Positions 1-32,000 of a stretch of 32,000 bases of DNA are shown piece after piece (the stretch's first letter is position 1; the number at the start of each line of letters is the position of its first letter). The position numbers and the translations under genes are program-made. The notes below the pieces were generated by a model. The model had not been told where the DNA came from and ran no database searches. It saw only the letters and a program-made list of their open reading frames with translations. The stretch is from an uncultured Muribaculaceae bacterium (GTDB lineage Bacteria > Pseudomonadota > Alphaproteobacteria > Rs-D84): assembly GCA_965231035.1 (NCBI GenBank), contig OZ246409.1, positions 331,101 through 363,100 on the forward strand, written 5' to 3'.

Positions 1-1753
1 CAATTTCAAAGCACAATACGTTAGAGTCAACTTCATGATATTTACCATCAACTAATGTTGCTTTGAAATCTACTGTTGGATAGCCAATCAGAACACCTGT
101 CTGTTGTGCTATCTTTAATCCCTTTTCAACACCAGGGATAAATTCTCTTGGAATCGATCCACCAACAACCTTGTTTTCAAATTCATACCCAGCACCCGGT
201 TCGCGTGGTTCGAATTCAATTTTAACCTGGGCATATTGACCAGAACCACCTGACTGTTTCTTGTGTGTATAATCTTCTGTAATTGGTTTACGGAATGTTT
301 CGCGATAAGCAATACGCGGTTCACCAACATTAACATCTACTTTGAATTCACGCAACAAACGATCAACTAAAATTTCCAAATGCAATTCACCAACACCAGC
401 CAAAATAGTTTGTCCAGATTCCTGATCAACCGATACGCGGAACGATGGATCTTCTTTGGCCAAAGCCTGCAAGCCTAATGACATTTTTTCAATATCAGCC
501 TTGGTCTTTGGTTCCACAGCCAAGCTTATAACTGGTTCTGGAATATGAATGCTTTCCAAAACAATTGGCTTGCTTTCATCGCACAATGTATCACCAGTGA
601 TTGTTTCTTTCATTCCAACCAATGTGATAATGTCACCAGCAGATGCTTCTTTGATTTCTTCACGGTTGTTTGCATGCATCAACAACATACGACCAACACG
701 TTCACGTTTGTCACGTGTAGAATTGTAAATATAAGAACCAGCTGACAACTTTCCTGAATAAATACGGATAAACATCAAGTTACCAACAAAAGGATCGTTT
801 GCAACTTTGAATGCCAATGCGCTGAATGGTTCGTCTGCATTTGGGTGACGTTCATCTTCTGTTTTACCATCCATCTTGGTTCCTTTAATAGCAGGAATAT
901 CCAACGGTGATGGCAAATAATCAACAACTGCGTCCAATAATGGTTGTGCACCTTTGTTCTTTAACATAGAACCGCACAATACCGGATTAAATGCCTGTGT
1001 AATTGTACCTTTACGAATTAATTTTTTGATTGTTGCCAAGTCTGGTTTTGTACCTTCCATATATGCTTCCATAACAGCATCATCCAAAGTTACAATTTCT
1101 TCAATCAATTTGGAATGCAGTTCTTCTGCCTTGGCTTTTAATTCTTCTGGAATTTCAACAGTTATAGGATTGCTGCCATTTTCGTCTTCCCAGATAATTC
1201 CTTTCATTTCAACTACGTCAACAACACCTTTGAAAGATGATTCTTCACCAATTGGGAAATTCAAAACAACAGGATTAGATCCCAAACGTTCACGAATCAT
1301 ATCAACACAGCGGAAGAAGTTTCCACCAATACGATCCATCTTGTTAATAAAGCAAATACGTGGAACATTGTAACGATCAGCCTGACGCCATACTGTTTCA
1401 GTTTGTGGTTGCACACCAGATACAGATTCAAACACTGCAACTGCACCGTCCAATACGCGCAAAGAACGTTCTACTTCCATTGTAAAGTCAACGTGACCCG
1501 GAGTGTCAATCAAGTTAACGCGATGATCACGCCAGAAACATGTTGTTGCAGCAGATGTAATTGTAATACCGCGTTCTTGTTCTTGAACCATCCAGTCCAT
1601 AGTCGCGGCACCATCGTGCACTTCACCAATTTTATAATTTTTACCGGTATAGAAAAGAATACGTTCAGATACAGTAGTTTTACCAGCATCAATGTGAGCC
1701 ATAATGCCGATATTACGATACATATGTAAAGGTGCGGTTTTTCCAACTGACAT
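1..1753 (-). CDS. fusA: Elongation factor G, C-terminal end runs off the left window edge
   Basis: Absent from the ORF track because its stop lies outside the window. Minus-strand translation from the ATG at 1753 gives [27 protein letters not shown]...DTPGHVDF...NKMDR (GTPase motifs) and is still open at position 1 (...[28 protein letters not shown]). It lies downstream of rpsL-rpsG as in the conserved str operon. Confidence 0.95.
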
Positions 1754-1798
1754 TTTCTTTTCCTTAATCTTTCCTGTTTATCTGATCGTTTATTTATT

Positions 1799-2272
1799 TT
1801 ACCAACGGAAATGAGCAAATGCTTTATTCGCATCAGCCATTTTATGTGTATCAATCTTTTTCTTGAATGCGTTACCTTGACCATTCAAAGAATCACGCAG
1901 TTCACCAAACAATCTTTCTTCCATAGAACGTTCAGAACGTTTTCTGGAAAAATCAACCAACCAGCGCAATGCCATTGTTTGTTGACGGGCTGGGCGAACT
2001 TCAACTGGAACCTGATAAGTTGCACCACCAACACGACGACCTTTGACTTCTACTGATGGTTTCAAAGCATCAACAGCTTCCAAGAAAGTTACCAATTCGT
2101 TACCATCTTTTGCAATTTTCTTTAATCTTTCCATTGCACCATAAACAATTTCTTCGGCAACTTCTTTTTTACCATCCCACATTACAACGTTAATCAATTT
2201 TGCAACGACCAAGTTGTTATATTTGGAATCTGGTAATATTTCGCGTTTAATTGCTCTGTTACGTCTTGACAT
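1799..2272 (-). CDS. rpsG: 30S ribosomal protein S7
   Basis: [20 protein letters not shown]...[10 protein letters not shown] is a typical S7 sequence. I prefer the internal ATG at 2272, which follows an AAGGA Shine-Dalgarno, over the track start at 2317. Confidence 0.95.
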
Positions 2273-2339
2273 TATTTTTTCCTTTTTCTCTTCACTCGCT
2301 TTCCGCGAATTACTCACAAAGTTTTACTCTGTGTGGTTA

Positions 2340-2711
2340 TTAAGCTTTCTTTACTTTGGCACCGTACAATGAACGGCTTTGTTTTCTATCTACACCCTTG
2401 GTATCCAAGACACCACGGATGATATGATATTTAACACCCGGCAAGTCTTTTACGCGACCGCCCCTGATCATAACAACGCTGTGTTCTTGCAAGTTATGAC
2501 CTTCGCCTGGGATATAGGCTGTTACTTCTGAACCATTAGCCAGTTTAACACGGGCAACTTTACGTTGAGCCGAGTTAGGCTTCTTAGGTGTAGTAGTATA
2601 AACACGTGTGCAAACGCCGCGCTTTTGTGGGCATTGCTTCATATCAGGAGCTGTACTTTTTACAACTGCCTTTCTACGTGGTTTCCGAATCAGTTGGTTT
2701 ACTGTTGGCAT
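2340..2711 (-). CDS. rpsL: 30S ribosomal protein S12
   Basis: [14 protein letters not shown]...[21 protein letters not shown]...[17 protein letters not shown] is canonical S12. Confidence 0.97.
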
Positions 2712-2859
2712 TCAAAAATCTCTTTGTTTTTCAACGTTTTTTCTGCATAAAATCCGCCTATCAGACTTATTTCAACGTGGTAAACGCGATTATAAATCAG
2801 TCAAATTACGCAGATTTCTGTGCTTTTTAACTTTCCTTGATTACACGGAAAGCGAATAC

Positions 2860-2888
2860 ACTATAACTTTGGTCGACACAGTTGTCAA
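2860..2888 (-). promoter_or_regulatory. Sigma70-type promoter for the rpsL-rpsG-fusA operon
   Basis: Minus strand reads TTGACA (2883-2888), a 17-nt spacer, then TATAGT (2860-2865), about 150 nt upstream of the rpsL start. Confidence 0.45.
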
Positions 2889-2995
2889 GGGAAAACTAAG
2901 AAAAATAAGAGAAAAATTGTAGAGTATTATCAAATACTATGATGACAAAGTAAAATACAGTACAATTAGAATAAAAAACTTGAATTATTTATAGT

Positions 2996-3034
2996 TTTGA
3001 CAAAATAAAAAATCCGGTATTTAACCGGATTTTT
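2996..3034 (-). terminator. Rho-independent terminator after the porin-like gene
   Basis: Hairpin aaaaatccggt/attta/accggattttt at 3007-3034, followed on the minus strand by TTTATTTTG. Confidence 0.6.
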
Positions 3035-3048
3035 AAGTACTTTCAGGT

Positions 3049-3870
3049 TTAGAAATCAATTCCAAACTTTGCACCAACTCCGTATGCGTCTTTATTATAG
3101 TCTGAATCAAGCATCTTTGTTCCATAAATGCCGACAAACTTTGCGGAATCAATATTATAGTTTACACCAAATTCTGTATTCCACTTTTTATCGCCGTATA
3201 CATAGTTAGCAAAAGGCATCATACTATCATCAGCTATGACTTTTGAATAAATAGCACCAGCAGTCAAATTCCAGTTATCAGACAAAGAATATTGACCTTT
3301 TACACCAAACTTCCAAATAGTAAAGTGAAGTGAATCAGCATATTTATCTTCTAAATCATCTTTCCAATAGTTGTATTCTGCTGTACCTGCAACTGCCCAA
3401 TTATCGCCTTTCATGCCAAAATTAGTTCCTGCTGTCCACAGGTATGCAATTGTTTCCAACCCAGAAGATGTTGCTACACCAGCCTGAGAATATAATTGTG
3501 TAACTTTGCCGTAAACATCAGCTTTGAACATACCTTCATCCAAATAACGATATGTCAATCCCAAAGCTAAATTATCCCAACTGTAATTATCATCAGACAT
3601 TTTTGTGCTTGTTGGATAAAAAGCAGAAGCATTTGTATTCAAAAATACTGCTAATTTATCGCTTATTCCGTATCCAAATTCTTCGCCAGCTGTCCACATA
3701 CGATAATCATAAACACTATCTTCCAGTCCGACTGCTGTTCCAACGTTTGTCAAGCTGTAGAAGTGATTTTCACTTGGACGATACAATGGATTTCCATCAA
3801 TTATATTTGCTGCATTTGCGCCTGAAATTGCAAAAATTGCCAAAAACGATACCAATGCTATTTTTTTCAT
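3049..3870 (-). CDS. Outer-membrane beta-barrel protein (porin-like), secreted
   Basis: Signal peptide MKKIALVSFLAIFAISGANA preceded by an AAGGA RBS. The sequence has alternating amphipathic, aromatic-rich strands and the C-terminal GAKFGIDF (terminal Phe) OMP signature. I prefer the start at 3870 over the track start at 3909. Confidence 0.6.
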   Translation of the reverse strand: MKKIALVSFLAIFAISGANAANIIDGNPLYRPSENHFYSLTNVGTAVGLEDSVYDYRMWTAGEEFGYGISDKLAVFLNTNASAFYPTSTKMSDDNYSWDNLALGLTYRYLDEGMFKADVYGKVTQLYSQAGVATSSGLETIAYLWTAGTNFGMKGDNWAVAGTAEYNYWKDDLEDKYADSLHFTIWKFGVKGQYSLSDNWNLTAGAIYSKVIADDSMMPFANYVYGDKKWNTEFGVNYNIDSAKFVGIYGTKMLDSDYNKDAYGVGAKFGIDF

Positions 3871-3964
3871 ATTTTTTCCTTTTTTATTTTTTTGAACACA
3901 CAGGTTCAAGTTATTATATTCTATTAAAAATATCGTAATATTTCAAAGAGAACATAATCCTTCT

Positions 3965-3995
3965 AACAAGCCCAGATAAAATATCTGGGCTTGTT
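3965..3995 (-). terminator. Stem-loop downstream of the OMP gene at 4009
   Basis: 13-bp perfect stem aacaagcccagat / atctgggcttgtt. No clear U-tract follows. Confidence 0.4.
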
Positions 3996-4008
3996 AATCT
4001 AGATAATA

Positions 4009-4602
4009 TTAGAACATATAGCGTGCACCCAACATATATGACCATGCTGGAACGTTCAATGTTACATCACTATCCTCATCAGTTGTCAAGTCATGTATTG
4101 TATATTTTGCACCCAAATCCAATGCAAAATTAGAATCAATTGGGTATACAACACCAGCTGATATGCCGTATGCTAAACCAGAAGCGTCTATATCTTCACT
4201 GCCAGAACCGACTGTTCCAAAAGCATATCCTACGCCCAATCCAACATATGGTTTTACAACCCATGATGCATCACCAAAATCAGCATATCCATTAACCATA
4301 ACTGTGCTATAAGATAATGTCATTGCATCAGCAGAAGAATCTTCTTCTGTATCAGCATAAACATATTCCAATTCAGCACGCAAACCAACAGTAGAAGAAA
4401 CATCAAAAGATGCACCACCGGCAATTGATCCCATATAACCAGACATATCTGGCGTTTCAGCCATTTTTACACCATTTTCTTCAACATCTGCCTTTGCAAC
4501 ACTGTCATATCCCAATTTCAAAGAAGCATAAGGTGTAACTGCTGCACTTGCTGCACCAGCCGCAAATACAGCCAATAAAGAAGTCAAAACTATTTTTTTC
4601 AT
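4009..4602 (-). CDS. Small outer-membrane beta-barrel protein (OmpA-barrel/Omp25-like)
   Basis: Signal peptide MKKIVLTSLLAVFAAGAASA, Gly/aromatic-rich strand pattern, and C-terminal LGARYMF. Confidence 0.6.
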   Translation of the reverse strand: MKKIVLTSLLAVFAAGAASAAVTPYASLKLGYDSVAKADVEENGVKMAETPDMSGYMGSIAGGASFDVSSTVGLRAELEYVYADTEEDSSADAMTLSYSTVMVNGYADFGDASWVVKPYVGLGVGYAFGTVGSGSEDIDASGLAYGISAGVVYPIDSNFALDLGAKYTIHDLTTDEDSDVTLNVPAWSYMLGARYMF

Positions 4603-4795
4603 ATTTTATCCTTTCTTAAGTATTTTTGTTGATTAAACTGTACTAGATTAATCTAGCTGATACAAATTGTGTCACTAGTCAAAATATTATTCAAGATAAA
4701 AGATTTTTGCAAAAAATCTAAAACTGTGCTAAACTTCGCGCACTGTCGAATCGTTTTATAAGACAATGTGTTAAAAAAAGCCCTGATTAGGGCTT

Positions 4796-5995
4796 TTATT
4801 TTTGTTCAGAATTTTTCTGATTCAGAACTTTTTTTATTTCTCGCCAGGTGGCTTGGTTTTTCATATGCTCTTGATAAGATCTGGCAAATTTATGTCCGCC
4901 CTGCCCATCTGCAACAAAGAACAAATAACTGGTATCCGCAGGATTCAAAACCGCTGCGATGGCACTGCGACCAACATTAGCAATTGGCGCCGGTGGCAAA
5001 CCGTAATTAATATATGTGTTATAAGGACTTTTGGTTTTCAAATGACCTGAAAACAATCCCCGTCCCTGCATATCACCCAATCCATGGGTTACAACATAAA
5101 CAACTGTTGGGTCAGCCTGTAATTTCATTTTTTTACGCAAACGGTTCAGATAAACACTGGCGACTGTTGGCATTTCATCATCTTTTGGTGTTTCTTTTTG
5201 AACAATAGATGCCAAAGTTATAACTTCGTTCCAAGATTTCAAAGGTGCAGGCATAGAACGATGTGAATTTTCCCAACCCACACGAATCGATTCCATTTTT
5301 TTACGTGCCAATTCCAAAACATCCAATCTGTTTGTTCCACGTGCAACACGATAAGTATCTGGGAACAAGTCACCCTCTTTTAAATTACAAATATCAGTCA
5401 GTGGTTGTTTTTTAATTTCTTCTGGTTTGTTTTCATCGCCACTTTTTTTAGAATCCAAAACTGGTTTTGTCTTATCGCATTCAACACTGCCCGTTAAAGT
5501 CGGAGTATCCAATAAAAGCTTTTTAACTTGTTTAACTGTTAAACCTTCTTGAATTAAAACATCAACAGAAGCTATGTCGCCGCTGCGCATCATTTTTGCA
5601 ATTCGCCAAATACTGGATCCAGGTTTTAATTCATATTCACCGCTCTGAATTTTACCACCCATCATCAGAACTGAAATTTTAAATAAATTCACGGAATTTA
5701 TATAACCGTCTTTTTTCATTTCAGATGCGATTGATGATATTGTTGCACCATTATCAACCTTGAAATAAACACCTTCTTGGGTTATACCAGATTGAAAAGT
5801 TGTAAAGTAACCACCAACTAAAACCACAGCAGCAAAAACAACAACAGCAACTTTCAGTGCCATATATTTAATATGATGACCAAGGCTTTTAACTTTGACT
5901 TTTTTGCCAATATTAACTTTCCTAGCCTTTAGCTTTTTAATTTTGGAATTTATTTTCTTCTTCATAAGGGAACACTTTAATAAGTCAGATTTCAA
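4796..5995 (-). CDS. mltG: Endolytic murein transglycosylase MltG (YceG family)
   Basis: LASIVQKETPKDDEMPTVASVYLNRLRKKMKLQADPTVVY...YNTY...GLPPAPIANVG...YLFFVADGQGGHKFARSYQEH matches YceG hallmarks, and there is an N-terminal TM anchor. The start is ambiguous (5995, 5965 or 5863). A hairpin agccctgattagggct lies just after the stop. Confidence 0.9.
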   Translation of the reverse strand: MKSDLLKCSLMKKKINSKIKKLKARKVNIGKKVKVKSLGHHIKYMALKVAVVVFAAVVLVGGYFTTFQSGITQEGVYFKVDNGATISSIASEMKKDGYINSVNLFKISVLMMGGKIQSGEYELKPGSSIWRIAKMMRSGDIASVDVLIQEGLTVKQVKKLLLDTPTLTGSVECDKTKPVLDSKKSGDENKPEEIKKQPLTDICNLKEGDLFPDTYRVARGTNRLDVLELARKKMESIRVGWENSHRSMPAPLKSWNEVITLASIVQKETPKDDEMPTVASVYLNRLRKKMKLQADPTVVYVVTHGLGDMQGRGLFSGHLKTKSPYNTYINYGLPPAPIANVGRSAIAAVLNPADTSYLFFVADGQGGHKFARSYQEHMKNQATWREIKKVLNQKNSEQK

Positions 5996-6026
5996 AAATC
6001 AAGAAAGAGTTTTAACTTATTTTAAT

Positions 6027-6233
6027 TTAACATTTTTGTTTTTGTCTTAAAGCATTTTGCAGATAAAACAAACTGTTTTGATAAGGGATGTCTATTTTAT
6101 AAGCTGCAAGACTGACTCTATTTGCATTCAAAACTTTTCTTGTTTGGTCAACAGCCGCTTTTATATCTTCAACTGAAGAAACCAGTGAAATTTTTTTCCA
6201 AACTATTTGTCCAAGCATTAAAGTGTTTTTCAT
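6027..6233 (-). CDS. Hypothetical small protein (68 aa)
   Basis: ORF only. I recognise no motif. Confidence 0.3.
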   Translation of the reverse strand: MKNTLMLGQIVWKKISLVSSVEDIKAAVDQTRKVLNANRVSLAAYKIDIPYQNSLFYLQNALRQKQKC

Positions 6234-6384
6234 TATTAAAACCTTTATTCTTTGCTTACCCAGGTGTCAGACTACTTAATAATAAATATAAAATCAAGAA
6301 TGAAATTTATTTAAATATTGACAATATTATTTCTTGTGTTACGCTTTTCATAAAACATAAAAGATTAAAAAAGGTTACAATACA

Positions 6385-6810
6385 ATGCAAGAAAAAATTG
6401 ATATTTATAAACCTGGTGCTTTATTGAATCCCAAAATAAAAATAGAACCTAATTATTATAATATCAATGGTGAACGTTGCAGTGGTTGTAGCTATACTGA
6501 AAATTGCGAGCTTTTTAAAAGAGATTTTAAAAACTTATGTTTTGAAGAATTTCGTAAGCAAATGGATCCATTGAACCCTTACAAAAAAGAAATTTTTATT
6601 ATTGTTGATAGCATATTATATCACTTAAAAAAATTTGATAATTCAAAATCAAACCCAATGAGCCATTTTGAACAGATTGATTGTTTGACCAGCCTGGGTG
6701 TATCGAACAAAACAATTTCAGAAAGAGCAAATATTTGTTTACAATTTCTTGGTAAACAGGTTTTGGACATTTTGCGTTCACGCGGCTATTTACAAGGTCA
6801 TTCAATATAA
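6385..6810 (+). CDS. Hypothetical protein (141 aa) with a CSGC...C motif
   Basis: ORF only. It ends 8 nt before the distal copy of the tRNA-Pro 3' repeat. Confidence 0.35.
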   Translation: MQEKIDIYKPGALLNPKIKIEPNYYNINGERCSGCSYTENCELFKRDFKNLCFEEFRKQMDPLNPYKKEIFIIVDSILYHLKKFDNSKSNPMSHFEQIDCLTSLGVSNKTISERANICLQFLGKQVLDILRSRGYLQGHSI

Positions 6811-6818
6811 AATTATTA

Positions 6819-6850
6819 TTTTGGTGGTTTGATTTTTGGTCGGAGTGGCG
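6819..6850. repeat. Distal copy of the 32-bp direct repeat (tRNA-Pro 3' end plus 18 nt downstream)
   Basis: ttttggtggtttgatttttggtcggagtggcg is identical to 7009-7040. Confidence 0.9.
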
Positions 6851-7008
6851 AGAGCTGTTCGGATGCCAATAAATTGGCACACTCACCATTCGTACGATTT
6901 TACTTTGTAAAATCTTTGTTTCGCCACGTTTCACTTGCAAAACTTAACTCATACGCGAACCCACGGGTTCTCACAACTCTGTCTTTCCAACCAAAACTAA
7001 AACCACCT

Positions 7009-7040
7009 TTTTGGTGGTTTGATTTTTGGTCGGAGTGGCG
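7009..7040. repeat. Proximal copy of the 32-bp direct repeat, overlapping the last 14 nt of tRNA-Pro
   Basis: Identical to 6819-6850. This copy also forms one arm of the tRNA terminator hairpin aaaccacc/aaaaa/ggtggttt (6999-7019). Confidence 0.9.
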
Positions 7041-7103
7041 GGGTTCGAACCCACGACCTCTGCGTCCCGAACGCAGCACTCTACCAGGCTGAGCTACACT
7101 CCG
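7027..7103 (-). tRNA. tRNA-Pro (anticodon CGG), CCA encoded
   Basis: The minus strand CGGAGTG TA GCTC AGCCTGGTA GAGT G CTGCG TTCGGGA CGCAG AGGTC GTGGG TTCGAAC CCCGC CACTCCG A CCA folds by hand as a 77-nt cloverleaf. G37 is consistent with Pro tRNAs. Confidence 0.93.
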
Positions 7104-7113
7104 ATGTCGCGGA

Positions 7114-7142
7114 ATTATGCAACCTATACATATTCTTTGCAA
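7114..7142 (-). promoter_or_regulatory. Sigma70-type promoter for tRNA-Pro
   Basis: Minus strand reads TTGCAA (7137-7142), a 17-nt spacer, then CATAAT (7114-7119), 10 nt before the mature 5' end. Confidence 0.5.
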
Positions 7143-7149
7143 GTAATTT

Positions 7150-7181
7150 ATAAAAAATAAATGTGGAGTATTCCCACATTT
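7150..7181 (-). terminator. Rho-independent terminator after the 164-aa ORF
   Basis: Stem aaatgtgg / ccacattt (7159-7181) followed on the minus strand by ATTTTTTAT. Confidence 0.5.
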
Positions 7182-7184
7182 TTA

Positions 7185-7679
7185 CTATTTCCCAGAATTA
7201 TTTTGACTTTGTGTTTCCACAATATACCCAAAATTTTTCCTTAGCGAAAAAAAGCCTGACAATGTTCCAAGTTCTTTTTTACGTTTTTTCAATTTATCGA
7301 TATAAAGGTTATAAATACTTCTTAGTTCTTCCAATTGGGCTATATTATAAGAATGTCGACACATCCTTTTATCAGCATACTCTATCCAACCATCATAGTG
7401 AACTTTGGTTTTACATTCACATATTTGTTCATTTTTCTTTAATTCGATTTGCTTAAGCTGGTTTTTACAAAATTCTATTGCACTATTAACATCACTTTTT
7501 TCAGATTCAAAAATTATAAATTTAGCAGTCAACGCACCAAATAAAGCGCAAGACAGAACCTTTGCACCCATACATAAATAGAAACGCGTATTATTTTTTA
7601 GAGCTTTTTCAGATGACTTATTTTGCATTTGAAACCTTATTAAGCCTTGGAAGAATAACACACAAATATGTTTTGTCAA
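7185..7679 (-). CDS. Hypothetical protein, possibly secreted, Cys-containing
   Basis: ORF only. An internal MGAKVLSCALFGALTA looks like a signal peptide. The true start is uncertain. Confidence 0.35.
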   Translation of the reverse strand: MTKHICVLFFQGLIRFQMQNKSSEKALKNNTRFYLCMGAKVLSCALFGALTAKFIIFESEKSDVNSAIEFCKNQLKQIELKKNEQICECKTKVHYDGWIEYADKRMCRHSYNIAQLEELRSIYNLYIDKLKKRKKELGTLSGFFSLRKNFGYIVETQSQNNSGK

Positions 7680-7739
7680 TACATATTCATAATAAAAAAC
7701 GGGATTCCCTGTTTTTTATTTATTTAATATTATTTTTAG

Positions 7740-7843
7740 AAATTAAATTATGTGAGATGATTTGGAAGTGTTTCACAAACCCGACGTGTACAAGTGTTAC
7801 ACGAGGGAATGTGAACACAACAAGTGTCCGCAGAATTTAATTT
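7740..7843. repeat. Palindromic intergenic element, copy A (REP/RPE/MITE-like, ~104 bp)
   Basis: Terminal inverted repeats: aaattaaattatg at the left end, and the right end's reverse complement reads aaattaaattctg. Nested inner arms gtgtttcacaaaccc / gggaatgtgaacac surround the core cgtgtacaagtgttacacg. Its right end overlaps the fabF stop codon. Confidence 0.8.
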
Positions 7844-9092
7844 ATATTTTTTTCAAAATCAAACTGGCGTTGGTACCACCAAAACCAAACGAGTTACTGA
7901 TTGCAACTTCGACTTTATGTTTTTTAGCTTTATTCGGAACCAAATCAAAATCACCAACCATTTCTTCTGGATCTTTCAAATTGATTGTTGGTGGAACAAT
8001 CCCATCGCGAATTGCCAAAACACAGAAAATTGCTTCAACCGCACCGGCCGCACCCAAAAGGTGCCCTGTCATTGATTTTGTAGAAGACATACAAATATTA
8101 CCAGCATCAGCAAACAATGTTTTTACTGCTGTTAATTCACCTATATCACCCAAACCAGTAGATGTTCCATGTGCGTTTACATAATCTACTTCTTCTGGTT
8201 TTATACCAGCATCTTTCAAAGCCGCTTTCATTGCACGCATTCCGCCTTCACCACCCTCGGCTGGAGCTGTAATATGATGTGCGTCACCAGACATTCCATA
8301 TCCTGCAACTTCGGCATAGATTTTTGCACCACGTGCCTTGGCATGTTCATATTCTTCCAAAACCAGAACACCTGCACCTTCGGCAATTATAAATCCATCG
8401 CGTGTTTTATCCCATGGACGAGATGCACCTTCGGGATCATCATTACGAGTTGATAAAGCTTTCATAGCTGAAAATCCGGCCATACCTATTTTACCAACTG
8501 CACCTTCGGATCCACCACAAATCATAATGTCAGCATCACCGTGCTGAATCAATCTGGCACCTTCGCCAATTGAATGAGCACCCGAAGCACAAGCAGTCAC
8601 AATAGAAATATTTGGACCCTTAAAACCATATTTTATAGAAACCTGCCCGGATGTCATGTTAATAATAGACTTTGGAATAAAAAACGGACTGATGCTGCGC
8701 GGACCATTTGTATAAAGTTCTACACAACTTTCATAAATTGAATTCAAACCGCCAATTCCCCCACCTATTGAAACCCCGACACGTTCTTTGTCACCAGTAT
8801 AGTTATCCAATCCAGCATCTTTAACTGCTTCAACGGCGGCAACAACTCCATAAAGTATTGCTTTATCCATCTTACGTTGTTCACGGGGATCAACAGAAAT
8901 ATCTGGGTTATATTGACCCGGTTCAGTACCATGAACTGGGAACCCTCCAATTTGTGAAGCCAGGTCGGACACATCAAAAAGGTCTACCTTGCGAACACCG
9001 GATTTTCCAGAAATAATATTTTTCCACGCGTATTCCACACCAGTTCCAACCGGAGTAACAACGCCCATACCTGTAATAACAACTCGTCTCAT
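7842..9092 (-). CDS. fabF: 3-oxoacyl-ACP synthase II
   Basis: MRRVVITGMGVVTPVG...TACASGAHSIG...NAHGTSTGLGD...NSFGFGGTNASLILKKI is full-length KAS II with the active-site Cys and both His contexts. Confidence 0.95.
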   Translation of the reverse strand: MRRVVITGMGVVTPVGTGVEYAWKNIISGKSGVRKVDLFDVSDLASQIGGFPVHGTEPGQYNPDISVDPREQRKMDKAILYGVVAAVEAVKDAGLDNYTGDKERVGVSIGGGIGGLNSIYESCVELYTNGPRSISPFFIPKSIINMTSGQVSIKYGFKGPNISIVTACASGAHSIGEGARLIQHGDADIMICGGSEGAVGKIGMAGFSAMKALSTRNDDPEGASRPWDKTRDGFIIAEGAGVLVLEEYEHAKARGAKIYAEVAGYGMSGDAHHITAPAEGGEGGMRAMKAALKDAGIKPEEVDYVNAHGTSTGLGDIGELTAVKTLFADAGNICMSSTKSMTGHLLGAAGAVEAIFCVLAIRDGIVPPTINLKDPEEMVGDFDLVPNKAKKHKVEVAISNSFGFGGTNASLILKKI

Positions 9093-9254
9093 TTTTATTT
9101 CCTATATTTTAAAGGGTTCATGACCCAAAATCTTGTTTTATCGTTAAGATAAACACTTGTCATTATAAACATTAGAAAAAAACCGTCAACAACAAAACAT
9201 TGCTGACGGTTTTTTCATATTTTACCATTAAATCTTTACAAATATTATGAAAGA

Positions 9255-9512
9255 TTATTTTGCTGCTGGTTTTGCGGCTGGCTTTGCATGAGTTTCAATA
9301 TACTTCACAGCATCACCAACTGTTTGCAATTTACCTGCATCTTCGTCTGGGATTGTGATATTGAATTCTTTTTCAACTTCCATAACGAATTCTACTACAT
9401 CCAATGAATCCGCACCCAAATCGTTTACAAACGCGGCCTTTTCTGTAACCTTGGCTTCGTCAACGCCCAGTTTGTCTGCTACGATTTTTTTTACTCTTTC
9501 GAAAGTTGTCAT
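9255..9512 (-). CDS. acpP: Acyl carrier protein
   Basis: The [19 protein letters not shown] motif (DSL phosphopantetheine site). It carries a short [10 protein letters not shown]-terminal tail. Confidence 0.93.
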
Positions 9513-9568
9513 TTCTTATCCTTTGTTTTAGTTAAATTTGTGAGCTCACTTCAGAGCGTCGATAACCC

Positions 9569-9597
9569 AAACTATCATTTTCAAGACCCAGTGTCAA
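9569..9597 (-). promoter_or_regulatory. Candidate promoter for acpP
   Basis: Minus strand reads TTGACA (9592-9597), a 17-nt spacer, then TAGTTT (9569-9574). Confidence 0.35.
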
Positions 9598-9644
9598 GAA
9601 ATTATAACAAACAATAACAAGTGATAAAAAATGCTGTCCGAAAA

Positions 9645-10643
9645 TTATTCTACTATATTATCAATCATACGGTTCATATTTTGTCGGAAATCTTCCCGAT
9701 TAGAAGCCCAAATCAACTGCTTACTCATAAATTTATAAACATCATCCATTGTCAAATTTTGGATTTTTGCATTACCAGCAACCCGTTTCCAAGCCATTCT
9801 GGGATCGGTTAAATGATATCCGCCGCGACCCGGGAAAACCCATTTCCCATTCTGAGGCAGGTCCTGTAAAACAACAACCGCAGCATCTGACAAAGGGTGA
9901 TTTTTCCATGTGTAATGGTTAAAATCTAAATCACGCCACTGCATAGAAAACACCTTGGACTTTGGTATAAACCCGTAAATAAGCATTAAAAAGGCAGATC
10001 TTAGCACCTGAGACTTTTCTTTATTTATTGCAATTAAAAGTCTATCAAATCCGGCCCTGGTCAGTGGACGAACACGACGTTGTTCTTTTACTTTTTCTAT
10101 ATTTGAAACCGGATTTTCAGAAAGATACCCACTTTCTATTGCAAAGTTGAATATGCTGTGCACCAGTTCTTGCATACGGTTTCTGACAACATTACCATCA
10201 ATTTTATCCAACAATTCTTTGACTGTATCAGTATTTATTTCTTGGATATTTGATTCAAATATTGGTCCCAAGTGTCTGACCATTGAACGAACCAATTTTG
10301 CCAAAGATGTTTCGGTCCGATGAACTTTCTTAGTTAAATAAATATCTGCTACTCTTCTGAAGCTGACTTTTTTATGGCGTAGTTTTGGTTTTACACTGGC
10401 AGCTCTTAAAACTTCGGGAACCATAATTCTAGCATCAGCAATTTCAACATCTGGGTATTTTCCGATGATAATTCTGCGGTCATGACCATTTACACGCTTT
10501 CTGACAAAAAAGCTTTTTACCCCGCGATTTGTTATGTACATGCGAAGTCTGGGCTCGGCAGAATCCTGAACCACGTCAAATCCATTACTGGGGATGGGCA
10601 AATTGTCCAAAATATAAGGATTAAACAGAAACTGATGCGCCAT
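9645..10643 (-). CDS. P4-type (DUF4102 arm-domain) integrase homologue, apparently catalytically dead
   Basis: The N-terminus FFVRKRVNGHDRRIIIGKYPDVEIADAR matches the P4-integrase arm-binding domain and is followed by a SAM-like core-binding region. The expected catalytic R, HxxR and Y positions are not conserved (see findings). Confidence 0.6.
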   Translation of the reverse strand: MAHQFLFNPYILDNLPIPSNGFDVVQDSAEPRLRMYITNRGVKSFFVRKRVNGHDRRIIIGKYPDVEIADARIMVPEVLRAASVKPKLRHKKVSFRRVADIYLTKKVHRTETSLAKLVRSMVRHLGPIFESNIQEINTDTVKELLDKIDGNVVRNRMQELVHSIFNFAIESGYLSENPVSNIEKVKEQRRVRPLTRAGFDRLLIAINKEKSQVLRSAFLMLIYGFIPKSKVFSMQWRDLDFNHYTWKNHPLSDAAVVVLQDLPQNGKWVFPGRGGYHLTDPRMAWKRVAGNAKIQNLTMDDVYKFMSKQLIWASNREDFRQNMNRMIDNIVE

Positions 10644-10664
10644 TTACATCTCCTTACTATATAC

Positions 10665-12452
10665 CTAAACTTTCAAAGCATTTATAAATGCGGTTTGTGG
10701 GATTTCGACATTACCGAATGTCCGCAAACGCTTTTTACCCTCTTTCTGCTTTTCTAACAATTTTCTTTTACGCGTAATATCACCACCATAACATTTGGCT
10801 GTAACATCTTTTCTGAACGCAGCGATTGTTTCACGAGCAATAATTTTTCCACCAATTGCCGCCTGGATTGGAATCTTGAATTGATGTCTTGGAATCAAAT
10901 CTTTTAATTTTTCAACAATTTGGCGACCACGTTTTTCCGAAAAAGAACGATGACATAAGAATGATAGAGGTTCGACATTCTCTTCATTAACAAGAATAGA
11001 TACCTTGACCAAATCAGATTCCTGGTACCCCTGCAAAACGTAATCAAAGCTGGCATAGCCACTGGATAAAGATTTCACACGATCATAAAAATCAAAAACT
11101 ATTTCCGCCAATGGCAACTGGTAAACCAAAACCACACGGTTTCCAACATAAGAAATATTTTCCTGAACCCCACGACGTTCAGAACACAGTGCCATAATTC
11201 CACCCATATATTTATCCGGCATCATTATTGTTGCACGAACCCAAGGTTCTTCAATTGATTCAATTAATGTTAAATCTGGAATATCGGCTGGATTTTCCAA
11301 ATCCAGAACTTCACCATTACGCAGGTGCAGCTTATAAAGCACGCTGGGAATTGTATTAATCAGATTCAAATCAAATTCACGAGATAATCTTTCGTTTATG
11401 ATTTCCATATGCAGCAGACCCAAAAAGCCGCAACGCAAACCAAACCCCAGCGCACTGGATTTTTCAACTGTGAACACAAACGAAGCATCATTCAATGCCA
11501 ATTTTTCGGCGCCATCACGCAGATTCGGGTAATCATCTGCCTCTACCGGAAAGAAGCTGGAAAACACAACCGGGATGCTGGGTTTGAACCCGGCCAACCT
11601 TTCAACTGTTGCACGCGCATCTGTAATTGTATCACCGACCTTGCAGTCATGAATTGTCTTCATACCGGTTATGATAAATCCAACTTCACCTGTGGCCAGT
11701 TCATCCACATTAACCATCTTGGGTGTAAAGTATCCGATTTTATCAACAATATATTCTGCGCCTGTTGCTATAAATTTAATCTTTTGACCGCGTTTCAAAC
11801 TTCCATCAACAACACGAACCAAAACCACAACCCCCAGATACGAATCGTACCAAGAATCAACCAACAACGCCCGCGTTGGTGAATCGGCATTTCCCTTTGG
11901 GGCTGGTAATTTTTTTACAATTTCTTCTAATAATTCAGGAACGCCCTGACCTGTTTTTCCAGAAACAGACAAAGCATCCTTTGCATCCAATCCAATAACA
12001 TCGGCCATTTGATCCTTGGCGGCCTGAACATCACTGGAAGGTAAATCAATTTTATTTATAACCGGCAACATTTCCAAATTGTTATCCAAAGCCAGATAAG
12101 CATTTGCCAATGTTTGTGCCTGGACGCCTTGGGTTGCATCAACCAAAATCAAAGCACCTTCGCATGCGGCCAAACTGCGTGAAACCTCGTAAGTAAAATC
12201 CACATGACCAGGGGTATCCATCAAGTTTAACTGATAAACTTCACCATTTTTCGCAGTATAATTCAAACGAACAGTCTGAGCCTTGATTGTAATTCCTCGT
12301 TCGCGTTCGATATCCATACTGTCCAGAACCTGGGCCTTCATTTCACGGGATTCCAATCCCCCTGTGAATTCAATCAATCTGTCCGACAGTGTCGATTTAC
12401 CATGATCAATGTGAGCGACTATTGCAAAATTTCTGATATTTGATTGTTTCAT
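10665..12452 (-). CDS. lepA: Elongation factor 4 (LepA)
   Basis: [26 protein letters not shown]...DTPGHVDF...NKIDLP and the LepA-specific C-terminus ...[26 protein letters not shown]. Confidence 0.96.
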
Positions 12453-12487
12453 AAGTGTTTTTAACCCAGTTTAAATTTATAAATTAT

Positions 12488-12592
12488 AAATTGAATTATG
12501 TGAGACGATTGGAGGCGTTTCAGCAGACCCGACGTGTACAAATGCTACACGAGGGTCTGTGAACGCAATCAAGCGGCCACAGAATTTAATTT
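12488..12592. repeat. Palindromic intergenic element, copy B (~105 bp)
   Basis: Aligns along its whole length to copy A by eye (roughly four-fifths identity) in the same orientation. Core is cgtgtacaaatgctacacg. Confidence 0.8.
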
Positions 12593-12659
12593 ATGCGGCA
12601 ATGATACACCAGTATTTCCACCTTTTCAACCTGATTCTTTATGAATTTTTGAATATTTA

Positions 12660-12687
12660 TTGACAAAAACTAAATTAGTAATATAAT
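12660..12687 (+). promoter_or_regulatory. Consensus sigma70 promoter for the three-paralogue operon
   Basis: TTGACA (12660-12665), a 16-nt spacer, then TATAAT (12682-12687). An AAAGGA RBS lies 7 nt before the ATG at 12718. Confidence 0.55.
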
Positions 12688-12717
12688 TATTTCGAATTTA
12701 AGAAAAAGGATTTTGTA

Positions 12718-13197
12718 ATGTTGGCGAATGTTACTTATGAAAATGGATTAAACGAATGTAAACCCGGCAACAATATTTGCAGTATTTTACATAAACCAAA
12801 TCCAGATATTGAAAAATTTATAAATGATGTTGATCGCAGTGGCTCATGCACCAATAAATCAAGAATTGAATATTTCCTTAACAAGGTTGATTTTGGAAGT
12901 TATATACTAGTTCGGTGCGTTAAAAAAGATAAAATTGTTCTTATGACACACGAAGAAATTAAAAAAATCCCAGGCAATGAAAATCTTGATACATTATCAA
13001 TTGATTTTTTGAATAAATCAGAGTCTGATCGTGGTGATTTTAAAAGGCTATTATCCTGCAGGAAAATTATTGATAATATTATGCAAAATCCGCCAAATGA
13101 ATGTACAAAATTAGCTTATAAAGAGTTAGGTCTAAGAGTTGACCGTCGTTTAATAGAATTAAAAAATAATCTTATAAAATGTGACTATTCAAAATAA
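12718..13197 (+). CDS. Hypothetical Cys-motif protein, paralogue 1 (159 aa)
   Basis: Shares F-x-[TN]-x3-[FY]-G-[GS]-x2-[PL]-x2-C-x-K...I[VI][FL] with the next two ORFs. No signal peptide. Confidence 0.6.
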   Translation: MLANVTYENGLNECKPGNNICSILHKPNPDIEKFINDVDRSGSCTNKSRIEYFLNKVDFGSYILVRCVKKDKIVLMTHEEIKKIPGNENLDTLSIDFLNKSESDRGDFKRLLSCRKIIDNIMQNPPNECTKLAYKELGLRVDRRLIELKNNLIKCDYSK

Positions 13198-13199
13198 AA

Positions 13200-13529
13200 A
13201 TGTCAAAAGTCAGTATATTTTACCGTGGTATTGAATTAAACTGCGCAGATTGCGACAATAATTGTCATGCAAAAAATCATTCTGAACAGGAATCAAGAAA
13301 AAAGATTTTTATGACTTTATCAAACTATGGTGGAATGATGCCTTTTCATTGTGAAAAAAATAAAATAATTGTTTTTATAAAAGTTCACGAAATGCCTTTA
13401 AATTCTGATAAAATTGTATTTCGTAAATATTCAGAAAATAAAAAGCCACAATTGATTTGGAAACAAAATTTATCTGCAAAAAGAAAAATTATAAAGAATC
13501 TTTTAGAAGAAAATATTGTTATAAAATAA
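13200..13529 (+). CDS. Hypothetical Cys-motif protein, paralogue 2 (109 aa)
   Basis: Motif C-x2-C-x3-C-x-AK-x7-RK-x2-F-x-T-x3-YGG-x2-P-x2-C. Starts 2 nt after paralogue 1 ends. Confidence 0.6.
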   Translation: MSKVSIFYRGIELNCADCDNNCHAKNHSEQESRKKIFMTLSNYGGMMPFHCEKNKIIVFIKVHEMPLNSDKIVFRKYSENKKPQLIWKQNLSAKRKIIKNLLEENIVIK

Positions 13530-13539
13530 AAGTATTGCT

Positions 13540-13911
13540 ATGAAATTCTTATTTAATAAAAACACTCTAAATAACAATGAAAAGAAACCTAATTGCTACT
13601 GTGCAAATGGTTGTGTTGCAAAACAAAAAGTGCAACAAAATATCAGAAAATCAAGATTTCTTACTGCAAAAGATTTTGGTGGGTATATACCATACTTTTG
13701 TCCTTTTTTTGAAAAATTAATTTTTTTAAAGCCTTCGGATTATAAATTTTTTCCAAATAATAAATTCTTACTTTATGATAAAAATACCAAAATATACTCT
13801 TGGGATAAAGATACCGCTGATCCGTATCGTCAATCTGTCAAAGATGAATTGTCCCCTAAACCATCTGATATTTTGCAAAATAAAATAATATTTTCAAAAA
13901 GATCCAGATAA
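13540..13911 (+). CDS. Hypothetical Cys-motif protein, paralogue 3 (123 aa)
   Basis: Motif C-x-C-x3-C-x-AK-x7-RK-x2-F-x-T-x3-FGG-x2-P-x2-C, colinear with paralogue 2. Confidence 0.6.
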   Translation: MKFLFNKNTLNNNEKKPNCYCANGCVAKQKVQQNIRKSRFLTAKDFGGYIPYFCPFFEKLIFLKPSDYKFFPNNKFLLYDKNTKIYSWDKDTADPYRQSVKDELSPKPSDILQNKIIFSKRSR

Positions 13912-13957
13912 AAGATTATTGATTTTTTTGTGGTTTTTTGATATAATAAAAACACTT

Positions 13958-13990
13958 AAAAGACGCATTTTTCGCGTCTTTTTTTATTAT
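13958..13990 (+). terminator. Rho-independent terminator after the paralogue operon
   Basis: Stem aaaagacgc / gcgtctttt with a 7-nt loop, followed by a T-run. Confidence 0.6.
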
Positions 13991-14014
13991 TAAAATTTTA
14001 TCAAAAGGACAAAA

Positions 14015-14362
14015 ATGAAACCGAGTTTATCTTTCAGAAATAATAATCCTGGAAATTTAAGATTCAGCGAATTTACAATCAGGCATGGTGCAACACACGA
14101 ATCGAATGGGTTTGCGGTTTTTCCAAATTACGAAGTTGGATTTGCAGCGTTATGTGCATTGTTCAAAACAAAAAGTTATCGTGAACTTGGTCTTTATTAT
14201 GCAGTACATCGCTATGCCCCGGCATCTGAAAATAACACTGAAAATTATATAAAGTTTATTGAAAACCAAACAGGTTTTTCGCGTGATGAATTTGTAAAAG
14301 ACCTGGACATTACAAAGCTGGCACAAGCAATTCAAAAATTCGAAGGATGGATACCAAATTAA
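14015..14362 (+). CDS. Hypothetical protein with NNPGNLR ... YAPxxENNT motifs (phage-associated family as I recall)
   Basis: MKPSLSFRNNNPGNLRF...GFAVFPNYEVGFAAL...HRYAPASENNTENYIKFI. An AAAGGA RBS precedes it. No signal peptide. Confidence 0.5.
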   Translation: MKPSLSFRNNNPGNLRFSEFTIRHGATHESNGFAVFPNYEVGFAALCALFKTKSYRELGLYYAVHRYAPASENNTENYIKFIENQTGFSRDEFVKDLDITKLAQAIQKFEGWIPN

Positions 14363-14368
14363 TTATCG

Positions 14369-14713
14369 TTAAATTTTTTCCAACAATTTATCAATTCTGT
14401 CAGCGCGTTCCAATGTGTCGTCATAGCTGAACTTTATATCAGGTACATATTTTTGATTCATACGCGCAGCCAATTCGAAACGAACCATCTTGGTTATTTC
14501 TTCTAAACGTTTCTGGGTCAAAACCCGGTCAGAATTTCTGGTGTAATAAAATAACTTTACAAACCGTAAACCACCATGTGATTCTGAACCAACCAATGAA
14601 ACCATAGATACAATGGAATCTTCGCTGAAATTATCGCGCAGAATTTCTGCGACCAATATTTGAACTTTGCTGGCTATTTTTTCGCCACGATTAAAATTTG
14701 TTTCTTTTTTCAT
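14369..14713 (-). CDS. rbfA: Ribosome-binding factor A
   Basis: RGEKIASKVQILVAEILRD...VSLVGSESHGGLRFVKLFYY...VPDIKFSYDDTLERADRIDKLL is a typical RbfA pattern of the right length. Confidence 0.85.
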   Translation of the reverse strand: MKKETNFNRGEKIASKVQILVAEILRDNFSEDSIVSMVSLVGSESHGGLRFVKLFYYTRNSDRVLTQKRLEEITKMVRFELAARMNQKYVPDIKFSYDDTLERADRIDKLLEKI

Positions 14714-14782
14714 AATAACGATTGTAAATTATTAAATTATAAATTACAATCGGGAAAGTTTAATTTTTAAAAGTGAATTTAT

Positions 14783-15355
14783 ATGAAATTTTTAAGCAAT
14801 CTTATGAAGAAATCTGAACACCCTGCTTTTTTTTGGGTGGTTTTTTTTATGACATTTTGTGAATCTGTGTTTTTGTTTATTCCACCAGAGGTTTTTATTG
14901 CTCCACCAATTTTAGCAAATAAAAAACGTGCAATGCCAACAGTAGTGGCGGCATCATTAGGATCTTTGGTTGGCGGCGCAGTTTCTTATATGATTGGTTT
15001 GTGGTTGTTTGATTCTGTTGGCATGTGGTTGATTAATACTTTTTCCAGCATGGATAATTTTGCAATTGCTCAACAAATGTTTATAAAGCACGGAATATTT
15101 ATTATGTTCTTAGCCGCGTTTACACCTGTTCCATATAAATTGTTGGCAATTTGTGCCGGATTCATTGGGTTTCCAGCAGTTTTATTTTTAGGTGTTTCTG
15201 CAGTATTCAGAACTTTGCGTTTTGCAATCACAGGATTTTTAATCTGGCGTTGGCAAGATAAAGCCCGCGCCATAGCCAAGAAATATTTTTGGCCGTTGAT
15301 GATATTTGCAATACTGTTTGCTGTATCTGGTATTGGGATAATATTTCTTATTTAA
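14783..15355 (+). CDS. YqaA/DedA-family inner-membrane protein
   Basis: FCESVFLFIPPEVFIAPPILANKKRA...ASLGSLVGGAVSYMIG plus several TM segments. Confidence 0.7.
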   Translation: MKFLSNLMKKSEHPAFFWVVFFMTFCESVFLFIPPEVFIAPPILANKKRAMPTVVAASLGSLVGGAVSYMIGLWLFDSVGMWLINTFSSMDNFAIAQQMFIKHGIFIMFLAAFTPVPYKLLAICAGFIGFPAVLFLGVSAVFRTLRFAITGFLIWRWQDKARAIAKKYFWPLMIFAILFAVSGIGIIFLI

Positions 15356-15373
15356 TAATTTAAAATTTTAATT

Positions 15374-15883
15374 TTATTCAACCCAAATGGTTGCATAAGT
15401 TGTTGCTGTTTCAGAGCCTATTGGAATTTTCACATTAGATTTTGTAACATTCAATGTATCTGTTCCGACAGATACATCAGAAATAACGTAACCAGTTCCA
15501 GACGTTGTAACACTGGCCAAACCAGATTCACCCGCAGGACCTTGAATTCCCTGGGGACCTTGGGGACCAATTTCGCCTTGGGGACCCTGTGCACCAGTTT
15601 CACCTTGGGGACCTTGGATACCTTGAATTCCCTGGGAACCTTGGGGACCAGTTTCACCCTGAGGACCCTGTGCACCAGTATCTCCGGTATCACCTTTTGG
15701 ACCCTGAGGACCAGTTTCACCCTGAGGACCTTGAGGTCCAGGAATCAGAGTTACTCCTTCTACAACCCTATCAACATAGGTTTTACTTGCAATATTACCC
15801 GAAGCATAGCCAACAGTGGTTACTATAATTATAGCAACAAGAGAAACCGAAAAAATGCAATTTTTTTTCGTCATATCAACCAT
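15374..15883 (-). CDS. Collagen-like triple-helix repeat protein (169 aa), signal peptide or signal anchor
   Basis: An N-terminal hydrophobic segment and the IASKTYVD motif are followed by 24 uninterrupted G-X-Y triplets ([19 protein letters not shown]...[13 protein letters not shown] 15521-15739) and a ~48-aa C-terminal domain ending TYATIWVE. Confidence 0.85.
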
Positions 15884-15933
15884 ACTGAGGATAAATTTAA
15901 AACACTCTTACACGAAATCATAATATTTTTATT

Positions 15934-15961
15934 TGTGTGAAAAAAGAGTTTTTTTCACACA
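15934..15961. other. Strong intergenic stem-loop between fibre genes
   Basis: tgtgtgaaaaaa / ttttttcacaca forms a 12-13-bp perfect stem with a 3-4-nt loop. Confidence 0.5.
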
Positions 15962-15973
15962 AAACAAAAAATA

Positions 15974-16831
15974 TTATCTTTCTACAACTTCCCAAGTATA
16001 TGCTGTTCCATCAAAAGTCAGAACACACTTGCTGGTTGGATTGGAACATGCACCCGGTGCAGCTGTCGCCAATGTACCCAGACTTGCTGTATCAGCTTTT
16101 AATCCCAATGCTGTATTAATAGCTGTTGATGTCATAGCATCAGTGATACCATATCCAGACAATGTTGTTGCTTTATCAGCTTTTGTTCCCAACGATGTAT
16201 CAACTTCTGTTTTTGTATAAGTTGTTGCCTGATCAGCTTTTGCTGCTAAGGCTGTATTAACATCAGCTGTATTTGCTTTTGCTGCTAATGCTGTGTTTAC
16301 ATCGGCTGTATTCGCCTTGGTTGCCAAAGAAGTGTCAACTTCTGTCTTGGTATATGTTGTTGCCTTATCAGCCTTGGCATCTAATGCAGTATTAACAGTT
16401 GCGGTTTGTGCATAACCAGTCAAGTCAGCAGATTGCAATGCTGTATCAGCCTTGCCCAAAGAAGTTTGAACATCTGTTGCCAACTTTGGTTTCGTTACAT
16501 TACCATCTACGATATCAGCAGTTCCAACAGTACTTTTTGTTGCCAATGCACCCAAACTTGCTGTATCAGCCTTTGCACCCAATGCTGTATCAACTTCAGT
16601 CTTGGTATATGTTGTGGCTTGATTTGCTTTAGCTGCTAAAGATGTATCAACTTCACTTTTTGTATAAGTTGTTGCCTGATCAGCTTTTGCTGCTATTGCA
16701 GTATTAATTGTTGTTGTTTGCGATGTATTTTGAGCATCAACATAGTTCTTACTGGCGATTTCAGCATTCGCTGCGCTTGCAAAACCTGCTGCAACTAAGA
16801 TAGCAAACAGACTAGTGGTTATTTTTTTCAT
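15974..16831 (-). CDS. Secreted tail-fibre-repeat protein (285 aa)
   Basis: Signal peptide MKKITTSLFAILVAAGFASAANA and EIASKNYVD. There are at least 5 copies of TTYTK[ST]EVDT[SA]L, ANTADVNTALAAK repeats, LSGYGITDA, and the C-terminal C-x6-C-VLTF...YTWEVV. A GGAGA RBS precedes it. Confidence 0.8.
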   Translation of the reverse strand: MKKITTSLFAILVAAGFASAANAEIASKNYVDAQNTSQTTTINTAIAAKADQATTYTKSEVDTSLAAKANQATTYTKTEVDTALGAKADTASLGALATKSTVGTADIVDGNVTKPKLATDVQTSLGKADTALQSADLTGYAQTATVNTALDAKADKATTYTKTEVDTSLATKANTADVNTALAAKANTADVNTALAAKADQATTYTKTEVDTSLGTKADKATTLSGYGITDAMTSTAINTALGLKADTASLGTLATAAPGACSNPTSKCVLTFDGTAYTWEVVER

Positions 16832-16869
16832 ATTTTTATCTCCTTAATTATATCTTGTATGTTTAAACT

Positions 16870-17772
16870 TTATTGAACTGCAACATCTTCCCAATAAACC
16901 GTTCCTGTTGTTTTATTTATGCTTAACACGCATTGTGCTTGTGCGCCTAAACAGTTTGCAGATGGTTTTGGAACAGAATATGTTTCAACAGCATTTACAG
17001 TTGTATACTTGGTTGTGCTGCCAGTATCTGTTGCGATGTTGTTTGATTTATTAGCAACATCTTCTTTTCCAGACAGGTCTGTATTAATACCTGTTACTAC
17101 ACCACCAACATAGCTTTCAACTGCATGTACAGTCGTATACTTACTTGTGCTGCCTGTATCTGTTGTCATGTTATCTGACTTATTTGCAACATCTTCCTTA
17201 GTTGCCAACGCTGTGTTAACATCTGTTGTGTTTGCTTTTGTTGCTAATCCAGTATCAACATATGTTGTATCTGCTTTGGTTGCCAATGCTGTGGTTACAT
17301 CTGTTGTGTTTGCTTTTGTTGCCAATTGACCATCAACATATGTTGTGTCAGCTTTTGTTGCCAAACCTGTGTTAACGTCTGCTGTTTTTGCATAATCTGT
17401 CAAATCAGCTGATTGCAATGCTGTATCTGCTTTGCCCAAAGTTGTTTGAACATCCAATGACAATTTTGGTTTAGTTACACTTGCATCATCAATATCAGTT
17501 GTTGTAACTGTACTTTTTGTTGCCAATGCACCCAAACTTGCTGTATCAGCCTTTGCACCCAATGCTGTATCAACTTCAGTCTTGGTATAAGTATCCGTTT
17601 TATCAGCTTTTAAATTCAATGCCGATGTTGTATTTGTAGAAAGCGTTGCATTTTGAGCATCAACGTATCCTTTACTGGTCAACTGAGTATCTCCAGGAGC
17701 TGCCTGAGCTGTACCAGCGCCAATCAGAATTACTGACATGACACCAAAAAAGACTATTTTTTTGTTTTTCAT
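16870..17772 (-). CDS. Secreted tail-fibre-repeat protein (300 aa)
   Basis: Signal peptide MKNKKIVFFGVMSVILIGAGTAQA and LTSKGYVDAQN. Also TYTKTEVDTALGAKADTASLGALATKSTV, ATKA[DN]TT[YD]V repeats, a duplicated VANKS[DN]N[MI][TA]TDTGST[ST]KYTTV[HN]AVE[ST]Y unit, and the C-terminal C-x6-C-VLSI...VYWEDV. Confidence 0.8.
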   Translation of the reverse strand: MKNKKIVFFGVMSVILIGAGTAQAAPGDTQLTSKGYVDAQNATLSTNTTSALNLKADKTDTYTKTEVDTALGAKADTASLGALATKSTVTTTDIDDASVTKPKLSLDVQTTLGKADTALQSADLTDYAKTADVNTGLATKADTTYVDGQLATKANTTDVTTALATKADTTYVDTGLATKANTTDVNTALATKEDVANKSDNMTTDTGSTSKYTTVHAVESYVGGVVTGINTDLSGKEDVANKSNNIATDTGSTTKYTTVNAVETYSVPKPSANCLGAQAQCVLSINKTTGTVYWEDVAVQ

Positions 17773-17923
17773 TTTTTTCTCCGTTTTTGTTTTTTATCCC
17801 TTTTTTCTTTTTTAAGAAAACAGGTATATTTTCTTGTGATATTCAAAAATTTTTCAACTTATGCTTATCACTACTCCCTTATTTGATTCAGTTGACTAAA
17901 CAACCAAACCTTATCTACACTTT

Positions 17924-19372
17924 TTAATAAGCTACTTTAAACCAATCTGTTTGTCCGTTATTTACAACCATAACATAGTCAGAACCATCCGCAGGTGCGC
18001 CTGTGGTACTTGGAACATCCCCTGGTTGCAAAGCTGTATCCGCCTTGCCCAAAGAAGATTGAACATCTGTTGCCAACTTTGGTTTTGTAACATTGGCATC
18101 ATCGATATCATTTGTTGCAACAGTATTCTTCGCAGCCAAAGCACCCAAGCTGGCTGTATCTGCTTTTGTCGACAAAGAAGTATTTACTTCTGTTTTTGTT
18201 GCATAGTTGGACATATCGGCCGATTGCAATGCTGTATCTGCTTTATCCAGAGAAGATTGGACATCCGTCGATAATTTTGGTTTAGTAACATTCGCGTCAT
18301 CAATATCTGTTGTTGCTACTGTATTCTTTGCAGCCAAAGCACCTAAACTCGCTGTGTCTGCCTTGGTTGATAAATCTGTTTTTGTAGCATAATTAACTAA
18401 ATCCGCTGGTTGAACTGCTGTATCTGCTTTGGCCCCTTGGACAGATGTTGCATAATTAGCAGCAGCAGCATTTATCGCAGCAATAATTGCTGAATTCATT
18501 TCCAGTGTTGTTGAATATCCTGACAAATCAGCACCAGATCCAGGTTCACCCTGTGGACCTTGGGCACCAGTATCACCTTTGTCACCCTTTTCGCCTTGAG
18601 GACCCTGTAATCCTTGTTCACCCTGTGGGCCTTGTAATCCCTGCTCTCCTTGGAGACCTTGTAAACCTTGTTCACCTTGAAGTCCCTGGGCACCATCAGC
18701 ACCTTTTAAATCTTGCAGGGATACCAAGTTAGTCCATGTACTGGATGCATCGTCATACTTCCATTGAATATGCGTTCCGTCTGATTGTAATAATATTTTT
18801 TCGCCGTTTACATTAACTGCGGATATAACACCATTTGCAATTTCAATCCCCGCACCAGCTGTTAAAATATCTTGTTTTGAATCTAATAATGTATCAGTTT
18901 CTGTTTTTGAATACTGATTATCATTAGCATCTTTTATATTATCTACTCTGGTATCTAAAACATCTATTTGATTTTGTAAATCTGTGTTATTACCTGTGCT
19001 GCCATTTGATGTGCTATAGCTGGGATTTTGAGATCTGATAGAGCTGCCACCACCAACATTTTTTCCACCACTTAAATATTTTCCAACAGAAAGTCTTGAA
19101 GAATAATAGCCAGAAGAATTTCTGGCAACACTTGTATCATTGGAATCAGAAGAAGTACTTGTTGAAGAACTGTCTGTATCAGTATTTGAATTTACTCTGA
19201 TAGACGCAGCACGCAAAGAACCCGTACGTGCAGCTGTTGCATCGGAAGCACTGTTATATGTAGTCGCACCACCAAAAGATCTTATGGACGGAGCAGCATG
19301 TACACCACTAAAAGTGGTTGTACAAAAAACGCAAACTATTGATAATAATGATATCTTTACGTTATGTCTCAT
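17924..19372 (-). CDS. Secreted collagen-like plus tail-fibre-repeat protein (482 aa)
   Basis: Signal peptide MRHNVKISLLSIVCVFCTTTFSGVHA and a Ser/Thr/Asn-rich region. HIQWKYDDASSTWTNLVSLQDLKG leads into 19 G-X-Y triplets (DNA 18533-18703), followed by two tandem ~63-aa units containing DTASLGALAAKNTVAT.DIDDANVTKPKL.TDVQSSL.KADTALQ. Confidence 0.85.
   Translation of the reverse strand: MRHNVKISLLSIVCVFCTTTFSGVHAAPSIRSFGGATTYNSASDATAARTGSLRAASIRVNSNTDTDSSSTSTSSDSNDTSVARNSSGYYSSRLSVGKYLSGGKNVGGGSSIRSQNPSYSTSNGSTGNNTDLQNQIDVLDTRVDNIKDANDNQYSKTETDTLLDSKQDILTAGAGIEIANGVISAVNVNGEKILLQSDGTHIQWKYDDASSTWTNLVSLQDLKGADGAQGLQGEQGLQGLQGEQGLQGPQGEQGLQGPQGEKGDKGDTGAQGPQGEPGSGADLSGYSTTLEMNSAIIAAINAAAANYATSVQGAKADTAVQPADLVNYATKTDLSTKADTASLGALAAKNTVATTDIDDANVTKPKLSTDVQSSLDKADTALQSADMSNYATKTEVNTSLSTKADTASLGALAAKNTVATNDIDDANVTKPKLATDVQSSLGKADTALQPGDVPSTTGAPADGSDYVMVVNNGQTDWFKVAY
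18025..18410. repeat. Tandem ~190-nt duplication inside the 482-aa fibre gene
   Basis: Two adjacent near-identical coding units (approximate boundaries 18025-18222 and 18223-18410). The same module occurs once each in the 285-aa and 300-aa genes. Confidence 0.75.
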
Positions 19373-19431
19373 TAATTCTCTCTACCCTCAACAGTATACC
19401 ACATTTTTGACCCTCATAAAAGTGCCTATTT

Positions 19432-20142
19432 TTAAAATTCGTATCTTAACCCCAAAGAAAACTGATTATCTAAAACCAAACCAATATCTGATTTAAAATA
19501 ATACTTCTCATAAACATCATCTTTATCAGGATCTGCTTCAAAATATCTGGTATGACTAGTACCGTAAAAACCAGCAATTCTATAACGCAAATCCAAAATA
19601 AATCTGTAATCTAATCTGTGTGAAAGTCCAAAAATCAAGCCACCCATTGGTGATAAAGATGTTTTCTCACGATTACCTGGCAGAAAAGCATCCCAATTCC
19701 AAACTGTTTTTGGAAATGCCAATCCAGCCGAAGCACCAAGATACAAACCATTTCTGAAATCATACAAAGCACTTGATAAAACATACGGTGTTGAAAAATT
19801 AAATTCGATGCCTTGATCTTGATCTGTGAACGTTCCTGTGTAACCTGCTTCAACTTCACCACGCCAAAAATAACTAAAGGATTTACCAATTGTAAAACTG
19901 CCACCAAAAGATGGTGAAAAAGAATATTTATCACAAGAGTATTCTTTTTGTGCATCTTTTGTATCATTCGAATTATAATTATTTGTCCAACTAAGCATAT
20001 TCATTTCGGCACGAAAACCCATGTACCATCCGGTTTTTTCTTCGTAAACCCTACGATTATCACCAATTAAATAATCTTGAACTGCATCGGCCTGCGAAAC
20101 AGTAAAAAAACACAATAAAAAAGCGTATAACAATCTCTTCAT
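19432..20142 (-). CDS. Outer-membrane beta-barrel protein heading the fibre gene cluster
   Basis: Signal peptide MKRLLYAFLLCFFTVSQADA, amphipathic strand pattern, and C-terminal SLGLRYEF. The start at 20142 is preferred but not certain (the track gives 20178). Confidence 0.6.
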   Translation of the reverse strand: MKRLLYAFLLCFFTVSQADAVQDYLIGDNRRVYEEKTGWYMGFRAEMNMLSWTNNYNSNDTKDAQKEYSCDKYSFSPSFGGSFTIGKSFSYFWRGEVEAGYTGTFTDQDQGIEFNFSTPYVLSSALYDFRNGLYLGASAGLAFPKTVWNWDAFLPGNREKTSLSPMGGLIFGLSHRLDYRFILDLRYRIAGFYGTSHTRYFEADPDKDDVYEKYYFKSDIGLVLDNQFSLGLRYEF

Positions 20143-20287
20143 AACATTTTGATGTATATACATCATATCACAAAACAAAGTACCATCAAAACGCTAAATC
20201 CCTAAAATGTTATAACTTGTTAATTTATGACTAAATTTAAGAGCTTGATACTTGACCATAATAAGTTTTTTTACTAATATCCATCCC

Positions 20288-21076
20288 ATGGATAATGATA
20301 CCGCAATATCTTTTGCAAATGTTGGTGCACATTATGATAATGGACGTGAAGTTCTGTCAGATGTTTCTTTTAATATCAGTAAAGGTTCCTTTTATTTTCT
20401 TTCTGGGGCATCGGGTGCCGGTAAAACAACTTTATTAAAATTAATCTATCAGCTTCACCGGCAAAGTCGCGGTAATATAAAATTATTTGGCAAAACTACA
20501 AATGGCTTGTCCAGGGATGACATAACGGATTTGCGTAAAAGAATGGCCATTGTTTTCCAAGAATATTCACTTCTTTCACATTTATCTGTTTTTGATAATG
20601 TTGCTATGCCTTTGCGTGTTCGCGGAATATCTGAAAACAAAATCAAGAAATTGGTTGGTAAAACTTTGGAATGGGTTGGTCTTGGCAGATACGCTGATTC
20701 AAATCCCAAAGAATTAAGTGGGGGTCAACAACAACGCGTTTCTGTTGCGCGTGCAATTATTGTTCAACCTGAAATTTTGCTTGCTGACGAACCAACAGGA
20801 AATTTGGATGATGAAAATGCATCCAGACTGATGGAATTATTTATTCAAATGAATAAAAATTTCGGAACGACAATTATTCTGGCAACACACAGTAGAAAAT
20901 TGATGGACTCTTATAAATTTCCAACAATAATGGTTGAAAACCACCGTGTAAGTTTTACGGGTAATGATAAAGAATCAGAAAATTCTGACAAGAAGGTGTG
21001 GAAAGGTCCAAAACCACAAAATTATTTTTCCGAACTGTCCAAACAGTTTGATAACATTGTGAATCCAAAATTATGA
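20288..21076 (+). CDS. ftsE: Cell-division ABC ATPase FtsE, with a C-terminal extension
   Basis: Walker A GASGAGKTTLLK, signature LSGGQQQRV, Walker B ILLADEPTGNLD. Its stop overlaps the ftsX start (ATGA). Confidence 0.88.
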   Translation: MDNDTAISFANVGAHYDNGREVLSDVSFNISKGSFYFLSGASGAGKTTLLKLIYQLHRQSRGNIKLFGKTTNGLSRDDITDLRKRMAIVFQEYSLLSHLSVFDNVAMPLRVRGISENKIKKLVGKTLEWVGLGRYADSNPKELSGGQQQRVSVARAIIVQPEILLADEPTGNLDDENASRLMELFIQMNKNFGTTIILATHSRKLMDSYKFPTIMVENHRVSFTGNDKESENSDKKVWKGPKPQNYFSELSKQFDNIVNPKL

Positions 21077-21936
21077 AAATGATAAAGAAGCCACTTGTAT
21101 TTTCTTTGATACGCGAACAGTCAATATTTATGACCGCGATTATGTCATTGTTAACTTTTATGTCGGTTTTGATTTTAGGGATTGCTTTATCAATCGGTAT
21201 TGGTGTTGCACGTTGGAATTCCCAATGGGATTTATTTGCAACTGTCCAAGTTATGTCAGATGAAAATCTTCCTGCAACACAAAATGTTATTCGTGAAAAT
21301 GTTTCAAAAATTGCATCTATAAAAGAAATATCCAAAGAAGATATGGAACAAATGCTTCGTCCATGGATGTCCGGCGGCAGCTCTGAACTTGGAAACTATC
21401 TTCCAAAAATGTATGAAATAAAATTCAAAGACAAATCTTATATCACCCCATTTGGCGAAAAAGTTTCTGGTTCAGCACGTTTCTTGACCCACAGCACAGC
21501 ACTCAGCAATTCAATCAACGCAGGATGGCGAATGATTGGAATTTCTGGACTTGTTCTGCTTTTGACACTTGGGGCAATTGCAATTTGTATTTCTTATATT
21601 GCGAAAAATACCGCCCTGCTTCACAGACGTGAATTGGAAATATTAAACCAGATTGGCGCACGTGACTCTTTTGTGGCGAAACAAATGCAAATAATTGTTG
21701 GAAAAATTTCTGGTCTGGCTGGATTACTTGGTTTTGCAGCAGCGTTACCGGTTTTGGAATTGATTTTATCAACTGCAAAAAGTGCCCGTGTTGGATTGAT
21801 GGCGATGATGGGATTAAATGGTATCAGTTGGATGCTGTTGATTATGATGCCAATCGCAATCGTGATATTTTCAATTTACATAACTAAAAAAACAACCCTT
21901 AAAATTCTTAATAAAGCAAACGATGAAATTTTTTAA
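21073..21936 (+). CDS. ftsX: Cell-division permease-like protein FtsX
   Basis: Translationally coupled to ftsE. Has an N-terminal TM, a periplasmic domain and three C-terminal TM segments, which is the FtsX topology. Confidence 0.8.
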   Translation: MKMIKKPLVFSLIREQSIFMTAIMSLLTFMSVLILGIALSIGIGVARWNSQWDLFATVQVMSDENLPATQNVIRENVSKIASIKEISKEDMEQMLRPWMSGGSSELGNYLPKMYEIKFKDKSYITPFGEKVSGSARFLTHSTALSNSINAGWRMIGISGLVLLLTLGAIAICISYIAKNTALLHRRELEILNQIGARDSFVAKQMQIIVGKISGLAGLLGFAAALPVLELILSTAKSARVGLMAMMGLNGISWMLLIMMPIAIVIFSIYITKKTTLKILNKANDEIF

Positions 21937-22432
21937 CCCATCTTTATTGATATTGTGTTTGTTCGTCTTGGGCGGGGCAATATTTAAATCTACAGCTCCA
22001 ACCAGATGTTCTGTAATACTTCCGAACGATAATATTTTTGTTTTGACTGGTGATTTTCGCAGAATACCATTTGCGATGCGTCAGATGCGAAAACATCCAA
22101 CTGCACAGGTTTATGTTATTGGTGCAGGTGCCAGTGGTATAAATATGCCATCAACTGTTGTTATAGAATCTAAATCCAGGTCAACTTATCAAAATGCGAT
22201 GGCAATAAAAAGAATCGTTGAACAAAGGGGTTTGGACAGAATTGTTCTGATAACAACTGTTGATCATTTTAATCGTGCAAAGTACTTGATAAGAAATGAA
22301 TTACCTGATATTGATATTGCACCTTGCCCTGTTTCATTAACTGGAATGCCGGCTTCAAAAAGACTTGAAAGATGGACAACTGAATATGTAAAGTATATCG
22401 GTACATTAATCGGGGTAAAAGATAGTAAATAA
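21923..22432 (+). CDS. DUF218 (YdcF/ElyC/SanA-like) protein
   Basis: An N-terminal TM, then IFVLTGDFRRI...VYVIGAG...SRSTYQNA...IVLITTVDHFNRA, the characteristic DUF218 pattern. Confidence 0.65.
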   Translation: MKFFNPSLLILCLFVLGGAIFKSTAPTRCSVILPNDNIFVLTGDFRRIPFAMRQMRKHPTAQVYVIGAGASGINMPSTVVIESKSRSTYQNAMAIKRIVEQRGLDRIVLITTVDHFNRAKYLIRNELPDIDIAPCPVSLTGMPASKRLERWTTEYVKYIGTLIGVKDSK

Positions 22433-22451
22433 ATAAAGGAATATATATATT

Positions 22452-23159
22452 ATGATAAAGACTGTTTTGTTTAAGTTTTTTTTAGCTATTTGGTTCATTT
22501 TATGGTCGCCATTTTTGTTGTTGGGTTTACCTTCACGTAAATTAACCAGATTTTTTGTTTTGGCAGATGCGCGTGGTGTTTTGTGGCTGGCACACATTAT
22601 TGTTGGGATAAAATATAATATTCATTATCCCCCACGTGAGGAAAATGGTGTTCCATTTAAACCAAATGAAAACGACCGTGTCGATGGCAAGGCTATAATT
22701 GCAGCCAAGCATATGTCTATTTTGGAAATTGCTATATTAGCAACACATTTAACAAATTCATTTTTTATAATTAAACGTGAATTGATGTGGATACCAATTT
22801 ATGGTTGGGCTTTTTGGCGTATGGGATTCCAGGGCGTTAACCGTGACAAAGGTGCCACAAATATGCAAAAGCTGACCCAGTCGGTTGCAGAAAAAATTAT
22901 GGATAAACAAATTTTGATTATTTTTCCCGAAGGCACACGCGTAAAACCAGGTCAAAATGTTAAATTGAAACGTGGGCTGCTATTTATTGCAGAAAGTTTA
23001 AAACTTCCTATTTTGCCAGTTGGAACAGATTCGGGTCTTTATTGGCCAAAGAAAGGTAGAATGCATGGTGGAACTGCAAACGTTTATTTTGAAAATGTTT
23101 TGCCTTGCTCGGCTTCGTTGGAAGAAATCCGTGAAGCAATCAATCGTCACTCGGTTTAA
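22452..23159 (+). CDS. plsC: 1-acyl-sn-glycerol-3-phosphate acyltransferase
   Basis: AAKHMSILE (HX4D/E box), IFPEGTR, and an N-terminal TM. Confidence 0.8.
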   Translation: MIKTVLFKFFLAIWFILWSPFLLLGLPSRKLTRFFVLADARGVLWLAHIIVGIKYNIHYPPREENGVPFKPNENDRVDGKAIIAAKHMSILEIAILATHLTNSFFIIKRELMWIPIYGWAFWRMGFQGVNRDKGATNMQKLTQSVAEKIMDKQILIIFPEGTRVKPGQNVKLKRGLLFIAESLKLPILPVGTDSGLYWPKKGRMHGGTANVYFENVLPCSASLEEIREAINRHSV

Positions 23160-23234
23160 ATAAAAATAGTCGATTATATTTTTTTGTAGTTTTTTATTTA
23201 CATAAAAACTATAATTAAAAGAATTTGAGGAAAT

Positions 23235-23621
23235 ATGAAAAAAATTCTGTTTGTTTTTTTAATAGTACTTTTGTCCTTAAACTCAAAATCCTACGGAAAT
23301 ACGTGCATGAATTGTATTCCGAATGGAAACAATACGGATCCATATTTGGATGGTTGTGACGATGCGCTATCACTGGGTTGTGAAGACTCTGGTGCAGGTG
23401 CAGAAATTATTACTTGTCTTAGTTGTTCTAGTGGTTATAGCACAGTTTCTCATAGTTCTGGGTGCGGCACTTATTACACATGTTCTACCAGCGGCGGTGG
23501 TACACCTTGCACAGGTACTTATACCACGCTGAATGTGGATTTTAGTGATGATGGTCGCGGCAGCGGACACTATGTAGAACATAGATATTCTACAGCTTGT
23601 GATTGTGGTGCAGCTCAATAA
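23235..23621 (+). CDS. Secreted Cys-rich protein (128 aa)
   Basis: Signal peptide MKKILFVFLIVLLSLNSKSYG. About 14 Cys in ~105 mature residues, including CLSCSSGY...C...C. Confidence 0.65.
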   Translation: MKKILFVFLIVLLSLNSKSYGNTCMNCIPNGNNTDPYLDGCDDALSLGCEDSGAGAEIITCLSCSSGYSTVSHSSGCGTYYTCSTSGGGTPCTGTYTTLNVDFSDDGRGSGHYVEHRYSTACDCGAAQ

Positions 23622-23635
23622 AAATAGAAAAAATT

Positions 23636-23995
23636 ATGAAAAAAAAATTACTAATTTCTTTTTTCACAATATTCATAATTGCACTTTATTCAAAGGCTGC
23701 ATCCGCTGCTGTAACATATTGCATTGTTGATACCGTTTATACCTCATGTGATGCTGGATATTATCTTTCTGGCGGAGTTTGTTCAGTATGTCCCACAGAC
23801 ACTTATAAAGATACCATCTCTGCAGCGGGCTCTTGTACATCATGTCCTTATTTACAAGATGTTCAGGGTCATACAAGTGGAACATCTTACACAAACCATG
23901 ATTCTATTACAGATTGTTTTGTTTTATCTGGTACAACATTTTCAGACACTTCTGGTTCTTATTCATTTACCAGTAATTGTTATTACAGTAATTAA
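23636..23995 (+). CDS. Secreted Cys-rich protein with ephrin-receptor-like/VSP-like Cys spacing (119 aa)
   Basis: Signal peptide MKKKLLISFFTIFIIALYSKAASA, then C-x7-C-DAGYYLSGGVC-SVCPTDTYKD...GSC-TSCPY. I prefer the start at 23636 over the track start at 23603. Confidence 0.65.
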   Translation: MKKKLLISFFTIFIIALYSKAASAAVTYCIVDTVYTSCDAGYYLSGGVCSVCPTDTYKDTISAAGSCTSCPYLQDVQGHTSGTSYTNHDSITDCFVLSGTTFSDTSGSYSFTSNCYYSN

Positions 23996-24021
23996 TTAAA
24001 AATCCGCCTGCTTGCGAATTT

Positions 24022-24432
24022 TTATTTACACCATCCAAAGCGGTGACCACCATTATATTTTCTTACCAGCTTTTCTTTTATCATAACATCACTGACATTA
24101 ACACCTTTGGATGTTTTAACATTGGCATCAATTCGCCCAAGATATTTATCATCTTTGATATCTGTTAATTCAACAACAGCGCCCAAAGGTAAAAGTTCTG
24201 ACAAGCGTTTCTTGGCAATTTTTGCACCCTGGATTTCCGAATCGCATTTTCCATTAATCTCTGGGGCATCAATATCCAAAATACGAACCCGAACAGATAT
24301 TTTTATGTTATCTTCCAATTTTACCTGGGCCCCAAAAGTATCACCATCAAAGATATAATTCACCGTCGCTGGCACAGCATAAGAAGCAATTGGAAGAAAA
24401 ATACCGGTAAAAATTATAGCTAGTTTCTTCAT
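24022..24432 (-). CDS. Secreted thermonuclease (SNase-like) family protein
   Basis: Signal peptide MKKLAIIFTGIFLPIASYA, then FDGDTF...VRVRILDIDAPE...DKYLGRIDANV, which carries the SNase catalytic motifs. Confidence 0.7.
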   Translation of the reverse strand: MKKLAIIFTGIFLPIASYAVPATVNYIFDGDTFGAQVKLEDNIKISVRVRILDIDAPEINGKCDSEIQGAKIAKKRLSELLPLGAVVELTDIKDDKYLGRIDANVKTSKGVNVSDVMIKEKLVRKYNGGHRFGWCK

Positions 24433-24440
24433 TGAATTAT

Positions 24441-25766
24441 TTACGGTAAACGTGGGGACCAAGTTGGTTCAACCCCGTTTATATTCTTTGGCAATGGAAT
24501 GTCATACAGGTTTTGACCCATTATATCCACACTGCGAATATGACTGACGCGTTCCATATCATCCATTGTTTTTTCTGTTTCATAATAAACTATACGACGA
24601 GACCCAGGTGCCCAGCTGGGGGATTCCATATACCAACCACCTGCCAATATTTTTTCGTTTCGACCGTTTTCATCCATAATACCAACATAAAATGTATCGT
24701 CTGCAATTTTTGTAAATGCAATGAATTGACCATCAGGTGACCAAGCCGGTGTAGCATAACGACCATCACCATAAGTTATTCTTTTTTGAACCCCAGTTTC
24801 CAAATCCAGCATATGTAATTGTTGGCTGCCCGAACGATTCGAGTTAAATGCCATTTTTTTACCATCTGGTGAATAAGCCGGACTGGTATCAATTGATTTG
24901 CCGAATGTCAGCTGACGCAAAGTTTTCTTGGCTATGTCGTATTCATAAATGTTTGTAATACCTTCTTTGACCAGTGACAAAGCAACTTTTGTTCCATCAG
25001 GTGAAAAACGTGGTGCAAATGTCATTCCGCCGAATCGTCCCAAACGCCTTTGGTCGCCAGTATTCATATCCAGTGTCCAAACCATTGGATCATTATCGCG
25101 ATAAGATAAAAATACAACGTTCTGCATGTTCGGCGAAAAGTGTGGAGACATAACAAAAGTCTTGGCATCAGAAACATATCTGAATCCATAACCGTCTTGA
25201 TCCATTATTGCCATACGTTTTACTCTATCGTCGACTGGTCCTGTTTCGGCAATAAATATTATCTGGGTGTCAAAATATCCAACCTCACCCGTTAATCTTT
25301 CATAAATTGCATCAGCCATAATGTGTGCCATACGACGTGCAGCTTTTTTCGAAGAAACCAAACTTTGTGCTTCGATTTGTTCTTTGCCGTTTACATCCCA
25401 AACATAGAAATCTATTTTATAGCGATTATTTTTCTCGGCTACCATTTTAACCTGGACCAGAACCTGGGTTTTTATGGCCATCCAGCTTTGGAAATTTGGT
25501 AATTGATTCATCTTGGCAAATTCTTGGAACGCATCGTGACCGACGATTCGGAACATCCCAGTAGATTTTAAATCCTTTTCCAATACATCACGTACCATTG
25601 CGGCATCTTTGGAATTAACACGACCATCAGTTTCAAAACGCTGAACCGCAATTGAAATTGGATCAACACCACCAGCAATAATATCAACCTTGATTTCGGC
25701 ATTTGCTAATGACACAAAAAAACATCCGCCCAAGACAACAAAAAACTTTAAAAATTTATTAAACAT
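24441..25766 (-). CDS. tolB: Tol-Pal system beta-propeller protein TolB
   Basis: Signal peptide MFNKFLKFFVVLGGCFFVSLANA preceded by an AAGGA RBS, the N-terminal TolB domain (PISIAVQRFE), and repeated P.[FW]SPDG propeller blades. I prefer the start at 25766 over the track start at 25841. Confidence 0.9.
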   Translation of the reverse strand: MFNKFLKFFVVLGGCFFVSLANAEIKVDIIAGGVDPISIAVQRFETDGRVNSKDAAMVRDVLEKDLKSTGMFRIVGHDAFQEFAKMNQLPNFQSWMAIKTQVLVQVKMVAEKNNRYKIDFYVWDVNGKEQIEAQSLVSSKKAARRMAHIMADAIYERLTGEVGYFDTQIIFIAETGPVDDRVKRMAIMDQDGYGFRYVSDAKTFVMSPHFSPNMQNVVFLSYRDNDPMVWTLDMNTGDQRRLGRFGGMTFAPRFSPDGTKVALSLVKEGITNIYEYDIAKKTLRQLTFGKSIDTSPAYSPDGKKMAFNSNRSGSQQLHMLDLETGVQKRITYGDGRYATPAWSPDGQFIAFTKIADDTFYVGIMDENGRNEKILAGGWYMESPSWAPGSRRIVYYETEKTMDDMERVSHIRSVDIMGQNLYDIPLPKNINGVEPTWSPRLP

Positions 25767-25920
25767 AACCCTTATTCCTTTCCACAACATTGTGCATAAA
25801 TTCAGATATTTGATTTTATATAGCTTTGTAAGAAAAAGCAAGGATTGCCGTCATCAAGATTCAAAAAACTAAAACAAATTTCCAAGATTCAAATAAATAA
25901 AATTTAAAATTTTGTCGATA

Positions 25921-26052
25921 TACAAACACCTATACAAATGCCTTTACATCCGTGATTACAAGTGCAATTACAAATGTATTGACATCTGTATTTACAGTGA
26001 TATAGTCAACTGTAATTACACTTGTATTTATAAGTGTATTTATAATTGTATA
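25921..26052. promoter_or_regulatory. Array of 11 tandem 12-bp iterons (consensus TACAAnTGTATT)
   Basis: Strict 12-bp register: tacaaacaccta tacaaatgcctt tacatccgtgat tacaagtgcaat tacaaatgtatt gacatctgtatt tacagtgatata gtcaactgtaat tacacttgtatt tataagtgtatt tataattgtata. Each unit contains the half-palindrome TACA..TGTA. Confidence 0.85.
25979..26006 (+). promoter_or_regulatory. Near-consensus sigma70 promoter embedded in the iteron array
   Basis: TTGACA (25979-25984), a 16-nt spacer, then TATAGT (26001-26006), about 55 nt upstream of the ATG at 26065. Confidence 0.5.
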
Positions 26053-26064
26053 TGGGGGTCTGGT

Positions 26065-26289
26065 ATGCCTAATGTTATGCAACAGTTGTTCGTTATGAAC
26101 ATAGAATCATTGTTAAAAGAATATGCGGCGTATCGTGCTTTTAATAAATCAGATTGTGTTATAAATATGCGAATTCCACGACCAATTCTGGAACATATAA
26201 AAGAACTGGCCGACCAACAACATGTCCCCTATCAATCGCTAATATCATCTGTTCTCTTTTCCTTGGCAAATATAGAAGATAAAAAATAA
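26065..26289 (+). CDS. BrnA/CopG-like ribbon-helix-helix DNA-binding protein (74 aa), orphan antitoxin-like
   Basis: INMRIPRPILEHIKELADQQHVPYQSLISSVLFSLA matches the BrnA-type pattern (I.[LM]R[LI]P..LL..[IL]K..A....[VI]PYQSLI). A GGGGG RBS lies 6-7 nt upstream of the ATG. The track's longer ORF from 25912 is not preferred. Confidence 0.7.
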   Translation: MPNVMQQLFVMNIESLLKEYAAYRAFNKSDCVINMRIPRPILEHIKELADQQHVPYQSLISSVLFSLANIEDKK

Positions 26290-26321
26290 AAACTGTATAA
26301 TGTAGAAACTAAAATATATTA

Positions 26322-26345
26322 AAAAACTCCCAAACGGGAGTTTTT
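26322..26345. terminator. Bidirectional terminator hairpin between the RHH gene and the methyltransferase gene
   Basis: aaaaactccc / aaac / gggagttttt, flanked by A-runs and T-runs. Confidence 0.65.
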
Positions 26346-26901
26346 ATTTTTGTTTATAAATATATAACCAATGTTGAATTCTGCCATCGTGATAAATTTT
26401 AACTTTATTTGTTGGTTTAATATTTGGCAAAGGAAAATCAACAGAAAATAACGTCTTAAATCTGGACAAATATTTTTCAACATTTCGCATTTCTGGTGTT
26501 AATAAGTAAGATATTCCAATATCAAAGTTTTTACCTGTTTTATCCAAATACTTGAAAGCATCTCCAAAAACAATTTTTATATTCTTTAAAAATTTTGTGT
26601 TAATTAATGATTTCAGATATGGCGTTGGCATCATTTCTATTCCAGTTATACTTGCATTTGGGAACTGTTTTGCCACAGCACAAACCATATTACCCCAGCC
26701 ACTACCTATATCTAATACCGTTTTTACATCTGGAAAGTCTTTTTTTATTTGTGCCACTACTGCTGCTGTCTTTTTTTTACCAGCAGAAACGGCTGGTGCT
26801 CTTCTTGTAGCAACAGTTATAACTTGTTCAATCCCCATCAGAAAAAGGGTTACTGAAACTGTAATAAACAGAAAAATATAAAGGTAAACCAAAAAAAACA
26901 T
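26344..26901 (-). CDS. Class I SAM-dependent methyltransferase with an N-terminal TM anchor
   Basis: VLDIGSGWGNM (motif I), ITGIEM (motif II), and the hydrophobic N-terminus MFFLVYLYIFLFITVSVTLFLMG. Confidence 0.6.
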   Translation of the reverse strand: MFFLVYLYIFLFITVSVTLFLMGIEQVITVATRRAPAVSAGKKKTAAVVAQIKKDFPDVKTVLDIGSGWGNMVCAVAKQFPNASITGIEMMPTPYLKSLINTKFLKNIKIVFGDAFKYLDKTGKNFDIGISYLLTPEMRNVEKYLSRFKTLFSVDFPLPNIKPTNKVKIYHDGRIQHWLYIYKQK

Positions 26902-26920
26902 TTTTAGAACTTCAATGTTT

Positions 26921-26945
26921 AAAAAACCGTGCTTTGCACGGTTTT
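26921..26945 (-). terminator. Terminator hairpin after the pilin-like gene
   Basis: aaaaccgtgc / ttt / gcacggtttt. Confidence 0.55.
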
Positions 26946-26952
26946 AATTACT

Positions 26953-27270
26953 TTACCAACCTACCAACGCACAATTAGCTATATTAGGTAAGAAGTTAAG
27001 AACAATTCCGATACCAAACAATAATGTAAAACCGACCAAAAGACCTGTACCTTTTTTCTTTAAATCGTCCATTTTGGCTTCACCAGCTGTTATGTACCCC
27101 CAAGCCCAACCAGCAATCATAAAGCCGGCACCAACGAAAGCCAAAGTACGAAGTGTTTTAAAAACACCCTGCATGCTGGCAATTAATGCGCAAACATCAC
27201 CAGTTGCTGCATTGGCCGCGCCCATTCCGGCAAAAATTGCAACTAAACTAAAAAATAAACTTTTTTTCAT
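26953..27270 (-). CDS. TrbC/VirB2-like small membrane protein (putative T4SS pilin)
   Basis: A strong AAGGAG RBS and the signal peptide MKKSLFFSLVAIFAGMGAANA. The ~85-aa mature part has two hydrophobic helices separated by a charged loop (GEAKMDDLKKKG), which is VirB2-like topology. Call rests on topology and size only. Confidence 0.4.
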   Translation of the reverse strand: MKKSLFFSLVAIFAGMGAANAATGDVCALIASMQGVFKTLRTLAFVGAGFMIAGWAWGYITAGEAKMDDLKKKGTGLLVGFTLLFGIGIVLNFLPNIANCALVGW

Positions 27271-27403
27271 ATAAAAACTCCTTGTTATTTGATGTGATTG
27301 TACCATTATTTTAGTTATATTTCAAGGCAAGATACTTAAAAACTGTAAATAAAAATCCCTTAAATTTATGATATAATCAAAATGTAATATATGGGAGATT
27401 TTT

Positions 27404-28351
27404 ATGAAATTTTCAGATTTTGGGCTGGTGAACTCGAAAAATATGTTTGTGGACGCGATGAAACGCAAGTTTGCAGTACCTGCTTTTAATTTTTACAATA
27501 TGGAAACTCTGAAATCCATTATTGCCGCCGCCGATGAATGCCACAGTCCTGTTATTTTGGGCGTGTCCGAATCCGCCCTTAAATATATGGATGATGATTT
27601 GTTGATGGGTATGATTTACGGTTTAAAGTTAAAATCAAAAAACATCGTTTTGCACCTGGATCACGGACACAGTTTTGAATCTTGCAAACATGCAATTGAT
27701 ATCGGATTTTCCAGCGTGATGTTCGACGGCAGTGAATTGCCCTTTGCCGAAAATGTTAAACAAACCAAACGCGTTGTAAATTATGCAAAAAAGTTTAATG
27801 TATCAGTAGAGGCTGAATTGGGAACATTATCCGGAATCGAAGACGAAAACACAAAATCAGAAAATCACAGTTATACCGATCCCAGGGACGTTATAAAATT
27901 TGTTTCTGAAACAGGATGTGATTCTTTGGCAATTGCAATTGGAACCAGTCATGGTGCATACAAAAGAAAAAGTCCGAATGAAAAACTGCGTTTTGATATT
28001 CTGAAAGAAGTATCTAAGAAACTTTCAAAGTTTCCTTTGGTACTACATGGTGCTTCGACAATCCCGCAAAATTTTGTAAAAAACATAAATAAAAATGGTG
28101 GAAAATTATGTCATCCACTTGGTATCCCAGAGGCCCAGATAAAAAAAGCCGTCAAAATGAATATCTGCAAAGTTAATGTGGACAGTGACGCCCGTTTGGC
28201 TTTTACCGCCGCAGTTCGTGAAAGTTTAAATAAAAATCCAGAAAACTTTGACCCCAGAAAATATCTGACCACCGCCATGGAAAATATGAAAAAGATTTAT
28301 ATTCATGAAATTAAAAATGTTATGAATTCTGAAAATAAATCAAAAAAATAA
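27404..28351 (+). CDS. fba: Class II fructose-1,6-bisphosphate aldolase
   Basis: FAVPAFNFYNMETL, HLDHG, EAELG, TSHGAYK and LVLHGAS. An extended -10 (TGATATAAT at 27369-27377) and a GGGAGA RBS lie upstream. Confidence 0.9.
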   Translation: MKFSDFGLVNSKNMFVDAMKRKFAVPAFNFYNMETLKSIIAAADECHSPVILGVSESALKYMDDDLLMGMIYGLKLKSKNIVLHLDHGHSFESCKHAIDIGFSSVMFDGSELPFAENVKQTKRVVNYAKKFNVSVEAELGTLSGIEDENTKSENHSYTDPRDVIKFVSETGCDSLAIAIGTSHGAYKRKSPNEKLRFDILKEVSKKLSKFPLVLHGASTIPQNFVKNINKNGGKLCHPLGIPEAQIKKAVKMNICKVNVDSDARLAFTAAVRESLNKNPENFDPRKYLTTAMENMKKIYIHEIKNVMNSENKSKK

Positions 28352-28380
28352 CCGCCAAATGGCGGTTTAAAATTTTTGAA
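28350..28380 (+). terminator. Terminator hairpin after fba
   Basis: aaccgcc / aaat / ggcggtt followed by a T-rich tract. Confidence 0.5.
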
Positions 28381-28382
28381 AT

Positions 28383-28477
28383 AAATTAGAATGATGCAGG
28401 TGCGAAGCATTTGATATAGGGAGTGTAAAATGTTACATGACCGAAATCAAATGCCAGCAGATGCGTTATTATAATTT
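28383..28477. repeat. Palindromic intergenic element, copy C (diverged, ~95 bp)
   Basis: Arms aaattagaatgatgcaggtgcgaagcatttgat / atcaaatgccagcagatgcgttattataattt surround the core gagtgtaaaatgttacatgac, which resembles the cores of copies A and B. Its right end overlaps the efp stop codon. Confidence 0.6.
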
Positions 28478-29045
28478 ATTTTGACCTTTCGACATATTCC
28501 AAGGTTTCCGTATTAACCACAATTTTTTCACCCTGTTCAACGAAAACCGGAACTTGGACGCGAACACCGTTATCCAATATTGCAGGTTTACCACCGGAAC
28601 CAGAAACTGTCTGACCACGCAAAGCTGGTTCGGTTTCAACAATAGTTGCAATAACTGTTTTTGGCAATGTGATTGAAATCGGCTGACCTTCTACAAAGTT
28701 TGTCTTAACCATCATTTCAGGCTTCAAGAACTTTACCTGTTCGCCCAAAGAATCTTCTGGCATTGTGAATTGTTCGTAATCTGACATATTCATAAAATAA
28801 GAATTTGTTCCGTCCGAATACAAATATTGACAGTCCATATCTTCAACCAACAACTTTTCAACTTTATCTTCGGCACGCCAACGATCGCCACCCTTATTCC
28901 CAGTGTCAATATCACGCAAGTCGGCTTGAACAAACGCGCCGCCTTTACCTGGTTTTACCTTGGTAATAGATGTAACTGTGTATCTTTTGCCGTTGTGAGA
29001 AATTGCCCAACCAACACGCATATCGTTTGCTGTATGTGATGCCAT
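28476..29045 (-). CDS. efp: Elongation factor P
   Basis: VKPGKGGAFVQADLRD (the conserved loop Lys context) and three-domain length. Confidence 0.93.
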   Translation of the reverse strand: MASHTANDMRVGWAISHNGKRYTVTSITKVKPGKGGAFVQADLRDIDTGNKGGDRWRAEDKVEKLLVEDMDCQYLYSDGTNSYFMNMSDYEQFTMPEDSLGEQVKFLKPEMMVKTNFVEGQPISITLPKTVIATIVETEPALRGQTVSGSGGKPAILDNGVRVQVPVFVEQGEKIVVNTETLEYVERSK

Positions 29046-29103
29046 TTTTAAACCTCTTATTAACTAACCGTCAGATTATACAATAAAAACCCAAATTTGC
29101 AAG

Positions 29104-29649
29104 CTATGCTTTACCTTCGCATTTTTTTGCCCGATATCTGTCGATGCTTTCCATTATAACTTTGTCTGCACGTTCACGATCTGCCCATCCAATAATCTTA
29201 GACCATTTGTTTGGTTCCAAATCTTTATAGTGGTGGAAAAAGTATTCTATTTTTGCACGCAGGATTTCTGGCAATTCTTCAATAAAAGAAATATTTGTGT
29301 AATATGGGTCAATTTTATCGCGTGGAACACAGATTATTTTTTCATCCCCACCTGCTTGGTCTTCCATCAGCAAAACGCCGATTGGTCTGACTTCAATCAA
29401 AACACCTGGGCGCAGTGGAGCATTACAAACAACAACACAATCCAATGGATCACCATCGTCACCAAGTGTTCCTGGAAAATAACCGTAATTCGCGGGATAA
29501 GCAACCGGAGTGTGCAGAATTCTGTCCACTTTCAGCAATCCGCTGGCTTTATCAATTTCATATTTTACAATACCATTTTCAGGCACTTCTATAATAGCGT
29601 TCATTCTTTTTGGTGGCATATCGCCCGGTGATATATTTTCCATAACCAT
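29104..29649 (-). CDS. ppa: Inorganic pyrophosphatase (family I)
   Basis: IIEVPENGIVKYEIDK...YPANYGYFPGTLGDDGDPLDCVV...DEKIICVP. Confidence 0.92.
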   Translation of the reverse strand: MVMENISPGDMPPKRMNAIIEVPENGIVKYEIDKASGLLKVDRILHTPVAYPANYGYFPGTLGDDGDPLDCVVVCNAPLRPGVLIEVRPIGVLLMEDQAGGDEKIICVPRDKIDPYYTNISFIEELPEILRAKIEYFFHHYKDLEPNKWSKIIGWADRERADKVIMESIDRYRAKKCEGKA

Positions 29650-29721
29650 AATTATTCCTTGTTTTGTGCGGCAAATGATAACATAGAAAAATCAAATTGC
29701 AATACTGATTATGAAAATTCT

Positions 29722-29750
29722 ATTAAAAAACCGCCAATTTGGCGGTTTTA
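29722..29750 (-). terminator. Terminator hairpin after dnaN
   Basis: aaaaccgcc / aattt / ggcggtttt, flanked by A-runs and T-runs. Confidence 0.6.
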
Positions 29751-29752
29751 TT

Positions 29753-30871
29753 TTACATTTTCAAAGGCATCAAGATGAATAACGAATCCGTCTTTTTGTC
29801 TGTTGATTTAATAATTGTTGGTGACATAGAATCCTGCATTTCCATTTGGAATTTATCACCTTCGATTTGACCAGCAATATCCAACAAGAATTTAACACTG
29901 AATAAAATTGTGAATGAATTATCACCATTGTATTCGATATCCAGTTCTTGGGTTGCAGTTCCGGCCTCGGCGCTGGATGCATTGATAACCAGTTTGTTCA
30001 TTGAAAAACTTAACTGAACCGATTTTGTTTTATCAACGCTGGCAACAGAAACCAAGTCAACTGCGGAAATAAATTGTTTTCTGTCAAATATTGCAATTTT
30101 GTCATTGCCCTTTGGAATAACAACACGATAGTTTGGATACTGTGCGTCAACCAATTTGCTTGTCAAGATTGCAGTACCTACTGTAAATCTGGCCTTGGTA
30201 TCTGACAATTCAACATGAACGTCGTCAACGGTTGCATCTTCTAATAATTTTGACAATTCACCAATAACGCGGCGTGGCAAAATAACAGATGGCATTTCCA
30301 AACTTCCCGATGGAGCTGACATATGACACAAAGCCATACGCTGTGCGTCTGTTGCAACAGCAGTCAGCATTTTTGCTTTGCCTTCTTCAGCAATGTGGAA
30401 ATAGATACCACCCAAATGATAACGAACATCATCAACAGGGATTGCAAACTTTGTTGTATTAATCAAATTTGCCAAATCACCAGTTGTCATTTGGAATTTT
30501 GTTGTCAGGTTGCTGCCTGCCATTGCTGGGAAATTTTCAGCTGGCAAAGTTGGCAAACGGAAAACTGCACGACCACTGGAAACAACCAATTGGTCACCAG
30601 ATTGTTTAAAATTGATTTCTGCATCATCAGGCAACTTACGAACGATATCGTACAGCATCTGAACTGGAACTGTGATTTTACCAGGCAAAGTGATATCGGC
30701 TGTGACGTGTTCAACCAATTCCAAATCTACGTTGGTTGCGGACAGAATCATATCATCTGCAACTTCGATTTTTACGTTCATCAAAATAGGCAAAGTTGCA
30801 CGCTTTTCAACAATAGATTGCATATGTCCCAAAGCACGTATCAAAACCTGGCGAAATACTGAAAATTCCAT
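29753..30871 (-). CDS. dnaN: DNA polymerase III beta sliding clamp
   Basis: 372 aa. MEFSVFRQVLIRALGHMQSIVEKRATLPILMNVKIEV... fits the three-domain clamp pattern, and the C-terminus is ...SLFILMPLKM. Confidence 0.9.
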   Translation of the reverse strand: MEFSVFRQVLIRALGHMQSIVEKRATLPILMNVKIEVADDMILSATNVDLELVEHVTADITLPGKITVPVQMLYDIVRKLPDDAEINFKQSGDQLVVSSGRAVFRLPTLPAENFPAMAGSNLTTKFQMTTGDLANLINTTKFAIPVDDVRYHLGGIYFHIAEEGKAKMLTAVATDAQRMALCHMSAPSGSLEMPSVILPRRVIGELSKLLEDATVDDVHVELSDTKARFTVGTAILTSKLVDAQYPNYRVVIPKGNDKIAIFDRKQFISAVDLVSVASVDKTKSVQLSFSMNKLVINASSAEAGTATQELDIEYNGDNSFTILFSVKFLLDIAGQIEGDKFQMEMQDSMSPTIIKSTDKKTDSLFILMPLKM

Positions 30872-30979
30872 TTCTTGCTCCTGTTAATCAAATAAATTCA
30901 TTTCATCAGCCAGATTTTAGCAAAAAATGCCGATTCGGAGCAAGGGTAAAAACAAGCCCTTTTTTGGCACTTTACAATC

Positions 30980-31011
30980 ATATAAAAAATAAATCCGCCC
31001 TGTTTGGGCGG
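30980..31011 (-). terminator. Terminator hairpin after cdaA
   Basis: ccgccc / tgttt / gggcgg followed on the minus strand by a U-rich tract. Confidence 0.55.
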
Positions 31012-31014
31012 TTT

Positions 31015-31782
31015 TTATTTTTTCATTAATCTTTCAATTTTTGATTTCAACTTTTTTAAATCGTCATATTTTTTTATTGCACCATGCTCGGCAATTGAAA
31101 TGTCACCTGTTTCTTCGGATACAACCAGCGCAACGGACTTTGACACCTCTGAAATTCCTATTGCTGCCCGGTGCCTGGTTCCGTATTTCCACTTTAACTC
31201 ATCTTTGGACAAAGGTAAAATTGCACCTGCGGATAAAATCTTATTATTTTCTACGATAACAGCACCATCATGCAGTGGCGTTTTATTAAAAAATATTGTC
31301 AGTAACAATTCGCTTGAAATTTCAGCATCCATAATTGTTCCTTTTTTTTCTATGGCTGCTTCATCCAATTCGTTTTGAAAGACAATCAATGCACCTGTTC
31401 TTTTAATAGACATATATTCCACAGCACTTACTATACTGTCTACAGATTTAGAAATTTTATCTTTGTCTGCATGGTTGGCACGTAAAGATATTGAATTAAA
31501 TACCCCACGAAAATTTCCCATCATCGCCAAAAGTTTTCTTAATTCTGGCTGGAAAATAACTATTAAACTTAAAGAAAGGAACAATGATGTCCAACGCAAA
31601 AAACCTCCTAGTAAAGTTAAATGTAAACGATTAAACACAAAACTGGCAATCCAAAGTGCCCCCAGACCAAATAAACCGTGTATTAATTTTTCCGAGGATG
31701 TATTTTTTATGAAAAGTCTGTAGAAAAACAAAAGTATTAACACAATAACAACCAGTTGAACAAGAATAACCCAATTAAACAA
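31015..31782 (-). CDS. cdaA: Membrane-bound diadenylate cyclase (CdaA/DisA_N family)
   Basis: N-terminal TM helices, then TGALIVFQ, PLHDGAVIV and GTRHRAAIGISEVSKSVALVVSEETGDIS (DAC domain motifs). Confidence 0.85.
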   Translation of the reverse strand: MFNWVILVQLVVIVLILLFFYRLFIKNTSSEKLIHGLFGLGALWIASFVFNRLHLTLLGGFLRWTSLFLSLSLIVIFQPELRKLLAMMGNFRGVFNSISLRANHADKDKISKSVDSIVSAVEYMSIKRTGALIVFQNELDEAAIEKKGTIMDAEISSELLLTIFFNKTPLHDGAVIVENNKILSAGAILPLSKDELKWKYGTRHRAAIGISEVSKSVALVVSEETGDISIAEHGAIKKYDDLKKLKSKIERLMKK

Positions 31783-31801
31783 TTTTTTACCCCCTTATAA
31801 T

Positions 31802-32000
31802 CTATTTTATAAATTTACCAACCAACTGAGACATCGGTTGATTTAACCAGTCAGGATCGCCTTTTTTTGCTGGCGCACCCTGTTCCATAGCAGTCTGACA
31901 AGGATGTTCGTCCGACAGCCAGTTTTCCAACAATCCGCCGGCCAACAATCCAACCCCTGCACCCGCAACCAGTCCTATACCACCAGTAAACGGTGCCAAC
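31802..32000 (-). CDS. Hypothetical protein with a glycine-zipper segment, N-terminus outside the window
   Basis: GGIGLVAGAGVGLLAGGLL glycine zipper. The frame is open to the window edge, and the track's initial M is a TTG at the edge. Confidence 0.3.
   Translation of the reverse strand, partial: LAPFTGGIGLVAGAGVGLLAGGLLENWLSDEHPCQTAMEQGAPAKKGDPDWLNQPMSQLVGKFIK

Follow-up and report, generated by a model that had tools for sequence, protein, structure and literature searches.

The window, the whole stretch of 32,000 nucleotides analysed here, carries three small open reading frames (ORF1–3) between the housekeeping genes lepA and rbfA; these code for proteins with a shared cysteine (Cys) signature and are followed by a fourth frame, ORF4, which codes for an endolysin catalytic domain. 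The features of the region are as follows, with the loci of related genomes given L numbers in the text.

12484–12594, no strand assigned: 'palindromic element B', a MITE-like hairpin, 110 nt long, separating the lepA start from its promoter
12594–12650, minus strand: lepA promoter block TTGAAA-17-TATCAT, the left boundary of the variable island
12660–12687, plus strand: Cys-operon promoter TTGACA-16-TATAAT, a 12/12 consensus match
12718–13197, plus strand: ORF1, 159 aa, 'long' subtype (type I) of the Cys family
13200–13529, plus strand: ORF2, 109 aa, Cys-family member, C-x2-C-x3-C ... C
13540–13911, plus strand: ORF3, 123 aa, Cys-family member type II, C-x-C-x3-C ... CP
13919–13947, plus strand: ORF4 promoter TTGATT-17-TATAAT with TG, immediately downstream of the ORF3 stop
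13958–13989, plus strand: hairpin and T7, intrinsic-terminator-like, ending the Cys operon and lying within the ORF4 leader
14015–14362, plus strand: ORF4, 115 aa, a stand-alone Enc34/PHA02564-type endolysin catalytic domain

The original prediction described a tightly packed operon of three paralogues, and this organization was borne out. ORF1–3 are adjacent on the plus strand with gaps of 2 nt between ORF1 and ORF2 and 10 nt between ORF2 and ORF3, and the ATG of ORF1 is preceded by AAGGA at a distance of 7 nt. The consensus promoter ascribed to them is the sole perfect TTGACA-16-TATAAT sequence in the 32 kb, where 0.07 would be expected, and both of its hexamers are kept in L001, L087, L093, L095 and L086. 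The signature given for the proteins is literally present in ORF2 and ORF3, with ORF1 having its second half. BLASTP links ORF2 with ORF3 (E = 3e-10) and ORF1 with ORF3 (E = 8e-6); ORF1 and ORF2 match each other directly at an E-value of only 0.25 and are joined via other members of the family. The paralogy of the three is beyond chance. ORF1 is lengthened by an insertion of 17 aa and by a helical extension at its C-terminus, lacks the second Cys and has its nearest relatives in L086_140 and L086_126 (E = 5e-13 and 1e-17 respectively). As also predicted, signal peptides are absent from ORF1–3, and so are transmembrane (TM) segments (maximum KD19 hydropathy below 1.3).

All three frames are intact in the sister strain L001, with dN/dS ratios of 0.28 (ORF1), 0.14 (ORF2) and 0.19 (ORF3). 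By comparison, lepA, fabF and the VTT gene have ratios of 0.01–0.04 and rbfA one of 0.11. The intact frames and the ratios of ORF1–3, together with retention of the motif in other species, show that the coding is real; and as the ratios of ORF1–3 are below 1, positive selection is not evident at the strain level. That ORF1–3 might be chance ORFs in AT-rich DNA rather than genes would be in keeping with the base composition of the region and the lack of a Pfam match, but is refuted by frames that are intact and syntenic in several lineages, by cross-lineage conservation of the motif, by dN/dS values below 0.3 and by pairwise E-values down to 1e-40 among homologues of different species; its probability is negligible. 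ORF1–3 are expressed-looking genes under selective maintenance.

A 21-mer upstream of the Cys operon, GCGGCAATGATACACCAGTAT, is shared without change by 19 loci, one of them, L006, without an island; the 21-mer belongs to the lepA promoter region and was rejected as a regulatory site of the cassette. Element B has a second copy at 7736–7845 and a fold energy of -47.7 kcal/mol (z = -6.25). At the lepA site it is present in L001–L005 and L086 and absent from L087, L093 and L095, and it lies outside the cassette and is not a part of it. An integrase-like gene at 9645–10643 was rejected as the mark of a mobile element carrying the cassette because it is on the far side of lepA, has no catalytic-domain match and is conserved in L007, which is also without an island.

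A new, lineage-restricted protein family

The Cys proteins form a new and lineage-restricted family of small (about 100–160 aa), mostly basic, soluble proteins, with pI values of 8.2–9.8 except for one member (L095_121, 6.9) and basic C-termini in many (...KRSR, ...KNR, ...CSR, ...SQR). An exhaustive HMMER profile search of 1.84 billion representative proteins recovered only about 8 true clusters, five of them beyond ORF1–3, and all members lie at one locus, in the order lepA, Cys genes, ORF4, rbfA, in about six related uncultured Rickettsiales-like lineages, whose contigs come from activated sludge, digesters and the rumen. A 3796-aa repeat adhesin (P0009; E = 8e-5, 8 stretches) from the same search was set aside as a compositional or repeat artefact, since its best-scoring matched repeat has no Cys and its Ig-like repeats are N/T/D-rich. 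A word-index protein search returned the sister-strain copy only for ORF3, and locus members only for the A3 profile.

The family has an N-terminal C-x(0-2)-C-x3-C knuckle, whose first two Cys are separated by 0 to 2 residues, and a further Cys at a distance (C-x(0-2)-C-x3-C-x27-29-C). Among 15 members C25, C54 and R36 are invariant and G47 nearly so; in a nine-sequence alignment C19 is invariant too and C21 is missing in ORF1 only. Most members have a fourth Cys, and a Q-x2-R-K helix is conserved. The invariance of C25 and C54 agrees with the expectation that the Cys positions would be conserved in homologues, and the full set of four Cys holds for ORF2 and ORF3 but not for ORF1, which is without one of them.

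The family had not been recognised from the sequence, and no relative was found via Pfam, NCBIfam, PHROGs, PADLOC, PDB sequence or Foldseek searches. Searches of ORF1–3 against Pfam, NCBIfam, PHROGs and PADLOC, and of the 15 members against Pfam, gave sub-threshold noise only; for ORF1–3 there was no PHROGs match better than E = 0.1 and no match to the PADLOC-DB defence models. The Pfam noise included a TRASH / MYM-type zinc finger (PF24900, TRASH_ZMYM4) at 13.7 bits (E = 0.063; threshold 27 bits) in two of the 15 members, TTC3_DZIP3 at a sub-threshold E of 0.046, and Fer4_21 of the 4Fe-4S Fer4 clan at E = 1.4e-3 in one of the 15, below its gathering score and with nothing in the other members. 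The spacing of the ferredoxin motif CxxCxxCxxxCP is not matched by the family. Family profiles A2 and A6 found nothing below E = 0.28 in a PDB sequence search. With ORF3 as the tblastn query, 50,697 phage genomes gave no match and 72,556 plasmids gave one chance match (E = 1). The family HMM detected no member in 78 distant ORF4-homologue loci, among which a match in L120 at E = 0.02 was spurious.

In the AF2 model of ORF3 (pLDDT 71, pTM 0.64) the Cys loop, modelled with low confidence (pLDDT 48–66), precedes four strands with a helix on either side, and this helix / four-strand / helix arrangement is predicted for the core of the family. Foldseek searches with this model, which is of moderate confidence, gave best E-values of 0.35 (PDB) and 0.54 (BFVD), with TM scores below 0.3. 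Metal binding is plausible, an Fe-S site being as possible as the zinc site originally suggested.

ORF4, its leader and the history of the island

ORF4 forms the island's conserved core and always accompanies the Cys genes, with 63–76% identity between lineages. It matches PHROG 873 'endolysin' (3.7e-16), and its phage matches include one in the gene slot right after a holin. The AF2 model of ORF4 (pLDDT 91.8) identified 7q47 in Foldseek (TM 0.70, probability 1.0), and the ORF4 family profile matches the same structure at E = 7.4e-16. Residue E109 of ORF4 pairs with an Enc34 Glu at the point where the 7q47 alignment ends; this Glu is taken to be the catalytic Glu131 (PMC8943055). ORF4 stops about 6 residues past the aligned Glu and has neither a C-terminal TM domain nor a signal peptide (maximum KD19 hydropathy 1.38), whereas the Enc34 endolysin (ORF39) has a C-terminal TM domain (PMC8943055). 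A literature search on the ORF4 motif 'NNPGN' found nothing relevant.

The hexamers of the ORF4 promoter are invariant across the aligned lineages and its spacer is variable. The hairpin at 13958–13989 has a 9-bp stem (-10.7 kcal/mol, z = -4.8) and begins about 10 nt or less from the likely start site; at the equivalent position other lineages have a hairpin and T7–8 with different stem sequences. With its GC-rich hairpin, U-run and conserved structure, this element has the hallmarks of a Rho-independent terminator. The distance from the T-run to the ATG of ORF4 is about 25 nt, which leaves no space for a second promoter, so that ORF4 would be expressed by read-through only, and this promoter-then-terminator leader is a concrete regulatory puzzle by itself. 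No conserved loading or pause sequence was found between the -10 hexamer and the hairpin in the aligned lineages, and Rfam gave no match over the region, the best being a Bacteroides sRNA that scored 20 bits where 80 are required.

A 'clean terminator' had been assigned to the Cys operon. The hairpin and T-run at 13958–13982 are real, but they are not private to the operon: ORF4 with a related promoter and the hairpin is present in L180, L181, L183 and L185, none of which has a Cys gene, and the terminator is part of a conserved promoter-hairpin-ORF4 unit. The presence of this unit in the four lineages also indicates that the Cys genes are a dispensable, hypervariable add-on.

Copy number varies among relatives, with one to three Cys genes of about five subtypes. 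Between ORF3 and its nearest equivalent in L087 identity is only 38%, by comparison with 76% for ORF4 and 93% for LepA in the same pair of genomes. Across positions 12690–13907 nucleotide similarity is nil, with flanks that are 74–83% identical; and within one species, where the flanks are 99% identical, a single gene has been cleanly replaced (L087 10466–10778 versus L092 2234–2636). The cassette has a GC content of 27–29%, ORF4 of 33–35% and the locus of 36–37% (27% for the block here, 36.5% for the locus). The Cys genes are a hypervariable cassette array, always located between the lepA promoter and the promoter-hairpin-ORF4 unit. Accessory insertion into a housekeeping neighbourhood is confirmed by two related species in which rbfA(-acetyltransferase) and lepA are directly adjacent. 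The Cys block itself did not arrive in one recent insertion: the island is older and has two layers, of which the block is the variable one. There is no recognisable prophage around the island, nor a holin or spanin gene. Taken as a whole, the original prediction is partly supported: paralogues, promoter, accessory DNA, Cys conservation and copy-number variation stand, and the private terminator does not.

Candidate functions of the Cys proteins

The reading that we prefer, at a probability of roughly 30%, is that the Cys proteins are diversified small metal-stabilised binders of phage ('moron'-like) origin with a cytoplasmic, conflict-type role. The Cys cluster would ligate a structural metal (Zn or an Fe-S cluster) and so stabilise a small binding module, and the proteins, diversified and cytoplasmic, would bind a macromolecular target that itself varies. 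Their genes would be phage-style accessory genes riding beside a domesticated phage lysis gene, with recombination in the conserved flanks exchanging cassettes one by one. That the genes are diversified, patchily distributed and dispensable speaks for a role in conflict (inhibitor, exclusion or anti-defence), which would be neither housekeeping nor obligatory for ORF4 expression. The earlier idea of an effector, inhibitor or anti-defence set is compatible with the hypervariability, although PADLOC was negative. Given that no member occurs in the phage or plasmid collections, it is the neighbouring gene and the mosaic pattern that suggest a phage origin. Against the proposal count the low confidence of the Cys loop, the Cys missing from ORF1, the negative PADLOC and PHROGs searches and dN/dS ratios below 1; the strict adjacency to ORF4 could be purely historical, through tandem duplication at the birthplace of the family, and a low GC content with fast evolution would be expected of weakly constrained orphans too.

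In a rather unlikely alternative, these are small redox or Fe-S proteins, or weakly constrained orphans, unlinked to ORF4, and the spacer is a permissive spot for birth, duplication and loss of genes. Three clustered Cys and a remote Cys, often followed by Pro, recall the three-plus-one pattern of 4Fe-4S cluster ligation, and the single Fer4_21 match, a GC content so low as to be near that of intergenic DNA, relaxed constraint and patchy presence would all fit; however, that match is sub-threshold and confined to one member, the ferredoxin spacing is not there, function is indicated by dN/dS of 0.14–0.28 and by a core conserved between lineages, and the conserved perfect promoter argues for deliberate expression. 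The order of the genes could be read as a different role, that of metal-finger regulators letting RNA polymerase pass the promoter-proximal terminator before ORF4. Each known family member is directly upstream of the ORF4 unit, the Cys genes are followed by a near-consensus promoter (13919–13947), the hairpin with T7 and the endolysin gene, ORF4 is reachable only by read-through, and the proteins are mostly basic with a conserved Q-x2-R-K helix. We nevertheless consider this doubtful, as the unit is intact in four lineages without a Cys gene, the stretch from -10 to hairpin has no conserved loading or pause site, and the hairpin sequence does not co-vary with Cys subtypes (the L087 and L092 leaders are 99.8% identical and their gene sets differ); a conserved target would not predict divergence to 25–38% identity or strain swaps, and Q-type and Ogr-type proteins are dissimilar in sequence and fold. 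Its bolder form, a new-fold and fourth unrelated kind of Q-like antiterminator that would gate a domesticated endolysin of an intracellular bacterium by terminator suppression, with swappable paralogues tuning wall remodelling or the timing of lysis, is a long shot.

Just as doubtful as the regulator reading is that the proteins are diversified effectors whose Cys motif binds zinc and which reach a eukaryotic host or a competitor by export, through a type IV system for instance. The carriers are uncultured Rickettsiales-like bacteria, and the family, specific to its lineage, is AT-rich, evolves fast and has duplicated in tandem. The basic C-terminal tails of many members recall type IV secretion signals, a weak cue, and Lys-rich proteins from AT-rich DNA are expected to have basic C-termini anyway; and the faint similarities to eukaryotic-type domains (TRASH_ZMYM4 and TTC3_DZIP3) are, like all domain matches, far under threshold. 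The proteins have no signal peptide, and neither a secretion system nor a chaperone is apparent at the locus. A direct partnership with ORF4, with the Cys proteins inhibiting the signal-less endolysin, chaperoning it or serving as adaptors for its targeting, has the attraction that all six lineages with a cassette keep the Cys genes next to ORF4 and in its orientation and that ORF4, unlike the Enc34 endolysin (PMC8943055), has no TM segment or signal peptide and so would need some partner to reach peptidoglycan. We regard this as improbable given that ORF4 stands alone in four lineages, that it is well conserved where the Cys proteins are not, by contrast with the co-evolution of tight partners, and that the Cys proteins have no membrane segment for exporting anything.

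Comparison with known systems

ORF4 resembles the Enc34 / PHA02564-type endolysin (PDB 7q47; PMC8943055) in profile, fold and the aligned Glu, a likeness that does not concern the Cys proteins; it differs in being a bare 115-aa domain without the C-terminal TM domain, and in being chromosomal and fixed at one locus in a Rickettsiales-like clade. If it is true that the Cys proteins control or partner this endolysin, the locus would be a compact model of an obligate symbiont taming a phage lysis gene.

The late module of lambdoid phages (lambda, 82, 21) consists of the Q antiterminator gene, the PR' promoter, the tR' terminator and the lysis genes, and lambda Q binds zinc. The order here is the same, with small putative metal-binding gene(s), a strong promoter and immediate intrinsic terminator, and an endolysin gene. 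The differences are that the Cys proteins have no sequence or fold likeness to Q families (no Q match at Pfam E <= 10 in 15 members; best Foldseek PDB E of 0.35 with a moderate-confidence model), that there are one to three paralogues here and one gene there, that the hairpin follows the likely start by about 10 nt or less, without a conserved element for pausing or loading, and that holin and spanin genes are absent. Comparative genomics also shows none of the dependence of the downstream gene that is seen with Q, as the promoter-terminator-endolysin unit persists without Cys genes.

Small four-Cys regulators in families of paralogues are known in the WhiB-like Fe-S proteins of actinobacteria and their phages and in the Ogr/Delta zinc-finger late activators of P2 and P4. 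The Cys proteins are like these in size (about 70–160 aa), in having four Cys, in being cytoplasmic, in the number of paralogues and in phage association, but differ in Cys spacing (C-x(0-2)-C-x3-C-x27-29-C here), have no Pfam match in 15 members and have an unmatched predicted fold. Should they prove to be effectors or anti-phage factors, a new small metal-binding scaffold would be added.

Phage 'moron' or nin-region mosaic cassettes provide the remaining class for comparison. No prophage surrounds the island and no family member is present in the phage and plasmid collections, which sets the Cys genes apart from such cassettes; the likeness is in gene-sized, sharp-edged units swapped between near-identical genomes, in a site upstream of a late or lysis promoter, in a GC content below that of the host and in a dedicated promoter and terminator. 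At the protein level the family is new, with no Pfam, NCBIfam, PHROG or PDB relative and a predicted fold that is unmatched; the pattern of a fast-evolving, strain-swappable array beside a phage-derived gene is one already known in phage morons, in effector repertoires and in immunity arrays.

Three cysteine-motif genes and their family

The original prediction of a tight operon of three small paralogous genes holds for their positions and spacing:

12660-12687: promoter, TTGACA-16-TATAAT
12718-13197, + strand: ORF1, 159 aa
13200-13529, + strand: ORF2, 109 aa, 2 nt after ORF1
13540-13911, + strand: ORF3, 123 aa, 10 nt after ORF2

The consensus promoter it claimed is present, and nowhere else in the 32-kb window is the sigma-70 consensus matched perfectly (0.07 expected); AAGGA lies 7 nt ahead of the ORF1 ATG, and the GC content of the Cys-gene block is 25-29% versus about 37% in its surroundings. 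The predicted Cys motif matches ORF2 and ORF3 literally and ORF1 in its second half. Alignment over the full length showed that ORF1 also keeps an N-terminal pair of Cys and, towards the C-terminus, the 'R-x3-K-x-LL' region; it differs in having an insertion of 17 aa and a tail that is helical. Paralogy was significant by BLASTP for ORF2/ORF3 (E=3e-10) and ORF1/ORF3 (E=8e-6); ORF1 and ORF2, directly only E=0.25, were joined via other family members in an all-against-all comparison, which gave about five Cys-protein subtypes.

All three genes are intact in the sister strain (L001-L003; LepA 98.3% identical), with dN/dS values of 0.28 (ORF1), 0.14 (ORF2) and 0.19 (ORF3), compared with 0.01-0.04 for lepA, fabF, an integrase-like gene and the VTT gene, and 0.11 for rbfA. 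ORF1-3 are under purifying selection, several-fold more relaxed than that on the four genes at 0.01-0.04, and the proposition that they are not genes is refuted. As predicted, the Cys proteins have no signal peptide, nor do they have a hydrophobic segment; the pI is 8.2-9.8 for all but one.

The family had not been recognised from the sequence, and searches of Pfam, NCBIfam, PHROGs and PADLOC likewise gave nothing above noise; a word-index search matched only the sister-strain copy. A profile built from the three paralogues, searched exhaustively with HMMER through 1.84 billion representative proteins, added only five clusters (P0004-P0008) and one repeat adhesin, P0009, which was rejected as an artefact. 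All contigs of the five clusters showed one locus, in the order lepA(-) / Cys gene(s)(+) / ORF4(+) / rbfA(-), ORF4 being the next gene downstream. Copy number, which the original prediction had suggested surveying, varies among relatives, for example one (L182), two (L087) or three (L095).

Cys genes at homologous loci in related genomes
L087: 121 and 104 aa
L092: 121 and 147 aa
L093: 94 (truncated) and 132 aa
L095, L096, L098, L101: 102, 101 and 121 aa
L086: 140 and 126 aa, interrupted by the contig end
L182: 153 aa

In L093 (4932-5337; also L094) the first Cys gene is N-terminally truncated and its Cys knuckle gone, with N-terminal coding remnants upstream in a different frame; either a frameshift has made it a pseudogene or the assembly is wrong here. 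The carriers are uncultured Rickettsiales-like bacteria of related species (LepA 91-93% identical to that of the window), one locus coming from an activated-sludge metagenome; the nearest catalogued genomes are uncultured Rickettsiales bacterium MAGs and a rumen MAG (LepA identity 88%).

The Cys positions are kept in homologues, as the original prediction presupposed: C25, C54 and R36 (ORF3 numbering) are invariant in 15 members and G47 nearly so, and in a 9-sequence alignment C19 and F40 are also invariant and C21 is absent only in ORF1. The pattern of three clustered Cys and one remote Cys, often followed by Pro, suits a structural Zn site and an Fe-S site equally well; one member gave a sub-threshold ferredoxin match. 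An AF2 model of ORF3 from nine sequences (pLDDT 71, pTM 0.64) has a low-confidence Cys loop (residues 11-30) followed by a helix (30-42), strands (50-54, 59-63, 77-80, 85-88) and a helix (90-104). The Foldseek comparison proposed at the outset found no known fold relative of this model (best E 0.35 in PDB, 0.54 in BFVD). These small soluble proteins, their Cys positions conserved, form a new family that is restricted to one clade.

The endolysin-type gene and its leader

13919-13947: ORF4 promoter, TTGATT-17-TATAAT with TG, directly past the ORF3 stop
13958-13989: hairpin and T7 of intrinsic-terminator type, about 10 nt past the ORF4 promoter
14015-14362, + strand: ORF4, 115 aa

The 'clean terminator' assigned to the Cys operon exists as a hairpin and T7, but is part of the leader of ORF4, about 25 nt ahead of its ATG. 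This leader was seen at 13919-14014 in the window, L087 10782-10885, L095 9906-10007, L180 5915-6000, L182, L183 and L185. In aligned lineages the promoter hexamers are invariant and the spacer variable; the hairpin is kept with different stems (GACGC/GCGTC, GGGACGAAG/CTTCGTCCC, GGACACG/CGTGTCC, GGACCGG/CCGGTCC), and T7-8 follows whatever the stem. As the space is too short for another promoter, we infer that ORF4 is apparently expressible only by read-through of this terminator.

ORF4 matches PHROG 873 'endolysin', domains of virion-associated lysins and many phage proteins annotated endolysin or internal virion protein; its homologue in Providencia phage PSTNGR2lys lies immediately 3' of the holin gene. 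AF2 modelling with 32 homologues reached pLDDT 91.8, and the family profile matched the Enc34 endolysin structure (PDB 7q47) with E=7e-16. At the end of that alignment ORF4 E109 faces a Glu of Enc34, presumably its catalytic Glu131. ORF4 itself has neither a signal peptide nor a TM domain. Enc34, of family PHA02564, is an experimentally active muralytic enzyme with a C-terminal TM domain (PMC8943055), whereas ORF4 is without that domain. By homology, ORF4 is an endolysin catalytic domain of Enc34/PHA02564 type that stands alone. Its gene keeps a fixed place, with lepA and rbfA on either side, in some ten lineages of these uncultured Rickettsiales-like bacteria, and looks like a domesticated phage lysin.

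Layers of the lepA-rbfA island

That the block is an accessory insertion was borne out by two related species (L006, L007), which have neither ORF4 nor Cys genes and in which rbfA(-acetyltransferase)-lepA are adjacent in the same orientation. In L180, L181, L183/L184 and L185/L186, lepA is followed directly by the promoter-hairpin-ORF4 unit, with no Cys-family ORF detectable even at 25 aa. Two layers can therefore be told apart in the island. One, the domesticated endolysin unit, is conserved; the other, an array of Cys-gene cassettes inserted between the lepA promoter (a conserved block at 12594-12650, also in L006) and the ORF4 promoter, is facultative.

When the window is compared with other species, nucleotide identity is 67-85% over lepA with its promoter, ORF4 with its promoter, and rbfA; no alignment was obtained across 12690-13907. 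Identity to the nearest L087 counterpart is only 38% for ORF3; between these two genomes it is 76% for ORF4 and 93% for LepA. L087 and L092, with flanks 99.2-99.8% identical, differ by clean replacement of a 313-nt segment carrying the 104-aa gene with a 403-nt segment of a different subtype. The array is thus a mosaic of whole cassettes, with the breaks falling at the ends of genes; its genes are selectively maintained under a dedicated conserved promoter, variable in copy number and content, and dispensable.

Other features were recorded around the locus. A palindromic 110-nt MITE/RPE-like element (12484-12594; 7736-7845, upstream of fabF; L086 105-215) forms one long hairpin (-47.7 kcal/mol, z = -6.25); one copy separates the lepA promoter from the lepA start codon in the window, the sister strain and L086, and that site is empty in L087, L093 and L095. 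The integrase-like gene (9645-10643, - strand) encodes 332 aa with Arm-DNA-binding and central domains of phage integrases and no match to the catalytic domain. Most relatives, island-less L007 among them, keep it beside lepA, and L180 lacks it; the protein may be an integrase that has decayed or taken on another role. A 43-nt sequence occurs as a direct repeat (6808-6850 and 6998-7040, 88% identical). Its second copy runs into the 3' end of tRNA-Pro(cgg) (7027-7103, - strand), and the pair resembles an att-type scar, as would be left by an element that had integrated at this tRNA gene or been excised from it. One to three GNAT acetyltransferase genes lie between ORF4 (or lepA) and rbfA in relatives (gaps at L001 11037-11546, L181 563-1515, L183 5358-6276, L185 3380-4924, L006 7456-7893); the sister strain has fragments (105 and 47 aa), L087 a DUF1653 gene instead, and the window none, ORF4 and rbfA converging across 6 nt (14363-14368). 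At 15374-19372 (- strand) a series of genes encodes repeat-rich proteins, probably of the cell surface: two have collagen G-x-y repeats (169 and 482 aa), and two (285 and 300 aa) have 39-nt (13-aa) tandem repeats and shared 263-nt blocks.

Possible roles and comparison with known systems

The Cys genes constantly adjoin the phage-type endolysin unit. We tentatively favour, at a probability of about 0.3, a reading in which the Cys cluster would form a structural metal site and the proteins would serve as diversified binders in a conflict-type or phage-accessory context. Unrelated orphan or Fe-S proteins are an unlikely alternative reading of the same genes. Regulation of ORF4 expression would suit the gene order of regulator, promoter, terminator and lysis gene; it is nevertheless rather improbable, as four lineages retain the promoter-hairpin-ORF4 unit without Cys genes, a conserved loading site is absent, and strains sharing one leader carry different subtype sets. 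A function as effectors appears similarly doubtful, and one as partners of ORF4 very unlikely.

Every test for membership of the Cys family in the Fer4, TRASH, Q and Ogr families, PADLOC and PHROGs failed. This compact locus lends itself well to experiment, a surprising mechanism being as yet not evident. The Cys proteins are new as a protein family; as a rapidly evolving array of small proteins at an accessory site in an endosymbiont genome they are a variant of a familiar phenomenon, closest in working to phage moron or late-region accessory cassettes, with small Cys4 regulators as the other closest likeness, in both cases by analogy and not by membership.

Follow-up and report, generated by a model that had tools for sequence, protein, structure and literature searches.

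Are fibre genes with phage-like repeats, set in the chromosome of a bacterium with a very small genome, the leftovers of a virus or a surface apparatus of the cell itself? Five consecutive minus-strand genes raise this question in the 32,000-nucleotide stretch analysed here (the window), which belongs to the chromosome of an uncultured alphaproteobacterium allied with the order Rs-D84 (Candidatus Enterousia). Rs-D84 genomes are smaller than 1 Mb and encode no flagella, and dependence on partner cells has been proposed (PMC12306168); members of the lineage live in guts and digesters. The locus is most likely surface attachment gear rather than leftover virus. It is probably a conserved operon of the Rs-D84 type that encodes a small outer-membrane barrel together with Sec-exported, likely homotrimeric, N-terminally attached surface fibres for adhesion; for these proteins we infer the trimeric state, surface location, adhesive role, anchoring partner and outer-membrane route.

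All five open reading frames described in the first-pass annotation were found at its coordinates on the minus strand. From upstream to downstream they encode a small beta-barrel outer-membrane protein (OMP, 236 aa, 19432..20142) and the fibre proteins F4 (482 aa, 17924..19372), F3 (300 aa, 16870..17772), F2 (285 aa, 15974..16831) and F1 (169 aa, 15374..15883, with Met4 at 15874 as the probable start), separated by 59, 151, 38 and 90 nt. A terminator-like hairpin, already reported missing from the 59-nt OMP–F4 gap, is present in none of the gaps. The OMP frame opens at a TTG (19432-20178, 248 aa), and the ATG at 20142 agrees with the orthologues. The OMP gene and ftsE diverge, and the region that separates them (20143..20251, minus strand) is the probable cluster promoter; it holds a promoter-like TTGATG-16-TATGAT with a TG extension (20189-20162, minus strand) just 5' of this ATG, a match to consensus only.

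Signal peptides were called heuristically from an n-region, a hydrophobic core and a -3/-1 site, and these features occur in the OMP and in all four fibre proteins. The N-terminal signals read earlier therefore stand, except that F1 does not carry the signal anchor once assigned to it: orthologue N-termini read MIKSKGIFAVSLIAM..AYA/NIASQGYVD (slashes mark cleavage sites), an ordinary signal peptide. Orthologues from about 80 species show the same signal peptides and AxA sites. In the five proteins no other hydrophobic segment lies beyond the cleavage site (maximum 19-residue Kyte-Doolittle value 1.27), and autotransporter barrel, lipobox, LPXTG and transmembrane anchor are absent from the four fibre proteins, as had been claimed. 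No autotransporter or TPS barrel was identified as a route across the outer membrane.

Each fibre protein appears to be built of four parts. A signal peptide, cleavable and conserved within its class, comes first, followed by a short conserved N-terminus as the future mature end. Next is a freely exchangeable shaft that uses collagen triple helix, coiled coil or phage-tail-fibre repeats, and in relatives YadA-head repeats; a small class-specific beta element closes the C-terminus. The mature end is an IASKxYVD motif in F1–F3, corresponding to the [IL][AT]SKxYVD motif recognised earlier (IASKTYVD in F1, IASKNYVD in F2 and LTSKGYVD in F3), and a domain of about 100 aa with three motifs in F4. 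In F1 the C-terminal element is probably a knob like that of phage fibres; F2, F3 and F4 probably each end in a foldon-like hairpin.

F4 represents the base class, whose members are always first after the OMP. Its signal peptide (residues 1-26, VHA/AP, 19295..19372) belongs to a consensus, MKxxLKISxLSIVCVLC...A.A/ASSVR, conserved in 78 sequences. The class-specific N-terminal domain defined by alignments (residues 27-125, 18998..19294), a candidate cell-proximal anchor, has three conserved motifs, ASSVRSLGGxGTY, RxGSVRV and PRLSIGKYLGGxxSVSGGSS, joined by S/T-rich linkers. A search of 1.84 billion proteins yielded only 39 representatives, each with the domain at residues ~24-130, and no PDB relative was found. 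The shaft includes 19 G-X-Y triplets (residues 224-280, 18533..18703; Pfam Collagen E 2.4e-9), and PHROG tail-fibre matches reach upstream of the collagen (residues 171-223). The C-terminal hairpin (..GAPADGSDYVMVVNNGQTDWFKVAY, 17927..18010; class consensus APxDGxDYVLVxNNGxxxWxxV) bears a suggestive resemblance to foldon: T4 foldon scored against the F4-class HMM above 5000/5000 shuffles, and the PDB-wide match reached E 1.2 only.

The remaining three proteins are shorter. F3 has its signal peptide at residues 1-24 and LTSKGYVD at 31-38, and ends in a C..x6..CVLSI...W.DV hairpin. F2 has its signal peptide at 1-23 (ANA/EIAS), IASKNYVD at 25-32 and the C-terminus CSNPTSKCVLTFDGTAYTWEVVER; its AF2 monomer, at low confidence (pLDDT 55), is a helical rod with a hairpin at 269-280. 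F2 and F3 have paired Cys residues in their C-terminal hairpins, which fits an oxidising extracytoplasmic location. F1, with a signal peptide and IASKTYVD, carries a collagen run (15515-15739, minus strand; Pfam PF01391, E 9e-17) and a C-terminal domain conserved among related clusters (15377-15514, minus strand). The collagen runs reported for F4 and F1 are thus real, and that of F1 counts 25 triplets, not 24.

Relatedness to phages resides in the shaft. Strict TTYTK[ST]EVDT.. units number four in F2, which also contains GYGITDA, the LSGYGITDA-type motif noted before, and one in F3; F4 has one degenerate unit. The F2 repeats match the L-shaped tail fibre of PDB 8hqz (E 5e-10), and the unit also occurs in T5-like ltfAB and in homologues bearing Mtd_N or T7-tail N-domains. 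Its identification as a phage tail-fibre repeat is borne out to the extent that real phage fibres have it, but no Pfam tail-fibre repeat family, including PF03406, matched any window protein at E<=1. PHROG matches were obtained for F2 (phrog_5004, 7.5e-30; phrog_10305 tail fibre, 4e-14), F3 (phrog_5004, 2.7e-15) and F1 (phrog_18350 tail fibre, aligned through residue 163). A repeat search (family D1) further revealed a 263-nt shaft module common to the paralogues, at 16368..16630, with copies in F3 (17348-17610, 81%) and F4 (17961-18223 and 18159-18421, 63-65%), all on the minus strand. It encodes ..LGALATKxTVxxxDIxDxxVTKPKLxxDVQxSLxKADTALQ.., the part commonest in viral contigs. Viral contigs match F2 over residues 35-243 only, which is shaft, and never reach the N- or C-termini; by these alignments, only the shaft appears to be common to phages and cluster proteins.

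Such homology of repeats and collagen cassettes to phage tail fibres could mean that the fibre genes are what is left of a degraded prophage or tailocin, and within 6 kb of the cluster there are an integrase-like gene and an ORF of 115 aa that resembles a phage lysin. This explanation is largely refuted and we give it hardly any weight. As first reported, the window holds no phage structural or lysis genes; capsid, tail, baseplate, chaperone and lysis genes were found neither there nor in the adjacent contig, and no prophage or tailocin, whose presence just outside the window had been named as fatal to a surface-fibre reading, occurs in the wider contig. The integrase-like and lysin-like genes are conserved chromosomal genes in a Zodletone relative too. 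Signal peptides stand in place of virion-attachment domains, the termini have no counterpart in viral contigs, and the cluster occupies one chromosomal slot in 78 species.

In the sequence analysed here the cluster is surrounded by dedA, rbfA, lepA, ftsEX, fabF, tolB, dnaN and ribosomal protein genes. Among related species, 78 loci extend far enough downstream, and in every one of them the cluster has its slot between ftsE and dedA. The gene order is kept as OMP, an F4-class gene, at least two IASKxYVD-class genes and an F1-class gene, and is identical in the Zodletone relative; the F4-class gene directly follows the OMP gene in 78/78 loci, and the F1 class, with its conserved C-terminus, comes last in 33/33 related clusters that contain it. 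The cluster is a chromosomal operon that holds its position across the order and comprises four protein classes, each tied to its place. It is not a recently domesticated prophage, and phage relatives exist for the shaft only; what survives of the proposed domesticated phage parts is that Sec-exported fibrous proteins reuse tail-fibre and collagen modules. N- and C-termini are kept per position, whereas shafts vary: protein lengths span 111-1023 aa (F1 class, 111-992 aa), about 9-fold within each class. Orthologues swap modules among collagen (7/105), YadA_head (2/105), Fibritin_C (1/105) and coiled-coil families. The OMP (46-65% identity) and fibres (30-60%) are much more diverged than flanking genes (60-90%); they evolve fast.

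The OMP, with signal peptide MKRLLYAFLLCFFTVSQADA and C-terminal ..LRYEF, is predicted to be an 8-stranded OmpA/Ail/NspA-like barrel. Its AF2 model (pLDDT 85) has eight long strands, its best Foldseek matches are the OmpA TM domain, Ail, NspA and OprG, and many of its 164 homologues carry PF13505. The suggestion that it serves as a dedicated export partner, in a split analogue of a trimeric autotransporter, is not supported: such a barrel is too small for a translocator, and no cluster protein has a YadA-type anchor. A role as fibre anchor is possible. The expected recurrence of OMP–fibre synteny was observed in 78/78 loci and in genome L014, the one genome in which the OMP and F4 N-domain pair is retained despite a changed neighbourhood. 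Because synteny in these reduced genomes extends to the entire neighbourhood (plsC-DUF218-ftsX-ftsE ... dedA-rbfA-lepA), OMP/F4 adjacency is weaker evidence than it appears and could stem from general genome stasis. A mirror-tree test gave no extra co-evolution of OMP and F4 N-domain (partial r 0.05, p 0.25).

This unspecific adjacency, the lack of extra co-evolution and the generic nature of the barrel would also suit fibres that, once secreted, are either shed or only loosely held, forming an extracellular matrix, coat or S-layer-like brush, with the OMP being the lineage's major small porin-like OMP, upstream by chance. Legionella Lcl, a collagen-like protein secreted by the T2SS, is a precedent, and NCBIfam similarity runs through collagen only. 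We regard release as unlikely: strictly conserved mature N-termini and a clade-restricted F4 N-domain argue for a docking interaction, and the OMP–F4 N-domain pair survives the neighbourhood change in L014.

For N-terminally attached surface fibres, we propose that Sec exports the chains. Trimerisation would start from the collagen or from the C-terminal hairpin, in the manner of collagen-like fibres and fibritin. On the cell surface the fibres would keep their conserved N-termini nearest the cell, the orientation of phage and Bdellovibrio MAT fibres, and would mediate attachment to partner cells, host cells or matrix. The anchoring element would most likely be the F4 N-domain, possibly with the adjacent OMP. 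Counting against this arrangement, distal ends are conserved and shafts variable, the opposite of the usual variable-tip receptor-binding fibres.

Sec export with no obvious outer-membrane route, coiled-coil or alanine-zipper-like matches in orthologues and flanking cell-envelope and division genes (ftsEX, tolB) could also accommodate periplasmic trimeric struts that would tie the outer membrane, through the OMP, to the inner membrane or peptidoglycan and would replace Lpp-type tethers in a reduced genome. We hold this to be improbable, since a ~9-fold length variation is a misfit with a fixed-width periplasm, and uninterrupted collagen in orthologues reaches 84 triplets (~70 nm, calculated at 0.29 nm per residue), which is too long for it and counts for surface fibres. 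Phage receptor-binding-type modules and YadA-head repeats are moreover typical of exposed adhesins, and the fibre proteins evolve fast.

Among known systems, the closest analogue of the proposed surface fibres appears to be the mosaic adhesive trimer (MAT) fibres of Bdellovibrio bacteriovorus, which combine a signal peptide, a conserved N-domain and a phage-like trimeric shaft (Caulton et al. 2024, PMC10769870). Both systems have a conserved element directly behind a Sec signal peptide, mosaic shafts that have relatives in phage tail fibres (the L-shaped fibre of T5), trimeric in MAT and likely so here, and multi-paralogue families in a bacterium that needs to recognise other cells. By description they differ in the N-domain, which in MAT is beta-rich and of ~130 aa, whereas F1–F3 have only a ~8-residue motif and F4 an S/T-rich three-motif region. 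MAT shafts are beta-helical and their C-terminal tips hypervariable, in contrast to the collagen, coiled-coil or repeat shafts and class-conserved C-termini here; MAT proteins often come with an S74 chaperone-protease, not found here, and their genes are scattered, while those here follow an OMP gene in a single ordered operon.

Type Vc autotransporter adhesins (YadA, BadA) are likewise Gram-negative, Sec-dependent, trimeric (presumably so here) and fibrous with exchangeable modules, and two orthologues of cluster proteins have YadA-head repeats. Their defining C-terminal 4-strand anchor, a 12-stranded barrel in the trimer, is absent here, where the conserved, presumably proximal end is the N-terminus and the neighbouring OMP is predicted to be a monomeric 8-stranded barrel, not a translocator. 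The collagen-like Legionella Lcl, Streptococcus Scl1/2 and Bacillus BclA, the last attached through its N-terminus, also join a signal peptide, a G-X-Y triple-helix stalk and a small C-terminal domain in an adhesin or surface-fibre role, putative here. Similarity to these is limited to collagen, with scores of 55-62 bits against family cut-offs of 325-500; LPXTG is lacking here, and collagen is one of several interchangeable shaft modules. Compared with phage fibres, the cluster proteins are Sec-exported from a bacterial core operon without virion-attachment domains or assembly chaperone genes. They nevertheless have in common ATTYTKTEVDxAL..KAD repeats with the T5 L-shaped fibre (PDB 8hqz), a foldon-like C-terminal motif AP.DG..YV...G..W with T4 fibritin, probable N-terminal attachment with fibritin, gp34-gp37 and the T5 fibre, and several consecutive fibre genes in fixed order with the T4 long tail fibre (gp34-gp37).

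The five genes of the cluster lie consecutively on the minus strand, from 20142 down to 15374. The first, OMP (19432-20142), encodes a 236-aa outer-membrane protein with a signal peptide and a C-terminal ..LRYEF; it is followed by four genes for exported fibre proteins, designated in operon order F4 (482 aa), F3 (300 aa), F2 (285 aa) and F1 (169 aa). A TTG at 20178 is an alternative upstream start for OMP, and the orthologues begin at the MKRL/MKKL position. There is a promoter-like site just upstream of the OMP start, and the intergenic gaps of 59, 151, 38 and 90 nt are all free of terminator-like hairpins. All five products show signal-peptide anatomy (n-region, hydrophobic core and small-x-small site); beyond it, the mature parts contain neither another hydrophobic segment nor a lipobox or LPXTG. 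F1, F2 and F3 carry [IL][AT]SKxYVD a few residues from the predicted signal-peptidase site. Units of TTYTK[ST]EVDT..L..KA[DN] are present in F2 (four) and F3 (one), F2 also having a GYGITDA motif. Uninterrupted G-X-Y runs extend over 25 triplets in F1 and 19 in F4, and Pfam Collagen (PF01391, gathering cut-off 27.2) scores 61 bits (E 9e-17) and 37.3 bits (E 2e-9), respectively. Both collagen assignments clear the gathering score. The first-pass annotation had described the cluster accurately. A 263-nt module is common to F2, F3 and F4, the F2 and F3 copies being 81% identical. Two independent Logan assemblies (L003 and L004) with the identical F4 break about 360 bp past F4, inside F3; their end at locus position 11813 corresponds to about 17560 in the window, where the F2-shared module lies, which suggests that the repeat has interrupted assembly or that the shafts differ between strains.

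The window belongs to a bacterial chromosome. Among the neighbours are rbfA, a DedA/VTT protein gene, ftsE-ftsX, DUF218, plsC, tolB, lepA, fabF, mltG, dnaN, S7/S12, EF-P and class II aldolase. Identical F3, F4 and OMP occur on contigs from metagenomes, up to 848 kb long and labelled Alphaproteobacteria bacterium. The nearest other genomes are two Zodletone-spring MAGs, followed by many gut MAGs that bear the names Candidatus Enterousia, 'Rickettsiales bacterium' (termite) or Alphaproteobacteria bacterium. Genes for capsid, tail, baseplate, chaperone or lysis proteins were absent from the window and the flanking contig, which upholds the earlier observation on the window and extends it to a wider contig free of prophage or tailocin; PADLOC returned no defence-system matches. 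A prophage or tailocin origin was rejected on gene context and synteny, because phage structural genes are lacking and the integrase-like and lysin-like genes nearby are conserved chromosomally in a relative. The integrase-like gene (9645-10643, minus strand, 332 aa) matches Arm-DNA-binding and Phage_int_M domains only, with no catalytic-domain match. The relative has this gene conserved beside lepA, and the tRNA-Pro at 7027-7103 is not its neighbour; rather than marking the boundary of an island, the gene looks like a domesticated or degenerate integrase. The lysin-like 115-aa ORF (14015-14362, plus strand) resembles a domain that lies internally in the endolysin, tape-measure and injection-transglycosylase PHROGs of phages (phrog_873, E 4e-16) and has no Pfam or NCBIfam match. 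It is a resident chromosomal gene, since a 148-aa homologue occupies the same place beside rbfA in the relative (L006). Between lepA and this ORF, a 25% GC patch holds three small paralogous Cys-rich ORFs of 159, 109 and 123 aa (12718-13911, plus strand) with the common pattern C.C.N.C.AK...GG..P..C and only a weak TRASH zinc-finger match; they are present on the identical metagenome contig and not recognisable in the Zodletone relative.

In all, 80 species-level loci were fetched via alignment of OMP homologues and annotated with phmmer and motif scans. An F4-class gene directly follows OMP on the same strand in all 78 loci with at least 660 bp downstream, so the synteny of OMP and fibre genes raised by the first-pass annotation recurs in related genomes. 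Where the contig continues, there are at least two more signal-peptide genes, most with an N-terminal [IVL][AT]SxxY[VL]. The fibre series ends with an F1-class gene in 33 of the 33 related clusters containing this class. Complete clusters have 3 to 10 fibre genes, most commonly 4, and occupy a slot between a divergent ftsE and a convergent dedA. The cluster is an order-wide operon at a fixed chromosomal position. One divergent MAG (L014) has other genes around the locus (UvrA, FtsJ, PKD-domain giants and transketolase), yet OMP and a short F4-class gene are still adjacent. The PKD signal-peptide proteins flanking this pair (L014 6137-15348) are of 1023 and 1260 aa and are not IASKxYVD fibres.

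Every operon position has a conserved signal peptide of its own, as well as its own conserved mature N- and C-termini, while the proteins differ greatly in length and in what the shaft contains. F4-class proteins (199 to 1023 aa) begin with MKxxLKISxLSIVCVLC...A.A|ASSVRSLGGxGTY, followed by RxGSVRV and PRLSIGKYLGGxxSVSGGSS, the three motifs being joined by S/T-rich linkers, and end with ..APxDGxDYVLVxNNGxxxWxxV. The F3 and F2 classes have the mature N-terminus IASKxYVD and the C-terminus P.P...C..x..CVL[TS]......W.[DE]V. F1-class proteins (111 to 992 aa) share the N-terminal IASKxYVD and have a C-terminus containing ..VTKGNV... These C-terminal elements are hairpins or knobs of 25-45 aa, conserved within each class. 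A word-index protein search with the F4 N-terminus gave only 5 matches and was replaced by an exhaustive HMMER search of 1.84 billion representatives, in which the F4 N-domain of about 100 aa matched 39 proteins; in all 39 it lies directly behind the signal peptide, at residues ~24-130. Its profile found no related structure in the PDB. A Pfam scan of 105 cluster proteins from 22 genomes identified Collagen in 7, YadA_head repeats in 2, Fibritin_C in 1 and assorted coiled-coil families, with no YadA anchor or S74 domain. At growing distance, identity to relatives is 60-90% for flanking proteins, 46-65% for OMP and 30-60% with indels for the fibres; mean pairwise distances over 66 species agree that OMP and the fibres are more diverged than the flanks. 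Strong conservation across the clade extends to the signal peptides of the fibre classes (window 19295-19372 and orthologues in L006-L085). Their consensus is MKxxLKISxLSIVCVLC for F4, with two invariant Cys in the hydrophobic core, MKVKNIAFSGFMAAIL for F3 and MKKLTAGIFTVLLG for F2. Such conservation is unusual for signal peptides and recalls the extended ones of large autotransporters, which are also conserved. A lipoprotein reading of CVLC in F4 was rejected; positions -1 and -3 are unfit for a lipobox and a conserved AxA site follows.

The variable shafts are where the relationship to phage lies. The repeat unit aligns to the L-shaped tail fibre PDB 8hqz (E 5e-10) and to a T5-like ltfAB gene. 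Its relatives include metagenomic proteins with Mtd_N, T7-tail-fibre N-terminal, Phage_fiber_rpt or gp53-like C-terminal domains, which contain TLAGYGITDAYTK repeats. The unit is a genuine tail-fibre shaft element. PHROG tail-fibre families match all four fibre proteins, reaching beyond the collagen in F4 and F1. Pfam tail-fibre repeat families, including Phage_fiber_2 (PF03406), gave no match at E<=1 on the window proteins; PF22337, PF12789 and PF18454 were seen only in distant phage homologues. In IMG/VR, viral matches are confined to F2 residues 35-243 and never include the N- and C-termini, and tblastn against a phage database gave short repeat matches only. Phage-type shaft cassettes are thus grafted between bacterial, clade-specific ends. 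The idea of domesticated phage parts is therefore right at the level of modules, the shaft repeats matching phage fibres and the termini not. The cluster proteins are not phage fibres; their genes are flanked by housekeeping genes and they have signal peptides where virion-attachment domains would be.

The AlphaFold2 model of OMP (22 homologues, pLDDT 85) has eight long strands and a disordered N-terminal extension. Its best Foldseek matches are the OmpA transmembrane domain, Ail, NspA, OprG (probability 1.0 for these four) and small Legionella porins. With its signal peptide, eight strands and C-terminal aromatic beta-signal (..RYEF), OMP has the features of a small 8-stranded barrel; homologues carry PF13505, the window OMP itself being below the Pfam threshold. 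As modelled, the barrel would let no trimer through, whether folded or even unfolded, and it does not resemble autotransporter, TPS or usher barrels. The earlier proposal that OMP is an export partner, or the translocator of a split trimeric autotransporter, is thus unsupported, the translocator role being rejected on the OmpA/Ail-like model. A possible role is that of a putative docking site for the fibres, for instance through beta-augmentation on a protruding sheet, as proposed for OmpX, or through linker threading as in RcsF-OmpA. Adjacency of OMP and F4 is in itself weak evidence for such an association because the whole region is syntenic, and a mirror-tree comparison of OMP with the F4 N-domain in 66 species detected no co-variation beyond phylogeny (partial r 0.05, permutation p 0.25). 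Independent support comes solely from the rearranged L014 locus. The window encodes another small OMP_b-brl protein (4009-4602, minus strand; PF13505 E 5e-12, Opacity/Surface_Ag_2 similarity) about 15 kb away from the cluster, adjoining a 286-aa ORF without any Pfam match (3049-3909, minus strand).

We classified the cluster as most likely encoding Sec-exported, phage-module-based trimeric surface fibres. With regard to trimeric autotransporters of type Vc, signal peptides are present, collagen implies trimers and YadA_head occurs in 2 of the 105 orthologues; the YadA-like membrane anchor (PF03895) is absent from the four window fibre proteins (E<=1) and from the 105 cluster proteins, and without it the fibres are not trimeric autotransporters. 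The proteins are also not orthologues of Lcl or Scl, since they fall far below the model cut-offs for collagen-like adhesins (NF046116, 61 and 55 bits vs 500; NF038329/NF038330, 32-62 bits vs 325-400) and LPXTG is absent from the sequences. Functionally, the nearest precedent is the MAT family of Bdellovibrio, in which a signal peptide is directly followed by an invariant beta-rich N-domain of ~130 aa, a phage-like trimeric shaft and variable tips (PMC10769870). MAT proteins are surface-localised with an unknown anchor, and their tips often have an S74 chaperone-protease (PMC10769870). The proteins described here likewise have a phage-tail-fibre-like shaft, judged from the 8hqz alignment (E 5e-10), the PHROG families and phage homologues with Mtd_N or T7-tail N-domains. 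In contrast to MAT, the shaft is of another type, the C-termini are conserved, S74 is absent and the genes form one ordered operon behind OMP. The N-terminal element is only ~8 residues in F1-F3, and the F4 domain is S/T-rich, which sets it apart from the MAT domain as described. F1-F3 have no room for a MAT-type N-domain because the F1 collagen starts 19 residues past the cleavage site and F2 is modelled as a helix from residue 23 onwards. Peptidase_S74 gave no match in the window proteins or the 105 cluster proteins, PDB sequence searches matched no MAT tip structure, and a literature search found no description of this locus.

In the proposed assembly, the chains would cross the inner membrane by Sec and fold into homotrimers, as G-X-Y collagen obliges. 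The C-terminal hairpins look like the foldon motif of fibritin, AP.DG..YV...G..W; the T4 fibritin foldon outscores 5000 of 5000 shuffles against the F4-class hairpin HMM, and one orthologue matches Pfam Fibritin_C at 6e-6. A single hairpin sequence found nothing in the PDB, and a profile search returned fibritin at no better than E 1.2. Homology to the foldon is therefore no more than suggestive. The AF2 monomer of F2 (pLDDT 55) has a hairpin at residues 269-280 and was left out of the fold search. Paired Cys in F2 and F3 fit an oxidising compartment. An external fibre is favoured over a periplasmic strut because collagen runs in orthologues reach 84 triplets (about 70 nm) and length varies roughly 9-fold within a class. 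Phage fibres, fibritin and MAT fibres suggest, by analogy, that the conserved N-termini would lie nearest the cell. Adhesion is the most likely function, and the most economical one in a lineage proposed to rely on other cells. The usual pattern of variable tips is reversed here, with C-termini conserved and shafts variable; binding may occur along the shaft, or the ends may serve assembly. Taken as surface fibres, as originally suggested, the system is plausible, and comparative genomics has strengthened the case.

It is rather unlikely, in our estimate, that the four classes are parts of one apparatus and not four independent adhesins. If they were, F4, the sole class with a clade-specific N-domain, would be the base, held in or at the outer membrane by the adjacent OMP, e.g. 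through beta-augmentation or with the S/T-rich linker of F4 passing through the barrel in the way that RcsF threads the OmpA barrel. The other classes would use their IASKxYVD N-termini to dock onto the foldon-like caps at the C-terminus of the fibre before them, giving an end-to-end or branched multi-segment fibre with the F1 knob at its end, like the T4 gp34-37 long tail fibre but Sec-exported. The gene pattern fits this arrangement, the first gene being without the N-motif, the last without a hairpin cap and the middle genes, variable in number, having both. If true, it would be a new way to anchor and assemble diderm surface fibres, independent of type V secretion and pili, and a probable host- or partner-attachment organelle for a whole order of ultra-small gut alphaproteobacteria.

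Enterousia belongs to the order Rs-D84, whose genomes are under 1 Mb with no flagella and almost no biosynthesis (PMC12306168). Its members are widespread in ruminant, human, bird and termite guts, and an obligate symbiotic or parasitic life with other cells has been proposed for them, with no attachment or interaction machinery described (PMC12306168). The fibre operon is a strong candidate for this machinery because it is kept at the same site in every examined species of a streamlined lineage, and its shafts are remodelled from species to species with phage-derived modules. It would widen an idea documented so far for Bdellovibrio MAT, that of phage fibre architecture placed behind Sec signals for recognising other cells. 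A universal, fast-evolving multi-gene fibre system in these abundant, uncharacterised bacteria raises a concrete question of anchoring and export, and the IASKxYVD motif, the F4 N-domain and the hairpin caps are tractable handles on the anchor and the outer-membrane export route.

In a sheep-colon MAG (L027 10784-18321), the cluster is expanded to 10 signal-peptide genes from OMP to dedA, many of 110-250 aa. In L006 (14400-16000), as well as L015, L017 and L033, a gene of 520-540 aa with Methyltransf_24 and Glycos_transf_2 domains, absent from the window, lies between the last fibre gene and dedA; these domain matches hint that the fibres in some species may be glycosylated.

Follow-up and report, generated by a model that had tools for sequence, protein, structure and literature searches.

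A chromosomal array of twelve 12-bp repeats around the promoter of a toxin-less BrnA-family RHH gene in Candidatus Enterousia: a putative autorepression operator

Gene, promoter and repeat array

The analyzed window is a stretch of 32,000 nucleotides from Candidatus Enterousia, a gut alphaproteobacterium with a genome of approximately 0.9 Mb. Candidatus Enterousia and the order Rs-D84 are uncultured gut bacteria with reported genomes of approximately 0.75–1.0 Mb. The locus contains a short RHH gene, its promoter and a repeat array, and is flanked by tolB on one side and by a terminator on the other. The features are as follows.

25813–25841, minus strand: separate tolB promoter, TTGCTT (25841–25836), 17 nt, TAAAAT (25818–25813), 75 bp outside the array
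25916–26059, plus strand: whole array, twelve 12-bp units, with the cross-species register G-T/C-A/C-n-n-T/C-A-C-A-n-n-n
25916–25975, plus strand: five upstream units (−5 to −1), CGATATACAAAC, ACCTATACAAAT, GCCTTTACATCC, GTGATTACAAGT, GCAATTACAAAT
25976–26011, plus strand: three promoter units (0 to +2), GTATTGACATCT, GTATTTACAGTG, ATATAGTCAACT
25979–25984, plus strand: −35 hexamer TTGACA, found in the window and in all 79 relatives with upstream DNA (80 of 80 sequences)
25998–26006, plus strand: extended −10 box TGATATAGT (TGn and TATAGT), starting its hexamer 16 nt after the −35 box, conserved among relatives
26012–26059, plus strand: four transcribed units (+3 to +6), GTAATTACACTT, GTATTTATAAGT, GTATTTATAATT, GTATATGGGGGT
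26065–26289, plus strand: gene of the 74-aa RHH protein, CopG-antitoxin/BrnA family
26322–26345, no strand assigned: bidirectional intrinsic terminator with a 10-bp stem and T runs on both sides

The array extends from approximately 60 bp upstream of the −35 box through to the Shine-Dalgarno site, GGGGG (26054–26058), which falls within the last unit. The central units −2 to +1, lying over the −35 box and the spacer, carry both halves of TACAnnTGTA, and the outer units keep one half-site, ACA upstream and GTA downstream. The first-pass annotation described eleven 12-bp units at 25921–26052. This segment indeed parses exactly into eleven units in the TACA register (TACAAACACCTA, TACAAATGCCTT, TACATCCGTGAT, TACAAGTGCAAT, TACAAATGTATT and GACATCTGTATT for units 1–6; TACAGTGATATA, GTCAACTGTAAT, TACACTTGTATT, TATAAGTGTATT and TATAATTGTATA for units 7–11) and is the same array six bases out of phase, but the conserved register yields twelve units with the boundaries given above. 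The six units most distant from the start codon had been considered the best conserved, which does not hold: within the window the best consensus matches are units 5, 6 and 9–11, and across species the best conserved elements are the three promoter units and the ACA triplets.

The identity at lag 12 over 25916–26061 is 0.60 versus 0.285 ± 0.037 in shuffled sequences, with 0 of 10,000 shuffles scoring as high, and this segment is the top lag-12 scorer in the whole window. A scan of the window for (ACAN3GTA)x3 with at most two mismatches gave 10 matches, every one within the array (0 expected), and runs with at least four of five ACA triplets at 12-bp spacing were found at the array only (0.02 expected). 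The single-unit consensus with two mismatches is not enriched (32 matches window-wide versus 28.6 expected), so the signal of the array is phased clustering. No second array, other than its own image on the reverse strand, was found in the window or in approximately 480 kb of the 80 related loci described below. Two lone TACANNTGTA sites, at 1719 and 16996, could be due to chance. A scan of IMG/VR for 2.5 copies of TACAnnTGTAnn returned 37 matches, mostly perfect coding 12-nt repeats (e.g. T-P-V-P), and was uninformative.

The promoter TTGACA-16-TGnTATAGT matches at 11 of 12 positions and is thus a near-consensus σ70 promoter. Its location inside the array, with the 16-nt spacer, had been noticed in the first-pass annotation and is confirmed together with the TG extension. 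The AT-rich unit −1 lies directly upstream, at the position of an UP element, and transcription probably starts near 26012–26014. The terminator at 26322–26345 is common to the RHH gene and the convergent methyltransferase gene (26344–26901), hence the RHH gene is monocistronic in this window. Between 25700 and 26400 no known RNA family came near its gathering score. A hairpin in the 5'-UTR, GACCGC-GGTATT-GCGGTC, with apparent compensatory changes was considered and rejected: RNAalifold gave no consensus structure for 44 sequences, and explicit pair counting gave 54.5% paired cells, approximately the shuffled level. It is a feature of a subclade, not a conserved RNA element.

The RHH protein and conservation of the array

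The 74-aa protein matches PF12441 (CopG_antitoxin) with 38.1 bits at a cut-off of 28 (E 2.7e-9, profile positions 37–76 of 79), and PF12441 is present in all 120 listed homologues, in agreement with the initial assignment of the gene to the BrnA/CopG-antitoxin RHH proteins. The NCBIfam BrnA equivalog NF047399 gives 20.1 bits at a cut-off of 60. By these profile matches the protein is a divergent member of the BrnA family, not an equivalog. The Pfam Arc match is weak (E 0.048). The protein is predicted to consist of an N-terminal helix, the strand V32-I-N34-M-R36-I-P and two further helices; the N-terminal helix is short (24 residues), and there is essentially no C-terminal tail past the second RHH helix. 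Residues V32, N34, M35 and R36 are invariant in all lineages compared, and N-x-R in the strand also occurs in canonical toxin-linked PF12441 relatives. The clade is isolated, with 16 representatives at E ≤ 1e-3 among 1.84 billion proteins. An AF2 model of the monomer contains helices at 4–24, 39–52 and 56–73 and leaves residues 25–38, where the strand of the dimer should pair, unstructured. Given the low confidence of this model (pLDDT 59), support for the RHH fold comes from the sequence. A sequence search found no relative of the protein with a solved structure.

The RHH gene is retained in at least 277 species genomes. For the analysis of conservation, 80 related loci listed among them were used, and array counts refer to the 79 loci with sufficient upstream sequence. 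According to the first-pass annotation, absence of the array from close relatives would refute its interpretation; the outcome is in its favor, with the array present, in the same register, in 79 of 79 related species loci. These loci contain five upstream units with a near-invariant ACA, a promoter that is invariant and, downstream, two to four GTA units. Over the upstream units, A occupies position 7 in 99% of cases, C occupies position 8 in 81%, A position 9 in 89% and G position 1 in 65%. The promoter units 0 to +2 have an information content of approximately 2 bits at most positions; in the upstream units it is chiefly the (T/C)ACA half that is conserved, and in the downstream units, the GTA half. 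The top strand of the upstream units is C+A-rich in relatives (A 39%, C 37%, T 14%, G 9%). The distal edge of the array is sharp, as conservation in the 79 loci ends abruptly at unit −6. The number of units varies solely by steps of approximately 12 bp, and the distance from TTGACA to ATG falls into three classes one unit apart (60–61, 71–75 and 86 nt). Comparison of these sequences demonstrates that selection maintains the promoter, the register, the ACA/GTA positions and the upstream length of five units in approximately 80 species, with the intervening positions varying freely.

Such position-specific conservation over approximately 80 species excludes neutral slippage. This bears on a reading of the repeats as a functionless slippage repeat or as a translated N-terminal Y-K-C-I extension starting from TTG at 25912, to which we assign a negligible probability. 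The frame is open from 25912 in the window, and the database protein P0130 is annotated with such an extension; however, the consensus unit is stop-free in all three frames, which makes an open frame uninformative. In 74 of 80 loci an in-frame stop occurs between the start of the array and ATG, the distance from the array to ATG is not constant modulo 3, and an invariant promoter and a Shine-Dalgarno site lie inside or after the repeats. The stops and the distances refute the translated YKC-repeat extension, which had been raised earlier as an alternative.

The RHH protein is 86–96% identical across the species listed, versus 70–85% for TolB; for the fructose-bisphosphate aldolase (FBA) gene at 27404–28351 the same comparison gives 56–78%. 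A more distant homologue, P0130 from locus L081, is 47% identical. This locus is rearranged: the gene has a NUDIX gene as its neighbor and is oriented convergently to SNase-tolB. The locus keeps TTGACA-N17-TATAGT and six GTATATACA-type units, and the tolB upstream region is without an array. In this comparison, the array element travels with the RHH gene. A protein-database search with the trimmed 47% homologue returned no matches, and a metagenome scan with it retrieved canonical toxin-linked PF12441 relatives only, which were used as an outgroup. Homologues at 61–65% identity with the same strand residues are encoded next to tRNA-Thr and have no array. Hence the protein needs no array, and its conserved function may lie elsewhere.

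Genomic neighborhood and the downstream partner gene

The context is core-chromosomal and syntenic (tolB, fba, efp, dnaN); contigs of the relatives reach 0.97 Mb, and a plasmid or mobile-replicon location was not observed. The gene tolB is the divergent neighbor in the window and in 77 of 77 loci, and in some species its −35 box lies a few bp from the edge of the array, so that the array might also, or instead, control the tolB promoter. We consider this improbable, because tolB has its own promoter at a variable distance. The pattern TTGATT/TTGCTT/TTGCAA-N17-TAAAAT recurs in most relatives, and the distance from the edge of the array to the tolB −35 box varies from 0 to approximately 250 bp with no conservation of phase. 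Further, in L081, which lacks an array there, the tolB upstream region has a similar −35-like TTGCTTTTTT stretch. The earlier description of the array as lying in a divergent region shared with tolB is therefore misleading, since the conserved tolB promoter lies outside the array.

No gene for a toxin, ParA or ParM was found within approximately 5 kb of the array, as had been noted before for BrnT-like toxins and ParM/ParA. There is no adjacent brnT: upstream of the RHH gene lie the array and the divergent tolB, and downstream, the terminator and the convergent methyltransferase gene. The canonical PF12441 relatives (L086–L088) have an upstream toxin ORF. The description of the RHH gene as an orphan is correct for the window, where no toxin partner is present, but it applies to the subclade of the window only, as 54 of 80 relatives have a gene of approximately 300 aa located 3–45 bp downstream on the same strand.

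This partner evolves fast (19–46% identity between species). It matches the PADLOC defence candidate PDC-S13 (6.8e-15), for which no literature was found, and phrog_8036 (3e-11), and is distantly DinD-like (NF008573 at 1e-5, far under the model cut-off). It has been lost repeatedly, and L049 retains a 37-aa remnant. These properties are in line with the possibility that the RHH protein serves a two-gene module as its antitoxin or regulator, that a DinD-like partner of approximately 300 aa has been lost here, and that the array is the operator of the module, with the RHH protein being a remnant or a trans-acting antidote. We consider this unlikely. The RHH gene and the array are fully conserved in every partner-less lineage, including the clade of the window, which indicates that the RHH gene is selected for something else. 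The toxicity of the partner is a supposition, and its predicted fold (pLDDT 82) has no significant match in PDB or BFVD, the best being DdrC (E 0.38). The lost-partner possibility concerns the role of the protein and is compatible with an autorepression operator.

The first-pass annotation also likened the locus to a partition-centromere or global-repressor module. A centromere-like or chromosome-organizing site for a ParR- or omega-like segrosome would resemble parC of R1 or parS of pSM19035 in combining an RHH protein, a long array and an embedded promoter, and twelve phased units do form a tandem array around the own promoter of the presumed binding protein. This architecture is the sole argument in favor, and we regard a centromere as very improbable. 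No ParA, ParM or ParF is encoded within approximately 5 kb (genes from 20.2 to 31.8 kb), and no partition NTPase was found in the flanks of the related loci inspected. Neither the window nor the related loci contain more than one copy of the array. It lies in a chromosomal syntenic context and coincides with no GC-skew switch or origin feature, which also argues against a replication origin. Finally, the short N-terminal helix and the near absence of a C-terminal tail leave the protein little with which to engage a motor. A global-repressor module is unsupported by the evidence.

The array as a putative autorepression operator

We propose that the array is probably a multi-unit autorepression operator around the promoter of the RHH gene, bound by the 74-aa protein. 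The link between the protein and the array is inferred from their co-location and co-conservation. RHH dimers would read the half-site (T)ACA / TGT(A) via two invariant residues of the strand V-I-N-M-R-I-P, Asn34 and Arg36. The dimers would nucleate on the central units −2 to +1, where both TACAnnTGTA halves are available, and then spread outward cooperatively, one dimer per 12 bp. The resulting filament of 11–12 units would occlude the −35 and −10 boxes, the start site and the ribosome-binding region. As 12 bp is more than one helical turn, each dimer would be turned by approximately 50 degrees relative to the previous one, which would give a shallow protein spiral round the DNA, like omega–parS or ParR–parC. 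The net outcome would be steep homeostatic negative autoregulation of an otherwise very strong promoter, and the co-transcribed downstream gene, in the 54 of 80 relatives that have it, would be controlled as well.

Alternatively, another protein might bind the array, or the array might be an intrinsic structural or UP-like element of the promoter, with the RHH gene merely located downstream. Homologues with identical strand residues and no array are consistent with this, and so is the AT-rich unit −1, located where an UP element would sit. The upstream units have a CACA core on a C+A-rich strand, unlike the palindromic central units. However, in L081 the array accompanies the RHH gene into a different context, and autoregulation is the rule for the BrnA/CopG-antitoxin family. 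Moreover, the array spans the −10 box, the start site and the Shine-Dalgarno site, a placement that would make no sense for an activating element, and a curvature element is disfavored by the 12-bp period, which is out of phase with the helix. We therefore hold this alternative to have a low probability. The upstream units, which keep only the CACA core on the C+A-rich strand, could still serve another factor, and this counts against autorepression.

The autorepression operator has its best available analogy in the extended cooperative operators of the omega, ParR and ParG type, as already suggested from the long phased array with an internal promoter. Omega binds 6–10 heptads over the −35 box, with more than 50-fold repression at saturation (PMC4627068). 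As in the omega system of pSM19035 (PcopS, Pdelta, Pomega / parS), a small RHH protein is encoded next to contiguous short repeats overlapping its own −35 box. Omega binds as one dimer per unit, cooperatively, with graded repression and a spiral on straight DNA, and by analogy the same may apply here; its direct and inverted units can be likened to the mixed ACA/GTA pattern. Unlike the 7-bp omega heptad WATCACW, the units here are 12 bp long and differ in sequence. The omega system resides on a plasmid, has several arrays per replicon as well as a ParA partner (delta), and serves as a centromere, whereas here there is one chromosomal array, no NTPase nearby and a different RHH family (PF12441).

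ParR binds parC repeats flanking the promoter, and the repeats bound by ParG have AT-rich spacers (PMC5016525). ParR–parC (R1, pSK41) likewise combines an RHH protein with approximately ten tandem repeats flanking or containing the promoter of the operon that encodes it; binding of one dimer to each iteron and autorepression would be shared features, if the analogy holds. Unlike here, the repeats are 11 bp (R1) or 10/20 bp (pSK41) long. The C-terminal domain of ParR captures ParM, and parM is adjacent; neither was found at this locus.

The protein shares with the BrnA/CopG-antitoxin family (PF12441, PF14384; BrnT–BrnA of Brucella abortus) the V-P-Y-Q-x-L-I signature, the N-x-R strand and, by prediction, the RHH at the C-terminus, and this family autoregulates its own promoter. 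BrnA–BrnT complexes bind their own promoter, as cited from Heaton 2012 in PMC5086665. Unlike in BrnT–BrnA, there is no brnT upstream, and the array and promoter occupy the position of the toxin. The protein also differs from BrnA in missing the first approximately 36 positions of the PF12441 profile and in scoring under the NCBIfam BrnA cut-off, and from the family in being encoded by a core gene more conserved than TolB.

MetJ met boxes, Arc/Mnt and CopG are characterized by cooperativity between neighboring dimers on short (pseudo)palindromic units that lie side by side, as proposed here by analogy, and the strand bearing Asn/Arg is like that of Arc. The spacing of C and G in ACAnnTGT fits the geometry of the 8-bp met box. 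The operators of MetJ, Arc/Mnt and CopG consist of two to five units at 8–11 bp spacing, whereas here 11–12 units at 12 bp continue through the 5' UTR. We know of no exact precedent for the 12-bp spacing in the RHH systems compared, where it is 7, 8, 10 or 11 bp.

A more speculative reading, which we think improbable, is that an ancestral antitoxin has turned into an architectural protein that is essential throughout the lineage in a minimal genome, forming a ParR/omega-like spiral filament on the array with a function beyond its own repression. Candidate roles are a chromosome-organizing or segregation landmark and a concentration-sensing sink; the latter would regulate the free concentration of a protein that works elsewhere by means of its highly conserved N-terminal helix. 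Both the conservation above TolB and the retention after loss of the partner would be explained in this way.

The locus stands out because at least 277 species genomes of small size retain this toxin-less gene from an antitoxin family, because its product is better conserved than TolB, a core envelope protein, and because an almost perfect promoter is wrapped in a twelve-unit array, the putative operator. If the autorepression operator is real, it would add a chromosomal case with a 12-bp period to the small set of long-array RHH readers (omega, ParR, ParG) and would be a documented case of an antitoxin domesticated as a core regulator. The relatives offer a natural range of arrays, in which there are two to four downstream units and the outer units keep a single half-site, suitable for the study of cooperative filaments on DNA. 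Experiments on the module are feasible in vitro or in E. coli, with no need to culture the host.

Array structure and conservation

Parsing of the stretch bore out the eleven 12-bp units described at 25921–26052 in the first-pass annotation, and a promoter scan confirmed the promoter embedded in them (11 of 12 positions matched). The array precedes the gene of a 74-aa ribbon-helix-helix (RHH) protein (26065–26289, plus strand). The following features are used below.

25841–25836 and 25818–25813, minus strand: −35 and −10 boxes of the tolB promoter, TTGCTT-N17-TAAAAT, an arrangement conserved in relatives
25916–26059: whole array in the cross-species register, twelve 12-bp units
25979–25984: −35 box TTGACA (promoter scan)
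26001–26006: −10 box TATAGT with TG in front, 16-nt spacer from the −35 box (promoter scan)
26054–26058: Shine-Dalgarno site GGGGG, 6 nt 5' of the ATG at 26065
26322–26345: bidirectional terminator with a perfect 10-bp stem, 3' of the RHH stop codon
L050:3244–4197: partner gene in a related locus, absent after 26289 in the window

The terminator is common to the RHH gene and a convergent methyltransferase gene (26344–26901), which among relatives occurs in the closest two alone (loci L008 and L032).

The top lag-12 signal of the entire 32-kb window falls on 25916–26061, with an identity of 0.60 versus 0.285 ± 0.037 in 10000 shuffles. The pattern ACAN3GTA ×3 with at most two mismatches has ten matches in the window, each within the array (0 expected). 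Series of ACA spaced by 12 bp, with four or more of five present, were not found in the window outside it.

Relatives of the RHH protein are encoded in 277 genomes (scan with one genome per species). The best 80 of these are metagenome-assembled genomes of gut origin, animal and human, most of which have the label Candidatus Enterousia, Alphaproteobacteria or Rickettsiales. Enterousia belongs to the order Rs-D84, has genomes of 0.75–1.0 Mb and lacks the TCA cycle and the respiratory chain (PMC12306168). All loci were aligned by anchoring on the −35 hexamer. The array proved to be conserved: all 79 relatives with sufficient upstream sequence share with the window the single register G-T/C-A/C-n-n-T/C-A-C-A-n-n-n. 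Upstream of the −35 unit (unit 0) there are five units, with A at position 7 in 99%, C at 8 in 81%, A at 9 in 89% and G at 1 in 65%; the drop in conservation to background level comes exactly at unit −6. The promoter occupies three units that are nearly invariant. They are followed by two to four units that retain GTA (positions 1–3) while ACA decays, the final one being GTATAGGAG with the Shine-Dalgarno site inside. The array thus consists of two overlapping series, ACA in units −5 to +1 and GTA in units −2 to +5, and the full palindrome TACAnnTGTA occurs in the central units only. The TTGACA-to-ATG distance forms three classes (60–61, 71–75 and 86 nt), hence the unit number changes by whole units; the window (86 nt) has one unit more than most loci. 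Bases between the conserved positions vary freely, which argues for selection on binding positions and not for recent slippage.

Translation of the array as an N-terminal repeat extension, raised in the first-pass annotation, was refuted: in 74 of 80 loci an in-frame stop separates the array start from the ATG, and the spacing between array and ATG varies modulo 3. The chance that the array is translated or a neutral repeat is practically negligible. It was also rejected as a conserved RNA structure (no family-wide structure), as a known RNA family (no match) and as a replication origin (no GC-skew inflection at the array).

In one subclade (e.g. L009, L027, L036, L038 and L034) units +3/+4 of the 5' UTR contain a dyad of 6–7 bp, GACCGC-GGTATT-GCGGTC, with a compensatory variant GACCAC...GTGGTC. 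Only 54.5% of its cells are paired and family-wide conservation was not found; it may form a local hairpin in the mRNA or serve as an additional operator dyad. Imperfect, apparently non-coding TACAnnTGTAnn-like 12-mer arrays occur in a few viral contigs of IMG/VR (L093, L106, L110/L116/L124 and L122), the remaining IMG/VR matches being mostly perfect coding repeats.

Gene context and protein family

The divergent neighbor is tolB in 77 of 77 loci. The first-pass annotation placed the array in the region shared with tolB. However, tolB has its own promoter outside the array (TTGATT/TTGCTT/TTGCAA, 17 nt, TAAAAT, then GGAAAGGA and the tolB start), at 0 to ~250 bp from the array edge among loci. 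The array is not simply a control region for tolB, and additional control of tolB by it is improbable. The tolB gene (24022–25766 region, minus strand) is not preceded by tolQRA; 3' of it lies a staphylococcal-nuclease-like (SNase) gene (24022–24462), not pal. The tolB-SNase pair is kept across the clade and also in the more distant locus L081.

In L081 (GCA_031549365.1) the gene of P0130, a 47% homologue of the RHH protein, has a rearranged context, with a NUDIX gene as its divergent neighbor and SNase-tolB in convergent orientation. Its promoter is retained (TTGACA-N17-TATAGT). Three GTATATACA-type units accompany the promoter, and another set of three lies 20 bp further upstream. Upstream of tolB in this locus the array was not found; a similar −35-like stretch, TTGCTTTTTT, is present. 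Judging by these sequences, the array is an element of the RHH gene and not of tolB.

The array was not found at the 61–65% homologues P0122 (L083) and P0125 (L084), whose organisms have higher G+C content. There the RHH gene is divergent from an adjoining tRNA-Thr(UGU) (L083:2566–2641, L084:2872–2946). The vicinity also contains genes related to the envelope, namely Lnt in L083 and a weak PagL-like gene in L084; with tolB taken into account, these neighbors hint at an envelope theme around the protein family.

The window's 74-aa product scores 38.1 bits against PF12441 CopG_antitoxin (threshold 28), which upholds its assignment to the BrnA/CopG-antitoxin family, and falls below the NCBIfam BrnA cut-off. 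No relative with a solved structure was found by sequence. The protein's own family is tiny, with 16 cluster representatives at E ≤ 1e-3 among 1.84 billion proteins, most of them fragments. The strand residues V32, N34, M35 and R36 are invariant in the Enterousia-related, L081, L083 and L084 lineages. Canonical PF12441 relatives from metagenomes resemble the window's protein in the N-x-R strand and the VPYQxLI helix, and have a toxin ORF directly upstream. From this comparison of the 47%, 61–65% and canonical homologues we infer that the protein is a toxin-less offshoot of the family and the array an elaboration of the Enterousia-related lineages.

The operon partner

The RHH gene was initially described as an orphan. 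This holds for the window's subclade but not for 54 of the 80 best relatives, where an ORF of 289–321 aa starts 3–45 bp after the RHH stop on the same strand and is predicted to be co-transcribed. This partner belongs to no Pfam family and matches the PADLOC defence candidate PDC-S13 (6.8e-15) and phrog_8036 (3e-11); its similarity to the DNA damage-inducible protein D (DinD) model NF008573 is distant (1e-5, far under the cut-off). Its AF2 model (pLDDT 82) gave no significant fold match, the best being the DNA-binding protein DdrC (E 0.38). The partner evolves fast (19–46% identity), is missing from the window's subclade and was lost sporadically elsewhere, with a 37-aa remnant in L049.

Loci without it have the RHH gene and the array in unchanged form. 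Moreover, the RHH protein is 86–96% identical to the window's copy in relatives, compared with 70–85% for TolB and 56–78% for FBA aldolase. Therefore the RHH protein itself serves a function under selection. That the RHH gene is a remnant of, or a regulator for, the DinD-like module is unlikely, although compatible with the autorepression considered next.

A predicted autorepression operator

The array is probably a multi-unit operator for autorepression by the RHH protein, the best-supported explanation of its sequence pattern. A very strong promoter lies within a conserved phased array covering the −35 box, −10 box, start site and ribosome-binding site, and this element is faithful to the RHH gene. 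RHH dimers would read (T)ACA/TGT(A) via Asn34 and Arg36. They would first occupy the central full palindromes and from there extend cooperatively, with one dimer for every 12 bp, across the outer units with a single half-site; a shallow spiral around DNA would result from the 12-bp period. Counted against this are the array-less homologues with identical strand residues, the upstream units with a CACA core only on a C+A-rich strand, and the low confidence of the protein's structure model. There is a small chance that something else binds the array, or that the array is an intrinsic element of the promoter.

Omega binds 6–10 heptads overlapping the −35 box, with >50-fold repression at saturation (PMC4627068). 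ParR binds parC repeats around its own promoter, and ParG binds spaced repeats (PMC5016525). BrnA-BrnT is described as binding its own promoter (PMC5086665). By analogy, the array would resemble those of omega, ParR and ParG in surrounding or overlapping a promoter and in its mode of working. Unlike them, it has neither an adjacent partner NTPase nor a plasmid context. The centromere-like reading of the first-pass annotation was not sustained, since ParA/ParM was not found within 5 kb; a centromere or chromosome-organizing site is highly improbable. The protein belongs to the CopG-antitoxin/BrnA family by sequence but has no toxin partner in the window. New relative to the known arrays are the chromosomal, core-genome location, the 12-bp period with 11–12 units and the gradient of half-sites, as well as a putatively domesticated protein of an antitoxin family within a minimal genome. 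The principle itself is known; what is unusual is the conservation, operator size and organismal context. The autorepression model is directly testable in vitro.

Elsewhere in the window, a cluster of four repeat-rich ORFs (15374–19372, minus strand) contains tandem repeats of 9, 27, 39, 78, 81 and 132 nt. Two of these ORFs have collagen triple-helix repeats (PF01391, 9e-17 and 2e-9). The cluster is an unusual cargo for a ~0.9 Mb genome. At 29753–31782, dnaN and a diadenylate cyclase (DAC domain) gene adjoin each other without an intervening dnaA.
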